Shown here one piece after another: positions 1-52,195 of a stretch of 52,195 nucleotides of DNA. The notes below the pieces were generated by a model that did not search any database, was not told the DNA's origin, and saw only the letters and a list, made by a program, of their open reading frames with translations. The stretch is from NCBI GenBank assembly GCA_937952315.1, contig CALFZX010000050.1, positions 1 to 52,195 on the forward strand. Reading direction: 5' to 3'. Within the stretch, counting starts at the first letter, position 1; each line of letters opens with the position of its first letter. This DNA comes from an uncultured bacterium (GTDB taxonomy: Bacteria; Patescibacteriota; Minisyncoccia; CAIUEV01). The translations under genes were made by a program, and so were the position numbers.

Positions 1-631
1 CGTCACCAAAAACCGTGACAGGCTGATTATTTTTTATCAGATTAAGAAAAATCGGAACGATACCCTGATTGCCGATAATATTTTGTCGCGGTCCGTAGGG
101 GTTTGAAAGGCGAAGAATCAAGTAATCCAAGTCGTGTGTTACTCTAAAGTATTCAAAATATCTCTCCAGAGCGAGTTTTGAGATAGCATAAGGAGAAATT
201 GGTAGCAGTGGATCTTCTTCGGAGTAACTTTCTTTATTCTGGTCTCCGTAAATTGCTCCCCCGGAGGAAGGAAAGATAATCTTTTTGACTTTCGCCTTGA
301 CACATTCTTCAAGAAGTTCTACGGTGCCTTTCAAATTCGTTTCAATATCAATCAGGGGATCTTTCATTGAGGAGCCGGGAGTGGTGAAGGAAACGAAATG
401 AAAAACATAATCAATATTTTCAAGAGCAATTTTTAAATCTTCCCGATTGAGAAAATTTCCTTGAAAAAGTTCCATTTTGCCTCGGTATTCTTCAAGATTG
501 CGCGACTTTCCGTCTTGAAAAAGATCGAAGGCGCGAATTTGATATTTTTCTTCTTTTAACAGGGAAACAGCAAGATTGCTACCGAGAAAACCGTCCGCCC
601 CCAAAATCAGTATCTTTAATTTTTTTTCCAT
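1..631 (-). CDS. NAD-dependent epimerase/dehydratase (SDR family, UDP-sugar 4-epimerase-like); C-terminal part runs off the window
   Basis: Absent from the ORF track because it is open at the window edge. My translation from the ATG at 629-631 reads MEKKLKILILGADGFLGSNLAVSLLKEEKY, which contains the Rossmann GxxGxxG motif. Further on it reads PYAISKLALER, which is the YxxxK catalytic motif. Confidence 0.75.
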   Translation of the reverse strand, partial: MEKKLKILILGADGFLGSNLAVSLLKEEKYQIRAFDLFQDGKSRNLEEYRGKMELFQGNFLNREDLKIALENIDYVFHFVSFTTPGSSMKDPLIDIETNLKGTVELLEECVKAKVKKIIFPSSGGAIYGDQNKESYSEEDPLLPISPYAISKLALERYFEYFRVTHDLDYLILRLSNPYGPRQNIIGNQGIVPIFLNLIKNNQPVTVFGD

Positions 632-636
632 AGAAT

Positions 637-1548
637 TTATTTAGTTCCTTTATATTGACCTAATTGTTCCGCAAAGTGGATAACCGGACTATACATTAGA
701 GCTTTTGTTTTATCAATAAAAGAGGGATTATAGGAATCAATTTGTTCCAAGTCTCTTCGGACTTGATGTTTGGTATTTGCCAAGAGACACTTTATCGTTG
801 GAACATTTTTAATTCCCAAATGCTTAGTATGATATTCGGAGTCTATGAAATTTCGGCGATAAGTTTTCAGTAAACTGTAATCATGAGAATGAAAAACTTT
901 TGATTCCGGCTCAAAAATTATTTTTTTGCCGTCAGCCAAGGCTATTTTGGCAAATTCGACATCTTCCGCAAATGCAATATCAATGGCCGGCTTGCTCAAC
1001 AGATAATCTTTTCTAACGCAGGAAGAAACATCGTTGAAAAAATAATAATTCAATCTTTTCTCATAAAAACTCAATTTATCAAATTCCGCTTGATTTTTAA
1101 TTTGGGCGATAATTTTCTCTTTTCTTCCCGAAAGATCGTTATCGACTTCGATTTTTTTGAGTAAAAAGGCGTTTTTTCTTGGTAGAACTCGTCCACAAAC
1201 CCCAACTACCTCAGGATCTTGAAAATTTTTGGTAATATTTTTTAGCCAATGTTTATCGGCGGGAGTGGCGTCTTGAGTGAGGAAAACGACCAATTGCCCT
1301 TTTGCCATTTCCGCTCCCAGCCTTCTAGTCTTTCCGTGGCCGAATTCTGATTTTTTTATTTCTTTGATTCTGACGGCGGGATATTTTTTAAGTAAAGAAA
1401 TCGTTCTGTCAGTCGACTCGGAATCGATGGCGATTACTTCGAAGCCGTCTTTCAATTTTTGGCTAAAAACCGCTTTTAAAGTTTTCCCGAGATGGTCTTT
1501 TATACCATTGTGAGTCAGTATAATTATTGAGATTTTGGGTCTACTCAT
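637..1548 (-). CDS. Family 2 glycosyltransferase
   Basis: 303 aa. The N-terminus ISIIILTHNG...AIDSESTDRT and the later FLTQDATP match the GT-A fold pattern with a DxD-like motif. It overlaps the upstream gene by 8 nt, so they are in one operon. Confidence 0.8.
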   Translation of the reverse strand: MSRPKISIIILTHNGIKDHLGKTLKAVFSQKLKDGFEVIAIDSESTDRTISLLKKYPAVRIKEIKKSEFGHGKTRRLGAEMAKGQLVVFLTQDATPADKHWLKNITKNFQDPEVVGVCGRVLPRKNAFLLKKIEVDNDLSGRKEKIIAQIKNQAEFDKLSFYEKRLNYYFFNDVSSCVRKDYLLSKPAIDIAFAEDVEFAKIALADGKKIIFEPESKVFHSHDYSLLKTYRRNFIDSEYHTKHLGIKNVPTIKCLLANTKHQVRRDLEQIDSYNPSFIDKTKALMYSPVIHFAEQLGQYKGTK

Positions 1549-2665
1549 TGCTACAAACTTCTTGAATTAGAGAATCGTATTCCGCTATCATTTTTTCAAA
1601 AGGAAATTTTTCTTTTAATCTTTTTTGAGCATTTTTGCCTAAAGTTTTTGCCAGAGAAGGATTTTTGATCAACTTTATAATTTTTTCTTCCAGAGCTTTG
1701 GTGTCTCCCGGCATAATCAAAAGAGCGCTTTTTTCGTCCTCAAGCTGCTCGGCAATACCGTAAGCGTCCGTTGAAACAATAGGCAACCCGAAAGCCATGG
1801 CCTCGAGAATTACCATAGGGAAAGCTTCAATGTATGAATTGCAAACAAAGATATCGCTGATAAAATAATAATCAAAAATATTTTTTGTTTCATTAACGAT
1901 TATTATTTGATCTTGAAACCCACTGGCTTCTATTTTTTTTCGGATTTCTTTTTCGTATTCGTATCCTCGGCCACCTCCGACCATCAAAAATTTTAATTTT
2001 GGGTTGTTTAGTCTATTTAATATTTTTATAGTTGCTTCGGTGAATTCCAGTTGTCCCTTTCTGAGACAAATAGTGCCAATAATATTGATGATAATATCGT
2101 CTTTTTTGAACCCCAATTTTTTTTTGATTATTCTTTTTTGGTTCTTATCAATATATTCGTTAATGTTTTCCCAATTGCCCAAAGTGTTGATTATTGTAAA
2201 ATTGTTATTTGTATTAAGATCCTCGTAAATTTCTTTCGTTGCCTGTGAGGAAAAAACAATTTTGTTTACTTGACTGAAAATTTTTTCGTTCAAGTCTTCA
2301 AAATGGTTAAAGTAAAAATCCCTCTCGCTTTCATGCAGGCACCAAACTATTTTTTCTTTTTCAAAGTCAACTTTTTTTATAAATTTGTATCCGATTATTG
2401 TGTTGACCAAGATTAAATCATATCGGCCTTCAAATTTTGAAATCTCAGTTTCCTGGAGAGTAAAATCCATGATTTCAACAGGAATTTTTTGTTTTTGAAA
2501 AAAAGATTTAAGAGGACCGTCGCACGGTGATGCAAGCGACACGAAATGGCCATTTTTCTTTAGTCCAATCGCTAAATTATAAAGGAAAAAAGGTGCTCCT
2601 TCCAAATTTAAGCTGTGAGTGACAATCAAAATATTCTTATTTTTTTGCAATTTTAAATTGTTCAT
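1541..2665 (-). CDS. Family 4 (GT-B, GT1-type) glycosyltransferase
   Basis: 374 aa. The C-terminal SYIEAFPMVILEAMAFGLPIVSTD is the typical GT4 E-x7-E region. Confidence 0.8.
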   Translation of the reverse strand: MNNLKLQKNKNILIVTHSLNLEGAPFFLYNLAIGLKKNGHFVSLASPCDGPLKSFFQKQKIPVEIMDFTLQETEISKFEGRYDLILVNTIIGYKFIKKVDFEKEKIVWCLHESERDFYFNHFEDLNEKIFSQVNKIVFSSQATKEIYEDLNTNNNFTIINTLGNWENINEYIDKNQKRIIKKKLGFKKDDIIINIIGTICLRKGQLEFTEATIKILNRLNNPKLKFLMVGGGRGYEYEKEIRKKIEASGFQDQIIIVNETKNIFDYYFISDIFVCNSYIEAFPMVILEAMAFGLPIVSTDAYGIAEQLEDEKSALLIMPGDTKALEEKIIKLIKNPSLAKTLGKNAQKRLKEKFPFEKMIAEYDSLIQEVCSNE

Positions 2666-5366
2666 TTTCTAAAGATAAATTGGGATTATAGTAAGGGTCG
2701 TTTTTTATCAGTCTAAGCCATTTTTTTCTAAAATAATTTGGTTCCGCTGGGTCGTCATTATCTGTCCCTCGACTTAAGCTTTCGTGATGGAGGAGTAGGA
2801 TCTCCGGATTCCAAACTATTCTATAGCCAAGAGCGCCTAATTTTAGACAGTAGTCAACATCATTGAAGGCAACGGCCAGATTTTTTTCATCAAAACCATT
2901 GACTTTTTCGAAGAGACTCTTTCTAGTTAACATACAAGCGGCAGTTACGGCGGAATAATTTCTCATAATCAGATTGTAATTTTGGTAACCTCCGTCACTG
3001 ACGTCAATAAATTTGTTGGCGTGGCTAGCTGTTAAATAGCTCATACCTAGAATGACGCCTCCGTGCTGTACTCGGCGATCATCGTAAATAAGTTTTGCTC
3101 CCACGGCTCCAATTTTTTTATCTAGAGAGATCGTTCCCACCATCTCTGTCAACCAATGACTATTTAAGACTTCAACATCGTTGTTCATAAAAACAATGAA
3201 TTCGTTGCTTGTTTGGCTAACGGCAAAATTATTAATTTTTGAAAAATTGAATTTCTTGGTAGGAAAGTCTATGTAGTTGATTCTGTTTCTCTTTAAATAA
3301 TCAAATGTTTCTTTTTTTTCGCTGTTATTGTTTATTATCAACAATTCGTAATTTTTGTAATCAGTTTTTTGTCTAATGCTTTTGATACATTTGCTTAATA
3401 ATCTCACGTTATCTTTAGTGGGGATGATTATAGTAACTTTTTCGGAAAAATTATCTTGATCAAATTTTATTCGGTAGTAGTTTTCAATCATTTTTGATTG
3501 AATAAAACTAGGGACACCAGCTCTACCATTTATTTTTCTTCTCTCTATAGATCTTTTTAGAGCCAACCTTCCATTGATAAGAGATATTTCTTTCCGGGTG
3601 ATTGAATTTTCTAAAGATCTGACAGGGAATCTTTTGTGATAAAGGGCTCTCGGTATGTGGGATATTTTGTCTGTTTTTTCGGCTATTCTCAACATAAGAT
3701 CGTATTCTTCAGCCCCCTTAAACTTATTTTTGTAACCCTTGACATCCTCAATTATTTTCCTGGAGATAAACTTTATTTTGCCTGTGTACTCATTAGAAAT
3801 TATAAGTTCCGGGCTCCAATCGGGCTTAAATTTTGGATCAAATTTCTTGCTGTTTTCGTCTATCAAATCTTCGTCACTGTAAATAACATCGGGTTTGTTT
3901 TTTTCATTTATCTTTTTAGCAAATTCATAAAGGGTGTCTGTATCAAGTTCATCATTAGCGCCCACTAAGGCGAAATAATCACCTCGAGAAGTTTTTACTA
4001 TCTGATCAAAACAAGTAAAAATATTTTTTGCTTTTTCAGAATCAAAGATTCTAATTCTTTTGTCTTTAATTGCAAACTGATTGATTATTTTTTGAATAAT
4101 TTTTTTCTTCTTGGCTCTGTTCACTAAAAACAACTCCCATTTTGGGTAAGATTGGTTTAGTATGGAAAAAATATTTTTTCTTAAAAAAATTTCACTTGGA
4201 AAGTTAATATCCAAGATGATTGAAAATTTAGGCTTAAAGTTAAAACTTTCTATTTTCTTATTTTTCGCATGACGAATCGCAAGGTCTTTTTTCAAGACTA
4301 ATTTTTCGTAAACATTTTCGGAAGGAGATTTCTGCAAAAAATATTCCTTACCATGAGTAATATATTTCGGTATGCACCACAAAAACCTTCTCAGCCCCTT
4401 TTCCCTGAGTACTCTGAAAGCTTCTTTTTGCATATTTAATATATTTTTCGGTCTTAGCTGCTTAGTCTTTAAATATCTTTCTCTGAGTCTCCAAAATTTT
4501 GAATTTTTAATTAATTCGATTTCCCCCGATAGTCTGTTTGTCTTGGAATCCAATAACTCTATTTGTTCATCTTTCTCCGCTATTATGTCTTTGTCTAAAA
4601 TTAATTTTTCTTTTTGAGATTCTATTATTTTTTCCAGCCTTGAAATATTTTTTGTTTGTTCTGTCAAGGCTTCCTTCTTAATGAAAATATGCATCCTTTT
4701 TGAATCCTCACTTAAAAAAGAATATTTTCTCTGTTTTTCTTTTTCATTTTGAAATAATTCTATATATTTTGTTCTTTTTAGAAACAAAACTCCCAGCCCA
4801 AAAGAATGGTGAAATTCAATGCCGTCGTATTTTTTTCTTAATTCCTCCCAAAGTTTGTAGACGCCAAAATCTCCCTTGCTGACAAAAATATCGTGAAACA
4901 TTATGGCTCCGTCTTCTTCAACTTTTGGCAACCAAGTCTCAAAATCGTGTTTAACAGCTTCGTAAGTGTGAAGGCCGTCAATATGCAACAGATCTATTGA
5001 TTTATCCTTAAACTCTGAAACGGCTTCATCAAAAGTTTTTCTGAGTAAATTTATCTTTATTTTCGGATAAAAAGTTTCTTTAATTTTTTTCACTTCATCA
5101 AAAATTTCTTCTCCATAAAAACCGGCGTGCTCCTCTCCTTGCCAGGTGTCAACGGCGGAGATTTCTATATCCAGCTCTCCATCCTTGGCTGCTTGAGCGA
5201 AAGACCAAAGAGAAGTGCCTTTGTGAGTTCCCAACTCAACAATAGTCTTCGGTTTGAAATTGCGGACGAAATCGTAGGCGAAATTTTTGTGGCCGCTCCA
5301 CGGCCAACCGGTATCTTGGAAAATCGCTTCGTACTCGAATTTTGGATCGTAATGTTTAAAAGACAT
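2637..5366 (-). CDS. Multidomain glycan synthase: N-terminal class I SAM methyltransferase (CmcI/Methyltransf_24-like), coiled coil, two tandem GT2 domains
   Basis: 909 aa.
- aa 1-200: VELGTHKGTSLWSF...LLHIDGLHTYEAV, methyltransferase-like.
- aa ~205-300: heptad-rich and charged (EKIIESQKEKLILDKDIIAEKDEQIELLDSK).
- aa ~385-640: first GT2 domain (FSIILDI...NQSYPKWELFLVN...SDED).
- aa ~650-909: second GT2 domain (VTIIIPTKDN...FMNNDVEV...FNDVDYCLK). Confidence 0.75.
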   Translation of the reverse strand: MSFKHYDPKFEYEAIFQDTGWPWSGHKNFAYDFVRNFKPKTIVELGTHKGTSLWSFAQAAKDGELDIEISAVDTWQGEEHAGFYGEEIFDEVKKIKETFYPKIKINLLRKTFDEAVSEFKDKSIDLLHIDGLHTYEAVKHDFETWLPKVEEDGAIMFHDIFVSKGDFGVYKLWEELRKKYDGIEFHHSFGLGVLFLKRTKYIELFQNEKEKQRKYSFLSEDSKRMHIFIKKEALTEQTKNISRLEKIIESQKEKLILDKDIIAEKDEQIELLDSKTNRLSGEIELIKNSKFWRLRERYLKTKQLRPKNILNMQKEAFRVLREKGLRRFLWCIPKYITHGKEYFLQKSPSENVYEKLVLKKDLAIRHAKNKKIESFNFKPKFSIILDINFPSEIFLRKNIFSILNQSYPKWELFLVNRAKKKKIIQKIINQFAIKDKRIRIFDSEKAKNIFTCFDQIVKTSRGDYFALVGANDELDTDTLYEFAKKINEKNKPDVIYSDEDLIDENSKKFDPKFKPDWSPELIISNEYTGKIKFISRKIIEDVKGYKNKFKGAEEYDLMLRIAEKTDKISHIPRALYHKRFPVRSLENSITRKEISLINGRLALKRSIERRKINGRAGVPSFIQSKMIENYYRIKFDQDNFSEKVTIIIPTKDNVRLLSKCIKSIRQKTDYKNYELLIINNNSEKKETFDYLKRNRINYIDFPTKKFNFSKINNFAVSQTSNEFIVFMNNDVEVLNSHWLTEMVGTISLDKKIGAVGAKLIYDDRRVQHGGVILGMSYLTASHANKFIDVSDGGYQNYNLIMRNYSAVTAACMLTRKSLFEKVNGFDEKNLAVAFNDVDYCLKLGALGYRIVWNPEILLLHHESLSRGTDNDDPAEPNYFRKKWLRLIKNDPYYNPNLSLENEQFKIAKK

Positions 5367-5388
5367 GAAAAAATAATTGAAAAAATAT

Positions 5389-6045
5389 TTAAATCATCAT
5401 TTTGCCGAACATTCTGTGTTCTGGTTTTTCTACCGTTCCTTTTTCTATAACTAGAATACTATCATAAAAATGAAGAGACTTGGCGGTTTTGGTAAAATCA
5501 TTAACTTTTAAGGATTTCTCATGGGAATGCCAAGCATTTATTTGATCTATAAAATTTTTACTGTATTCAATAAATGTTCCAGGTTTTTTATATCCGCCAC
5601 CGTATTCTTCCCAATAAGAAGTATGTAAATCCTCGCAAAGATAGACCCCATTATCTTTTATGTGGGGATACAGTTCTTCAAAAGTTATTATTTGTTGATT
5701 CATGGTGTGGCCTCCATCGTCTAACAAAATATCAATTTTTTGAATTTTTTGTTTTAGGCTTTTTAAAAAATTCCTGTCTTCTTGAGAACCAATCATTATT
5801 TCTATTTGATCTTCTTCTAGCTCTTTGCATTTTGGATTAATGTCTAATCCAAAAATTTTAGCTTTTTTGCCAAAATATTCTTTCCACATCTGTAAAGATC
5901 CCCCTTGGTAAACCCCAACTTCTAAAATCGTGATTTCTTTACCTCTAAATTTGGAAAAATGTCGATCGTAGATTTCAAAAAAATGATTCCATTTATGAAT
6001 GAGATTTCTTTGATTTGTTTCGAAATATTTTTGTAAATCGTTCAT
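5389..6045 (-). CDS. Class I SAM-dependent methyltransferase (CmcI / rhamnosyl O-methyltransferase-like)
   Basis: 218 aa. ILEVGVYQGGSLQMW...IFGLDIN...LLDDGGH is a SAM-binding pattern. Its start abuts the wzt stop codon. Confidence 0.7.
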   Translation of the reverse strand: MNDLQKYFETNQRNLIHKWNHFFEIYDRHFSKFRGKEITILEVGVYQGGSLQMWKEYFGKKAKIFGLDINPKCKELEEDQIEIMIGSQEDRNFLKSLKQKIQKIDILLDDGGHTMNQQIITFEELYPHIKDNGVYLCEDLHTSYWEEYGGGYKKPGTFIEYSKNFIDQINAWHSHEKSLKVNDFTKTAKSLHFYDSILVIEKGTVEKPEHRMFGKMMI

Positions 6046-7383
6046 CTATGTCCAATTATATTTTAAATTAATTATTCCTTGGTTTTTATCTAAAGAAACC
6101 ATTCTGAAGCCTTTTGATTTGGTAAGAAAATCATAAGTGGCAGAAACATTTTTCCCCCAAATACCAGATTGAATATAGTACGAATTGGTTTTGAGGGGCA
6201 TTTTTTCGTATTTAACTTCAATAAATCCTCTTTTAACAAAATTATTGGTATTAACTCGGTCTATAAAGGTGTTTATACCAAAGCAGTAAGTTCCCTCTTG
6301 ACTGTAAATTGCCACCCCAAAGTTTAATTCACCTTTAAAATCTTTTCTTTGTTTAAAGTACACCCTGACCGTCAGATCCTCTCCCGTCCGAAATACATTC
6401 TTCACTTTACCGTTTTTGTCGAGGAATTCGACTTTGGTGATTTCGGCGATTTTGGGAGCTTGTCGGGACGGGTCGCGACCTGTCCGTGCATCGCGATCTG
6501 TCCGTGCGTCGGGGGGCGTATCGGTGGTGTCGGTAGGGGCGTATTGCAATACGCCCGTACGAGAAAGAGACGCATGCAATGCGTCTCTACGTTCCGCCGC
6601 AATGCGTTTGCGTTTTTCTTCGTTGAATAATCTTTTCTCCTCGTCGGACATGTTTTGATAGATGTATTTGTTGCCCACTTTTTCCGGGTCGCCGATCATG
6701 ACCACTTTGCCGGAACGGAGGAGCAGCGCGCGGTCGCAGTAGCGTTGGACGGTGGCGATGTCGTGGGTGACGAGGATAACCGTCTTGCCCATTTCCTTGT
6801 ACTTATTAAACTCCTCCATGCACTTCGACTGAAAATTACTGTCGCCGACGGCCAAAACCTCGTCCATGAGGAGGATGTCTCGATTGGCGTGGATGGCCAC
6901 GGAGAAGGCGAGCCTGACTTGCATGCCGGAGGAATAGTTCTTGACTTTTTGATCAATAAATCTTCTCAGCTCGGAAAAGGCGACGATGTCGTCAAATTTT
7001 TCTTTGATTTGTTTAGTGGATAATCCCAATACAGAGGCGTTCAAGAAAATATTATCGCGACCGGAAAGTTCTGGATTGAAGCCGATGCCCAGCTCGAGAA
7101 AGGGAGAAATTAGACCGTTGATTTGGACTTTACCGCTGTCGGGTGTGTAGATGCTGGCCAGAATCTTCAATAAAGTCGATTTGCCGGAGCCGTTTCTTCC
7201 GATGATGCCGAAGAACTCCCCCTTTTTTACTTCAAAGGAAACATTGTCAAGAGCTTTAAACTCATCCACTCCTTTGTTTCGCAAAGCATTGACAAAAGCA
7301 CCCCTTAAAGTGGAAATTTTTTCCTTGGGGATTTTGAAAGTCTTGCTGACATTCTGAACGGCAATGGCAATATTTTTACTCAT
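6046..7383 (-). CDS. wzt: Polysaccharide/O-antigen ABC exporter ATP-binding protein (Wzt/TagH type) with C-terminal Wzt_C-like beta-sandwich domain
   Basis: 445 aa. It has Walker A GRNGSGKST, signature YSSGMQVRL, Walker B ILLMDE and H-loop VTHD. A further ~145-aa C-terminal domain (EITKVEFLDKNG...LTVRVYF...FGVAIYS) resembles the Wzt carbohydrate-binding domain. Confidence 0.85.
   Translation of the reverse strand: MSKNIAIAVQNVSKTFKIPKEKISTLRGAFVNALRNKGVDEFKALDNVSFEVKKGEFFGIIGRNGSGKSTLLKILASIYTPDSGKVQINGLISPFLELGIGFNPELSGRDNIFLNASVLGLSTKQIKEKFDDIVAFSELRRFIDQKVKNYSSGMQVRLAFSVAIHANRDILLMDEVLAVGDSNFQSKCMEEFNKYKEMGKTVILVTHDIATVQRYCDRALLLRSGKVVMIGDPEKVGNKYIYQNMSDEEKRLFNEEKRKRIAAERRDALHASLSRTGVLQYAPTDTTDTPPDARTDRDARTGRDPSRQAPKIAEITKVEFLDKNGKVKNVFRTGEDLTVRVYFKQRKDFKGELNFGVAIYSQEGTYCFGINTFIDRVNTNNFVKRGFIEVKYEKMPLKTNSYYIQSGIWGKNVSATYDFLTKSKGFRMVSLDKNQGIINLKYNWT
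6460..6612. repeat. GC-rich palindromic element embedded in frame in the wzt linker
   Basis: It contains a 20-bp perfect palindrome, gggcgtattgcaatacgccc (6537-6556). It also contains a hairpin, agagacgcat-gca-atgcgtctct (6566-6588), and the direct repeat ctgtccgtgc x2. By hand count, GC is 41/60 for 6481-6540 versus 17/60 for flanking 6301-6360. The same motif pair, in the same order, recurs at 20591-20650. Confidence 0.7.
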
Positions 7384-7427
7384 AAAAAAAACATAGCCGA
7401 TTTTTTTGGATTGTGAAAAAAATTTAC
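7368..7427. repeat. Direct repeat copy A (wzt promoter + first 5 codons; the functional copy)
   Basis: The sequence is caatatttttactcataaaaaaaacatagccgatttttttggattgtgaaaaaaatttac. It is near-identical to 9130-9188 and 10695-10753. Confidence 0.9.
7390..7417 (-). promoter_or_regulatory. Candidate sigma70-type promoter of wzt, present in all three repeat copies
   Basis: On the minus strand it reads TTCACA, a 16-nt spacer, then TATGTT, with 6 nt between the -10 box and the ATG. That geometry implies a leaderless or nearly leaderless mRNA. There is no Shine-Dalgarno between the -10 box and the ATG. Confidence 0.35.
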
Positions 7428-7449
7428 AAAAAATAAAAATGTGGTTTAT

Positions 7450-7472
7450 TTTGTAATAATAATTGTTACAAA
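7450..7472 (+). promoter_or_regulatory. Inverted repeat, candidate operator of the RHH antitoxin
   Basis: tttgtaa-N9-ttacaaa lies 13 nt upstream of the antitoxin start. RHH antitoxins typically autoregulate through such palindromes. Confidence 0.3.
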
Positions 7473-7484
7473 TAATTTAAAACC

Positions 7485-7703
7485 ATGAGAGATATAGTTA
7501 ATATTTCGTTAACCGCCTCTTTGAACAAAATCGTCGAGAGGGAAATGAAAAAAGGAATGTTCGCTTCTAAGAGCGAATTCTTTCGTTATTTGATTCGACA
7601 ATGGCAAGAAAAAGAATTGTCCGATGAGCTTGCGCTTGATAGAAAACTTTTTGAAGCTGGTAAAGGAAAAGAGCTAAAGTCTTTAAAGTCTCTGCGTAAA
7701 TAA
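7485..7703 (+). CDS. Ribbon-helix-helix (CopG/Arc-type) antitoxin
   Basis: 72 aa. The N-terminus IVNISLTASLNKIVEREMKKGMFASKSEFFRYLIRQW fits the beta-alpha-alpha RHH pattern. It ends 6 nt before the toxin gene. Confidence 0.6.
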   Translation: MRDIVNISLTASLNKIVEREMKKGMFASKSEFFRYLIRQWQEKELSDELALDRKLFEAGKGKELKSLKSLRK

Positions 7704-7709
7704 TTAAAA

Positions 7710-7970
7710 ATGGTAAAAATTCTCTACTTACCAAAGTTTGCTAAACAATATAGCAAGCTACCTCAAACCGTACAGAAAGAGGCGGAGAAGAAGGAAAAAA
7801 TTTTTCGCAAAAATCCTTTTGACGGTAGACTTAAAACACACAAGTTAAAAGGGCGATTGAGAGATTTTTATTCTTTTTCTATTTCTTACAGTCATCGTAT
7901 AATTTTCGATTTTGAGAGTGAGGAGGTGGTAAGGTTCTATCTTATTGGGAATCATGATATTTACGAGTAG
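7710..7970 (+). CDS. RelE/ParE-superfamily type II toxin (mRNA interferase-like)
   Basis: 86 aa. HKLKGRLRDFYSFSISYSHRIIFDFESEEVVRFYLIGNHDIY matches the RelE/StbE consensus (kL.g.l.g.y..ri.g.yRiiy.....v.i..ig.H..iY). Confidence 0.65.
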   Translation: MVKILYLPKFAKQYSKLPQTVQKEAEKKEKIFRKNPFDGRLKTHKLKGRLRDFYSFSISYSHRIIFDFESEEVVRFYLIGNHDIYE

Positions 7971-8041
7971 AGAATCGATTTTTCAGGATAAAATAAAAAC
8001 CCGCCCTTATTAAAAAATAGGAGCGGGGAGCTAAGATAAAC

Positions 8042-8689
8042 TTATTTTATCCGTTTATTTTTCTCTAAGCAAACTTGATTTTTCATATTCCACCAAAGAT
8101 ATTTGGCACAATAGGAAAACTCTTTTGAAGAATCGCTCGACAAGACTTTTTGCATGTTTTTGAAAAAGAAATCTTTTGATTTTTCTGAAGATTTTTGGGC
8201 AGTATTTTCCTTAATTAGAGAAATTACAACCTGATTGGAAGGCTCTAAAAAAAGTTTAGCTATTTTATCTTCTGAAGGTCTTGATATTTTGTGCTCATCG
8301 TAACAGAAAATAAAATCTTTCAGGTATCCGATGTACGAAAGAGTTCCTCTTTTCACGCTTTCTTTGCCTAGTTTGCTAGCAGACTGACAAGAAAGAGCAT
8401 AAACCGTTTTGTTACTTAAAGTTTTTTCGTTTTTTCCAACTTTAACTAAAAATTTATTATTATATCCACAGATCATATCTTCTCTGCCATGACCATTCAC
8501 AAAAATAAGGCCGGGGTTGTGTTTTTTTATCCTACTTTCAAATTCCTTCCTGTTAGCTTTCTCTTTTTTTAAATCAAAAACTCTGAAACATTTCTTCTCA
8601 GCCAAAAGCAGAATTTCTTTGGCCCAAGAGAACAAGTATCTTGTCGTGATGTCATGATTGGGGCGAGTAACCAAAATTGTTTTATCCAT
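8042..8689 (-). CDS. Predicted caspase-hemoglobinase-fold (CHAT/gingipain-like) cysteine protease, minimal 215-aa form
   Basis: The pattern alternates beta and alpha elements. His67 follows a hydrophobic strand (GLIFVNGHG; codon 8489-8491). Cys101 follows the next hydrophobic strand (TVYALSCQSAS; codon 8387-8389). The 34-residue His-Cys spacing and the LSxCQS motif resemble CHAT and gingipain catalytic dyads. The fold call is inference. Confidence 0.4.
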   Translation of the reverse strand: MDKTILVTRPNHDITTRYLFSWAKEILLLAEKKCFRVFDLKKEKANRKEFESRIKKHNPGLIFVNGHGREDMICGYNNKFLVKVGKNEKTLSNKTVYALSCQSASKLGKESVKRGTLSYIGYLKDFIFCYDEHKISRPSEDKIAKLFLEPSNQVVISLIKENTAQKSSEKSKDFFFKNMQKVLSSDSSKEFSYCAKYLWWNMKNQVCLEKNKRIK

Positions 8690-8906
8690 AAATAGCTCCT
8701 TTTTTTAAGGCTTGTAGGAATTCCATATCGATTTCGACTATTTTTTCACCAATGCTATCTTTTTTATCCACATGTTTTTTTAGCTCTTCTTTTGAAAAAG
8801 AGCCTTTCGATCCGATGGAGATTTTGATATTTCTTGGTAGAACATCCAGTCTGGCTTTGACCAAATTTCTGATGTCCTCATTTTCTATGTAGCTAATTTT
8901 TGGCAT
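8682..8906 (-). CDS. Hypothetical 74-aa protein (middle gene of 3-gene operon)
   Basis: I recognise no motif. Its stop overlaps the downstream start by 8 nt, and only 8 nt separate it from the upstream gene. Confidence 0.5.
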   Translation of the reverse strand: MPKISYIENEDIRNLVKARLDVLPRNIKISIGSKGSFSKEELKKHVDKKDSIGEKIVEIDMEFLQALKKGAIYG

Positions 8907-8914
8907 AATAAAAA

Positions 8915-9097
8915 TTAAATAATTTTTAAATCACTTAATTTCTTAATAATTTTATTTCCAAGTTCAGTCTCGTTGTTTATTTCAATAAAAGCTACATTCC
9001 AAGTTATCGGACCGCATTCTTCAAGAACAAGAATTATTTCTTCGCGAAGGCTGATCGGCAAATTAGAGTAGACCTTTAAGAACTTCTCCTTTTTCAT
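8915..9097 (-). CDS. Hypothetical 60-aa protein, possibly a small winged-helix/HTH-like protein (first gene of 3-gene operon)
   Basis: The sequence is helical and amphipathic (LPISLREEIILVLEECGPITWNVAFIEI...LGNKIIKKLSDL). It sits 33 nt downstream of repeat copy B, which carries the promoter. Confidence 0.4.
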   Translation of the reverse strand: MKKEKFLKVYSNLPISLREEIILVLEECGPITWNVAFIEINNETELGNKIIKKLSDLKII

Positions 9098-9111
9098 ACT
9101 TTTATCTAATT

Positions 9112-9188
9112 CGTTTATTATCTAAAAGTCAATATTTTTACTCATAGAAAAACATAGCCGATTTTTTTGGATTGTGAAAAAAATTTAC
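9112..9188. repeat. Direct repeat copy B (core 9130-9188 plus 18-bp extension shared only with copy C)
   Basis: The core differs from copy A by one substitution and one A deletion in the A-run. The extension cgtttattatctaaaagt matches 10677-10694 with 1 mismatch. The copy encodes the relic mini-ORF ATGAGTAAAAATATTGACTTTTAG (MSKNIDF*). Confidence 0.9.
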
Positions 9189-9249
9189 GTAATTTGGGGA
9201 TTTGTTTTAAATTATTAGGCGTAATATAGAGAAGTCTATATCTTAGAAC

Positions 9250-10638
9250 TTATTGAAGTATCTTCCAGTAGCCGCCCTTGTCCGGGCCGACACGTTCAAT
9301 CAGACCATTGCCCTTTAATTTGACAATATTTCTTTTAATTGTCTTTTCGTTGACATTCAGTTTGTCGGCTATTTCGGGAATCGTTATTTTGTTGTTATTT
9401 CTAATCATTTTAATGATGAGAGAGCTTCTGTTTTCAGGGACATTTTCAGGGACATTTTCAGGGACATTTTCAGGGACATTGTGAATAATCACATCAAAAC
9501 CACTCGCTACTTCATTTATTTCCGGCTCGGGCAAGCCGTATTCTTTTATTTGGTCGATTGCTCTCTTGACTCCACTTCCGTACCTTTCGATTAAGCCGCA
9601 ATCACGAAAAATTTCAGCAATAGACTTATTTCTAGGAAAAGATTTTTTGTTACCTCTCTTTATGTCTTCCAATGTCAGTCCTTGAGGGATTTCTCCTACA
9701 TTCCAAAAGACAATTTTATTGGGGTAAATTTTAAATTGTGAATGAGTGCCGTTCCGATAGTCTCGATGAATAATTGCGTTAACAACAATTTCTCGCAGAG
9801 CTTCAATGGGGTACTGCCAACGCTCTTCCCTTCTTGGGTTACCGGTAAAAATATATTCCTTTAAAATATAGCTTTTGATAAAATCTAAAACTTCCTCAAC
9901 TTCCGTAACTAGGTCTTTTCTTATTATTTTATTTTTTTTAATGATAGTGTCGGTTTGGAAAAGTCCAACTTGAATGTCTGTTTGACGAAGAGGACTTTTT
10001 GAAAAGAGAAGTAGGCTGGCAAAAGTAGGATATTCTTTGTCGCTATCTTCGGTGATGAGAGAATATTTACGCAAAAAACTTAAATTATCACCTAATTTAG
10101 TTTCTAAATTTTCTTCAATCAAATTTTTTATTTTGAATATTTTTTCTTGATCAAGATCGTCCAAATTTGCTTCTTTGTCTGGATAGAAATCCCAACTGGA
10201 ATTTTTTGTTCTTAAATACATATCGGCGACTTCCTGCAAAGATAGAGTGTGGTTACTGTTGTTTTTTCTGATAAAATAGCGATTTTTAAAAGACACTGGT
10301 TTTAGGGGAAATTCGGTTACTTCTAAAACGATCAAATTTTTTTGGTCAATTGTTATTTTTTGAATATCGACATTGAGTCGGGGGTGTGTTTTATTCTTTA
10401 TTTCGTTAGCCCATTTTGAAAGGCTTTCTTTCCCGACGGTAATTCCTTTAATTAATTTTTGGTCGTTAACTCCCAAAATCACTTGCCCACCTTTTTGATT
10501 TGAGAAAGCAACCAAGGTTTCAATAACCGTATCGTTGAATTTTTCCTTAAATTCAATATTGTAGCCTTCCCCCCGATCTATGATTAATTGTAGATCTTTT
10601 TTATTGAGCATAAGAGTGCTTAAAATTATATTTTCCAC
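9250..10638 (-). CDS. AlbA_2 (Schlafen-like, 'AAA_4') + HATPase_c_4 + C-terminal winged-HTH protein; this type is often mis-annotated as RecG-like or as a transcriptional regulator
   Basis: 462 aa. The N-terminus GEGYNIEFKEKF...LVAFSNQKGGQVILGV is the AlbA_2 signature. The middle region ALREIVVNAIIHRDYRN...PRNKSIAEIFRDCGLIERYGSGV is HATPase_c_4. The C-terminus ITIPEIADKLNVNEKTIKRNIVKLKGNGLIERVG is a wHTH. It uses a GTG start. Confidence 0.7.
   Translation of the reverse strand: MENIILSTLMLNKKDLQLIIDRGEGYNIEFKEKFNDTVIETLVAFSNQKGGQVILGVNDQKLIKGITVGKESLSKWANEIKNKTHPRLNVDIQKITIDQKNLIVLEVTEFPLKPVSFKNRYFIRKNNSNHTLSLQEVADMYLRTKNSSWDFYPDKEANLDDLDQEKIFKIKNLIEENLETKLGDNLSFLRKYSLITEDSDKEYPTFASLLLFSKSPLRQTDIQVGLFQTDTIIKKNKIIRKDLVTEVEEVLDFIKSYILKEYIFTGNPRREERWQYPIEALREIVVNAIIHRDYRNGTHSQFKIYPNKIVFWNVGEIPQGLTLEDIKRGNKKSFPRNKSIAEIFRDCGLIERYGSGVKRAIDQIKEYGLPEPEINEVASGFDVIIHNVPENVPENVPENVPENRSSLIIKMIRNNNKITIPEIADKLNVNEKTIKRNIVKLKGNGLIERVGPDKGGYWKILQ
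9431..9478 (-). repeat. Perfect 12-bp tandem repeat x4 inside the AlbA_2 gene
   Basis: ttttcagggaca occurs 4 times and encodes (NVPE)x4 in the linker between HATPase_c_4 and the wHTH. Confidence 0.95.
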
Positions 10639-10676
10639 AGAGAGGAGAGTTTTTATTTTACTATTTTTATGAAAGC

Positions 10677-10753
10677 CGTTTATTACCTAAAAGTCAATAT
10701 TTTTACTCATAAAAAAAACATAGCCGATTTTTTTGGATTGTGAAAAAAATTTT
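10677..10753. repeat. Direct repeat copy C (extension + core)
   Basis: The core is identical to copy A through gtgaaaaaaattt. It carries the same MSKNIDF* relic as copy B and abuts the stop of the 169-aa membrane protein gene. Confidence 0.9.
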
Positions 10754-11261
10754 ATGATTTTTTATTGCTTAGAAAAAACCACATCAAGATCCCGATCGTC
10801 CAAAAGGGGATGACGCCGAGGACGGGCATAATCTCCAAAATAAAACTAAAAAAAATGATGCCGATCGAGAGCAATAAAGATCGGCCGAGCAGCGTCAGCA
10901 ATAAAAAGAACATAAAAAGCAGCGTGATATCCAGTGTCGGAGCGAGTAAATCGGCCTTTTGCCAAAAAACCAAATCCAGAAAATCATTGACCACCGAAAG
11001 AGAAAGACCGAGGATGAGAACAAAAAGTAAATTCTCTCGAGAATTGAAAAAAGAATTTTCGAGCGAGCGGTTTGATTTATTTGTCTTATCTCCCGATCCG
11101 TGAATGGTGGTTTTATGATCGACTGGAGCCTCTCTGCTCAACTCGGCCTGAATTTTTCGCCGGGATCTTTCAACGGCTAATCGTTGTTGAATGATTTCCG
11201 TTTCAACTTCTCCTCGGGCTTGAACAGAGTTTTGAGATTCGAACTGATTTTCTGAGGGCAT
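10752..11261 (-). CDS. Hypothetical membrane protein (charged N-terminus, ~3 TM helices)
   Basis: 169 aa with a hydrophobic C-terminal half. I recognise no family. Confidence 0.5.
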   Translation of the reverse strand: MPSENQFESQNSVQARGEVETEIIQQRLAVERSRRKIQAELSREAPVDHKTTIHGSGDKTNKSNRSLENSFFNSRENLLFVLILGLSLSVVNDFLDLVFWQKADLLAPTLDITLLFMFFLLLTLLGRSLLLSIGIIFFSFILEIMPVLGVIPFWTIGILMWFFLSNKKS

Positions 11262-11281
11262 AGAAGTCCAAAATTAAAAAT

Positions 11282-11309
11282 TTGACTCTTTTTATTTCTT
11301 CTCTACAAT
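11282..11309 (+). promoter_or_regulatory. Candidate sigma70 promoter of the pilus operon
   Basis: TTGACT (11282-11287), a 16-nt spacer, then TACAAT (11304-11309). It lies ~90 nt upstream of pilM. Confidence 0.4.
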
Positions 11310-11399
11310 CTAAAAGTAGTAGCAAAATTGTTTTCGTTCAAATTGACTGACTAACGAAAAAGAAAGATCGAAAAAATAAAAAATAAACTAATTAAAAAT

Positions 11400-12464
11400 A
11401 TGTGGGGACTTTTCGATAGTGGCAAAGACAGGACAATCGGAGTTGATATCGGAACTTCCGGCATCAAGATTGTCGAGTTGCAACACAATGTCAAAACGAA
11501 AGAAATTCGTTTGACGAACTATGTTATGGTTGGTTTCAGAGAGAGTTTGCCTCAGAAGGAAAGAGAGAAGCGAATCACCAAAGACGAGGTGGCCAAACTG
11601 CTAAAGGTAGCTGTCAAAGAAGGTAAAATTAAAGCGAAAAATTCGTCTTTTTCGGTGCCCGCCTTTTCCAGTTTTATTTCTTTTGTAACGATGCCTCGAG
11701 TCAAGAAGGAAGATATTCGCCAGGCGCTAACCGCGGAAGCTCAAAAGTTCATCCCTGTTTCTTTGGAAGAGGTGGTTTTGGGTTGGGAAGTGATTGACGA
11801 ACCGGAGCAGAAAGAAATTGCCAATATTCGCGATCAAAATAAAATGAAAGTTTTATTGCTGGCGGTGCCGAAAGATATCGTGGCAAAATATAAAGAAATA
11901 GCCGAGTTGAGCGGACTGCAAATGCAAAATTTGGAGGTGGAAGCTTTCCCTCTTTTGCGATCCCTGACTGTAAATTATCAGAAAACTTTTGTGATTTTGG
12001 ATATCGGCTCCCGAGTTTGTAATATTCTGGTGGTTTCCGGTGGTAGTTTACGGGGAGCAAGGAATATCGGTATCGGAGGGGATGATTTTACTGAGATTTT
12101 AGCAAGAAGTGTTAATGTCTCCTATGAAAGAGCGGAAGAGCTGAAAAAAAACGAAGGCTTGCTGAATAGACAAGTTGCGGAATTGCTAAAACCGGTCTTA
12201 AATAATATTGTTGATGAATTAAAAAGAGTGATTTCGGTCTATAAAAATAAAAATCCGAACAAGGAGATTGAAGAGCTGATTTTAAGCGGGGGAACGGCCG
12301 GAATGAAAGGTCTGGTCGAGATGTTCTACGGACAGTTGGGAATGCATACGGAAGTGGGTGATCCCTGGAAAAAATTAACAATAGATGAAAAAGTTAGACC
12401 GTTAGTGGCACAGAAGGGAGCTTCTTTCTCGATTGCGATTGGATTAGCTTTAAAAAAAGATTAA
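11400..12464 (+). CDS. pilM: Type IV pilus assembly protein PilM (actin-like ATPase fold)
   Basis: 354 aa. IGVDIGTSGIKIVEL is the phosphate-1 motif. DIGSRVCNILVV and LILSGGTAGMKGL are further actin-fold motifs. It is the first gene of the pilus operon. Confidence 0.8.
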   Translation: MWGLFDSGKDRTIGVDIGTSGIKIVELQHNVKTKEIRLTNYVMVGFRESLPQKEREKRITKDEVAKLLKVAVKEGKIKAKNSSFSVPAFSSFISFVTMPRVKKEDIRQALTAEAQKFIPVSLEEVVLGWEVIDEPEQKEIANIRDQNKMKVLLLAVPKDIVAKYKEIAELSGLQMQNLEVEAFPLLRSLTVNYQKTFVILDIGSRVCNILVVSGGSLRGARNIGIGGDDFTEILARSVNVSYERAEELKKNEGLLNRQVAELLKPVLNNIVDELKRVISVYKNKNPNKEIEELILSGGTAGMKGLVEMFYGQLGMHTEVGDPWKKLTIDEKVRPLVAQKGASFSIAIGLALKKD

Positions 12465-12480
12465 AAATTAAAAACCAAAA

Positions 12481-13143
12481 ATGGATTTTAGCCGTAAAGG
12501 CGTGGTCATCTCCCGGACTAATTTAATAGAAAATAGAAAAACGGTTTCCGTCCCCTGGAAGGGAATTTTTGTTGTTTTGATAGCCACTGTTAGTCTTTGG
12601 GCGGGTGGAAATTATTATTTGAGTTATTCTCAGCAAGAATTGGCAAGAGCGAAAAATGAGCTTTTGAATTTAAGACAGGGTCGAGATTATGAAAAAATGG
12701 CTTTAATTGCAGATAGCACAAGTCGACTAGTCTCTATAGATGCGGTTTTGAGTGAAAGATTTGATTGGAATAAGTTGTTTTTGGAATTGGAGAAAAATAC
12801 TACTAAAGAAGTCACTTTCAATTCGATGGACGCAATCTATGCAGAACAATCGTCTACCGATTTACTTTCGACGGAAGAGCAGTCCCCGAATAAAAAGTGT
12901 ACGGTAACTTTGGGGGGAGATACTATGGGTATTATTAATGTTTCAAAACAAGTTGCCGCTTTCAAGGACGAAAAGAGTCCGGAAAATTCTTTTGCTGAGA
13001 AAATCAGGCTTGATAGAGTGGATCTTAAGGAGACATCTTCTTCCGACGGTTCAATTGGCGCCGGTAATGTCGATTTTAATCTGACTTTGGAGATCAATCC
13101 AAAAATTTTTGAGGAAGAGAATAAAACCGATTATAAAAATTAA
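12481..13143 (+). CDS. pilN: PilN-like pilus assembly protein
   Basis: 220 aa with a single N-terminal TM helix followed by a coiled coil. The call rests on its position after pilM. Confidence 0.5.
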   Translation: MDFSRKGVVISRTNLIENRKTVSVPWKGIFVVLIATVSLWAGGNYYLSYSQQELARAKNELLNLRQGRDYEKMALIADSTSRLVSIDAVLSERFDWNKLFLELEKNTTKEVTFNSMDAIYAEQSSTDLLSTEEQSPNKKCTVTLGGDTMGIINVSKQVAAFKDEKSPENSFAEKIRLDRVDLKETSSSDGSIGAGNVDFNLTLEINPKIFEEENKTDYKN

Positions 13144-13163
13144 ATTTTTATTAAAAACAAAAA

Positions 13164-13781
13164 ATGTCCAGTTTGAAAATTATAATCTTTCCGCTTGTAG
13201 TTTTGGGTGCCGTTGTCTTTCTCTGGATATCAGTCAAACCTGTTTTTCTTGAAGCGGGAAAAAACATTGGTATAAATAAAAAATCGATAGAAAATCAAAT
13301 CAGAGAAGAGACTGAGCTGCAGAGAAGAACGGAGAAGCTATATGAAGAGCAAGATGCTTTAAAAGATCAAGCAAATCCTATTGTCAATGCTATCCCCGGC
13401 AATGAAGAGATAAAAAATCTTTTAGCGCAGATCGAATTTGTGGTGCAGAAAGAAGGAATGTCCTTAACTGGCGTTTCCACTTTCAATGTCGAAAAATCAA
13501 GTTTATCCTCCTCGGGGTCGGTTATCGCGATGAAAGACTACAACGAGGTAGAGGGGACGCTGGAAGTCAAGGGTAGCTATATCCAGTTTAAACAATTATT
13601 GGCGAGTCTGGAAAAATTGGATAGAGTGGTGAATATCACAAGCGTTTCAGTGAAGAATAGTTCAGATTACTCCGGAGCACTAGGTGGCCAATTTTCGATT
13701 AAATTTAAAGCATATCATCAACCACTGATTACGTCGGAAAAAATGAAGTCGGCTTTGGAGGCAAAAGATGTAGTGAATTAA
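13164..13781 (+). CDS. pilO: PilO-like pilus assembly protein
   Basis: 205 aa with an N-terminal TM helix, a coiled coil (REETELQRRTEKLYEEQDALKDQ) and an alpha/beta C-terminal domain. The call is positional. Confidence 0.5.
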   Translation: MSSLKIIIFPLVVLGAVVFLWISVKPVFLEAGKNIGINKKSIENQIREETELQRRTEKLYEEQDALKDQANPIVNAIPGNEEIKNLLAQIEFVVQKEGMSLTGVSTFNVEKSSLSSSGSVIAMKDYNEVEGTLEVKGSYIQFKQLLASLEKLDRVVNITSVSVKNSSDYSGALGGQFSIKFKAYHQPLITSEKMKSALEAKDVVN

Positions 13782-13813
13782 AAGAAAATTATCTTTTATA
13801 ATCTTAATTAAAA

Positions 13814-14107
13814 ATGAAAAAAATATTGATCGTGATTTTAGTTCTTGCAGTGATAGCTATTGCCCTGGGTGGTGCCGGATTTTTTTTCTGGTCGGATGTT
13901 AAGTTGATGTTGGGAATGCAGACCAAAATGGAAGAGAGCTATCTAGGAAAACCTTTTGTATTCAACTTTGAAGGTTCAACTATCACTATACCGGACAAGT
14001 TTCCCGAAGATGTTTTGGAAAGATTAAACCAAGAATTTATTGAAAGAGGAGGAATGCCTCTACGTTTAGAGGAAAAGGGGAATGGTTTGCCTTTCGGTAT
14101 GCCCTAA
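13814..14107 (+). CDS. Small single-pass membrane protein of the pilus operon
   Basis: 97 aa with an N-terminal TM helix. I recognise no family. Confidence 0.45.
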   Translation: MKKILIVILVLAVIAIALGGAGFFFWSDVKLMLGMQTKMEESYLGKPFVFNFEGSTITIPDKFPEDVLERLNQEFIERGGMPLRLEEKGNGLPFGMP

Positions 14108-14125
14108 AAAAATTAAAGAAAAATA

Positions 14126-15757
14126 ATGGATAGCCAAACTTCCAATATTCCGATTGAAGACAAGAAAGCCGAGCCTTTCGATTTTTCAAAAATAATTTCT
14201 CTAGAGGCGGCCAACCGCTATCAAATGGTGGCTTTGAGTAAGCACGGAAGTACTCTGAAAGTGGGGATGATTGATCCGGAGAATATAGAATCTCAAGACG
14301 CTTTGCGTTTTCTTCTTAATCGTCACGGTTTAAATGCGGAAGTCTATAAAATTTCACCGCCCGAGTTTGCCAAAGGTATCAAAAAATATGAGGAGGCGAA
14401 ACTTATAGTGGGTGAAGCTCTGGAAGATATTGAAGAAGAGGAAAAAAAAGAAGCGGAGAAAAAAAAAGTTTTAACTTCTGAGAAAAAAGTTGAGGATTTG
14501 GTAGAATCGGCACCGGTAGCTAAGATAGTTGATGTTTTGGTTGAAAATGCCATTGAGGGAGATGCAAGCGATATTCATATTGAACCGGAGGAAAAGCAAA
14601 TAAAAGTGCGTTTTCGAGTGGATGGAGTTCTTCATTCAAGTCTTTTTTTGCCAAAGCATGTCGGTCCTTCAATCGTTTCTCGAATCAAAATTCTTTCAAA
14701 TCTGAAAATCGATGAAAAAAGAAAACCGCAAGATGGTCGATTCAAAGTTGTTTATAAAGGAAGAAATATAGATCTCAGAGTTTCAACATTACCGGTAGCT
14801 GAAGGAGAAAAAGTGGTTATGAGAGTTTTGGACGAAAAGAGATCTCAGGTTGATTTGGAAGGCTTGGGGGCTTGGGGAAAGGGAAGGGCAATTTTGGAAG
14901 AAGAAATTCAGGAACCTTTCGGCTTGATTATTATCAGTGGTCCGACTGGGTCCGGAAAATCAACAACGCTGTATACCGTTCTCTCTATGATGGATCGAGA
15001 AGAAAAGAATGTTATAACGCTGGAAGATCCTGTTGAATACAGAATTGCCGGCATCAATCAAAGCCAAATTCATCCGGAGATTAATTTTACTTTTGCTTCC
15101 GGGTTGAGATCAATATTGAGACAAGACCCGGATGTTATTATGGTTGGGGAGATTAGAGATGAGGAAACGGCTGAATTGACAGTTCATGCGGCTTTAACCG
15201 GCCATTTAGTTCTTTCTACGCTTCATACCAATAATGCGGTCGGTGCAATTCCTCGTTTGGTTGATATGAAAGTGGAACCTTTTTTGCTATCTTCCAGTTT
15301 GAGATTAATTATCGGACAGAGACTGGTAAGAAAAATTTGTGATCATTGCAAAGAGGAAATAAAACCGAGTGAAAAAGTTGAGAAAATGATGAAAGAAGTT
15401 TTAGCTCGAATTCCTCAGGATCAGAAAGACGCTATGGAGGTTGATGAGAATAATTTAAAGATGTATCGAGGCAAGGGTTGCGAGTATTGTTCCAACACCG
15501 GTATGAAGGGAAGAGTTGGGGTTTTTGAAATTGTGAAAATTACTGATAAAATGAAAAAGATAATAGAAGCGGGAGAGCTTAAGGGTGATGTCCTGTGGGA
15601 AGAATTTTATCGCCAAGGGGCAATAACGATGCGGGAAGATGGAGTAATCAAAGTGATAAAGGGTCTAACAACGATGGAGGAAGTTGAAAGAGCGACGGCC
15701 GATACCACCAAAGATAAAACGATAGCACCAACGAAAGAGGAAGAACAGATTGTTTAG
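14126..15757 (+). CDS. pilB: Type IV pilus assembly (extension) ATPase PilB/GspE family
   Basis: 543 aa. It has an N-terminal T2SSE_N-like domain, Walker A GPTGSGKST, and a tetracysteine zinc motif CDHC...CEYC. Confidence 0.9.
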   Translation: MDSQTSNIPIEDKKAEPFDFSKIISLEAANRYQMVALSKHGSTLKVGMIDPENIESQDALRFLLNRHGLNAEVYKISPPEFAKGIKKYEEAKLIVGEALEDIEEEEKKEAEKKKVLTSEKKVEDLVESAPVAKIVDVLVENAIEGDASDIHIEPEEKQIKVRFRVDGVLHSSLFLPKHVGPSIVSRIKILSNLKIDEKRKPQDGRFKVVYKGRNIDLRVSTLPVAEGEKVVMRVLDEKRSQVDLEGLGAWGKGRAILEEEIQEPFGLIIISGPTGSGKSTTLYTVLSMMDREEKNVITLEDPVEYRIAGINQSQIHPEINFTFASGLRSILRQDPDVIMVGEIRDEETAELTVHAALTGHLVLSTLHTNNAVGAIPRLVDMKVEPFLLSSSLRLIIGQRLVRKICDHCKEEIKPSEKVEKMMKEVLARIPQDQKDAMEVDENNLKMYRGKGCEYCSNTGMKGRVGVFEIVKITDKMKKIIEAGELKGDVLWEEFYRQGAITMREDGVIKVIKGLTTMEEVERATADTTKDKTIAPTKEEEQIV

Positions 15758-15777
15758 TTTTTATTTAAATTAACAAA

Positions 15778-16161
15778 ATGAAGTCAAAAAACAAGAAAAT
15801 TCTGGTGATAGAAGATGATCCTTTTATTTCGGATGTATATGTTTTAAAATTGGAGAGTGAGGGCTATAAAGTTGATGCGGCGGAAAATGGTTCTGTCGGC
15901 TTGGAAAAAATAAAAAAAAATAAATATGATGCCATTTTGTTAGATATTGTGATGCCTGAGCTGGACGGTTTCAAAGTGTTGGAAAGAATAAAAATGATGC
16001 CGGAGTTTGGTAAGATTCCGATTATAATTTTGACTAACTTAAGTCAAAAAGAAGATATTCAAAAAGGCTTTGATTTGGGCGCGACTGATTATATAATAAA
16101 AACTAAATTTACTCCGACGGAAGTGATAAAAACAGTGAACAAATTTGTCGGTGGAAAATAA
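15778..16161 (+). CDS. Stand-alone response-regulator receiver domain (CheY/PilH-like)
   Basis: 127 aa. It has the EDD acidic pocket, the phospho-acceptor region in ILLDIVMPELDG, plus ILTNL and DYIIKT. Confidence 0.85.
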   Translation: MKSKNKKILVIEDDPFISDVYVLKLESEGYKVDAAENGSVGLEKIKKNKYDAILLDIVMPELDGFKVLERIKMMPEFGKIPIIILTNLSQKEDIQKGFDLGATDYIIKTKFTPTEVIKTVNKFVGGK

Positions 16162-16191
16162 ACTAACAATAAAAATAGCAAAACAAAAAAA

Positions 16192-17268
16192 ATGAGCAAT
16201 TTGATTCGTTCCGAGCAACAATTGAGGAAGTTGATGGAGATGGTGGTCCAACAAGGATCGTCCGACTTGCATCTCTCTGTCGGGAGATATCCAACTTTAA
16301 GAATAGACGGTGATTTAGTCCCTTTGACGAGTGAAGGTGTTTTGAATCAAGGAAACCTAATTGAATTTTGCGATGTTCTTATTAATGAAAATCAAAAATT
16401 AATTCTTGAAAAAGATTTGCAGATAGATTTCACTTATGAAATTGAAGGTAAAATGCGTTTTAGGGTGAATATTTTTCATGAAATGGGAAACTTGGCGGTT
16501 GCTCTTCGCCTCATCCCTTACAAAATTAGAACTTTAGAGGAGCTTGGTTTGCCTCAAATTTTACATTCCGTTATTCAAAAAACTCAGGGGCTGATTCTTC
16601 TAGTCGGACCGACCGGAGCGGGAAAGTCTACTTCTATGGCAGCTATGATCGATGAAATAAATCACACTCGAGCGGAACATATCATTACCATAGAAGACCC
16701 TATCGAATATATCTATCAACAGGACAGATCGATTATTAATCAAAGAGAGGTGTATAAGGATGTAAGATCTTTTCATGAAGGCCTGAGAGCGGCTTTTCGT
16801 GAAGATGTTGATGTCTTGATGGTCGGTGAAATGCGGGATTTGCAAACAATCGCAACGACTGTCACGGCGGCGGAAACCGGTCATCTGGTTTTGGCGACTC
16901 TGCACACCAACGATTCTTCTCAAACGATTGACCGTATAATTGATATTTTTCCGGCGGGGCAACAACAGCAGATTAGATCTCAGTTAGCCAATATTTTGGT
17001 TGCCGTTATCTCTCAGCGGTTAATCCCGAGAATCGGCGGTGGCAGAGTGCCGGCCATTGAGGTCTTGTTAAATAATGATGCGGTGGCCAATTTAATTAGA
17101 GAAGGCCAAATTCATCAGATTGTCAATGTGCTGGATACTTCATTGGAAGAGGGGATGATTTCGATAAATCGATCTTTGGCCGAGTTGGTAAAAGATGAGC
17201 AGATAAGTATTGAAAATGCGGAAGCCTATGCTTCAGATAAGCAAACACTTCATATTTTTTTAAGATAA
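16192..17268 (+). CDS. pilT: Twitching motility (retraction) ATPase PilT
   Basis: 358 aa. It has Walker A GPTGAGKST, LMVGEMRD and the TGHLVLATLHT His box. It lacks the long N-terminal domain seen in PilB. Confidence 0.9.
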   Translation: MSNLIRSEQQLRKLMEMVVQQGSSDLHLSVGRYPTLRIDGDLVPLTSEGVLNQGNLIEFCDVLINENQKLILEKDLQIDFTYEIEGKMRFRVNIFHEMGNLAVALRLIPYKIRTLEELGLPQILHSVIQKTQGLILLVGPTGAGKSTSMAAMIDEINHTRAEHIITIEDPIEYIYQQDRSIINQREVYKDVRSFHEGLRAAFREDVDVLMVGEMRDLQTIATTVTAAETGHLVLATLHTNDSSQTIDRIIDIFPAGQQQQIRSQLANILVAVISQRLIPRIGGGRVPAIEVLLNNDAVANLIREGQIHQIVNVLDTSLEEGMISINRSLAELVKDEQISIENAEAYASDKQTLHIFLR

Positions 17269-17280
17269 TTTTTTTGGTTA

Positions 17281-18477
17281 ATGGATATTGATATCAACAA
17301 TTTTGTTAAATCGAAAGTAACTAGGAGCAAACAGAACCCTAATGAACAGGGAGCTATCGGCTCGGCCAGAATTTCGGAAACCCAAGGTTTTTTGTCGGAA
17401 AAAGACGCTATTGGGATATTGGGAAAATTGAGTTTTTATTTGAATAAGCCAAAAGAGAAAGAAATAGTAACTTTTATGCGTGAACTCGCTATTTTAGTTG
17501 AGGCGAGAGTCCCCCTGATCAGGGCTTTAGGATCCATTAGAAAGCAAAAGTATAGTGACGGTCTGTTAAACATGGTCGGAATGATCCAACAGAAAGTTGA
17601 AGGGGGAAAGTCTCTGTCCGAGGCTTTCGAACAATTCCCCTCTTATTTTCCACCCTTGTATGTTAATGTTGCCAGAGCGGGAGAAGCTTCCGGTCGTTTA
17701 GAAAAAGTTTTGAATTATCTGGCAGACAATCGAGAGAAAGCTTATGATTTAAAAAAGAAAATCACCGGTGCCATGATTTACCCGGGAGTAATCGGATTAA
17801 GCTTTGTTGCTGTCTTCATATTTCTAATGGTCTTTGTGATGCCCTCTCTCTCTAAAACATTAACTGAATCGGGGACAAAATTACCTTGGACGACAAAATT
17901 AATTCTTAGTATGAGTGCTTTTTTTACTTCTTATTGGCCATTTCTGCTTATTTTATTAATTATATTGGGTTTTGTATTTTTTTATTATGCTAAAACGGAG
18001 GAGGGTAAAAGGCAGATGGATATAGTGAAAATTAATACTCCGATTGTGGGTAGTTTATTGACTAAAATGTATATGAATCAGTTTGCAGACAACTTCGGAC
18101 TTTTATTAAAGGAGGGTGTTCCGATAACCAAATCGTTAGAAATTACGGCAAATATTATGGAGAATCATCTTTACCAAAATGTTCTGCTTGATTGTGTCAA
18201 AGAAGTTCAGAAGGGAAGAAATGTCAGTTCTACTTTAGAGTTGAGCCCTTATTTTCCCAATGTAGTTTCTCAAATTTTGCGCATTGGAGAAGAATCTGGA
18301 AGAACAAGCGAAACCCTGGTGAAAATTTCCGAGTATTACTCAAAAGAAGTGGACGAAATGACTAGAAATATGATGTCTCTGATCGAGCCGGTGTTGATAA
18401 TTTTTTTAGGCCTGGGGACGGCGGTAATTGTGGCTTCGGTTATCATGCCGATTTACAATATGGCCGGTAGTATGTAA
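17281..18477 (+). CDS. pilC: Type IV pilus platform protein PilC (T2SS F family)
   Basis: 398 aa with two T2SSF repeats and 3 TM segments. Confidence 0.85.
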   Translation: MDIDINNFVKSKVTRSKQNPNEQGAIGSARISETQGFLSEKDAIGILGKLSFYLNKPKEKEIVTFMRELAILVEARVPLIRALGSIRKQKYSDGLLNMVGMIQQKVEGGKSLSEAFEQFPSYFPPLYVNVARAGEASGRLEKVLNYLADNREKAYDLKKKITGAMIYPGVIGLSFVAVFIFLMVFVMPSLSKTLTESGTKLPWTTKLILSMSAFFTSYWPFLLILLIILGFVFFYYAKTEEGKRQMDIVKINTPIVGSLLTKMYMNQFADNFGLLLKEGVPITKSLEITANIMENHLYQNVLLDCVKEVQKGRNVSSTLELSPYFPNVVSQILRIGEESGRTSETLVKISEYYSKEVDEMTRNMMSLIEPVLIIFLGLGTAVIVASVIMPIYNMAGSM

Positions 18478-18588
18478 TTTTGAATTATTAAAAAAAAGTT
18501 ATAAAATCAAATTAAGTTTTTTTGGTTCTATTTTCTTAAAATATAAAAATAAAATGAAAATTGAAGAACTTGGAAGGGGGGTGGGAAT

Positions 18589-19164
18589 ATGAAAGCTAAA
18601 GCAAAGACCAAAAAGAAAGTGGCCAAGAAGGTAGCAAAGAAGAAGGTAGCAAAGAAGAAGACGACGAAAAAAAAAGTTGCTAAGAAACCGGTAAAAAAAG
18701 CGACCAAAAAAGTTGTTAAGAAGGCCGTCAAGAGAGTTTCTTCCAAGAAGAAGGTAGCAAAGAAAGCCAAAAAAAGAGGCTTTACCTTGATGGAGCTTTT
18801 GGTAGTGGTTGCCATTATCGGAATTTTAGCCGCGATCGTGTTGGTTTCGTTGAACAGTGCTCGAAACAAGGGTAAGAATGCAGCCATTAAATCACAAATG
18901 GTTTCCTTGCGTTCAGCCGGAGAGTTGCACAACGAAGATAACGGCAGTTTTGCCACCTTCTGTGCCTCAACGGAAGCCACTAATTTGTCAGCCGGAGTAA
19001 CTAATTCGGGGGGGTCATCCTTCGATTGTGATGCGACGGCCGATGCTTGGGCGGCGGAAGTCCAATTAGTGGGAACCGGTGCCGGCTTCTGGTGTGTTGA
19101 TTCAACGGGAGCTTCAAAAGCGGAAGCGGCTACCAAAGGTGGAACCGCAACAGTTTGTCCATAG
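18589..19164 (+). CDS. Type IV pilin with a 64-aa lysine-rich leader peptide
   Basis: It has a strong SD (ggaaggggggtggg) 4 nt before the ATG. The canonical class III signal KKRG|FTLMELLVVVAIIGILAAIV follows, with Glu at +5. No alternative start lies between M1 and the cleavage site. Confidence 0.8.
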   Translation: MKAKAKTKKKVAKKVAKKKVAKKKTTKKKVAKKPVKKATKKVVKKAVKRVSSKKKVAKKAKKRGFTLMELLVVVAIIGILAAIVLVSLNSARNKGKNAAIKSQMVSLRSAGELHNEDNGSFATFCASTEATNLSAGVTNSGGSSFDCDATADAWAAEVQLVGTGAGFWCVDSTGASKAEAATKGGTATVCP

Positions 19165-19206
19165 TTCGCTTTATTTTATGCGCATGCACATAAATAAGCG
19201 CAAGCA

Positions 19207-19241
19207 AAACAGTCCGGGGATTGTCTCCTCGGACTGTTTTT
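19207..19241 (+). terminator. Intrinsic terminator after pilin 1
   Basis: A 14-bp stem (one G-U pair) aaacagtccgggga/tcctcggactgttt, a 5-nt loop, then a T-run. It is flanked by an A-run, so it is potentially bidirectional. Confidence 0.7.
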
Positions 19242-19331
19242 GAAAAAATTTGACAATTTATAAATAAAAAAGAAAATAAAATCAGGTATTAAAAAATAGT
19301 GAATTATTATAATAATTTTTTTAAAAATAAA

Positions 19332-19910
19332 ATGAAAAAACAAATCAAAAAGAAGCCTTGTTGTAAAAAAACGACATGTTGTTGCGCTGGCAAAAAAAAG
19401 AAAGTCAAAAAAGGCTTTACGCTTATTGAGATGATGGTGGTTATAATCATCATCGGTATTTTATCCGCTTTTATAATCATGAGCGTGATAGGAGTCAGGC
19501 AGAAGGCGGCGGGCAGTCGAGCAACTGCTGAGATATCCCAGCTTAAAAGTATAGCGGAAATGGCTAACGCAGAAGGATGTACCCAACTTAATTTTATTTC
19601 AGTTAACAGTGGCGCCGGTATAAAAATTTCTTGTTCCGCCGGCTTGACGAAAGACTATACAACGGTTCAATCTTCTCCTACGGGAGCGACTTATACATTG
19701 CTTCTGGACGGGGCAGTTAAAACCATCAGTTCTACTTCGGGCGGAGCTTGGGCTTTCTCTGGAGCGGGATGTGCTTCAACCGGTTGTACTTTAGCTTTGA
19801 CATCTTCCCCTTTGTTCACCTTTACTGCTTCAGGCTTTGTTAGTGGAAATTATGTTTGTTCGCCTTCAGGCTGTAGTTGTACGGTGAATGGAGGGTGTAC
19901 AACCTTTTAA
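19332..19910 (+). CDS. Type IV pilin with a Cys- and Lys-rich leader
   Basis: The sequence begins MKKQIKKKPCCKKTTCCCAGKKKKVKKG|FTLIEMMVVIIIIGIL. The ORF track starts it at a GTG at 19299, so the start is uncertain. The C-terminus CSPSGCSCTVNGGC resembles that of pilin 3. Confidence 0.75.
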   Translation: MKKQIKKKPCCKKTTCCCAGKKKKVKKGFTLIEMMVVIIIIGILSAFIIMSVIGVRQKAAGSRATAEISQLKSIAEMANAEGCTQLNFISVNSGAGIKISCSAGLTKDYTTVQSSPTGATYTLLLDGAVKTISSTSGGAWAFSGAGCASTGCTLALTSSPLFTFTASGFVSGNYVCSPSGCSCTVNGGCTTF

Positions 19911-19931
19911 TTAAAAATAAAATAATAAAAA

Positions 19932-20453
19932 ATGCAAAATCGTAGACAAAAGGGGTTCACTTTGATTGAAATGTTAGTGGTCATTGTGATTATCGGGATT
20001 TTGGCGTCTTTGATTATTGTGAATGTCGCCGGAGGAAGAAGAAAAGCGTTAGCGACAAAAGCTAAGGCTGATGTAGAACAGGTCTATAAAGTTTTGAATT
20101 CAATGGCTAGCGAGGGGTGCCTGACGGTTTCGGTGGCAGCTACAAGCGGGAATATTACCTGTGCTAACCCAACTAGCACCAAAATACATGCAGTTATCCC
20201 TGAGCCACCTAACGGAATGACCTACACAGTCTCCATTGGAGCTGCAACTAACTTGGCTACTAATTTTAGTACAACAGCGGCTACAACCGGTTTCACGGGA
20301 GCTTCTCTTTCTGGCGCCGGTGGGATAAGAGTTCAAGCTAGTGGGGGTTTTAACCCTTCTGCTGAAAATTTTACTTGCAGCGATGGTGGCACTACAGCCC
20401 CCAGGCCCGGTTGCTATTGTTCAGTTGAAGGCGGTTGTAATGATACTTTATAG
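19932..20453 (+). CDS. Type IV pilin (conventional 8-aa leader)
   Basis: The sequence begins MQNRRQKG|FTLIEMLVVIVIIGILASLII. It has C-terminal Cys pairs (CYCSVEGGC). Confidence 0.85.
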   Translation: MQNRRQKGFTLIEMLVVIVIIGILASLIIVNVAGGRRKALATKAKADVEQVYKVLNSMASEGCLTVSVAATSGNITCANPTSTKIHAVIPEPPNGMTYTVSIGAATNLATNFSTTAATTGFTGASLSGAGGIRVQASGGFNPSAENFTCSDGGTTAPRPGCYCSVEGGCNDTL

Positions 20454-20484
20454 AAGTTTTAAAAGTTCTTTCTATTGTGTTAAT

Positions 20485-20513
20485 AAACGGGCTCCTTCGG
20501 GAGTCCGTTTTTG
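20485..20513 (+). terminator. Intrinsic terminator after pilin 3
   Basis: Stem acgggctcc/ggagtccgt with a UUCG tetraloop, followed by TTTTT. Confidence 0.75.
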
Positions 20514-20564
20514 GTTTGGTGACATGGAATCGTGGTAATTCGTGGAGGTATACTGTATATATCC

Positions 20565-20669
20565 GTATACGCGGTGTTGCATATCCGTTTGGGCGTATCG
20601 CAATGTGCCCAAAACATGTAGAGACGCTCTACAGGGCGTCTCTACATGTTTATCGGTGGGGCGCGGTGG
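20565..20669. repeat. GC-rich palindromic element, intergenic copy (between the pilin terminator and the rny stop)
   Basis: It has the degenerate palindrome gggcgtatcgcaatgtgccc (20591-20610). It also has a perfect 15-bp stem aacatgtagagacgc / gcgtctctacatgtt (20613-20627 / 20636-20650) with an 8-nt loop. The motif order and orientation match the copy at 6537-6588. Confidence 0.7.
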
Positions 20670-20680
20670 TTTTACAATTT

Positions 20681-22201
20681 TTATCTGGCGAATTCGGTGA
20701 CTCGGGTTTCGCGGATAATAACTACTTTGATTTCGCCCGGGTATTTTAAAGTCTCCTCAATCTTGTCGGCGATGCTACGAGCCAGTTTTACCGATTCCAG
20801 ATCGGAAATTTTATCGGGTGAGACGAAGACGCGCACTTCTCGTCCCGCTTGGATGGCGTAGGCTTTATCCACTTCGGGAAAGGATTTCGAGATATCTTCT
20901 ATTTCTTCAATGCGTTTGATGTAATTTTCAACGCTGTCGCGTCTGGCTCCCGGTCGAGCGGCGGATATAGCATCGGCGGAGGCAATGAGAGTAGCTTCCG
21001 GTGAAACAAAAGGATAATCACCGTGATGAGATTTCATGGCGTTGATGACAGCTTCGGAAATGCCGAATTTCTTCAAAATATTGATGCCGATTTCCACATG
21101 GGTGCCCTGGACTTCTCGGTCAATTGCCTTGCCGATATCGTGGAGTAATCCGGCTTTTTTGGCGACGGCAATGTCCAAACCTAACTCTGCAGCTAAAGCG
21201 CCGGCCAGGTGAGCTACTTCAATGGAATGCAATAAAATATTTTGGCCGTAACTGGTTCGATAACGCAGACGACCTAATAGTTTGACCAATCTCGGATCTA
21301 AACCGGGGATGCCCACTTCAAACATGGCGGCCTCTCCCGCTTCAGTGATTTTTTTATTGATTTGTTGTTTCACTTCTTTGATCGTTTCTTCGATTCGAGC
21401 GGGATGAATTCTACCGTCTTCGACCAATCTTTCCAGTGCCTGTTTGGCAATCTCACGACGAATCGGATCAAAGGCGGAGACAACAATGGCCTGCGGAGTG
21501 TCATCAACAATAATTTCTGCCCCCGTCAATCTTTCTATGGTGTTAATGTTTCGTCCTTCTCGTCCGATAATCCGACCCTTGAGGTCATCGGAGGCGATAG
21601 AAACGGTCGAGGTGGTGTGATCGACAACATGACCGGCGGCGTATCGTTGGATGGCCGAAGTCATAATATCTTTAGCTTTTTCTTCCAAAGAATCTTTTTT
21701 CCATTTTTCCAGATTTTTCAATTGCTGTTTGATGTCTTCCTCGTATTCTTTCTCGACTGATTTTAACAATAATTCTTTTGCCTTTTGGGGTGAAAGCTTG
21801 GTGATTTGTCTCAATTTTTCCAGTTCTTCCTTTCTTAAGTCCTTGACTTCCTCTTTGATTTTTTCAATTTGATTGACACGGTGGGTGATTCCGTCTTTCT
21901 CTCTTTTTAATTCGGCTTCTTTTCTGCTGATGCCTTCCTCCATTCTTTCCAACCGTTCCTCCATTTTATCGAGTTGCTTACGACGAATTTGCTCTTCTTT
22001 TTTGATCTCCGAGAGAGCTTTAACGGCTTTATCCTTGGCGGAAAGAACAATATCTTTAGCTTCGGAACGAGCGTCGTTGACAATTTGATCGGCCTTCTGC
22101 ACAGCGCCTTCTTTTTTCCGACGAACTAGAATATTTTGGACGAAATAACCACCCGCCCCACCCGCTCCAAGGGCGATAGCGAATATGATAAAACTTGTCA
22201 T
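20681..22201 (-). CDS. rny: Ribonuclease Y
   Basis: 506 aa with an N-terminal TM helix, a long charged coiled coil, the KH motif GRIIGREGRNI, and the HD domain LLHDIGK. Confidence 0.9.
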   Translation of the reverse strand: MTSFIIFAIALGAGGAGGYFVQNILVRRKKEGAVQKADQIVNDARSEAKDIVLSAKDKAVKALSEIKKEEQIRRKQLDKMEERLERMEEGISRKEAELKREKDGITHRVNQIEKIKEEVKDLRKEELEKLRQITKLSPQKAKELLLKSVEKEYEEDIKQQLKNLEKWKKDSLEEKAKDIMTSAIQRYAAGHVVDHTTSTVSIASDDLKGRIIGREGRNINTIERLTGAEIIVDDTPQAIVVSAFDPIRREIAKQALERLVEDGRIHPARIEETIKEVKQQINKKITEAGEAAMFEVGIPGLDPRLVKLLGRLRYRTSYGQNILLHSIEVAHLAGALAAELGLDIAVAKKAGLLHDIGKAIDREVQGTHVEIGINILKKFGISEAVINAMKSHHGDYPFVSPEATLIASADAISAARPGARRDSVENYIKRIEEIEDISKSFPEVDKAYAIQAGREVRVFVSPDKISDLESVKLARSIADKIEETLKYPGEIKVVIIRETRVTEFAR

Positions 22202-22229
22202 ATCTCAGTTTTAATAATTATAAAAGCCT

Positions 22230-22252
22230 GACTGCTTAATTTTATAGCAGTC
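22230..22252 (-). terminator. Weak hairpin downstream of the 310-aa gene
   Basis: A 7-bp stem gactgct/agcagtc with a 9-nt loop. A partial T-tract follows on the minus strand. Confidence 0.3.
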
Positions 22253-22276
22253 CAAAAGAGAAAAGTCAAAAGTTAG

Positions 22277-23209
22277 TTAGGGATTTTCCGTCTCCCTCTT
22301 TTTATGTTTTTGCTCGGTCGGGATTTGAAGACCGATTAATTCCGAAATAGAAACTTCGGTGTTGCCCAAAGAGCCACTGAAGGAATCTTTCCGCTGTTCG
22401 ATTTTTACAATTCCTACTTCTTTGACTACCCAAAAGTCGATAGTTTTTTCGGTGGACGGTTGATCTCCCTTTGTTGATTTTATTTGCAAAGAAACTTTTA
22501 CGCCGGGGTACTCGCCGATCGGAACTTTTATTCTCTCCGGTCCGATAATTTTCCAACCAACCTCTAATTTTTCTTGATAGACAGTTTTTTTCTCGTGATC
22601 GTCGGGATCGATAAAAACTCGCTCCAAACAACCCTCTTCCCAACGAATCGTGTTCTTGGGATTTTCCAACTCTTGTGCTTGCGGGAGCGTGAAATAAAAT
22701 TTATTTTCTTCACAAGGTTTGGTAACAACATTCTTCCATTCCGGTAAATCGAAGAAATTCAAATCATTCACTTCAACGATATGACTATCGCGACATCGGG
22801 CAAGGGTTCTGACGGTCCAGTTGTTTAAGCTTAAAGCTCTTCCGTCAATAAAATAATTTTCACCTTCCGGCGAAGGTATTCCCAATTCCAGAGTGTCTTT
22901 TTGATCTTTGGAAATGATTTGATAAATCCACTTGGCTCCCGGCAAAAAAGGAAAGAAATTATTTTGACAAAAAAGAGGAGCATCGGGCTGTTCAAATCGG
23001 TTTTTTAAACTTTCTCTTTTTTCTTTCTCGATAGAATCGATGGGTTTTTCTTCATCGCTCTTTATCTTCTTTAAATTTTGATAGCCTTCGATGGCTGTTT
23101 TCAAGACACCTTTTTGAGGAATATCGGTGTATTTAAAAAGAAAAAAAATCAATGCTATCACAAAAAACAACAAAATCCAATCTATTTTTTTGAATCGTAG
23201 GCCCACCAT
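22277..23209 (-). CDS. Hypothetical membrane-anchored protein
   Basis: 310 aa with an N-terminal TM helix. I recognise no family. Confidence 0.5.
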   Translation of the reverse strand: MVGLRFKKIDWILLFFVIALIFFLFKYTDIPQKGVLKTAIEGYQNLKKIKSDEEKPIDSIEKEKRESLKNRFEQPDAPLFCQNNFFPFLPGAKWIYQIISKDQKDTLELGIPSPEGENYFIDGRALSLNNWTVRTLARCRDSHIVEVNDLNFFDLPEWKNVVTKPCEENKFYFTLPQAQELENPKNTIRWEEGCLERVFIDPDDHEKKTVYQEKLEVGWKIIGPERIKVPIGEYPGVKVSLQIKSTKGDQPSTEKTIDFWVVKEVGIVKIEQRKDSFSGSLGNTEVSISELIGLQIPTEQKHKKRETENP

Positions 23210-23221
23210 ATTTAATAAAAA

Positions 23222-24823
23222 TTAAAAATCTTTTTCCTCCTGATCCAAACCTTGTTCAGTGAGGAAAAAATCCGATTCGTCCTTGCCAAAAACTTCGTCT
23301 ATGTTATCGCCCAAAATTACGACAAAATCTACAGAATAGTTTTCATCTTTGAAAAGAGACACTTCCGCCTTGAGACGGCGGGAAAGATCATCCAGGCTGA
23401 AAGGTTTTTGTCCGACGGCGTTATCATAAATGATCGTTTCTTTTAAGCCGGGCAGAGACAACTCAGTTTCTTTAATCGAATCTTGAAAGGATCGGTTTTC
23501 CTCCTTTAGTCCGTCTATTTTGTTTCGACGCCATAGCTTGACAGGATCGGGAGCGCCGTTCCCTGATGAAATAATTTGGTAACCTTCATTTTTGAGAATA
23601 TTATTGATTTTGCCGACTTGGGCGGAGAGACTCGGCTTGGCGGTGACAAAAACCGTTGCCGTTTCTTTTTTTCTTGACTCCTCCAGTTTTTTTATACGAT
23701 CCAGATTAAAGATATTGGCGGCCAGTTTTTTGATTTCAAAGTAATTGCCGGCGCGCGGTCTGAGTGTGTAGGCAACTACTCGACCGATAACGGGGTTGTA
23801 ATTTTCCAGTAAACCTTCCGGTGAGTTATCTAAAACTTTGTTGACAATATTATCCGAATTAAGATCTTTGAGGATAAAAATAAAGGGAAAATAGTCGGAG
23901 AAGGGGATGTCCGTTTTAACATTTTTTTCAACTACTTTTAACGATTCATTGAAAAAGTCTAGACTTTGTCTTAAATTTTTCTCAGCGAAGAATTTATTTT
24001 TTAACGCTTCAAGCACCTGTTGCTGTCTTCTGGCACGACCGAAGTCTCCGCCGGCATTGTGGCGAACGCGAACATACTTGAGTGCCGTTGCCCCGTCCAA
24101 ATGGTGTTGGCCCTTCTTTATTTCAAAAGTTTGGTAGCTGTAGTTCGGGCCGGGATAGCGGTTATCGTAAATATCTTCTTCGACGGAAATGTCGACGCCG
24201 GAGACCAAATCAACCATTTGCTCGAAGGCGGAAAAGTTAACCATTGCATAGTAGTCGACTTTTTGGCCCGTTACTTCAGTGACAGTTTGCTTCAGGAGCT
24301 CGATACCTTTTTCGTGACCGCCGGTTTTCAGACCGTGAACATAGATAGCGTTAATTTTGGTTGAAGTTTTTGTGCCGGGAACTTTGACAAAAAGATCTCT
24401 CGGAATTGAAAGAAGAGAGCAAGTATAGGAAGTGGGGTTCAGACTGGCCAGGATAATTGTGTCGGTGAGATCACTGCCCGGATAACCGGGAACTGCTCGG
24501 CCTAAAAGCAAAATATTGATTCTTTCGCGGGTGCCTCTTTCCGGCATAAATTTTTCTTTGGCATAATCGAAAAGACTCATTTTTTCTTTAATTTCTTTTT
24601 TGGTTTCTTCATCCAGATAAGAACCTTCATCCATTAATGCAGGATCAAAATAAGTTTCCTCAACGGGAGGCGCCGTTGTCTCGTAAGCCGTTGTTTCGGT
24701 GGTTATAATTTTGGAAAGTTGCCAAAATTTATTAAAAAAATAACCGCCGATCGCGACTAGCACAGAAATAGGAAAAATCACAGCCAAAAAGACAATTATT
24801 TTTTTTCGACCGATTGGAGCCAT
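23222..24823 (-). CDS. LytR-CpsA-Psr (LCP) family glycopolymer transferase with C-terminal LytR_C-like domain
   Basis: 533 aa with an N-terminal TM helix. RINILLLGRA...SDLTDTIILASLNP...LLSIPRDL is the LCP core. Confidence 0.8.
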   Translation of the reverse strand: MAPIGRKKIIVFLAVIFPISVLVAIGGYFFNKFWQLSKIITTETTAYETTAPPVEETYFDPALMDEGSYLDEETKKEIKEKMSLFDYAKEKFMPERGTRERINILLLGRAVPGYPGSDLTDTIILASLNPTSYTCSLLSIPRDLFVKVPGTKTSTKINAIYVHGLKTGGHEKGIELLKQTVTEVTGQKVDYYAMVNFSAFEQMVDLVSGVDISVEEDIYDNRYPGPNYSYQTFEIKKGQHHLDGATALKYVRVRHNAGGDFGRARRQQQVLEALKNKFFAEKNLRQSLDFFNESLKVVEKNVKTDIPFSDYFPFIFILKDLNSDNIVNKVLDNSPEGLLENYNPVIGRVVAYTLRPRAGNYFEIKKLAANIFNLDRIKKLEESRKKETATVFVTAKPSLSAQVGKINNILKNEGYQIISSGNGAPDPVKLWRRNKIDGLKEENRSFQDSIKETELSLPGLKETIIYDNAVGQKPFSLDDLSRRLKAEVSLFKDENYSVDFVVILGDNIDEVFGKDESDFFLTEQGLDQEEKDF

Positions 24824-24850
24824 AAAAAATTATTTGAATTTATTTTCTTT

Positions 24851-25291
24851 TTATCGTTTCTTTTTTCTTTCAATGATTTTTAATTTGGCAATTTCTCGTT
24901 GAAGCGAAGTCTCCCAAAGAGCGAATTCCCTTTTTCCCGCGCCGGCTTTTTTCGCCTTCTCAATCATTTGCTCCGCCGTTTTTTTCGCCTGCTCGATTTT
25001 GCTTCGGTCTAATTCTTCCACCCGATCGGCCATAGAGACTAGCAGTCGGACAAAATTATCTTTTATTTCCACGATGCCCTCGCTGACGGCCATCAGTCGG
25101 GTGCTGTCTTTACCTTTTTCCGTTATTTTGGCCTCCCCCGGTGCAATGGAAGCGACTAAAGGGGCATGATCGGGAAGAACGGTAATTTCTCCTTTGGAAG
25201 TTAAAATATTCAGCTTTAAAACGGCCTGTTGATAAATAATTCGATCGGGAGTGACCATTTGTAGAATAAAACTTTTCTCTCCGCTTGCCAT
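24851..25291 (-). CDS. atpC: F-type ATP synthase epsilon subunit
   Basis: 146 aa. VTPDRIIY...GEITVLPDHAPLVASIAPGE...AVSEGIVEI matches the epsilon beta-sandwich, and a helical C-terminus follows. Confidence 0.75.
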   Translation of the reverse strand: MASGEKSFILQMVTPDRIIYQQAVLKLNILTSKGEITVLPDHAPLVASIAPGEAKITEKGKDSTRLMAVSEGIVEIKDNFVRLLVSMADRVEELDRSKIEQAKKTAEQMIEKAKKAGAGKREFALWETSLQREIAKLKIIERKKKR

Positions 25292-25320
25292 CTCAAAAAT
25301 GAAAAATTAAAAAAGATCTT

Positions 25321-27450
25321 TTATTTTATTTTGCCATCGATTATCTCTTTGGCAATATTCTCCGGTACGCGGGCGTAATGAGAAAATTCCATAGTGTAGT
25401 TTGCTCGGCCTTGGCTCATTGAACGCAATTGAGTCGCATAGCCGAACATATTGGCCAAAGGCACTTTACCTGTGATAATTTTAAGCATAACGGAGCCTTG
25501 GTTACGATCTTCCATGTTTTCGATTTGACCTCTTTTAGAATTCAAATCACCCATAATGTCACCCATGAATTGCTCCGGTGAGACAACCTCGACTTTCATT
25601 ATCGGTTCGATAATATAGGCTTTCCCTTTGCGCATGCCTTCTTTGAAGCCGATGGAGGCGGCAATTTTAAAAGCGGCTTCCGAAGAGTCAACTTCGTGGT
25701 AGGATCCGTCATAAAGAGTGACTTTGACATCTACAACCGGATATCCGGCTACTACTCCGCTTCCCAAGGCTTCTTTAACGCCTTTTTCGGCGGCGGGAAT
25801 AAATTCGTTGGGAATGGAAGCGCCCTTGATAGCATTAACAAACTCAAACCCTTTGCCTTGCTCCTGCGGTTCAACTCGTAGCCAAACATGTCCGTATTGA
25901 CCACGACCGCCACTTTGGCGGATATATTTTCCTTCCGCTTCCGCCAATTCGCCAACGGTCTCCTTGTAAGCGACTCGCGGTTTGCCCAAATTAGCTTCTA
26001 CTTTAAATTCTCTCTTTAAACGATCGGCGATGATTTCCAGATGCAGTTCACCCATGCCGGAAATGATTGTTTCCGCGGTCTCCTCGTCGGTGTGAACTCT
26101 GAAGGTCGGATCCTCGTCGGAAAGTTTTTTGAGTGCCAAGCCCATTTTTTCTTGGTCGGCTTTGGTTTTGGGTTCAATGGAAGCATCAATAACCGGATCG
26201 GGAAATTGCATACTTTCCAAAATAATTTGGTGATTTTCGTCACAGAGCGTGTCTCCGGTAGTCGTGTATTTCAGGCCAACCATGGCGGCGATATCTCCCG
26301 CGTAGACTTCCTCGACATCTTCTCGCTTGTTGGCGTGAAGACGAACTATTCTCCCGATTCTTTCTTTTTGCCCTTTAATCGTGTTTAAAACATAAGTGCC
26401 GGTTTTGAGCGTTCCCGAGTAGACTCGAAAAAAACAAAGATTGCCGACAAAAGGATCGGTGGCCAATTTAAAAGCCAGAGCGGAAAAAGGAGCTGAGTCT
26501 TCAGCCGTGCGCATAATTTCCTCGTCATTTTTTGGATTGACTCCGGAAACGGCCGGTAAATCAAGCGGGGAAGGCAAATAGTCGATGACCATATCAAGCA
26601 ATTTAGCGACAATAACGCCTCGAGAATCTCCGCCGGAAACCGGGAAAAGTTTATTTTCCAGAGTGGCTTTTCTGAGAGCATATTTCAGTTCGTCGTCAGA
26701 AATTTTTCCATCTTCCAGAAAAACTTCAATCAGTTTGTCGTCCGTTTCGGCGACTTTTTCCATCAATACGGCACGATATTCTTCGGCTTTAGCTTTCATA
26801 TCCTCCGGAATCTCCGTTCGTTTGAGCTGAGTATGCTCCTCGTTGGCATAGACATACGCTTTCATGTCGACCAAATCAATCAAGCCTTGAATTTGTTGCT
26901 CTTCGCCGATGGGTAAGGCAATAGCTACGGCATTGCCACTTAATCTTTCCTGAATCGACTTTAAGCTCATATAGAAATCGCCACCAGTTTGATTGATTTT
27001 ATTGATGAAACAAACTCGCGGGACGCTATATTTATCTGCTTGACGCCAAACGGTTTCCGATTGAGGTTCTACTCCCATCTTGCCGTCAAAAACAACGACT
27101 CCACCGTCTAAAACGCGTAAAGATCGCTCCACTTCGACCGTGAAGTCAACATGACCCGGAGTGTCGATGATATTAATTTGATATTCTTTTTTGTTGGCTT
27201 CTTTGAGGCCGTCCGTTCCAAAAGTCGAGGGTGACCAAAAGCAGGTTGTAGCGGCAGCCGTAATCGTAATGCCCCTTTCTCTCTCCTGCTCCATCCAGTC
27301 CATGGTGGCCTCTCCTTCGTGGACCTCTCCTATTTTATGAGAAACACCGGAAAAATACAGAATTCTTTCCGTGGTGGTGGTTTTTCCGGCATCAATATGG
27401 GCGATGATACCAATATTTCTGGTTTTATCCAGACTGTAGTTACGAGCCAT
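25321..27450 (-). CDS. fusA: Elongation factor G
   Basis: 709 aa with [17 protein letters not shown] and the full five-domain length. Confidence 0.95.
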
Positions 27451-27728
27451 TTTTTTGTTTACTTAATTGATAAAAATAAAAACTACTTGACTTATTTTTC
27501 AAGCTGTTGAAAACGATATTATGGAAAAATAAAAAGGACAAGTAAAGGGGTATCGTATATGCCTGAATAGAAATGCATTGCTATATATTTGGATAAATTT
27601 GAAGAAAAAATCTTAAAACTTCAAGAAACAAGAAACAAATTTCAAATAAATTCTAAATCAAAATTCTTCAAATCTAAAATTTTGTTTGAAATTCGTTTTT
27701 TCTGAAATTTGGAGTTTAAATATGTAAT

Positions 27729-29249
27729 TTAATTTTTGGTAGCTACGAACATATTCCTAAACGCTATTAAAAAGACAAATAGAGGCAGAATTTGTGGAGA
27801 GAAGATGGGCGTTTCAAAAATACAATGTAACGCAAACCAGAGAAGAGCAAGGCCGACGGCTAAGTTCCAGATCGGCAGAGCCTGTTTCCCGCTTAGCTTT
27901 CTATTTGTGAACAGCAATGGCATAACTTTATTTAATTGACTAGGGAAAATAGGCTTAATGGCAATAAATAAAATCAAAAGCCAGGCCAATAGACCGGGTA
28001 GCCCGATTTCTGTTGCCAAATCAAGATAGGTATTATGAGCATAAATCGGTTCCCGATATTTCGATTCCGGCCGAATAAAGTTAGAAAAATTTCCCAGTCC
28101 TATGCCCAGGATAGGATTATAGAAAACGGTGCTAATCGCTTCCGTCCAAAGCTCCAATCTTCCCTGGTTGGAACCTTCGTTGAAATCAAAAATAGAAGTA
28201 AATCTCTCGCGAAAAGGAGTGATGGAAGAAACCAGGACGGTGAGAATAAGCAATAAAGCTAAAATCCTAGATATTCTTAGTTTTTCTTCCAGTTTTTTTA
28301 TTTTTAGCGCAAAAGTCGTGTCGGTTTTAGCTTTGATAATGAAAACCAAGAGCCAAACAAAAATTCCGGTTAGTCCGACATAACTACCGCGAGAGAAAGT
28401 CAAGATCAGAGTGCAAAAGGAAATTGAAAAGAAGAGCCAAAGCAATTTATTTTTATTCAGCAAAATAAATACAAATTGGAGAGGCAAGCTCATACCTAAA
28501 TAAAAAGCCAGCATATGAGGGTCGGGAAAAGTGCCGATTGCTCGGAGGAAATCTACTCCTCCAATGCCGACAAACCAACTGGGATTGCTGGCGACCGATT
28601 CACCGACATTGGTGCCGTAAAGAACGGGCGCAATAATTTTGCTCCAAAATTTAAAGAAAAAATCTTGGCCGATAAAAAATTGCAGACAGAATTGGCCGAA
28701 GCCTAAAATGGCAACTAAAAATGAAGAATAGACCCAATATTTGAATAATTTTTCCCAATGAGCAATTTTTCGGAGGGTCGCGACGACAATGAAAAACAGG
28801 GGGAATATAGAGAGAAAGACTAGTATTTTTCTGATGAAACGACCATTGTCCTCGGCGCTAAAAAAAGACAGGAGACTCCAAACTAGAAAAAAAATCACCG
28901 CTAAAGAAAGGTGGGAAAGACTAAGCCAAGGCTTTTTTTGCGAAATTATTTTTAGAAAAAAAACGATTGTCAGCAGAAGAATAATCGCTCGACCGGAAGC
29001 TAAATCGACATCGGCTGACGGATTGAGAGCGATTTGAAAGGGAAAATAGGCGGGAAGAAAAATAATAACCGGTAAGAAAAAGCGATGAATCAAGAAAAAA
29101 GAGATGCTTATCGACAGAATGATCAAGGAAACTAAAGGGTAAAAAACGGAAATAAAAGCACTGCCTAGCATTAACAAACCAAAAAACAGAAAAACTTTTT
29201 CTTCTTGGGAATAGTTTTTGCTGTTTCGCTCGGAGCGGAAATTTTTCAT
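27729..29249 (-). CDS. O-antigen ligase/polymerase-family (Wzy_C) polytopic membrane protein
   Basis: 506 aa with >10 TM segments and a central loop region, FSRGSYVGL...AHNTYLDLATEIGLPGL, typical of Wzy_C. Confidence 0.65.
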   Translation of the reverse strand: MKNFRSERNSKNYSQEEKVFLFFGLLMLGSAFISVFYPLVSLIILSISISFFLIHRFFLPVIIFLPAYFPFQIALNPSADVDLASGRAIILLLTIVFFLKIISQKKPWLSLSHLSLAVIFFLVWSLLSFFSAEDNGRFIRKILVFLSIFPLFFIVVATLRKIAHWEKLFKYWVYSSFLVAILGFGQFCLQFFIGQDFFFKFWSKIIAPVLYGTNVGESVASNPSWFVGIGGVDFLRAIGTFPDPHMLAFYLGMSLPLQFVFILLNKNKLLWLFFSISFCTLILTFSRGSYVGLTGIFVWLLVFIIKAKTDTTFALKIKKLEEKLRISRILALLLILTVLVSSITPFRERFTSIFDFNEGSNQGRLELWTEAISTVFYNPILGIGLGNFSNFIRPESKYREPIYAHNTYLDLATEIGLPGLLAWLLILFIAIKPIFPSQLNKVMPLLFTNRKLSGKQALPIWNLAVGLALLWFALHCIFETPIFSPQILPLFVFLIAFRNMFVATKN

Positions 29250-29266
29250 AACGGGAGAATTGAAGA

Positions 29267-30523
29267 CTATTTTAACATTGAGACTATAGTTTTGATCGCT
29301 TTTTCTCTGTCAATCAAAGCAGAATCTTTCTCTGTGCGGGCTTTAATTTCAATAGAATTATTGGCTAAAGTTTTGGGAGAGACGACGATTCTCATTGGAA
29401 GACCGATTAAATCAGCGTCGCTGAATTTTTCTCCGGGACTGACAGCTCGATCATCGTAAAGAATTTCGATGCCGGCTTTGGTTAAGTCCTCGTAGAGTGA
29501 CTCGGTTGTTTTGTTGACTTTTTCGTCTTTTTCAACGCCCAAGCTAATCAAACAGGCTTGGAAAGGCGCAACGGATTTCGGCCAAACCAGACCTTTTTCA
29601 TCGCTGAAAACTTCGGCTAGAGTGCCAATCAATCTTTGGAGCCCGATGCCATAACAGCCCATAATTACCGTCTTTTTCTCTCCCTTCGGATCGACAAAGC
29701 TAAGGTCGAAGGGGGCGGAATATTTGGTGTTAAGTTTGAAAATATTGCCTACTTCAACCGCTTTTTCTTCTCTTAAATTTTTGTTTCCGCATTTTGGGCA
29801 GGCGTGTTTCAGGTCATCCAAAATTTCTTTGTTAACAGCCAGATTACACTTGTCGCAAATATAGATTAAATCTTCTCCCGCTTCGGTCAGAGTTTGAAAC
29901 TCGTGAGAATAGCGGCTGAAACTGCCACCGGAGGCAAAAGTTAGGAAGGTTTTTTCGCTCAACCCGATTCTTCTGAATATATTTTGATAAGATTCGGTCA
30001 TTTTGTCGTAAAAAACATCCAGATCTTTTTCGTTGCCATGAAAAGAATAGAGATCTTTCATCAAAAATTCTCGTCCGCGCATTAAACCGGACTTGGCGCG
30101 CAGTTCTTTACGAAATTTATTTTGAAATTGGAACAAAGCGAGTGGCAAATCACGGTAAGAACGAATGAAACTTTTGGCCAAAGGTACAATAACTTCTTCG
30201 TGGGTGGGCCCCAAAACAAACTCACGATCGCCTTCTTTGAGCTTATAAATATCTTCGTATGAAGTCAATCTACCCGTTTTTTCCCAATTTTTTGCCGGAT
30301 GCATCGAGGGTAAAAAAAGCTCTTGGCCACCGACTTTTTCCATTTCATCGCGAATTATATTTTCAATTTTTTTAAGAACCTTAAAGCCCAGGGGTAGTAA
30401 GGAATAAATTCCGGCGGATAGTTTATTGACGAAGCCGGCTTGAACCAATAATTTAGCATTCACGCTTTGTTCGTCTTTCGGCGCCGTAGCCACAGTTTGG
30501 AGATAATAATTACTTCGTTTCAT
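29267..30523 (-). CDS. proS: Prolyl-tRNA synthetase, short form lacking the INS editing domain
   Basis: 418 aa. It has class II motif 2 FRKELRAKSGLMRGREF, motif 3 GCYGIG, and a C-terminal anticodon-binding domain. A CxxC...CxxC mini-insert (CDKC...CPKC) sits where INS normally lies. Confidence 0.85.
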   Translation of the reverse strand: MKRSNYYLQTVATAPKDEQSVNAKLLVQAGFVNKLSAGIYSLLPLGFKVLKKIENIIRDEMEKVGGQELFLPSMHPAKNWEKTGRLTSYEDIYKLKEGDREFVLGPTHEEVIVPLAKSFIRSYRDLPLALFQFQNKFRKELRAKSGLMRGREFLMKDLYSFHGNEKDLDVFYDKMTESYQNIFRRIGLSEKTFLTFASGGSFSRYSHEFQTLTEAGEDLIYICDKCNLAVNKEILDDLKHACPKCGNKNLREEKAVEVGNIFKLNTKYSAPFDLSFVDPKGEKKTVIMGCYGIGLQRLIGTLAEVFSDEKGLVWPKSVAPFQACLISLGVEKDEKVNKTTESLYEDLTKAGIEILYDDRAVSPGEKFSDADLIGLPMRIVVSPKTLANNSIEIKARTEKDSALIDREKAIKTIVSMLK

Positions 30524-30656
30524 TTTTTTACGGTTATTTTTAAAAATATGATTACAGAAAACAATAATTCGAGCAAAATGATTTTGCCTAAATAAAATTT
30601 GAGGAGTATCAATAAAAAGTAATAATCAATTAATAAACTTAATCTGTTTAATCGAT

Positions 30657-31046
30657 ATGACTGGCGTATATAACGAAAAAGTAATGGATCATTTTATCAA
30701 TCCGCGAAACTTGGGTAGTCTTAAAAATGCCGACGGCAAGGGCGAAGTCGGCAATCCGGTCTGTGGCGATATGATGAATCTTTATATAAAAGTTGATAAA
30801 AATGGAACGGGAGGAGAGACTATCTCGGAAATAAAATTTGAAACTCTCGGTTGCGGAGCGGCGATTGCCACTTCTTCCATCGTGACGGAGATGGCTAAAG
30901 GTAAAACGCTGGAAGAAGCGGAAAAAATTAGCGATTTGGATGTCGCTCGGGAGCTGGGCGGATTGCCTCCTCAAAAATTGCACTGTTCCAACTTGGCGGC
31001 CAGCGCATTGAAAAAAGCGATCAGGGATTACAGGGTGAAGAAGTAG
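30657..31046 (+). CDS. iscU: IscU/NifU-like Fe-S cluster scaffold
   Basis: 129 aa with the three conserved Cys contexts NPVCGD, LGCGAAIA and LHCSNLA. Confidence 0.9.
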   Translation: MTGVYNEKVMDHFINPRNLGSLKNADGKGEVGNPVCGDMMNLYIKVDKNGTGGETISEIKFETLGCGAAIATSSIVTEMAKGKTLEEAEKISDLDVARELGGLPPQKLHCSNLAASALKKAIRDYRVKK

Positions 31047-31070
31047 AGGGAATAAAATTTTTAATTTCTA

Positions 31071-31200
31071 ATTTTCAATTTTCAAACAATTTTCAATGAT
31101 TAAATTTTATAATTTTCAAATATGAATTAATATTTATCTTTAGTTTGAAAATTGGAACATTGATAAATTAAGCATTGTTTAAAAATTGAAAATTGAAAAT
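31071..31200. repeat. AT-rich element with nested inverted repeats
   Basis: The outer arms attttcaattttcaa (31071-31085) and ttgaaaattgaaaat (31186-31200) are perfect 15-mers. The inner arms are aattttcaaa (31111-31120) and tttgaaaatt (31144-31153). Confidence 0.7.
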
Positions 31201-31276
31201 CGACTGGATTTTCTTGCCAAAAATCTTTTATTCATCTAAACAAAAAGCGATAATCTCAAAACCTAATTTAAAATTA

Positions 31277-31954
31277 ATGCCTTTTCTTATATCTTTTTCC
31301 GGTTTAGATGGAAGCGGAAAAACTCAGTTAATCGTGCTGATGCGCCGTTTTTTTAAACGACAAGGCATTTCTTATACCCAAATTCACTTTGTGAACGATT
31401 CTTTGGAAAATCGAATAGCCAAAAAACTTCTGGGAGACAAAAAGGTGGCTGATTTGTCGGAAAAAAGAAATCGAAGAGCGGAAGAAAAAAAGATCTCTTT
31501 TTTAGCTTACTGGGTTAGACTGTTTTTTCTCTGTCTTTATGCTTGTAATTTGAAAATTCGTCTTTTTAAACTGAGAAAACGATACGGGGTAGTGATTTTT
31601 GATCGTTATATTTATGATAGGATCGCACAATTGGCTTATTTACGCAGAAAGCGAGATCTAAAATTCGAAAAAAGATTGGTTCGTTTTTTTCCTCGTCCCA
31701 ATCTCCCCTTCTTTTTACATGTTTTGCCGGAGCAGTCGCTGGAAAGAAAAAAGGAATTGAGGGAAGAGGCTCAGGGAATCGAATATCTCAAAATGAAATA
31801 CGAAATTTTCGATCAAGAGAGAGACAGTTGGGGTTTATTGGTGATAGACAATTCGGTTTTAACCGTTTCCGAGGCGAAAAAGAAAATCATTGCGTTGTTC
31901 AAGAAAAAATATTTGCGTTTTAAAAAACAGGAAAAGAAAAAAAGCGTTCGTTAA
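31277..31954 (+). CDS. Thymidylate kinase-like P-loop kinase
   Basis: ISFSGLDGSGKTQ is the P-loop, and FDRYIYDRIAQLAY is a DRY-type motif. I prefer the ATG at 31277 over the TTG at 31193 used in the track, because that TTG lies inside the inverted-repeat element. Confidence 0.55.
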   Translation: MPFLISFSGLDGSGKTQLIVLMRRFFKRQGISYTQIHFVNDSLENRIAKKLLGDKKVADLSEKRNRRAEEKKISFLAYWVRLFFLCLYACNLKIRLFKLRKRYGVVIFDRYIYDRIAQLAYLRRKRDLKFEKRLVRFFPRPNLPFFLHVLPEQSLERKKELREEAQGIEYLKMKYEIFDQERDSWGLLVIDNSVLTVSEAKKKIIALFKKKYLRFKKQEKKKSVR

Positions 31955-31973
31955 TTTTTTATTTATCTCAAAT

Positions 31974-32705
31974 ATGCCAGTCGAAAAAGATTTACTGCTA
32001 CAAAAAAGTGCTTTGGACCTAGCAAAAAAGCTAGGTATGCAGTTTAGAGACATCTCCATTTTGGAAAACTCTCTTATCCATCGATCATTTCTCAATGAGC
32101 ATCGAAGCTGGAAACTGGCCAGTAACGAGAGATTGGAGTTCTTGGGTGATGCGGTTTTGGAGCTGATCGTGACTGATCATCTTTTTCATCATTACGGGAA
32201 CGAAGAGGGTGACCTAACCAATTGGAGAGCCGCTCTGGTAAGCGCGGAAAGTTTGGCTCCGGTGGCGGAGAAATTGGAAATCGAAAAGTTTCTTTTTGTC
32301 GGTAAGGGCGAAAAAAGAAATAAGCGATCAAAATTGAATATTTTGGCGGACGCTTTCGAGGCGGTAATCGGCGCTATTTATTTGGATCAAGGAATCGAAA
32401 AAACTACGAATTTTATTTTGCAAAATATTGTCAGTCGCTTACCGGAAATTTTGGAAAATCAACTTTTTGTCGATGCTAAAACGGCTTTGCAGGAAAAGGC
32501 TCAGCAGGAATGGAAATTTACTCCTCATTATGTCGTTTTGCAGGAGGGCGGTCCCGATCATAATAAATGGTTTGAGGTGGGTGTCAAAATCGAGAATGAT
32601 TTAATCGGTCGCGGGAAGGGCAGCAGCAAACAGAAAGCGGAAAAAGAGGCGGCCAAAGATGCGCTCGATCAATTAAAGAAAGCTAAAAAAAAGATTGAAA
32701 AATAG
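31974..32705 (+). CDS. rnc: Ribonuclease III
   Basis: It has the signature ERLEFLGDAVLEL and a C-terminal dsRBD (GPDHNKWFEV...GSSKQKAEKEAA). I prefer the ATG at 31974, because the track start at 31890 overlaps the upstream gene. Confidence 0.9.
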   Translation: MPVEKDLLLQKSALDLAKKLGMQFRDISILENSLIHRSFLNEHRSWKLASNERLEFLGDAVLELIVTDHLFHHYGNEEGDLTNWRAALVSAESLAPVAEKLEIEKFLFVGKGEKRNKRSKLNILADAFEAVIGAIYLDQGIEKTTNFILQNIVSRLPEILENQLFVDAKTALQEKAQQEWKFTPHYVVLQEGGPDHNKWFEVGVKIENDLIGRGKGSSKQKAEKEAAKDALDQLKKAKKKIEK

Positions 32706-32721
32706 AAAATAATTTCTCATT

Positions 32722-33198
32722 ATGATTATCTTGGGAATCGATCCCGGTACGGCCACGACCGGTTACGGAGTGGTGCAAAAAGAGGGAAGAAATTTTGTGC
32801 CTATTGAATACGGTTGTATCTTGACTAAAGCGGGAACCGATCCGGGAATGAGATTGATTAAGATTGAAGAAAACCTAACGAAAATCATTGATAAATATCA
32901 TCCCGAAGAAGTGGCTGTGGAAAAATTGTTTTTTCTAAAAAATCTAAAAACCGGTATTGAAGTTGCTCAAGCGCGCGGAGTGATTATTTTTTCTTTGGCC
33001 AAGGCCGGTATTAAAACTTATGGCTACACGCCTCTCGAAGTTAAATCTTCTGTGACTGGCTACGGGCAGGCGACTAAAAATCAGGTGCAAAAAATGGTAC
33101 AGCGTATCTTGGATCTTGAGACTATTCCTCGACCGGACGATGCCGCCGACGCGCTGGCCATCGCCATTTGCCACGGTTGTCGAATGAGAATCGGGTAG
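32722..33198 (+). CDS. ruvC: Holliday junction resolvase RuvC
   Basis: 158 aa with ILGIDPGTATTGYG and the C-terminal DAADALAIAICH. Confidence 0.9.
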   Translation: MIILGIDPGTATTGYGVVQKEGRNFVPIEYGCILTKAGTDPGMRLIKIEENLTKIIDKYHPEEVAVEKLFFLKNLKTGIEVAQARGVIIFSLAKAGIKTYGYTPLEVKSSVTGYGQATKNQVQKMVQRILDLETIPRPDDAADALAIAICHGCRMRIG

Positions 33199-33239
33199 AG
33201 CGCTCAAATCTTAAAAAGCGCAAAAAATTTGAGTTTTGT

Positions 33240-33790
33240 AGAGGATATTCCAAGGGCTCCACATAACACTAGGGGGCCTGAAATATCTCAGTCGGAAGAA
33301 TTAAGAATCATTCAATTAAGTTCGGTAAGAACGCTCAAGATTTTCTATTAAGATTATACTATCTTTATCAAGGTAAAATTAAAATGCTCAAATCGATAAT
33401 GGCTCAGAGTTTCTAGGATATTTTGAAAAAGAACTTAAGAAAAAAGAAATGCGAAGATATTTTTCAAGAGTTAACCTTCCGAAAAATAATCCTTTTTAAT
33501 GAGAGATTTAATGACACCCTGAAAAGAGAGTATCTGGAGCTCAGACATTTTCGTTACGATCTGGAAGAATTATAGAGATTTGACTGAAGGGTTAATCAAG
33601 CACTGGTTTGTCAAACCCTTGCTCAGTTTCATTTCAAATATCACAAGGTGTTACCTAATTTACCCTTCAAGGGTGCTACAAAGGAAGGGAAAAAAGTTGA
33701 TTGCGGAAAAATCAATATCGAAATCAAGGAAAAGACACATTTCGGCATTTAGAATTTTTGTTGACACTCTTCAATTGTTTGGCTAATAAT
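33240..33790 (+). pseudogene. Decayed DDE (rve integrase-core) transposase remnant
   Basis: My translations give QIDNGSEFLGYFEKELKKK, with the DNGSEF motif at 33395-33412. After a frameshift in an A-run comes CEDIFQELTFRKIILFNERFNDTLKREYL...LEEL*, an NG-ERFN-TLK-E-type motif. All frames contain stops and the N-terminal part is missing. Confidence 0.6.
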
Positions 33791-33808
33791 AGTACATAAG
33801 CATTGAAA

Positions 33809-33895
33809 GCCGCGGTGCTGAAACTGGTAGACAGGCTAGCTTGAGGGGCTAGTGTCCTTTAGGGCGTAGGAGTTCGACTCTCCTCCGCGGCACCA
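33809..33895 (+). tRNA. tRNA-Leu (anticodon GAG), type II with long variable arm, CCA encoded
   Basis: The hand fold gives:
- acceptor GCCGCGG/CCGCGGC
- 3-bp D stem with a GGTAGA loop
- anticodon stem CTAGC/GCTAG with loop TT-GAG-GG
- T arm AGGAG-TTCGACT-CTCCT
- discriminator A followed by CCA. Confidence 0.85.
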
Positions 33896-33906
33896 AGGAA
33901 AATATA

Positions 33907-34088
33907 GGAGCAGGAGCAAGGGAAAAGTAGCAAGTAGCAAGGGACAAGGGGAGAAAGGAGTTAGTAGCAAGTTACAAGTTACAAGTTGCAAGTTGCAAGG
34001 AGCAAGAAAAAAACTACTGACGGTTTCCTTGTCCCTTGTACCTTACCCCTTACCCCTTACCCCTAAATTCTTGTTCCTTGTAACTTAT
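33907..34088. repeat. Field of short G/A-rich and complementary C/T-rich repeats immediately 3' of tRNA-Leu
   Basis: Tandem heptamers caagtt[a/g] occur 4 times (about 33968-33996), and cccctta occurs ~3 times (about 34043-34064). Reverse-complement matches include caagggacaagg vs ccttgtcccttg. Confidence 0.7.
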
Positions 34089-34109
34089 TTTAATAATTAA
34101 AAACACCCT

Positions 34110-34457
34110 ATGTTCCGTTTCCTCGTCCAAATCATCATTAATGCCATCGCCATTTTGATTGCCGCTTATTTGGTGCCCGGTCTTGATTTTAGCGGGGACA
34201 TTTGGAAGCTTCTGGTGGCCGGTGCGATTCTCGGTCTGGCCAACGCCTGGATTAAACCCCTGTTAAATTTAATTTCTCTGCCTTTGATTTTGATAACTTT
34301 TGGACTTTTTACTTTAGTGATTAATGTGGCGATTCTTTCCTTTGTGGCTTTTTTGGTGCCCGGTTTGTCAATTCAAGATTGGATGAGCGCGCTTTGGGGC
34401 TTTTTAATAATCAGTTTAACCAACTATGCGCTGGGGTTTTTATTAGAAAAAGAGTAA
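34110..34457 (+). CDS. DUF360 / phage-holin-family-4-like small membrane protein
   Basis: 115 aa with 4 TM segments and the typical IINAIAILIAAYLVPG start. Confidence 0.6.
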   Translation: MFRFLVQIIINAIAILIAAYLVPGLDFSGDIWKLLVAGAILGLANAWIKPLLNLISLPLILITFGLFTLVINVAILSFVAFLVPGLSIQDWMSALWGFLIISLTNYALGFLLEKE

Positions 34458-34485
34458 AGTTCTGTTTTTTTTGAATTTATCGAAA

Positions 34486-35613
34486 ATGAAAAGAAAAATT
34501 GGTATTGTTTTTTTAATTATAATTTTACTTGGAGCAGGCGGAATTTGGTTTTTTCGTCAACTTTTCCCTCGTTCAACAGGAATTTGGCAAGCGGAACAAA
34601 AAAAAGATTTGGGCGCTCCGGAAGATTATTTTGGTTATGAAAAAGGTAAGTTTTGGTGGATCAGCAATTTTGCCGGTCCCCAAAAAATTTGTTTTGATAT
34701 TATGACGAAAAAAAATCTGGACGATTCAACAAAAAAATTATCTTTTAAACAGACAGTAAGAGCAAAAGAATTTCTGACAGAGGGTACTTTGGACGATTTG
34801 ATAAAAAATAATTCGGCGGAGGCAATTCGAGAAAAAATCATTAACGGCCGACCATTTTTGATGGTCGGTATGGAAAATAATTTGCTTAGAGAGGGAAAAA
34901 ATCTGTTTTTTGCGGTGACACCGGATAAATTTTTATTTCCGACGGTTAATATTTTTAATTATTACTTTCCCGGCGAAAAAATGCCGGTAAATCAATCCGA
35001 AAATCAATCATTGGCCTATTCAAACAAATTGATCGGTCTGCCGGAGGGTGTTTTAATTTCTCGCGGTCAGGGGGTGTTTGCCGTTTCCGCCGGCGAATTG
35101 ACTCTGATTCGTTCCCCCCAAATTTTTGAATCTATGGGCTATCATTGGGAAGAAGTTAAAGGATTGAACGATTTTGAAACTAAAATCAATAAAGTCTCTT
35201 CGGAAAAAAACTTTGGGCTGAATTTTACTCATCCCAACGGCACTATCATTAGAGACCAAAAAAATCTTTTTTTGGTTTGGGAAGGAAGTCTTTGGCAATT
35301 AACCGCCGAAGAAAAAGATCGTTATTTTTTAGCACAACCAACGGTAGAAGTGAAAGAAAAAAGGGGCGATTTGAATTGTAATTTGATCGGAAAAAAAATC
35401 AACTGTTGCCTTCAAAATTTCGATCCACGAATAGACGGAAAAAATAATTATCCTTTTTCGAACACGATCGTTATTGATGTTGAACAAGCTTTCGGTTCGG
35501 AAATCCAAAAAGTTGAATGGTCGAGTGAAGTTATTTTTAATAAAGAAAATTTGATGAAAAGATTGATTTCTCTTAGCAACTATATTCTTTATACAACGGG
35601 AATTAAAAAATAG
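34486..35613 (+). CDS. Hypothetical membrane-anchored protein
   Basis: The ATG at 34486 is preferred over the TTG at 34471. It has an N-terminal TM helix and no family I recognise. Confidence 0.5.
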   Translation: MKRKIGIVFLIIILLGAGGIWFFRQLFPRSTGIWQAEQKKDLGAPEDYFGYEKGKFWWISNFAGPQKICFDIMTKKNLDDSTKKLSFKQTVRAKEFLTEGTLDDLIKNNSAEAIREKIINGRPFLMVGMENNLLREGKNLFFAVTPDKFLFPTVNIFNYYFPGEKMPVNQSENQSLAYSNKLIGLPEGVLISRGQGVFAVSAGELTLIRSPQIFESMGYHWEEVKGLNDFETKINKVSSEKNFGLNFTHPNGTIIRDQKNLFLVWEGSLWQLTAEEKDRYFLAQPTVEVKEKRGDLNCNLIGKKINCCLQNFDPRIDGKNNYPFSNTIVIDVEQAFGSEIQKVEWSSEVIFNKENLMKRLISLSNYILYTTGIKK

Positions 35614-35730
35614 GTTTTTAAGTTGATCCGGTCAGATTATTTTTGTTTTTTTAATGAGTGATATTTTACCCTTTTATTTTTTAAGTTTAGGCTCAAAAGA
35701 AGAGCTGTTTTAACAAGATAAATCAATGCG

Positions 35731-36627
35731 ATGTTGCCGATTATTAAAATGAGAAAGATCTGGTTTGCTTTTTCAGCTACCATAACAGTCCTGAGCGTTC
35801 TCGCCGTTATGTTTTGGGGAATAAATTTGAGCGCTGACTTTACGGGCGGTTCGGTTTTTTCCTTTGAATTTAAGGATCAAAGGGCGGTACCGGCGGAGAT
35901 AGATAAAAAATTGGCGGAGGCGGGTTTCAAAGACTATCAAATTGTGATTACCGATGAAAAAAGTTTTGATTTGAGAGCGGGAGAGATGGCTGAAACAGAC
36001 CATCAGAAATTAGTTGAAGTCTTTAAAGATTTGGGTGAGGAGAAAAATTTTGAATCAAGAGGACCGTCGGTCGGCCAAGAGTTAAAAAAGACCACTCTTT
36101 ATGCTGTTTTTCTCTCAATTGTTTTAATTGTTTTTTATGTGAGTTGGTCTTTCCGAGGAGCGGCGCGTTTCGGCAAAATCAATTCTTGGACTTACGGAGT
36201 AACGACCATAATTGCCCTGGCGCACGATTTGGTCGTTTTGATTGGAGCATTTTCCTTGCTCGGCTATATTTTTAAAGTCGAAATCGACGCTACTTTTGTG
36301 GCCGCTATGCTCACTACGATGGGCTATTCGGTGAATGACACAATTGTTTCCTTTGATCGTATTCGAGAAAATCTTATAAGAGGGAAAAAAGAAGAAACCT
36401 TTGAAGAGGTAGCGGAGCGCAGTGTTAACGAGACCATTGCCAGATCATTCGGTACTTCGTTCACTTCGCTTTTGACTTTGGTGGCTATTTATCTTTTCGG
36501 TGGAGAGACTATTCGTTATTTTGTGTTAGCTTTGATTATCGGTATCGGTTTCGGAACTTACTCTTCAATCTTTCTTGCTAGTCCGCTTCTGGTTTTTTGG
36601 GAAAATCGACTGCGGGAAAAAGTCTAA
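35731..36627 (+). CDS. secF: Protein translocase subunit SecF
   Basis: 298 aa with the 6-TM SecD/SecF C-terminal pattern (ALAHDLVVLIG...GYSVNDTIVSFDRIRE). Confidence 0.85.
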   Translation: MLPIIKMRKIWFAFSATITVLSVLAVMFWGINLSADFTGGSVFSFEFKDQRAVPAEIDKKLAEAGFKDYQIVITDEKSFDLRAGEMAETDHQKLVEVFKDLGEEKNFESRGPSVGQELKKTTLYAVFLSIVLIVFYVSWSFRGAARFGKINSWTYGVTTIIALAHDLVVLIGAFSLLGYIFKVEIDATFVAAMLTTMGYSVNDTIVSFDRIRENLIRGKKEETFEEVAERSVNETIARSFGTSFTSLLTLVAIYLFGGETIRYFVLALIIGIGFGTYSSIFLASPLLVFWENRLREKV

Positions 36628-36650
36628 ATTATTAAGAATAAATATAAATT

Positions 36651-37229
36651 ATGTTTAATTTATCCTCCGATTTTTCATTGATTATTCATGGTTACGGTGG
36701 ACAAGGAGTTAAAACGCTGGCTTCGTTGTTAGCGGAAGCTTCAATCAATCATGGCCTCTACGCTCAGGCTTTTCCCGAATTCGGACCGGAGAGAAGAGGG
36801 GCCCCCGTTAAGGCTTTTGTCAGACTTTCGGGAGAGCCAATTAGTTCCCGCTCTCCGATTGAAAGTCCCAATTTTGTGATAATTTTAGATCTAAATGTTT
36901 TGAATTTGGAAGAAGTCAGGTCCGGTTGGACTGAAGATACAATTTTCCTTGTCAGCACAAGTCTTTCGCCAAAAGAAATAAAAAAGAAATTTGATTTGAT
37001 TTCCGATTATCATAAAATCAACACGATCGACGCGACCGAAATTCTGGTTGATGAACTGGCTTCCGTTCACCCAAGCATTCCTATTCTTGGTCGTTTTCTG
37101 GGTATTACGGAACTGATTCCCATAGACGAGATAAAAGATGTATTAAGAGAAAAATTTTTACATAAGATTGGAGAAAAAAAGATGCGATTGACGGATCGAG
37201 TTTTAATGGAGAGCTATCAGATGTTTTAA
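36651..37229 (+). CDS. 2-oxoacid:ferredoxin oxidoreductase gamma-subunit-like protein
   Basis: 192 aa. IIHGYGGQGVKTLASLLA...FGPERRGAPV matches the POR gamma domain pattern. Confidence 0.65.
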   Translation: MFNLSSDFSLIIHGYGGQGVKTLASLLAEASINHGLYAQAFPEFGPERRGAPVKAFVRLSGEPISSRSPIESPNFVIILDLNVLNLEEVRSGWTEDTIFLVSTSLSPKEIKKKFDLISDYHKINTIDATEILVDELASVHPSIPILGRFLGITELIPIDEIKDVLREKFLHKIGEKKMRLTDRVLMESYQMF

Positions 37230-37253
37230 ATAAACCATTAAGTTGAATGAGCT

Positions 37254-38945
37254 ATGTTGGGTAAAATTCAAAAAAAGATGCGCGGGAAAGAAGGAAAAAA
37301 AATTGGCAAGGCTTTTGCCATAATTTTACTTTTTCTTGGAGCTTTGACAATTTCTCTACCCGGATTGCCTGACTTTAAATTAGGAAATTGGGAAATCGGA
37401 CGAAGTATCAGTGAACTGAAAATCAACCTCGGACCCGATTTGCAGGGTGGAACTTACTTAGTCTATAAAGCAGATCTTTCTCAATTAGAGCCTGATCAAT
37501 ATACAGACAGTTTAGAAGGAGTTAGAGATGTAATAGAAAGAAGAGTCAACGCATTTGGAATTGCCGAGCCGATTATCTATACTAGTCATAGTGCCGACGA
37601 GTACAGAATAAATATTGAATTAGCCGGTATTAAAGATGTTAACGAGGCGATAAAAATGATCGGAGAAACACCGATCTTGGAGTTTAAAGAGGTGAGGGAT
37701 AAGGAGGAGGCTAAATGGACTTCGGAGGAGGCGGAGAAAATTAAAGTAATCAATCAGTCCGCCAAAGAAAGAGCGCAAAAAGTTTTAGAAGAAGCGAAAA
37801 AAGGAGAAAAAGATTTTGCCGAATTGGCTAAAGAGCATTCGGAAGATCCGAGTGCCACTCAAAATGGCGGTGATTTGGGATTTTTCAAGAAGGGGATGAT
37901 GGTCCCCGCCTTTGATGAAGCGGTTTTCAAGGACGATTTTAAAAAGGGAGAAGTCTATCCCGAATTGGTCAAAAGCGATTTTGGTTATCATATAATTAAA
38001 AAAATAGACGAACGGGGAGAGGGGGAAGATAGGGAAGTTCAGGCGATGCACATTCTTTTTGCAACCAAAAATGAAGAATATAATGAAGAACTTTTGTATG
38101 CTGACCCTTTCAAGCAAACCGGTTTAACCGGAAAACAATTGGATCGAGCTGATGTTGTTTTTGATCCCAACACTGGTGCACCTCAAGTGAGTTTGACTTT
38201 TGACGCTGAAGGTCGAGAACTTTTTCGTCAAATAACAGAAAGAAATCTGGAAAAAACGGCACCGATATTTCTGGATGGAGAAATGATTACCAACCCAACC
38301 GTTCAAGCGGTTATTACCGACGGAAGAGCTGTTATCACGGGTAATTTCTCTTTGGATGAAGCTAAAAAATTAGCCAGAAGATTAAACGAAGGTGCTTTAC
38401 CCGTGCCGGTGTCATTGATTCATCAAAAAACGGTGGGGGCGAGCTTGGGGAAAGATTCTCTGGAAAAAAGTTTGATGGCCGGAGCTATCGGTTTTATGAT
38501 CGTTTCATTTTTTATGGTTGCTATTTACGGATTTTCCGGAGCAATTGCGGTTTTTGCGCTTTCGGTCTATGCTTTGTTGCTAGTCTCTCTTTTTAAGCTG
38601 ATCGGGATAACTCTGACTTTGTCCGGTATCGCCGGCTTGATTCTTTCTGTAGGAATGGCCGTTGATGCCAATATATTGATTTTTGAAAGAATCAGAGAGG
38701 AACTTCTCGTTAAAAGGAGAATGAGTGTGGCCATTGCTGAAGGATTTAGAAGAGCTTGGCCGTCTATCAGGGATGGTAATGTCTCAACCGTTATAACTTG
38801 TCTGGTCTTGATGTTTGTCAGCACCGGTATGGTTAGGGGTTTTGCCACCGCTCTTTTAATTGGAGTTTTGTTGAGTATGTTCTCCGCGATTTTTGTGACA
38901 CGAGTGACTCTAGAAATTTTCAGTCGAGATAAAGAGCAAATTTAA
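37254..38945 (+). CDS. secD: Protein translocase subunit SecD with an embedded parvulin-type PPIase domain
   Basis: 563 aa. SecD motifs are present (LGPDLQGGTYLVY, a P1 head, and the C-terminal 6-TM region with VDANILIFERIRE). A parvulin block interrupts them: FAELAKEHSEDPSATQNGGDLGFFKKGMMVPAFDEAVF...SDFGYHIIK (about 37770-38020). Confidence 0.8.
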   Translation: MLGKIQKKMRGKEGKKIGKAFAIILLFLGALTISLPGLPDFKLGNWEIGRSISELKINLGPDLQGGTYLVYKADLSQLEPDQYTDSLEGVRDVIERRVNAFGIAEPIIYTSHSADEYRINIELAGIKDVNEAIKMIGETPILEFKEVRDKEEAKWTSEEAEKIKVINQSAKERAQKVLEEAKKGEKDFAELAKEHSEDPSATQNGGDLGFFKKGMMVPAFDEAVFKDDFKKGEVYPELVKSDFGYHIIKKIDERGEGEDREVQAMHILFATKNEEYNEELLYADPFKQTGLTGKQLDRADVVFDPNTGAPQVSLTFDAEGRELFRQITERNLEKTAPIFLDGEMITNPTVQAVITDGRAVITGNFSLDEAKKLARRLNEGALPVPVSLIHQKTVGASLGKDSLEKSLMAGAIGFMIVSFFMVAIYGFSGAIAVFALSVYALLLVSLFKLIGITLTLSGIAGLILSVGMAVDANILIFERIREELLVKRRMSVAIAEGFRRAWPSIRDGNVSTVITCLVLMFVSTGMVRGFATALLIGVLLSMFSAIFVTRVTLEIFSRDKEQI

Positions 38946-38966
38946 TTTTTAAAAATAAATTTCAAT

Positions 38967-40838
38967 ATGAATAAATTGTTAAAAAATCTGGGCGCTATTT
39001 TTTTGGCGTTTTTAATTCTTTCTTCGATCTTTGCTTTATATAATGCTGATCAGGATAGCAAAAAAGAGGAACAAACATCGTTAGGCCAACTGGCCGAGCA
39101 AATAAATCGAGAGGAAGTTAAAAAAATTACTGTTGCCGGAGAAAAAGTTGAGGTGGAAAGGAAAGACGGAAATAAACAGTTTCTAACCAAAGAAAAAGAA
39201 TCTTCGCTTTCGGAAACTCTAAAAAATTATGGCACCGATCAAACAAAACTTCAGGCGGTCCCCGTTGAAATAAAAGGAGAGAGCGGAGCCAGTTTTTGGT
39301 TGGGTAGCATTTTGCCTATCTTGCTCCCCTTTGTTTTTATCGGCGCAATTTTTTGGTTTATGTTGAGACAAGCGCAAAGAGGCAATTCTCAAGCAATGTC
39401 TTTCGGCCTTTCCAGAGCTAAATGGGAAGATCCGAAAAAGAAAAAGAATAATCGAATCACCTTTAAGGATGTGGCGGGTGCCGGTGAAGCTAAGGAAGAA
39501 CTGAAAGAAGTGGTGGAATTTCTAAAAGAACCGGCTAAATTTCATAAATTAGGGGCTAAAATACCGCGCGGGGTGCTTCTGCTGGGTCCGCCCGGTTGTG
39601 GAAAAACTCTTCTAGCCAAGGCGACTTCCGGTGAAGCAAATGTTCCTTTTTTTCATATTTCCGGTTCGGAGTTTGTGGAGATGTTTGTCGGCGTGGGCGC
39701 CAGTCGAGTGCGAGACTTATTTAACCAGGCGAAAAAAAATAAGCCGGCGATTGTTTTTATTGATGAAATTGATGCGGTTGGCCGTCATCGAGGAGCCGGT
39801 TTGGGAGGAGGTCATGACGAAAGAGAACAAACACTCAATCAAATTTTAGTGGAAATGGACGGTTTTGATCCCCGTGAGAGTGTAATCGTGATCGCGGCAA
39901 CCAATCGACCGGATGTTTTGGACCCGGCGTTGTTGAGACCGGGCCGATTTGATCGTCGGGTAGTGATTGATTTACCCGATATTAAAGATCGAATGGCAAT
40001 TTTAAAAGTTCATGCGCACAAAAAACCAATGGCTAAGAATGTTAATCTAAAAGTAATCGCCCAACGGACACCCGGTTTTTCCGGTGCCGATCTGGCTAAT
40101 TTAGTCAACGAAGCGGCGATTTTGGCGGCAAGAAGAAATCAGAAGGAAATTCTGATGGACAATCTTTTGAATTCAATCGAGAAAGTAATTTTAGGCCCGG
40201 AAAGAAAAAGTCGAGTGATGAAATCGGACGAGAAGAAAATCGTGGCCGTCCACGAGGCGGGACACGCAGTTTCCGCTTATTTTCTGCCAAATGCCGACCC
40301 GGTACATAAAATATCGATTATCTCCCGCGGTAATGCCGGAGGTTATACGATAAATTTGCCGACGGAAGACCGACATTTTTACAGCAAAGATGATTTTATG
40401 GATCGAATGGTGATGTATCTTGGCGGTTATGTGGCGGAGGAAGTCGTTCGCGGTGAGGTGACAACGGGAGCGTCCAACGATTTGAAACAAGTGACTCGAT
40501 TGGCGCGAGAAATAATTACAAAATACGGAATGAGCGATTTAGGGCCGGTTTTTCTCTCTTCAAACGAAGAATGGGTTTTTTTGGGTAAAGATATTCACGA
40601 AGCGAAGCCCTACTCGGAAGAAACAGCTGGTAAAATTGATAAACTGACGGAAAAATACATCATGGAGTCTCTAAACAAGGCGCGCGCTATCCTTAAAAAA
40701 CAAAAAGCTAAATTGGAACTAGTGGCGGATAAATTGATGGAAAAAGAAACCTTGGAGAGAGAGGAATTTGAAGCCTTGATGAAAGAGGCAGAAAAGCCGG
40801 TTGAGACTGAAGAAGCTAAAGCCGAGAAACCAGAATAA
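38967..40838 (+). CDS. ftsH: ATP-dependent zinc metalloprotease FtsH
   Basis: 623 aa with Walker A GPPGCGKT, the SRH region, and the HEAGHA zinc motif. Confidence 0.95.
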
Positions 40839-40925
40839 AAAATCTATTTTTATTTTAAGCCGGATTTAAGAAAAATTTAAGTTTAATCATCTAGATTTGG
40901 TTAATAATTTTAACTAAATCTAGAA

Positions 40926-42485
40926 ATGCTAAAAATCAAAGATTTTTGCCTGATCGTTGTCGGAGCAGTCATTATTTTTTTCTGTTTTATCGGTGTGACT
41001 ATGGCCAGTGAAAAGAAATTTTTTATTGCGGAAACAATGGCCAACCCGGAAGGGACTGATAGCAAAGAGAATGAGTATTTTATTTTAAAAAATTTGCTTG
41101 AGGAGGAAAAAGATCTGGCCGGTTATAAAATTTGTAATATCAAAAACTACTGTTACTCGTTGAATTTAAAAATCCCGGCTCAAGCTTGTGCGAAACTCAC
41201 TCGTTCAGTTTTCCTTTTTACTCTATATAATGATGAGGAAAGAATCAGTCTCTTTGACTCGTCCGGCGCTTTGGTCGATGAAATTTATTTTAAAAATGCA
41301 CTTTCCGGCAAACCTTGGATTTGCGATGAAAACAACTGCGATTTCGGTTTGCCTGTCTCTGATTGTGATTACAACAATATCTTTGAGACGGAAGAAGATA
41401 TTGCAGTTGAAGATGAAGAAAGTCCCGTGATCGGTAATATTGAATTGAAAAACTTCAATGTAAATTCGAATAAAAATACTCCCAACAAAAATTTAAGCAG
41501 TAGTGACAATCAAAATAATGCCAAGATTAAGTCGAAAGAAGAAGCTAATCAATCTTTTTTAATCAAAAATAAAGCTGATTTTAGGAAAGCGAAAAAAATT
41601 ATTGAAAAGAATAAGGAAAGTCTGCCGGTCTCTTTGTCCGCTCAAGCGGTAATTCCTAAAAATGTTCTGGGGAAAAGCGTTTTTTATTTGTTGAGCGAGA
41701 GTGAATGGCTGAAAGGTCAAACTTATGCGTCTTTTTGCAAATTGAATAATTGTGAAGATTTAAATAGGCTTCTAAGCCAAAGAAGTTTTTTATTGGTAGA
41801 AAATGCCTATTTAAATTGGAGTGAAGGAATTTTCTCTTTGAATTTCGGCAAAGACACTGTGATTACTCGACAAGAGTATTCAGAAGATGAATTTGTGAGT
41901 CTTGAGAATCTCAAGAGCAAAGATTTACGAAAAAAAGCAGGAAGAAAAATTGAAATAAAAGGTGAAATTATTCTTAAAAAAGGCAATTATTTTTATGTTA
42001 AAGCCGAGCAGGGAGAGACCCTGACTTTTTATGTGCCGACGCAAATTTTAACGGATTGGCTGGCGGAAAGAAGAGACTTGGTCAAGACCGCTTTTCCTGA
42101 CTATGCCGAAGAAAAAAATCGACCCAATATAATTTATAAAGGAGCAAAAATGAGGGCGGGAGGGGTAATAGAAGCAAGAAAGGGAAGCTACCGAATTATT
42201 GTAACTTCTTTTAGAGATTTGGATTTTGAATGGCCGAACAAAAACAGTGCTTCATCTTCGGAACAGAAAACGAAGATTTCGGAGCAGAAGCGACCGGAGA
42301 ATGAAAATTTAAATAAACAGAATCCATTGACGGAATCAGAAAAAATCAGCGAAAATCCGACTAAGGATCAAACTAACCCTGACAAAGTAAGTGAAGCTGG
42401 CAATTTGAATAAATTATTGGCGGGAAAATTATTGTGGCTTGATTTAATAAAAATTTTTAGTCTAAAAATCTGGGCCAAGCTATAA
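40926..42485 (+). CDS. Secreted/membrane-anchored protein with N-terminal lamin-tail (LTD) domain
   Basis: 519 aa. After the TM helix it reads FIAETMANPEGTDSKENEYFILKN...LAGYKI...LYNDEERISLFDSSGALVDEIYF, which fits the LTD pattern. The rest is unassigned, including an Asn/Ser-rich linker. Confidence 0.55.
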   Translation: MLKIKDFCLIVVGAVIIFFCFIGVTMASEKKFFIAETMANPEGTDSKENEYFILKNLLEEEKDLAGYKICNIKNYCYSLNLKIPAQACAKLTRSVFLFTLYNDEERISLFDSSGALVDEIYFKNALSGKPWICDENNCDFGLPVSDCDYNNIFETEEDIAVEDEESPVIGNIELKNFNVNSNKNTPNKNLSSSDNQNNAKIKSKEEANQSFLIKNKADFRKAKKIIEKNKESLPVSLSAQAVIPKNVLGKSVFYLLSESEWLKGQTYASFCKLNNCEDLNRLLSQRSFLLVENAYLNWSEGIFSLNFGKDTVITRQEYSEDEFVSLENLKSKDLRKKAGRKIEIKGEIILKKGNYFYVKAEQGETLTFYVPTQILTDWLAERRDLVKTAFPDYAEEKNRPNIIYKGAKMRAGGVIEARKGSYRIIVTSFRDLDFEWPNKNSASSSEQKTKISEQKRPENENLNKQNPLTESEKISENPTKDQTNPDKVSEAGNLNKLLAGKLLWLDLIKIFSLKIWAKL

Positions 42486-43556
42486 GTGTTGGATTTTTCC
42501 GACTTCTTCCAGCTTTTTAACAACATCCGACACGAGTTGAGCTTTATTTTTGTCACAAACTAAAATTGCGTCCTCTGTTTCGACTATGATCAAATTTTTA
42601 ACGGCAATTGTAGCAATCAGTTTGTGGGAACCGTAGACCATTAAATTTTCTCCGCCGAAATTAATATGTTCTCCCTTGACAAAATTGTCTTTTTTATTTG
42701 TTGTAAGAGCGTTTTTGAGGGCTGTCCAGGAGCCGACATCGTTCCAATTGAGTTTTAGAGGAATAACCAAAACCGATTTGTCGTTTTCCATTATTCCATA
42801 GTCAATGCTGATTTTGTCCATTTCCGGAAATTCTTTTTCCATTACTGAATCAAATTTTTTTGTGCCCCAAGCTTCGCTGATTTTAATTAGGCGAGTATAA
42901 ATATCGGGTGTGTATTGAGCCATCTTTTCTATAATGGTGCTGGTCTTCCAGACGAACATTCCGCTGTTCCAGAAAAAATTACCGTTTTTCAAATACTCTT
43001 TGGCCTTTTCGTAATTAGGTTTCTCGACAAATCTTTTGGCACGCCAGACTTTATTGCTGGCCATTTTCTTAACTAATTCGCCCTTTTCAATGTATCCGTA
43101 GCCAGTTTCCGGTTCGGAAGGAGAGATGCCAAAAGTGATTAAATGACCGTTGCCTTCTTCTTTGAGAAATTTTTCCGCCTCCAAAAGAGCTTCTGTTAAA
43201 ATTTTTGGATTTTCAATGAAGTGATCGGCCGCAAAAACACCCATAATTTCGTCACCACTGCTTTTTGCAATTACCGCTGAAGCCAGAGCAATGCTGGGAG
43301 CGGTTCCTCGACCGACCGGTTCGGCTAAGATATTTTTTTTGGGAAATTCAAGCAACTCTTTTTCCACTTCACTGACATATTCTTTGTTGGTGACGATAAA
43401 AATATCTTCCGGGTCGGCGATTTCTCTCATGCGCAAATAAGTTTCTTGGAGCATTGTCTTGTTTGAAGTGAGGCTCTGAAATTGTTTGGGCTTACTTTTT
43501 CGACTGATAGGCCATAGTCTGGTTCCTTTTCCTCCTGCCAGAATGACAATTTTCAT
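42480..43556 (-). CDS. Mannose-1-phosphate guanylyltransferase (nucleotidyltransferase domain only)
   Basis: 358 aa with the N-terminus ILAGGKGTRLWPISR. It lacks the C-terminal PMI/cupin domain. Confidence 0.8.
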   Translation of the reverse strand: MKIVILAGGKGTRLWPISRKSKPKQFQSLTSNKTMLQETYLRMREIADPEDIFIVTNKEYVSEVEKELLEFPKKNILAEPVGRGTAPSIALASAVIAKSSGDEIMGVFAADHFIENPKILTEALLEAEKFLKEEGNGHLITFGISPSEPETGYGYIEKGELVKKMASNKVWRAKRFVEKPNYEKAKEYLKNGNFFWNSGMFVWKTSTIIEKMAQYTPDIYTRLIKISEAWGTKKFDSVMEKEFPEMDKISIDYGIMENDKSVLVIPLKLNWNDVGSWTALKNALTTNKKDNFVKGEHINFGGENLMVYGSHKLIATIAVKNLIIVETEDAILVCDKNKAQLVSDVVKKLEEVGKIQHL

Positions 43557-43632
43557 TTTTTTAGGTTAAAATTTAACTAGACAACAATAAATTTTAATTT
43601 AGATAATATAAATAAGCAAAAAATATCAAAAA

Positions 43633-45726
43633 ATGACAATACCGACGGTTAAAATTTTTCCTTACACTAAAGGCAATCCCGCCTCTCTTTCAGAAGCGGA
43701 ATTATTTTGGCGCCTAGCGAGATTGAAAAACGGTCAGGAATTGCACATTATCCTTTCTGTCGAAGGGCGTAATCGAGGAGAGACGGCCGATCTGTCGAGC
43801 GAACTTTGGTCGCTGGCGACCGCTCATTTAAGCAATTTATGCCTTGAAGAGAACGAAGGCAGAATTTTTAATCCGGAGACTATCTGTGAAGAAATATTAA
43901 AAAATTTCAACGAATATTTGACGGCGTGGGCGGAACGCAACGGTTTAGACGATTGGAATAAAATGGCTATTTTTTTCGGAGTAATGAATCCGGTGGCTTT
44001 CTATTTTGCAAAAATAGGGGATTGTGGAGCAGTCCTCTTAAGGCAGGGAAGGTTGATCGATATAGATGATAATTTAAAAACGCCGAGATCTCCCGAATTT
44101 TCTCCTCCATTTCCGGAAATTGCCGGTGGGAAAATTCAAAATTTTGATCGATTGATTATCGGCTCGATCGGTTTTTTTAGCTCTATTTCACGAGGTGAAA
44201 TCCCGTCTTTGGCCGACCCGCAATCTTTTGAGGTGGCGACCAGAAATTTGGAAAGAATCTCCGAATCGGTTGGCGGATTTGGAACGATCGCATTTTTAAT
44301 TGCTGAAATCAGTTTAAGAGAGGAGACGGAAAACTATTCTTTTTCCAGGTCGGATTTGCCCGGTTCTAATTTTTCTCAAGTGGGATCAATTTCTTTTTGG
44401 GAATATAATTCTTTGCAGGAGAAGATGTCCGGAGGCCATGCGATAAAAGAAAACCTAATTCCCATTCAGGAAACGGTCGGAGCTCTTAAAAATAAAGTGT
44501 TTAGTTCCTCCGAGGGTCTGTTGGCAAAACTTTTTAATAATTTTATTTTTACAAAAATAAAAAATTTATCTTCCCTCAGAAAAGCGATTTTGGGAACAAT
44601 TTTCCTTATCCTGATATTCTTAGCGGGCTATTGGAATTATTCTTTTTCTCAGAAGAGCAGAGATGCCAATCAGACTAAGAGTGCGGGTGAAGAAGATTAT
44701 GATTACGAAAAAATATTTACAGCGGTGGATAAACTGGAAGATGAAGCTGAAAGCGCTTTAATCTATAAAGATGAGGAAAAAGCGAAAAAAAGCTTGTTTG
44801 ACGCGACCGAAATGCTGTCCAAAATTACTAACTCGGGTGATTACGGCATCAGAGCCCTTAAGATTAAAAAAGAAATTGAAGAAAAAATGAATTCGTTGGA
44901 GAAAAATGATATTTTTGTTAATTCGGAATTGTTTTGGTCCGCTCCCGAAGGTCGAAATATTGATGATTTTGCTTTCGGTGGCGATGAAAATCTGTTAGCT
45001 TTAACCGGAGGAGAACTTTATTTATTATCTCGCGGTAACAAAGAAAATAAAGAAAAAATTGCTGAAAGCGATGACTTCAAAAAGGAAAATGGCTTTTTCC
45101 TCGAAACTAAGCTTGAAGTGTTGCTTCTGGCGGGAGAAGAAAAGAATTTTTGGCTAATCGATGGCAATAAAAAGCAAATTTCCACAAAAAAGGAAGTGAA
45201 GGAGGTTGATTTTAAAAGATCAAAACCGGTCGGTGCCTTTGAGAATTTTGTTTATTTTTGGAATGGAGATCAAAAGCAATTTAAGCAATATACCCTGCAG
45301 AACGGGGAGTTGGTTTTTTATCGAGATTGGCTTAAAGATGAAGTCACTTATTTTGATGAAGAAAATATGCCTATTGATATGGCGGTTGATGGAAATATCT
45401 TTACTGTTTCCGCCAAGGGAAAAATTTATCGGTTTTCCGGCGGTAAAAAAATCGATTGGAACAATGAATCGCCCGTGCGACCTTTAATAGCGAAGAATCT
45501 AAAAATGGTGACGGGAGAGAACCTTGCGAATCTCTATGTTCTCGATGAGGCGAAGCAGCGGATTGTAATTTTTGAGAAAGAATCAGGAAAGCTCAAGGGT
45601 CAAATTAAAAATGCTGAATTGGCCGGAGCAATTGGTTTTAAAGTGGACGAGAGCAAAAAAGAGATTTATTTTAACAAGCTGGGAGAATTGAGAAAAATAG
45701 TTTTTGATTGGCCGAAAGAAGAATAA
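43633..45726 (+). CDS. Hypothetical 697-aa membrane protein (cytoplasmic N-domain, one TM, repeat-rich extracellular C-domain)
   Basis: The TM helix is at about aa 315-335 (ILGTIFLILIFLAGYW). The N-domain has only a faint PP2C/SpoIIE-like pattern (FGVMNPVAFYFAKIGDCGAVLL), which is not secure. Confidence 0.4.
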   Translation: MTIPTVKIFPYTKGNPASLSEAELFWRLARLKNGQELHIILSVEGRNRGETADLSSELWSLATAHLSNLCLEENEGRIFNPETICEEILKNFNEYLTAWAERNGLDDWNKMAIFFGVMNPVAFYFAKIGDCGAVLLRQGRLIDIDDNLKTPRSPEFSPPFPEIAGGKIQNFDRLIIGSIGFFSSISRGEIPSLADPQSFEVATRNLERISESVGGFGTIAFLIAEISLREETENYSFSRSDLPGSNFSQVGSISFWEYNSLQEKMSGGHAIKENLIPIQETVGALKNKVFSSSEGLLAKLFNNFIFTKIKNLSSLRKAILGTIFLILIFLAGYWNYSFSQKSRDANQTKSAGEEDYDYEKIFTAVDKLEDEAESALIYKDEEKAKKSLFDATEMLSKITNSGDYGIRALKIKKEIEEKMNSLEKNDIFVNSELFWSAPEGRNIDDFAFGGDENLLALTGGELYLLSRGNKENKEKIAESDDFKKENGFFLETKLEVLLLAGEEKNFWLIDGNKKQISTKKEVKEVDFKRSKPVGAFENFVYFWNGDQKQFKQYTLQNGELVFYRDWLKDEVTYFDEENMPIDMAVDGNIFTVSAKGKIYRFSGGKKIDWNNESPVRPLIAKNLKMVTGENLANLYVLDEAKQRIVIFEKESGKLKGQIKNAELAGAIGFKVDESKKEIYFNKLGELRKIVFDWPKEE

Positions 45727-45743
45727 AAAATTGATTTTTATTT

Positions 45744-46553
45744 ATGAAATATTTAGTTTCTATATTTGAATGGAAGGAGGAGCGAAAGCTTGAGTCTCCT
45801 TTGAATTTAAAAAAAGGCGATTTAATCGTAGTTGATTTGGTTTTTGGAAAACATTTGGGAGAGATTGTTCGTTTATTGGACGAAGATAGTTGTAACGGAC
45901 AATGTGATGATTGTTTTCAAAAGGAGGGGATAATCGTTCGGAAAGCTACCGGGTTGGAAAAGGAGAAAATCAAAGAAGACATAGAAAAAAAGGAAAAGTT
46001 TTTAAAAGACTGCCGGGCTTTGGTGAAAAAATATAAATTGCCGATGAAGTTGGTAGGGGTTGATTTGGCAGTGGATGGTGGTGGCATAATTTTTGGTTTT
46101 ACAGCCGAAGAAAGAGTTGATTTCCGTCTTTTAGTGAGAGAGTTGGCCGCTAAATTTCAAAAATCGGTTCGTTTGCAACAAATCGGTTCTCGAGACGAGG
46201 CGAGAATGAAGGGAGGAATCGGACCGTGCGGCCGGGTGCTTTGTTGTCTTTCAAGAAACATTGCTATTCAAAGCATCTCAACGGAGATGGCTCGACTCCA
46301 ACAAATCAGTCATCGAGGAAATGAAAGATTGTCCGGTTGTTGTAATCGTTTGATGTGCTGTCTTTCCTTCGAACAGGATACATACGAGAAAATGCGAGGG
46401 AAATTGCCGAATGTTGGTGAGCGAGTGAGAACCCCTCATGGCGATGGAACAATCGAAGGATTGAAAATTCTTTCGGAAGAAGTCGGAGTGAGACTGGATT
46501 CAAATCCCAAGGAAGTAATTTGGGTCAAGGTGAGCGAATTACGCAAGAAATAA
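45744..46553 (+). CDS. PSP1 domain protein (RicT/YaaT-like)
   Basis: 269 aa. It has the PSP1 C-terminal pattern VDFRLLVRELAAKF...RLQQIGSRDEAR..GGIGPCGR.LCC. Confidence 0.8.
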   Translation: MKYLVSIFEWKEERKLESPLNLKKGDLIVVDLVFGKHLGEIVRLLDEDSCNGQCDDCFQKEGIIVRKATGLEKEKIKEDIEKKEKFLKDCRALVKKYKLPMKLVGVDLAVDGGGIIFGFTAEERVDFRLLVRELAAKFQKSVRLQQIGSRDEARMKGGIGPCGRVLCCLSRNIAIQSISTEMARLQQISHRGNERLSGCCNRLMCCLSFEQDTYEKMRGKLPNVGERVRTPHGDGTIEGLKILSEEVGVRLDSNPKEVIWVKVSELRKK

Positions 46554-46558
46554 AGATT

Positions 46559-47944
46559 TTAATAATGAATATAGATCGGAGTGCCAACTTCGACAAAATG
46601 AAAAACGGTCTCGGCGGAACCCACACCTAATCTGACACAGCCGTGAGAAACGGGAACGCCGAGATGATTGGCTCCTTCTTTGTAACCGCTCGGCCATTCC
46701 GGTAGCTCGTGCAATCCGTGGCCTTGATTGGTGAATTGCATCCAATAGGGCATAAATAATTTGTATTTGTTTGACCAGGCTCTTTTTCTTTTATTCATAA
46801 TATTGAAAGTTCCAGTCGGAGTATTCATGCCTCTTTTTCCGCTGGAGATACGAAAATTTCCTTGGTTGGATCCATTTTCAAAGATTGAGAGAACCTGTTT
46901 GGACAAATTGATGTCAACATACCTGCCTTCTTTGAATTTAGCTTCCTCAGTTGAGGCGGTGGTCTTAGCGAGTGTGCCGGAGCTGGTATAAGAATGAAAA
47001 TTGCTACTTATTTCATCTTCCAAATAAGTGTCGTCTTCCGCCGGCCACCCCTTTTTTATTTTAACGGCGTATTTAATATTGGGCGACCACTTTCGAGGTT
47101 TAAATACTAAAGTCTTTTGATCGGCTTCCCATTCAAAATTACCGGTTACGGACGGACTGATTTCAAAAAAATCTTTTTCGATTTCTTTTTTCATCGGTTT
47201 ACTGAAATAAACCTTGATCGGAGTGAACTCTTTGATATCTTTTTCTTCGTTGGAAGGCAAAACTTTTTCCAGCTTCGGCGAGTCAATCGTTTGAAATTGA
47301 AAATTGGTTAATTCTTTTGAATACCAATTTCGGCCGTCCTTGCCGTGATAACTGGAATAAGCTACGAATTGATAGCGAGTATTTTGAGCTAAACGATCTT
47401 TCGGAGCGATATGAAATTCCTTTCTTTCTTGATCGATATTTAAATCATAAGGAAAATCGGGGGTAACTTTAAACTCAAGTCGATAATTTTCTCCGCCTTT
47501 ATCAAGTTTAACGGCAATGTCACTTTTTGGGTGGACAAGGGCGTCTTTCGCCGGTGAGATTTCAACTATTTTAGGTAATGATTCGGTGGAAAAAGAATCT
47601 TGGAAATCAAAACCGTAGGCAAATCGAGTGGCTCCGCGCAGAGTGACGGAAAATTTGCTGTCCGGCTCCCAAGGGCTGGTTGGTCGATAAACCAAATTAT
47701 TTCCTTCCCAGTCTATTCGGCCGGCAACGGATGGATTGATAGAAAAAGATGTCTCAATCTTGTGTCTGATGACGGGACGATCAAAAGAAACGACCAGCGC
47801 TTCTTCCAAGGCGATTTTTCTTTTTTCCAGTTTTATTTTTGGCGACAGAACAGTCGGAAAGAAATCCAGATGGACGATCACTCCCGCGATAATGATAATC
47901 AACAAAAAAATCGGGATCGCCAGCCATTCTTTTATTTTTTTCAT
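46559..47944 (-). CDS. L,D-transpeptidase (YkuD) with N-terminal Ig-like repeats
   Basis: 461 aa with an N-terminal TM helix and the C-terminal catalytic GHGLHE...SHGCVRL. Confidence 0.85.
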   Translation of the reverse strand: MKKIKEWLAIPIFLLIIIIAGVIVHLDFFPTVLSPKIKLEKRKIALEEALVVSFDRPVIRHKIETSFSINPSVAGRIDWEGNNLVYRPTSPWEPDSKFSVTLRGATRFAYGFDFQDSFSTESLPKIVEISPAKDALVHPKSDIAVKLDKGGENYRLEFKVTPDFPYDLNIDQERKEFHIAPKDRLAQNTRYQFVAYSSYHGKDGRNWYSKELTNFQFQTIDSPKLEKVLPSNEEKDIKEFTPIKVYFSKPMKKEIEKDFFEISPSVTGNFEWEADQKTLVFKPRKWSPNIKYAVKIKKGWPAEDDTYLEDEISSNFHSYTSSGTLAKTTASTEEAKFKEGRYVDINLSKQVLSIFENGSNQGNFRISSGKRGMNTPTGTFNIMNKRKRAWSNKYKLFMPYWMQFTNQGHGLHELPEWPSGYKEGANHLGVPVSHGCVRLGVGSAETVFHFVEVGTPIYIHY

Positions 47945-47958
47945 CGAATTTTTATTAG

Positions 47959-48031
47959 TGATCCAGGCAGGACTCGAACCTGCAACCTACAGCTTAGAAG
48001 GCTGTTGCTCTATCCATTGAGCCACTGGATC
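47959..48031 (-). tRNA. tRNA-Arg (anticodon TCT), CCA not encoded
   Basis: The hand fold gives:
- acceptor GATCCAG/CTGGATC
- D arm GCTC-AATGGATA-GAGC
- anticodon stem ACAGC/GCTGT with loop CT-TCT-AA
- T arm GCAGG-TTCGAGT-CCTGC
- discriminator A. Confidence 0.85.
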
Positions 48032-48086
48032 GCCTTTATCGATCTAACTGATTTCTAACATACTTATTTTAAAAGGAAAAATTTTT

Positions 48087-49250
48087 TTATTTTTTTGCAT
48101 TATTTTCCAACTCCGCCAAAAGATTTTCGGCCGGTTTTTGCCAATTAAAATCTCGGGCTCGATTGACGGCCTTTACTCGAAGTTCTTCTCTCAAAATTTG
48201 ATCGGTTAAGAATCTATTTATTGATTGAACTAATTCATCTTCTCTTTCCGGGTGAAAATAGTGAACCGTGTCGAGAGCGACTTCTTTAATCGAGCCAATC
48301 TGGGAGGCGATAATGGGAACTCCGCAGGCCATTGCTTCCAAAACCGTTAAGCCGAAGCCCTCATAAATTGAGGGGAAAACAAAGAAATCTGCTCCGTTGT
48401 AAAAATGAATCAATTCCTCATCGGACAGTTTTCCGACAAAGCGAACCGAATCTTTAATGCCCAATTTTTCTACCAAACCGACAACATCTTCGAGCAGGGG
48501 ATGCTTTTCTTCAGGTGTCGCTCCGCCAATAACCAAAACACGATTTTTAAGATTATTTTTGTAATGGCGAACAATTTTTGAAAAAGCGTTAATCAAAGTC
48601 GAAACATTTTTGCGAGTCTCAAAACCGCCGATATAAAAAATATAAGGATTGTCGATTCCGAATTTTTTAAAGGTTTTTAGCACGGCCGGATCATTTTTTT
48701 CCAGTGAGCGAAATTTCGAAGAGATGCCGGCGCCGATGACTTTTATTTTTTCCAGACTGATTTCCAGGTGTTTGTTAATCTCGCGTCGGGAAAATTCTGA
48801 AACGGTTAAAATTTTTTTTGCCGACCGAACAGCTTCAAAAGTTTGACCGGCATAGATTTTGCGACGAAAATTGTAAAGATAAATTTGAGCCAGCACCTTC
48901 CAAATCACATCGTGGAGCAGAACAATGTTAGGTATGGTTTTAAAGCGACTGACTGAGTTGTAGGGGGAGAAAAAAATATTAAGATTATCTTTTTCTGCCT
49001 CTCGAGGTAAAGAAACTCTTTCCCAAACGGTTTGCTTGATCAAATCTTCTCGACGGTAAAATCCGGAAGGGACGAGCTTAATCTTAAAATTCGTCGGGAG
49101 TTTAAAATCCGGCAAACGAGTATCGGTGTAGAGAATATACTCATTTTTATTGTCAATGCGAGATAATTCTCGGAGAAGACTTCTTGTTACTCTGCCTATT
49201 CCAGTCTCCGCTTTTTTTAGAAATAAAGCATTAATTCCGATTCTCTGCAT
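48087..49250 (-). CDS. Family 4 (GT-B) glycosyltransferase
   Basis: 387 aa with PSIYEGFGLTVLEAMACGVPIIAS, the E-x7-E region. Confidence 0.8.
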   Translation of the reverse strand: MQRIGINALFLKKAETGIGRVTRSLLRELSRIDNKNEYILYTDTRLPDFKLPTNFKIKLVPSGFYRREDLIKQTVWERVSLPREAEKDNLNIFFSPYNSVSRFKTIPNIVLLHDVIWKVLAQIYLYNFRRKIYAGQTFEAVRSAKKILTVSEFSRREINKHLEISLEKIKVIGAGISSKFRSLEKNDPAVLKTFKKFGIDNPYIFYIGGFETRKNVSTLINAFSKIVRHYKNNLKNRVLVIGGATPEEKHPLLEDVVGLVEKLGIKDSVRFVGKLSDEELIHFYNGADFFVFPSIYEGFGLTVLEAMACGVPIIASQIGSIKEVALDTVHYFHPEREDELVQSINRFLTDQILREELRVKAVNRARDFNWQKPAENLLAELENNAKK

Positions 49251-49377
49251 TTTATTTTCAGCTTAAAACTTATCCGATTATTAAGAGATTAGCATAAATA
49301 AAAAAATTTGCCTTTTTTTATTTTGTTTCTAAAATTGATAAGAGTTCAGAGGGTTTTTATTTGATTTAAAAACAAAA

Positions 49378-50946
49378 ATGATTTTAGAGCGGAGGCGAAA
49401 AATTGTCTTTGAAGTTTTAGTCTGGGGATTGATAATCGGTGGAGCATTTTTGTTTTGTTCGAGGAACGCTCGGGCCGATGACAACATAAATATAAACGGC
49501 AATCAAAATATTAATTCGAATTCGAATGACAATTCAGCTCTCGGCACAAATCTCAACAGTAGCAGCAACAATAATCCAAACGGAGGAATCAACGACGCGC
49601 GAGTTGAGGAAGTGGAGGCGGACTTGGAAAAAAAAAGAGAAGATCTTTCACAAATTGAAGACAAAATCAAAGCCTACAGCAAGCTGGTTGACATTAAAAA
49701 AAATGAACAAAGAACTTTAAATAACCAAATAGAAATTATCGATAATCAAATCGAAAGAACCAAACAGGAAATCCAAGAATCGGAGAAACAATTGGAAATT
49801 ACCGGTGCCGAAATCCAAAAGCTGGAATTGGAAATAGATGATAAAATGGCTTTATTGAAAAAGAAAAAAGAAGCCCTAAGCGTCTTGATAAATGATCTCT
49901 ACCGAAAAGACAGAAAAAACATTTTAGAAATCTTGCTTGACTATAAGGGAATTTCTTTTTTTGTGCAGGAAGTGGCTTCAAATCAACAGGCGAATCAAAG
50001 TGTTTTTAACAAATTGAAGGAAATAGACGACGCTCGACAGGAATTGGCGAAAAAACAGGAAAAAATGGAGAAGAAGCACGATGAGTTGGAAAGCACTCGT
50101 CAAAAAAAGATGGAAAAAAATTTTTATCTCGAAGGAGAGCAGAATTCAAAAGAAAATTTGTTAGTTGAAACGGCGGGAGAGGAGAGTAAGTATCAAGAAA
50201 TTCTAGCGCGAGTGGAGGAAGAAAAGAAGACCTTGTTGGGAGATATTGAAGAATTGTATCAAAGCAAGTCGAGTGAATTTGATTTTGCTCAGTCCAATCA
50301 GCCACGACCAACATCCGGTCTGGCCTCGACCGATTGGTATTTTTCTCAAAAAGATCCTCGTTGGGGTTCCAATGATATTGGTTATTCGAACACAAAAATG
50401 AGCAAATACGGTTGTGCCGTTTCCTGCGTGGCGATGGTCTTGCGCTATCACGGAGTGATTATGGATCCCGGTCTTCTGGCAAAACAGCCGATTTTTTCTC
50501 GCGATTTGATAGTCTGGCCGTCAGTTTGGCAACATGTGAGAAGAACTTCCAGTTATTCTCACGGTAATATCGACTGGGATACTGTTGATTCCGAAATCGA
50601 AAATCGCAATCCGGTGATTATTTTTGTGCGGGCTAATGGAAGAGGCGCCGGACATTATGTTGTTGTCCACCATAAAGATAATAACGGAAAATATGTAGTT
50701 CACGATCCGATGTGGGGACCGAATATTTTTCTATCTTCGACCAAAGAGAACATTGGTATTCTTTACGGATCAGGAACCTCAATTGACCAGATGATTATTT
50801 ATCACAACACCAAAAGGTCGGGAGAAGCCGCTCCGAAGGTGGAGGATAAAAAAGAGGAGAAGAAAGACGCTAATAATAATGCGAATGCTACCGTTGACGG
50901 TGGAAACAATATCAATACTAACAAAAATACTAATTCCAAACCTTAA
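49378..50946 (+). CDS. Secreted coiled-coil protein with C-terminal papain-like (Peptidase_C39_2/CHAP-like) domain; putative cell-wall hydrolase
   Basis: 522 aa with a TM/signal anchor, an Asn-rich tract and ~230 aa of coiled coil. The C-terminus has Cys in KYGCAVSCVAMVL and His in GAGHYVVVHH. Confidence 0.55.
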   Translation: MILERRRKIVFEVLVWGLIIGGAFLFCSRNARADDNININGNQNINSNSNDNSALGTNLNSSSNNNPNGGINDARVEEVEADLEKKREDLSQIEDKIKAYSKLVDIKKNEQRTLNNQIEIIDNQIERTKQEIQESEKQLEITGAEIQKLELEIDDKMALLKKKKEALSVLINDLYRKDRKNILEILLDYKGISFFVQEVASNQQANQSVFNKLKEIDDARQELAKKQEKMEKKHDELESTRQKKMEKNFYLEGEQNSKENLLVETAGEESKYQEILARVEEEKKTLLGDIEELYQSKSSEFDFAQSNQPRPTSGLASTDWYFSQKDPRWGSNDIGYSNTKMSKYGCAVSCVAMVLRYHGVIMDPGLLAKQPIFSRDLIVWPSVWQHVRRTSSYSHGNIDWDTVDSEIENRNPVIIFVRANGRGAGHYVVVHHKDNNGKYVVHDPMWGPNIFLSSTKENIGILYGSGTSIDQMIIYHNTKRSGEAAPKVEDKKEEKKDANNNANATVDGGNNINTNKNTNSKP

Positions 50947-50960
50947 TTTTTGCTTGAGCT

Positions 50961-51458
50961 ATGGATTTCTATAAAACGGTTACTTCAGTTTCAGAACTTC
51001 GTCCGACTTGGGGCAGTTTAGTTTGGATAGTTTTTCTTTTTTTTGTGGTCTTCTGTCTTTGGAAAGAGGGGCGGGGCAGTCTTTCTTTGAGGATAATAAC
51101 TCTTTTTATGTCGCTGGCCTTGATTTCCGGAGTTCCTCTGTTGGATTTTGAGCTGGGCGGTTTTCAGTTTGAACATCCTTGGGCAAAATTAGCGGTTTTT
51201 CTTGGAGTTTTTGCTTTGCTGAATTTAACTATCGGTCGCACCTCTCTTTCTTCGCTGGCAAAGACTAAAGGAACTTTTGTGAACAGATTGATTTTGGCTT
51301 TATCCTTCTCCGGTTTGACGATTAGTATTGGGCTTAACCTGCTTCCCGATGAAATCAAGAAAGAATTGGGTCAGTCGGTTAGTCTCGCCTTTGTCGGTCA
51401 GCCGGCCGAATTCCTTTGGGTGGTGGCTTCCCTTATTTTTATTTTACTTGTAGGCTGA
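50961..51458 (+). CDS. Hypothetical polytopic membrane protein
   Basis: 165 aa with ~4-5 TM segments. Confidence 0.5.
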   Translation: MDFYKTVTSVSELRPTWGSLVWIVFLFFVVFCLWKEGRGSLSLRIITLFMSLALISGVPLLDFELGGFQFEHPWAKLAVFLGVFALLNLTIGRTSLSSLAKTKGTFVNRLILALSFSGLTISIGLNLLPDEIKKELGQSVSLAFVGQPAEFLWVVASLIFILLVG

Positions 51459-51467
51459 TAAACAAAG

Positions 51468-52195
51468 ATGATAAACAAAACAAAAAAAATCGGAAAATTT
51501 GATATATCTTTTATTGTTGTCAGCTTTAAAAATGCTGCCATTTTGAATTTGTGCGTGAAATCGATCCTGGAGGAGCTGACGATTCTTAAAAAAAAGAGTG
51601 GGATCAGGGGCGAAATTTTAGTGGTAGATAGTTTGGCCGGTGAGAAAACGAGAGATGTGGCAAAGAAATATATGTCCGAGAACAGACCCGTTCGCTATTT
51701 TCCCTTCAAGGAAAACACCGGATTTTCCAAAGCGGTAAATAAAGGAATTGAAAAAAGTCGAGGCGATTTACTTTTTATTCTAAACTCGGATATTATTTTA
51801 ACGGAGGGTTCACTATGGCCCATGATTAATTATATGCGTAAGAATAAAAAAATCGGTATTTTGGGGCCAAAACTTTTGAATTTTGACGGATCTCCTCAGC
51901 CTTCCGCCTTTCATTTTTATACACCGGAAATTATTCTTTATCGTCGAACTTTTTTGGGCAAATTGAAGTTTGGCAAAAAGAAATTAAAAAATTTTGTTAT
52001 TGATACAAAAAAGACTAAAAATTGTCCGCTTTCAATTAACGGTTGGCTGATGGGTTCGGCTCTTCTTCTGCGTCGGGATAATTTGGAAAAAGTTGGGCCG
52101 ATGGATGATCGATATTTTATGTATTTTGAGGATGTAGATTGGTGCCGAAGATTTATTGACGCCGGTTATGAAATTATTTATTTTCCTCAATCGGC
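51468..52195 (+). CDS. Family 2 glycosyltransferase (WbbL/rhamnosyltransferase-like), C-terminal part runs off the window
   Basis: Absent from the ORF track because it is open-ended. My translation reads MINKTKKIGKFDISFIVVSFKN...NTGFSKAVNKG...ILNSD...GWLMGSALLLRR...FMYFEDVDWCRR. Confidence 0.75.
   Translation, partial: MINKTKKIGKFDISFIVVSFKNAAILNLCVKSILEELTILKKKSGIRGEILVVDSLAGEKTRDVAKKYMSENRPVRYFPFKENTGFSKAVNKGIEKSRGDLLFILNSDIILTEGSLWPMINYMRKNKKIGILGPKLLNFDGSPQPSAFHFYTPEIILYRRTFLGKLKFGKKKLKNFVIDTKKTKNCPLSINGWLMGSALLLRRDNLEKVGPMDDRYFMYFEDVDWCRRFIDAGYEIIYFPQS

Follow-up and report, generated by a model that had tools for sequence, protein, structure and literature searches.

The closest described counterparts of the protein considered here are the CHAT proteases of type III CRISPR systems (SAVED-CHAT, 8tl0; TPR-CHAT/Csx29, Craspase 8d9g). 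They have the clan CD fold, with the catalytic histidine preceding the cysteine, exceed 470 amino acids (aa) in length, carry SAVED, TPR, or other sensor domains, and are the protease effectors of prokaryotic conflict systems. Gingipain R (RgpB, family C25; 1cvr, 4ief), a virulence protease that is secreted and has several domains, combines a pro-domain with a catalytic domain of clan CD, and an acidic residue in its S1 pocket gives it specificity for arginine. The caspases, metacaspases, and orthocaspases (family C14) have the same fold and dyad, together with a p10-type subunit, and caspases are activated through inter-subunit cleavage.

Two kinds of operon are comparable in organization. 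In tripartite toxin-antitoxin operons (omega-epsilon-zeta; paaR-paaA-parE), two small genes precede a larger one, with tight or translational coupling, and the toxins, instead of being proteases, are kinases or gyrase poisons of the ParE type. In the operons of bacterial gasdermins and of related defense systems, which are short, a clan CD protease adjoins the protein on which it acts. Here, we describe a three-gene operon from an uncultured CPR bacterium whose largest product, at only 215 aa, is predicted to have the clan CD fold and whose two other products are micro-proteins.

The three-gene locus

The window is the whole stretch of DNA that was analyzed, a 52,195-nt contig. On its minus strand, open reading frame calls place genes A (60 aa), B (74 aa), and C (215 aa) in one tightly packed operon. 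An 8-nt spacer (8907-8914) separates A from B, B and C overlap by 8 nt (8682-8689), and the ribosome-binding site of C (AAGGAG) is located within the 3' end of B. The reading frames are not chance occurrences, given that each of the three proteins has hundreds to thousands of homologs at E<1e-20. The features of the locus are as follows.

8915..9097, minus strand: gene A, 60-aa micro-protein, always first in the cassette
8682..8906, minus strand: gene B, 74-aa micro-protein
8042..8689, minus strand: gene C, predicted 215-aa stand-alone clan CD (caspase/CHAT/gingipain-fold) cysteine protease
8489..8491, minus strand (read 8491-8489): His67 codon of C, NGHG motif, predicted catalytic histidine
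8387..8389, minus strand (read 8389-8387): Cys101 codon of C, ALSC motif, predicted catalytic nucleophile
7989..8027, minus strand: terminator-like GC hairpin and U-run (hairpin 8027-8000; dG -15.3 kcal/mol, z -2.4)
7363..7425, minus strand: repeat copy A, native promoter and start of an ABC-ATPase gene
9091..9186, minus strand: repeat copy B, promoter region of the ABC-ATPase gene, duplicated together with its first five codons
10656..10752, minus strand: repeat copy C, upstream of the AlbA_2 gene

An initial annotation, made from the sequence of the window, had described minus-strand genes for proteins of 60, 74, and 215 aa with a gap and an overlap of 8 nt each, had placed His67 in GLIFVNGHG and Cys101 in VYALSCQS, and had noted that the operon lies behind a duplicated copy of a promoter. 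The gene coordinates and codon positions agree with ours, and repeat copy B is indeed immediately upstream of gene A. The hairpin and U-run at 7989..8027 probably mark the end of the operon, facing a convergent RelE-like gene.

The repeated segment is 58-95 nt long, and its three copies carry a promoter-like site (TTCACA-16-TATGTT) as well as MSKNI, the first five codons of the ABC-ATPase gene (6046..7383, minus strand). Copy A forms the right boundary of a segment that contains the trio and a ribbon-helix-helix (RHH)/RelE pair. In copy B, which is likely the promoter and 5' UTR of the trio, the promoter-like site is at 9178-9151 and is followed by a remnant 7-codon open reading frame (MSKNIDF, then a stop) at 9145-9122. 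An extra junction of ~35 nt is common to copies B and C and suggests that cassettes inserted twice in succession at the same position. The neighbors within the window include an AlbA_2/HATPase_c_4/HTH protein (Pfam PF04326, E=2e-22), a RelE/YoeB-like gene (PF06769, E=7e-6, slightly below the Pfam cut-off), and a weakly matched RHH partner of the latter (E=0.003). We considered the RelE pair as a fourth component of the module and rejected it, because a RelE-like gene occurs within 1 kb in only one of 69 other loci.

Predicted fold and active site of protein C

Judged by sequence, the trio matches no described protein family or defense system. Searches of Pfam, NCBIfam, PADLOC, PHROGs, and PDB sequences, with single sequences or with family profiles, returned no match for A, B, or C, and none of the three matched any defense-system model of PADLOC-DB v2 at E<=1; the initial annotation, too, could name no system. 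For C, the sole Pfam match at E<=1, Suc_Fer-like (E=0.12), is irrelevant. C has no Pfam or NCBIfam match to the peptidase families C14, C25, C11, or C13 and matches no PDB peptidase by sequence or profile. The CHAT profile (PF12770) does not match either, so that the kinship to CHAT proteases is structural only. An hhalign comparison of C with caspase-3 was not significant (probability 0.3%) and serves only as a consistency check, in that it pairs NGHGREDMICG of C with SHGEEGIIFG around the catalytic His121 of caspase-3.

The structural evidence is of a different kind. The AF2 model of C (pLDDT 94.9, pTM 0.91) has six core strands (residues 4-9, 36-41, 61-65, 95-99, 118-122, and 205-209), and its C-terminal half is a helical bundle with a single strand as the last element. 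When the model was compared with the PDB using Foldseek, all 13 matches with E<=0.001 were clan CD proteases (probability 0.99-1.00). The best of these was SAVED-CHAT 8tl0 (E=7.6e-6, TMq 0.60), with gingipain R at an equal-best TM-score (TMq 0.61); further neighbors are caspase-11, -4, and -1, separase, C11, GPI8, and the CRISPR-guided caspase Craspase. On the strength of the model, we assign C to the caspase-hemoglobinase (clan CD) fold, an alpha/beta/alpha sandwich around a six-stranded sheet, as had been proposed initially on the grounds of a caspase/CHAT-like topology.

The order of the candidate catalytic residues is that of clan CD. LIFVNG-H67-G directly follows strand beta3 (61-65) and VYALS-C101 directly follows beta4 (95-99); thus, the histidine precedes the cysteine, a His-Gly ends one hydrophobic strand, and the cysteine ends the next. 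His67 is conserved in 247 of 248 full-length homologs and Cys101 in all 248, as would be expected had the initial annotation been right to single them out. From their conservation and their position in the model, His67 and Cys101 would be the catalytic dyad of C.

The same comparisons show how C differs from its structural relatives. Unlike the CHAT proteases, it lacks a sensor domain, whether SAVED, TPR, or another, there are no CRISPR or cyclic-oligonucleotide genes nearby, and its partners are two micro-proteins. Gingipain R is only ~10% identical to C (i.e., there is no sequence similarity), and C is predicted to be cytoplasmic and has a single domain. TM-scores to the C14 caspases are only 0.40-0.44, the helical bundle and one strand stand in place of the p10-type subunit, and we found no sign in C of activation through inter-subunit cleavage.

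The micro-proteins A and B

Protein A represents a conserved family with invariant F6, P14, R18, W33, E39, and L54. Protein B is modeled by AF2 (pLDDT 87) as a helix, a beta-hairpin, and two further helices. Its invariant residues are R19, S30, G32, G53, and G70, a well-conserved Asp50-x-x-Gly53 lies in the exposed alpha2-alpha3 loop, and the C-terminal tail that follows Gly70 varies in both length and sequence. Foldseek found no structural relative of B below E=0.5, the best match being prefoldin beta (E=0.57). A weak profile match of B to OmpR-type winged helices (E=0.15) was set aside, as the AF2 fold and the Foldseek result disagree with it. A pattern common to A and B, seen by eye, raised the question of whether they are distant paralogs; hhalign does not bear this out (probability 2.4%).

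Searches of Pfam and PDB profiles gave no match that would place A or B in one of the DNA-binding antitoxin classes (RHH, HTH, AbrB, Phd/YefM). The order of the genes (small, small, larger) and their coupling are those of the tripartite toxin-antitoxin operons, whereas neither A nor B resembles omega (RHH), epsilon, or any known antitoxin. Similarly, the trio resembles the gasdermin operons in being a short operon with a putative clan CD protease, but it includes no gasdermin or other pore-former, and the partners of C, at 60 and 74 aa, are hydrophilic. Natural A-B or B-C fusions were sought among the homologs and none were found. The only fusions are rare B-B tandems, which occur as orphans in a defense-like neighborhood and suggest that B may be a dimer capable of standing alone.

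Distribution, evolution, and genomic context

Genes A, B, and C occur in the same order and with tight coupling (overlaps of 0-32 nt) in seven of seven metagenomic loci. The trio is also intact and in order in ~59 of 64 GTDB species loci, the exceptions being contig ends or decayed copies; the co-occurrence that was a check on the initial annotation is therefore nearly universal. The GTDB scan used a 10-sequence alignment as its query and was pattern-limited, so the 64 species are a floor and not a prevalence. Carriers belong to many CPR phyla, with Saccharibacteria among them (L021, L024), and to DPANN lineages, and clustering of the C family at 50% identity yields 1,158 clusters or more.

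The three genes co-evolve, as measured by the correlation of their pairwise distances (r = 0.58-0.71). The tree is largely domain-coherent, apart from one archaeal subclade that is nested within the bacterial clade, so that at least one inter-domain transfer is visible in the phylogeny. C is disrupted in ~6 loci (~10% of copies), and four of the loci (L033, L064, L068, L069) have a broken C along with intact A and B. Errors in metagenome-assembled genomes could account for some of the broken copies. The apparent truncation of C in L042 does not represent decay; it is due to an assembly gap, a run of N. At L050, the block is duplicated in tandem.

There is no conserved fourth gene and no conserved synteny, and no family in the flanks is common to more than 6 of 69 loci. 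Among the 118 nearest neighbors (counts that have no background rate), a minority are of defense, toxin-antitoxin, or mobile type and many are housekeeping genes. Immediate neighbors of the first kind are RadC, Fic, nucleotidyltransferase, DpnI, a type II restriction enzyme (REase), and AbiEi; those of the second include GAPDH, FtsZ, DNA ligase, and QueH. The genomic context is mixed, and is not a consistent defense island.

What the trio may do

The explanation that we favor, tentatively and with confidence a little short of even, is that the trio is a tripartite module of toxin-antitoxin-like or defense type, autonomous and horizontally mobile, in which a protease effector is restrained or regulated by micro-proteins. 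This is suggested by the fold, the invariant dyad, the strict co-occurrence, the co-evolution of the genes, their mobility and dispensability, the orphan B-B tandems, and some conflict-type neighbors. Mobility and dispensability are in turn indicated by the variable flanks, the nested archaeal subclade, the broken copies of C, the bracketing by promoter segments, and the duplication at L050. The locus also has the layout of a toxin-antitoxin system, being a short, co-directional operon of tightly coupled small genes that recurs in varied contexts, and it shares with the tripartite operons a patchy distribution, mobility, and occasional decay of the largest gene.

Under this explanation, A, B, and C would be transcribed as one unit and would work much like a conflict system of the tripartite toxin-antitoxin or abortive-infection type. 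C would be a cytoplasmic, sensor-less cysteine endopeptidase that uses His67 and Cys101, and would be the effector (toxin), cutting cellular or invader proteins once released, perhaps in a role like that of the CHAT proteases. B, probably dimeric, may be a co-translated inhibitor or decoy substrate that silences C, and A may be a small regulator or adaptor. That C cleaves proteins and is toxic, that A and B have these roles, and that the trio functions in defense are inferences from these combined features. The sole, indirect hint that a partner neutralizes the toxin is the set of four loci in which C is broken and A and B are intact.

Several observations count against a conflict module. The largely domain-coherent tree is also what one would expect if a useful cellular function had long been kept by vertical descent, many neighbors are housekeeping genes, there is no PADLOC match, and B is unlike known antitoxins. 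In addition, protease toxins are unusual in classical type II toxin-antitoxin systems.

A more far-reaching possibility, which we regard as unlikely, is that the trio is an unrecognized class, a minimal caspase-based suicide or immunity system that is confined to CPR bacteria and DPANN archaea and passed between the two. Two micro-proteins of new fold, one of which would sense infection or loss of the host cell, would alone keep a sensor-less "proto-caspase" inactive. Were this true, it would be the simplest known caspase-type switch, and a defense system invisible to current defense-finder tools.

C could instead be a housekeeping protease for dedicated maturation or regulatory proteolysis, whose substrate is A, B, or a protein that they present, serving a cellular function of ultra-small episymbionts and not conflict. 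The very broad and largely domain-coherent spread in CPR and DPANN, the strict 1:1:1 gene stoichiometry with translational coupling, and the many housekeeping neighbors are what one would expect of such an enzyme, and either the Asp50-x-x-Gly53 of B or the invariant Arg18 of A could be a cleavage site. We nevertheless doubt it, as synteny is not conserved with any pathway, C is broken in ~10% of copies, inter-domain transfer is visible, and the trio lies in a repeat-bracketed accessory segment in the window and is duplicated in L050.

It is distinctly less probable that the trio is an addiction or counter-defense module of an unrecognized CPR/DPANN mobile element or virus and serves that element rather than the host. 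No relative turned up in 2.9 million IMG/VR viral contigs, 50,697 phage records, 72,556 plasmids, and PHROGs, and no integrase or other element hallmark recurs beside the cassette among the loci compared. These results are set against the variable flanks, the repeats that bracket the cassette in the window, the tandem duplication in L050, and neighbors that typify integrated elements (RadC, Fic, RhuM-like, restriction-modification, reverse transcriptase, and toxin-antitoxin pairs).

Some clan CD enzymes, of the GPI8 and legumain types, can act as transpeptidases or ligases, and C might likewise be no hydrolase and might join B or A, as a small protein tag, onto target proteins. One structural match of C is GPI transamidase (rank 27), and in B the invariant Gly70 precedes a variable tail. 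We think this improbable, since the GPI8 match is far weaker than those to CHAT, gingipain, and caspases, B does not have a beta-grasp or other known tag fold, and E1/E2-like or other conjugation genes are absent nearby. Least probable is that C is caspase-like only in fold and uses its His and Cys for other chemistry or metal binding, or acts as a scaffold: although no sequence profile ties it to any peptidase family and the hhalign comparison with caspase-3 fell short of significance, its invariant dyad sits exactly at the clan CD catalytic positions and its significant structural neighbors are all active proteases.

A large part of microbial diversity belongs to the CPR bacteria and DPANN archaea, which have tiny genomes with many unannotated genes and few recognizable defense systems. 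In a survey of aquifer microbes, it was suggested that this apparent poverty in defense may reflect systems that are beyond present detection methods (PMC12259885). The trio is of interest in this regard as a unit conserved in two domains of life and centered on a predicted caspase-fold protease of so few residues. If it is a toxin-antitoxin or defense module, it adds a class of protease effector with new micro-protein regulators and offers a minimal model for the silencing of caspase-type enzymes; if its function is cellular, it points to a proteolytic step common to episymbiotic bacteria and archaea. Either explanation can be tested directly, A, B, and C being small and soluble.

One further residue of C bears on its possible specificity. 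Asp141, in the loop after strand beta5, is conserved in 245 of 248 full-length homologs, and could match the acidic S1 residue of gingipain R. Together with the specificity for arginine of the nearest structural neighbors, this nearly invariant residue hints, weakly, at cleavage after a basic residue.

Protein C is a clan CD protein

The three genes considered here, A, B, and C, are arranged in the window as follows.

8915–9097, minus strand: gene A, ORF of 60 aa
8682–8906, minus strand: gene B, ORF of 74 aa
8042–8689, minus strand: gene C, ORF of 215 aa
8027–7989, downstream from C: GC hairpin and then a U-run (−15.3 kcal/mol, z = −2.4 vs. shuffles)

The ORF coordinates, the 8-nt gap between A and B, and the 8-nt overlap between B and C bear out the three-gene operon proposed in the initial annotation. 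An AAGGAG precedes the C start within the 3′ end of B, and the trio is co-transcribed and translationally coupled.

With either the single protein or the family profile as query, C has no match in Pfam, NCBIfam, PADLOC, PHROGs, or PDB sequences. Its AlphaFold2 model (32-sequence alignment; pLDDT 94.9, pTM 0.91) comprises six core strands, a hairpin, and, at the C terminus, a helical bundle, and all 13 of its Foldseek matches to the PDB at E ≤ 0.001 are clan CD proteases. The top neighbors are SAVED-CHAT 8tl0 (E = 7.6e-6, TMq 0.60), gingipain R (TMq 0.61), and caspase-11/-4, followed by caspase-1, separase, C11 clostripain-like enzymes, GPI transamidase, and the CHAT domain of Craspase, a CRISPR-guided caspase. 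Clan CD is defined by a His-Gly after one hydrophobic strand and a Cys after the next. In C, His67 directly follows strand 61–65 and Cys101 directly follows strand 95–99. Of 248 full-length homologs (identity down to about 35%), 247 retain His67 and all retain Cys101, and Asn65, Gly66, Gly68, Gly75, and Asp141 are each at least 97% conserved. The caspase/CHAT-type fold and the His67/Cys101 dyad, both suggested in the initial annotation, thus hold up: C belongs to clan CD (caspase/CHAT/gingipain fold), and its His-Cys pair is invariant.

Comparison of the C profile with the verified caspase-3 sequence is not significant, and the sole alignment it gives places NGHGREDMICG on SHGEEGIIFG, around the catalytic His121. 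By structure, the CHAT proteases of type III CRISPR signaling and gingipain R are closest to C. Because C fails profile tests for CHAT, C14, C25, C11, and C13, it belongs to none of these and is a new family within clan CD.

A, B, and C are conserved as a unit

A word-indexed search with C returned 166 matches, and an exhaustive search of 50%-identity representatives returned 1158 at E ≤ 0.001 (549 at E ≤ 1e-10). Stand-alone proteins of about 200–220 aa make up nearly all of the 150 matches listed, with about 20 shorter ones that appear to be fragments; where carriers are named, they are DPANN archaea or belong to CPR (Patescibacteria) lineages. Exact-protein look-ups retrieved seven loci, bacterial and archaeal, and in each of them homologs of A and B precede C in the same order, with spacing that varies between a 1-nt gap and a 32-nt overlap. 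A pattern-limited scan of GTDB for C, using one genome per species, returned 64 loci. The bacteria are Kuenen-, Morani-, Pacei-, Shapiro-, Levy-, Davies-, Gottesman-, and Woykebacteria, Microgenomates, and Saccharibacteria; the archaea are Woese-, Pace-, Nano-, Nanohal-, and Altiarchaeota. In about 59 of the 64, HMM searches detect both A and B directly upstream of C. The loci without them (L-numbers denote loci examined outside the window) are at contig ends (L038, L070, L072), a truncated solo C (L058), and a deletion remnant (L071). Pairwise distances for A, B, and C correlate across loci (r = 0.71, 0.63, and 0.58). The three genes are one co-evolving unit, and the co-occurrence check put forward with the first reading came out in its favor.

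The A family comprises 1716 clusters at 90% identity and the B family at least 606; all members are annotated as hypothetical and lack a Pfam domain. A has no profile match, and its invariant residues are F6, P14, R18, W33, E39, and L54. The B model (pLDDT 87) has a helix at 10–21, a beta-hairpin (28–31/35–38), and helices at 39–48 and 51–68, with no significant structural neighbor (best, prefoldin beta, E = 0.57). R19, S30, G32, G53, and G70 are invariant in B, and conservation is at least 90% at Asp50, a residue of the loop that joins helices 2 and 3. B-B tandem fusions occur in two archaeal proteins, one of which (L073, 2435–2887 on Woesearchaeota contig JAUXTV010000190.1; 150 aa, P0271) stands alone, without A or C, in a defense-like neighborhood with a Schlafen-group-3 helicase fragment, RadC, a YhcG/DUF1016 nuclease, and DUF3800. 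The fusions, one of them an orphan, suggest that B is functional as a dimer, even where C is absent. Comparison of A with B did not demonstrate that they are paralogs.

Distribution and genomic context

A neighbor-joining tree of C separates a large DPANN clade from a CPR clade; five archaeal loci fall within the bacterial sequences, indicating at least one inter-domain transfer. No flanking gene is conserved, the commonest flank family occurring in only six of 69 loci. Nearest neighbors include genes of mobile, toxin-antitoxin, or defense type (RadC, Fic, nucleotidyltransferases, DpnI, a type II restriction enzyme, AbiEi) and housekeeping genes (GAPDH, FtsZ, DNA ligase, UDP-glucose dehydrogenase, QueH). 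C is disrupted in about six of the 64 species loci, by a premature stop (L033), frameshifts (L068, L069, L070), or N-terminal loss (L058, L064), with A and B intact in four; some of these disruptions may be assembly errors. The trio has moved from one genomic context to another and across domains, and C is inactivated in some copies.

Nine cassette-bearing MAGs (L026, L028, L029, L032, L034, L037, L053, L069, L071) are titled “uncultured Gammaproteobacteria” or “Pseudomonadales,” and one record (L072) “Methanosarcinales.” Most of those in the protease tree nest inside CPR clades (L037 beside Daviesbacteria L031, L032 beside Gottesmanbacteria L039), and L053 is alone on a long branch. These labels are probably wrong.

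Possible functions

The initial reading withstood every refutation test named with it, and we treat a defense or toxin function as a hypothesis. Read from sequence, A, B, and C have no hydrophobic N-terminus or transmembrane stretch, hence the system is cytoplasmic. The gene order (small, small, larger) parallels that of omega-epsilon-zeta, a tripartite toxin-antitoxin operon. We tentatively favor a tripartite toxin-antitoxin-like or abortive-infection-type module, which is quite possible: C would be an active cytoplasmic endopeptidase and the effector, B, as a dimer, would inhibit C or serve as its decoy substrate, and A would be a regulator or adaptor. Asp141 and the Arg-specific nearest structural neighbors (gingipain R, separase) hint weakly that C cleaves after a basic P1 residue.

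Alternatively, the trio might be a dedicated processing system with a cellular function common to episymbionts, which we think rather unlikely. Its being an addiction or counter-defense module of an unrecognized mobile element is improbable; searches of IMG/VR viral contigs, GenBank phages, and PLSDB plasmids turned up no relative. That C is a transpeptidase conjugating a micro-protein is more doubtful still, and a non-proteolytic use of its fold is very unlikely.

The initial annotation could name no matching system; likewise, no PADLOC model matches the trio, and full-text searches of incomplete coverage, which an earlier mention may have escaped, returned no account of a small stand-alone clan CD protease accompanied by two micro-proteins in CPR/DPANN. 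What is new is the architecture of this caspase-fold protease module and its partner families, and its host range is unusual.

The insertion site

A repeat of 58–95 nt occurs in three copies, lettered independently of the genes.

7363–7425: repeat copy A
9091–9186: repeat copy B, upstream of gene A
10656–10752: repeat copy C

All aligned copies share a promoter-like site (TTCACA-16-TATGTT) and ATGAGTAAAAATATTG, the five codons that open the ABC-ATPase gene (6046–7383), so the native promoter and start have been duplicated twice. Copies B and C also share an extra junction of ~35 nt with a remnant ORF, MSKNIDF*. One repeat-bounded segment holds an AlbA_2/HATPase_c_4/HTH gene, and the other the trio and a ribbon-helix-helix (RHH)/RelE-like pair. 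The duplicated promoter and start, with the extra junction, suggest that two accessory segments were inserted successively at the ABC-ATPase 5′ end, regenerating promoter and start each time. The RelE pair and the AlbA_2 gene are neighbors in an accessory hot spot, outside the module.

Among 69 loci beyond the window, the RelE-type pair adjoins the trio only in L050 (Woesearchaeota MAG, CAYURQ010000001.1). There, a block made up of an antitoxin (56 aa), a RelE-like toxin (86 aa), the trio, and a small membrane protein occurs twice in 4877–11750, the copies 4695 bp apart and 100% identical, with a ~53-nt segment repeated at 3761, 4877, and 9572. The arrangement reflects either a recent tandem duplication or an assembly artifact.

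The AlbA_2 gene (9250–10638, minus strand) contains a perfect fourfold tandem VPEN repeat (12-nt unit, ~9430–9490) between its ATPase-like and HTH parts, and its product also has matches (E about 1e-18) to PADLOC models of Schlafen-type modules associated with pAgo and with SIR2. Directly upstream of repeat copy C is a 169-aa ORF (10752–11261, minus strand) whose product is polar in its N-terminal half and strongly hydrophobic in its C-terminal half, and has no Pfam match. Within the AT-rich ABC-ATPase gene, a GC-rich in-frame insert of ~150 nt (6450–6600, minus strand; GC 0.44 in a 1-kb window vs. about 0.33 in the surroundings) encodes the low-complexity stretch …SRTGVLQYAPTDTTDTPPDARTDRDARTGRDPSRQ…. 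It includes near-perfect palindromes (6533–6560, 6566–6588) and an 18-nt tandem repeat (6473–6508), and looks like a small palindromic mobile element tolerated within a coding region. A comparable GC-rich “ALTPGDA…” insert occurs in a glycosyltransferase ORF of L028 (118–1341, minus strand).
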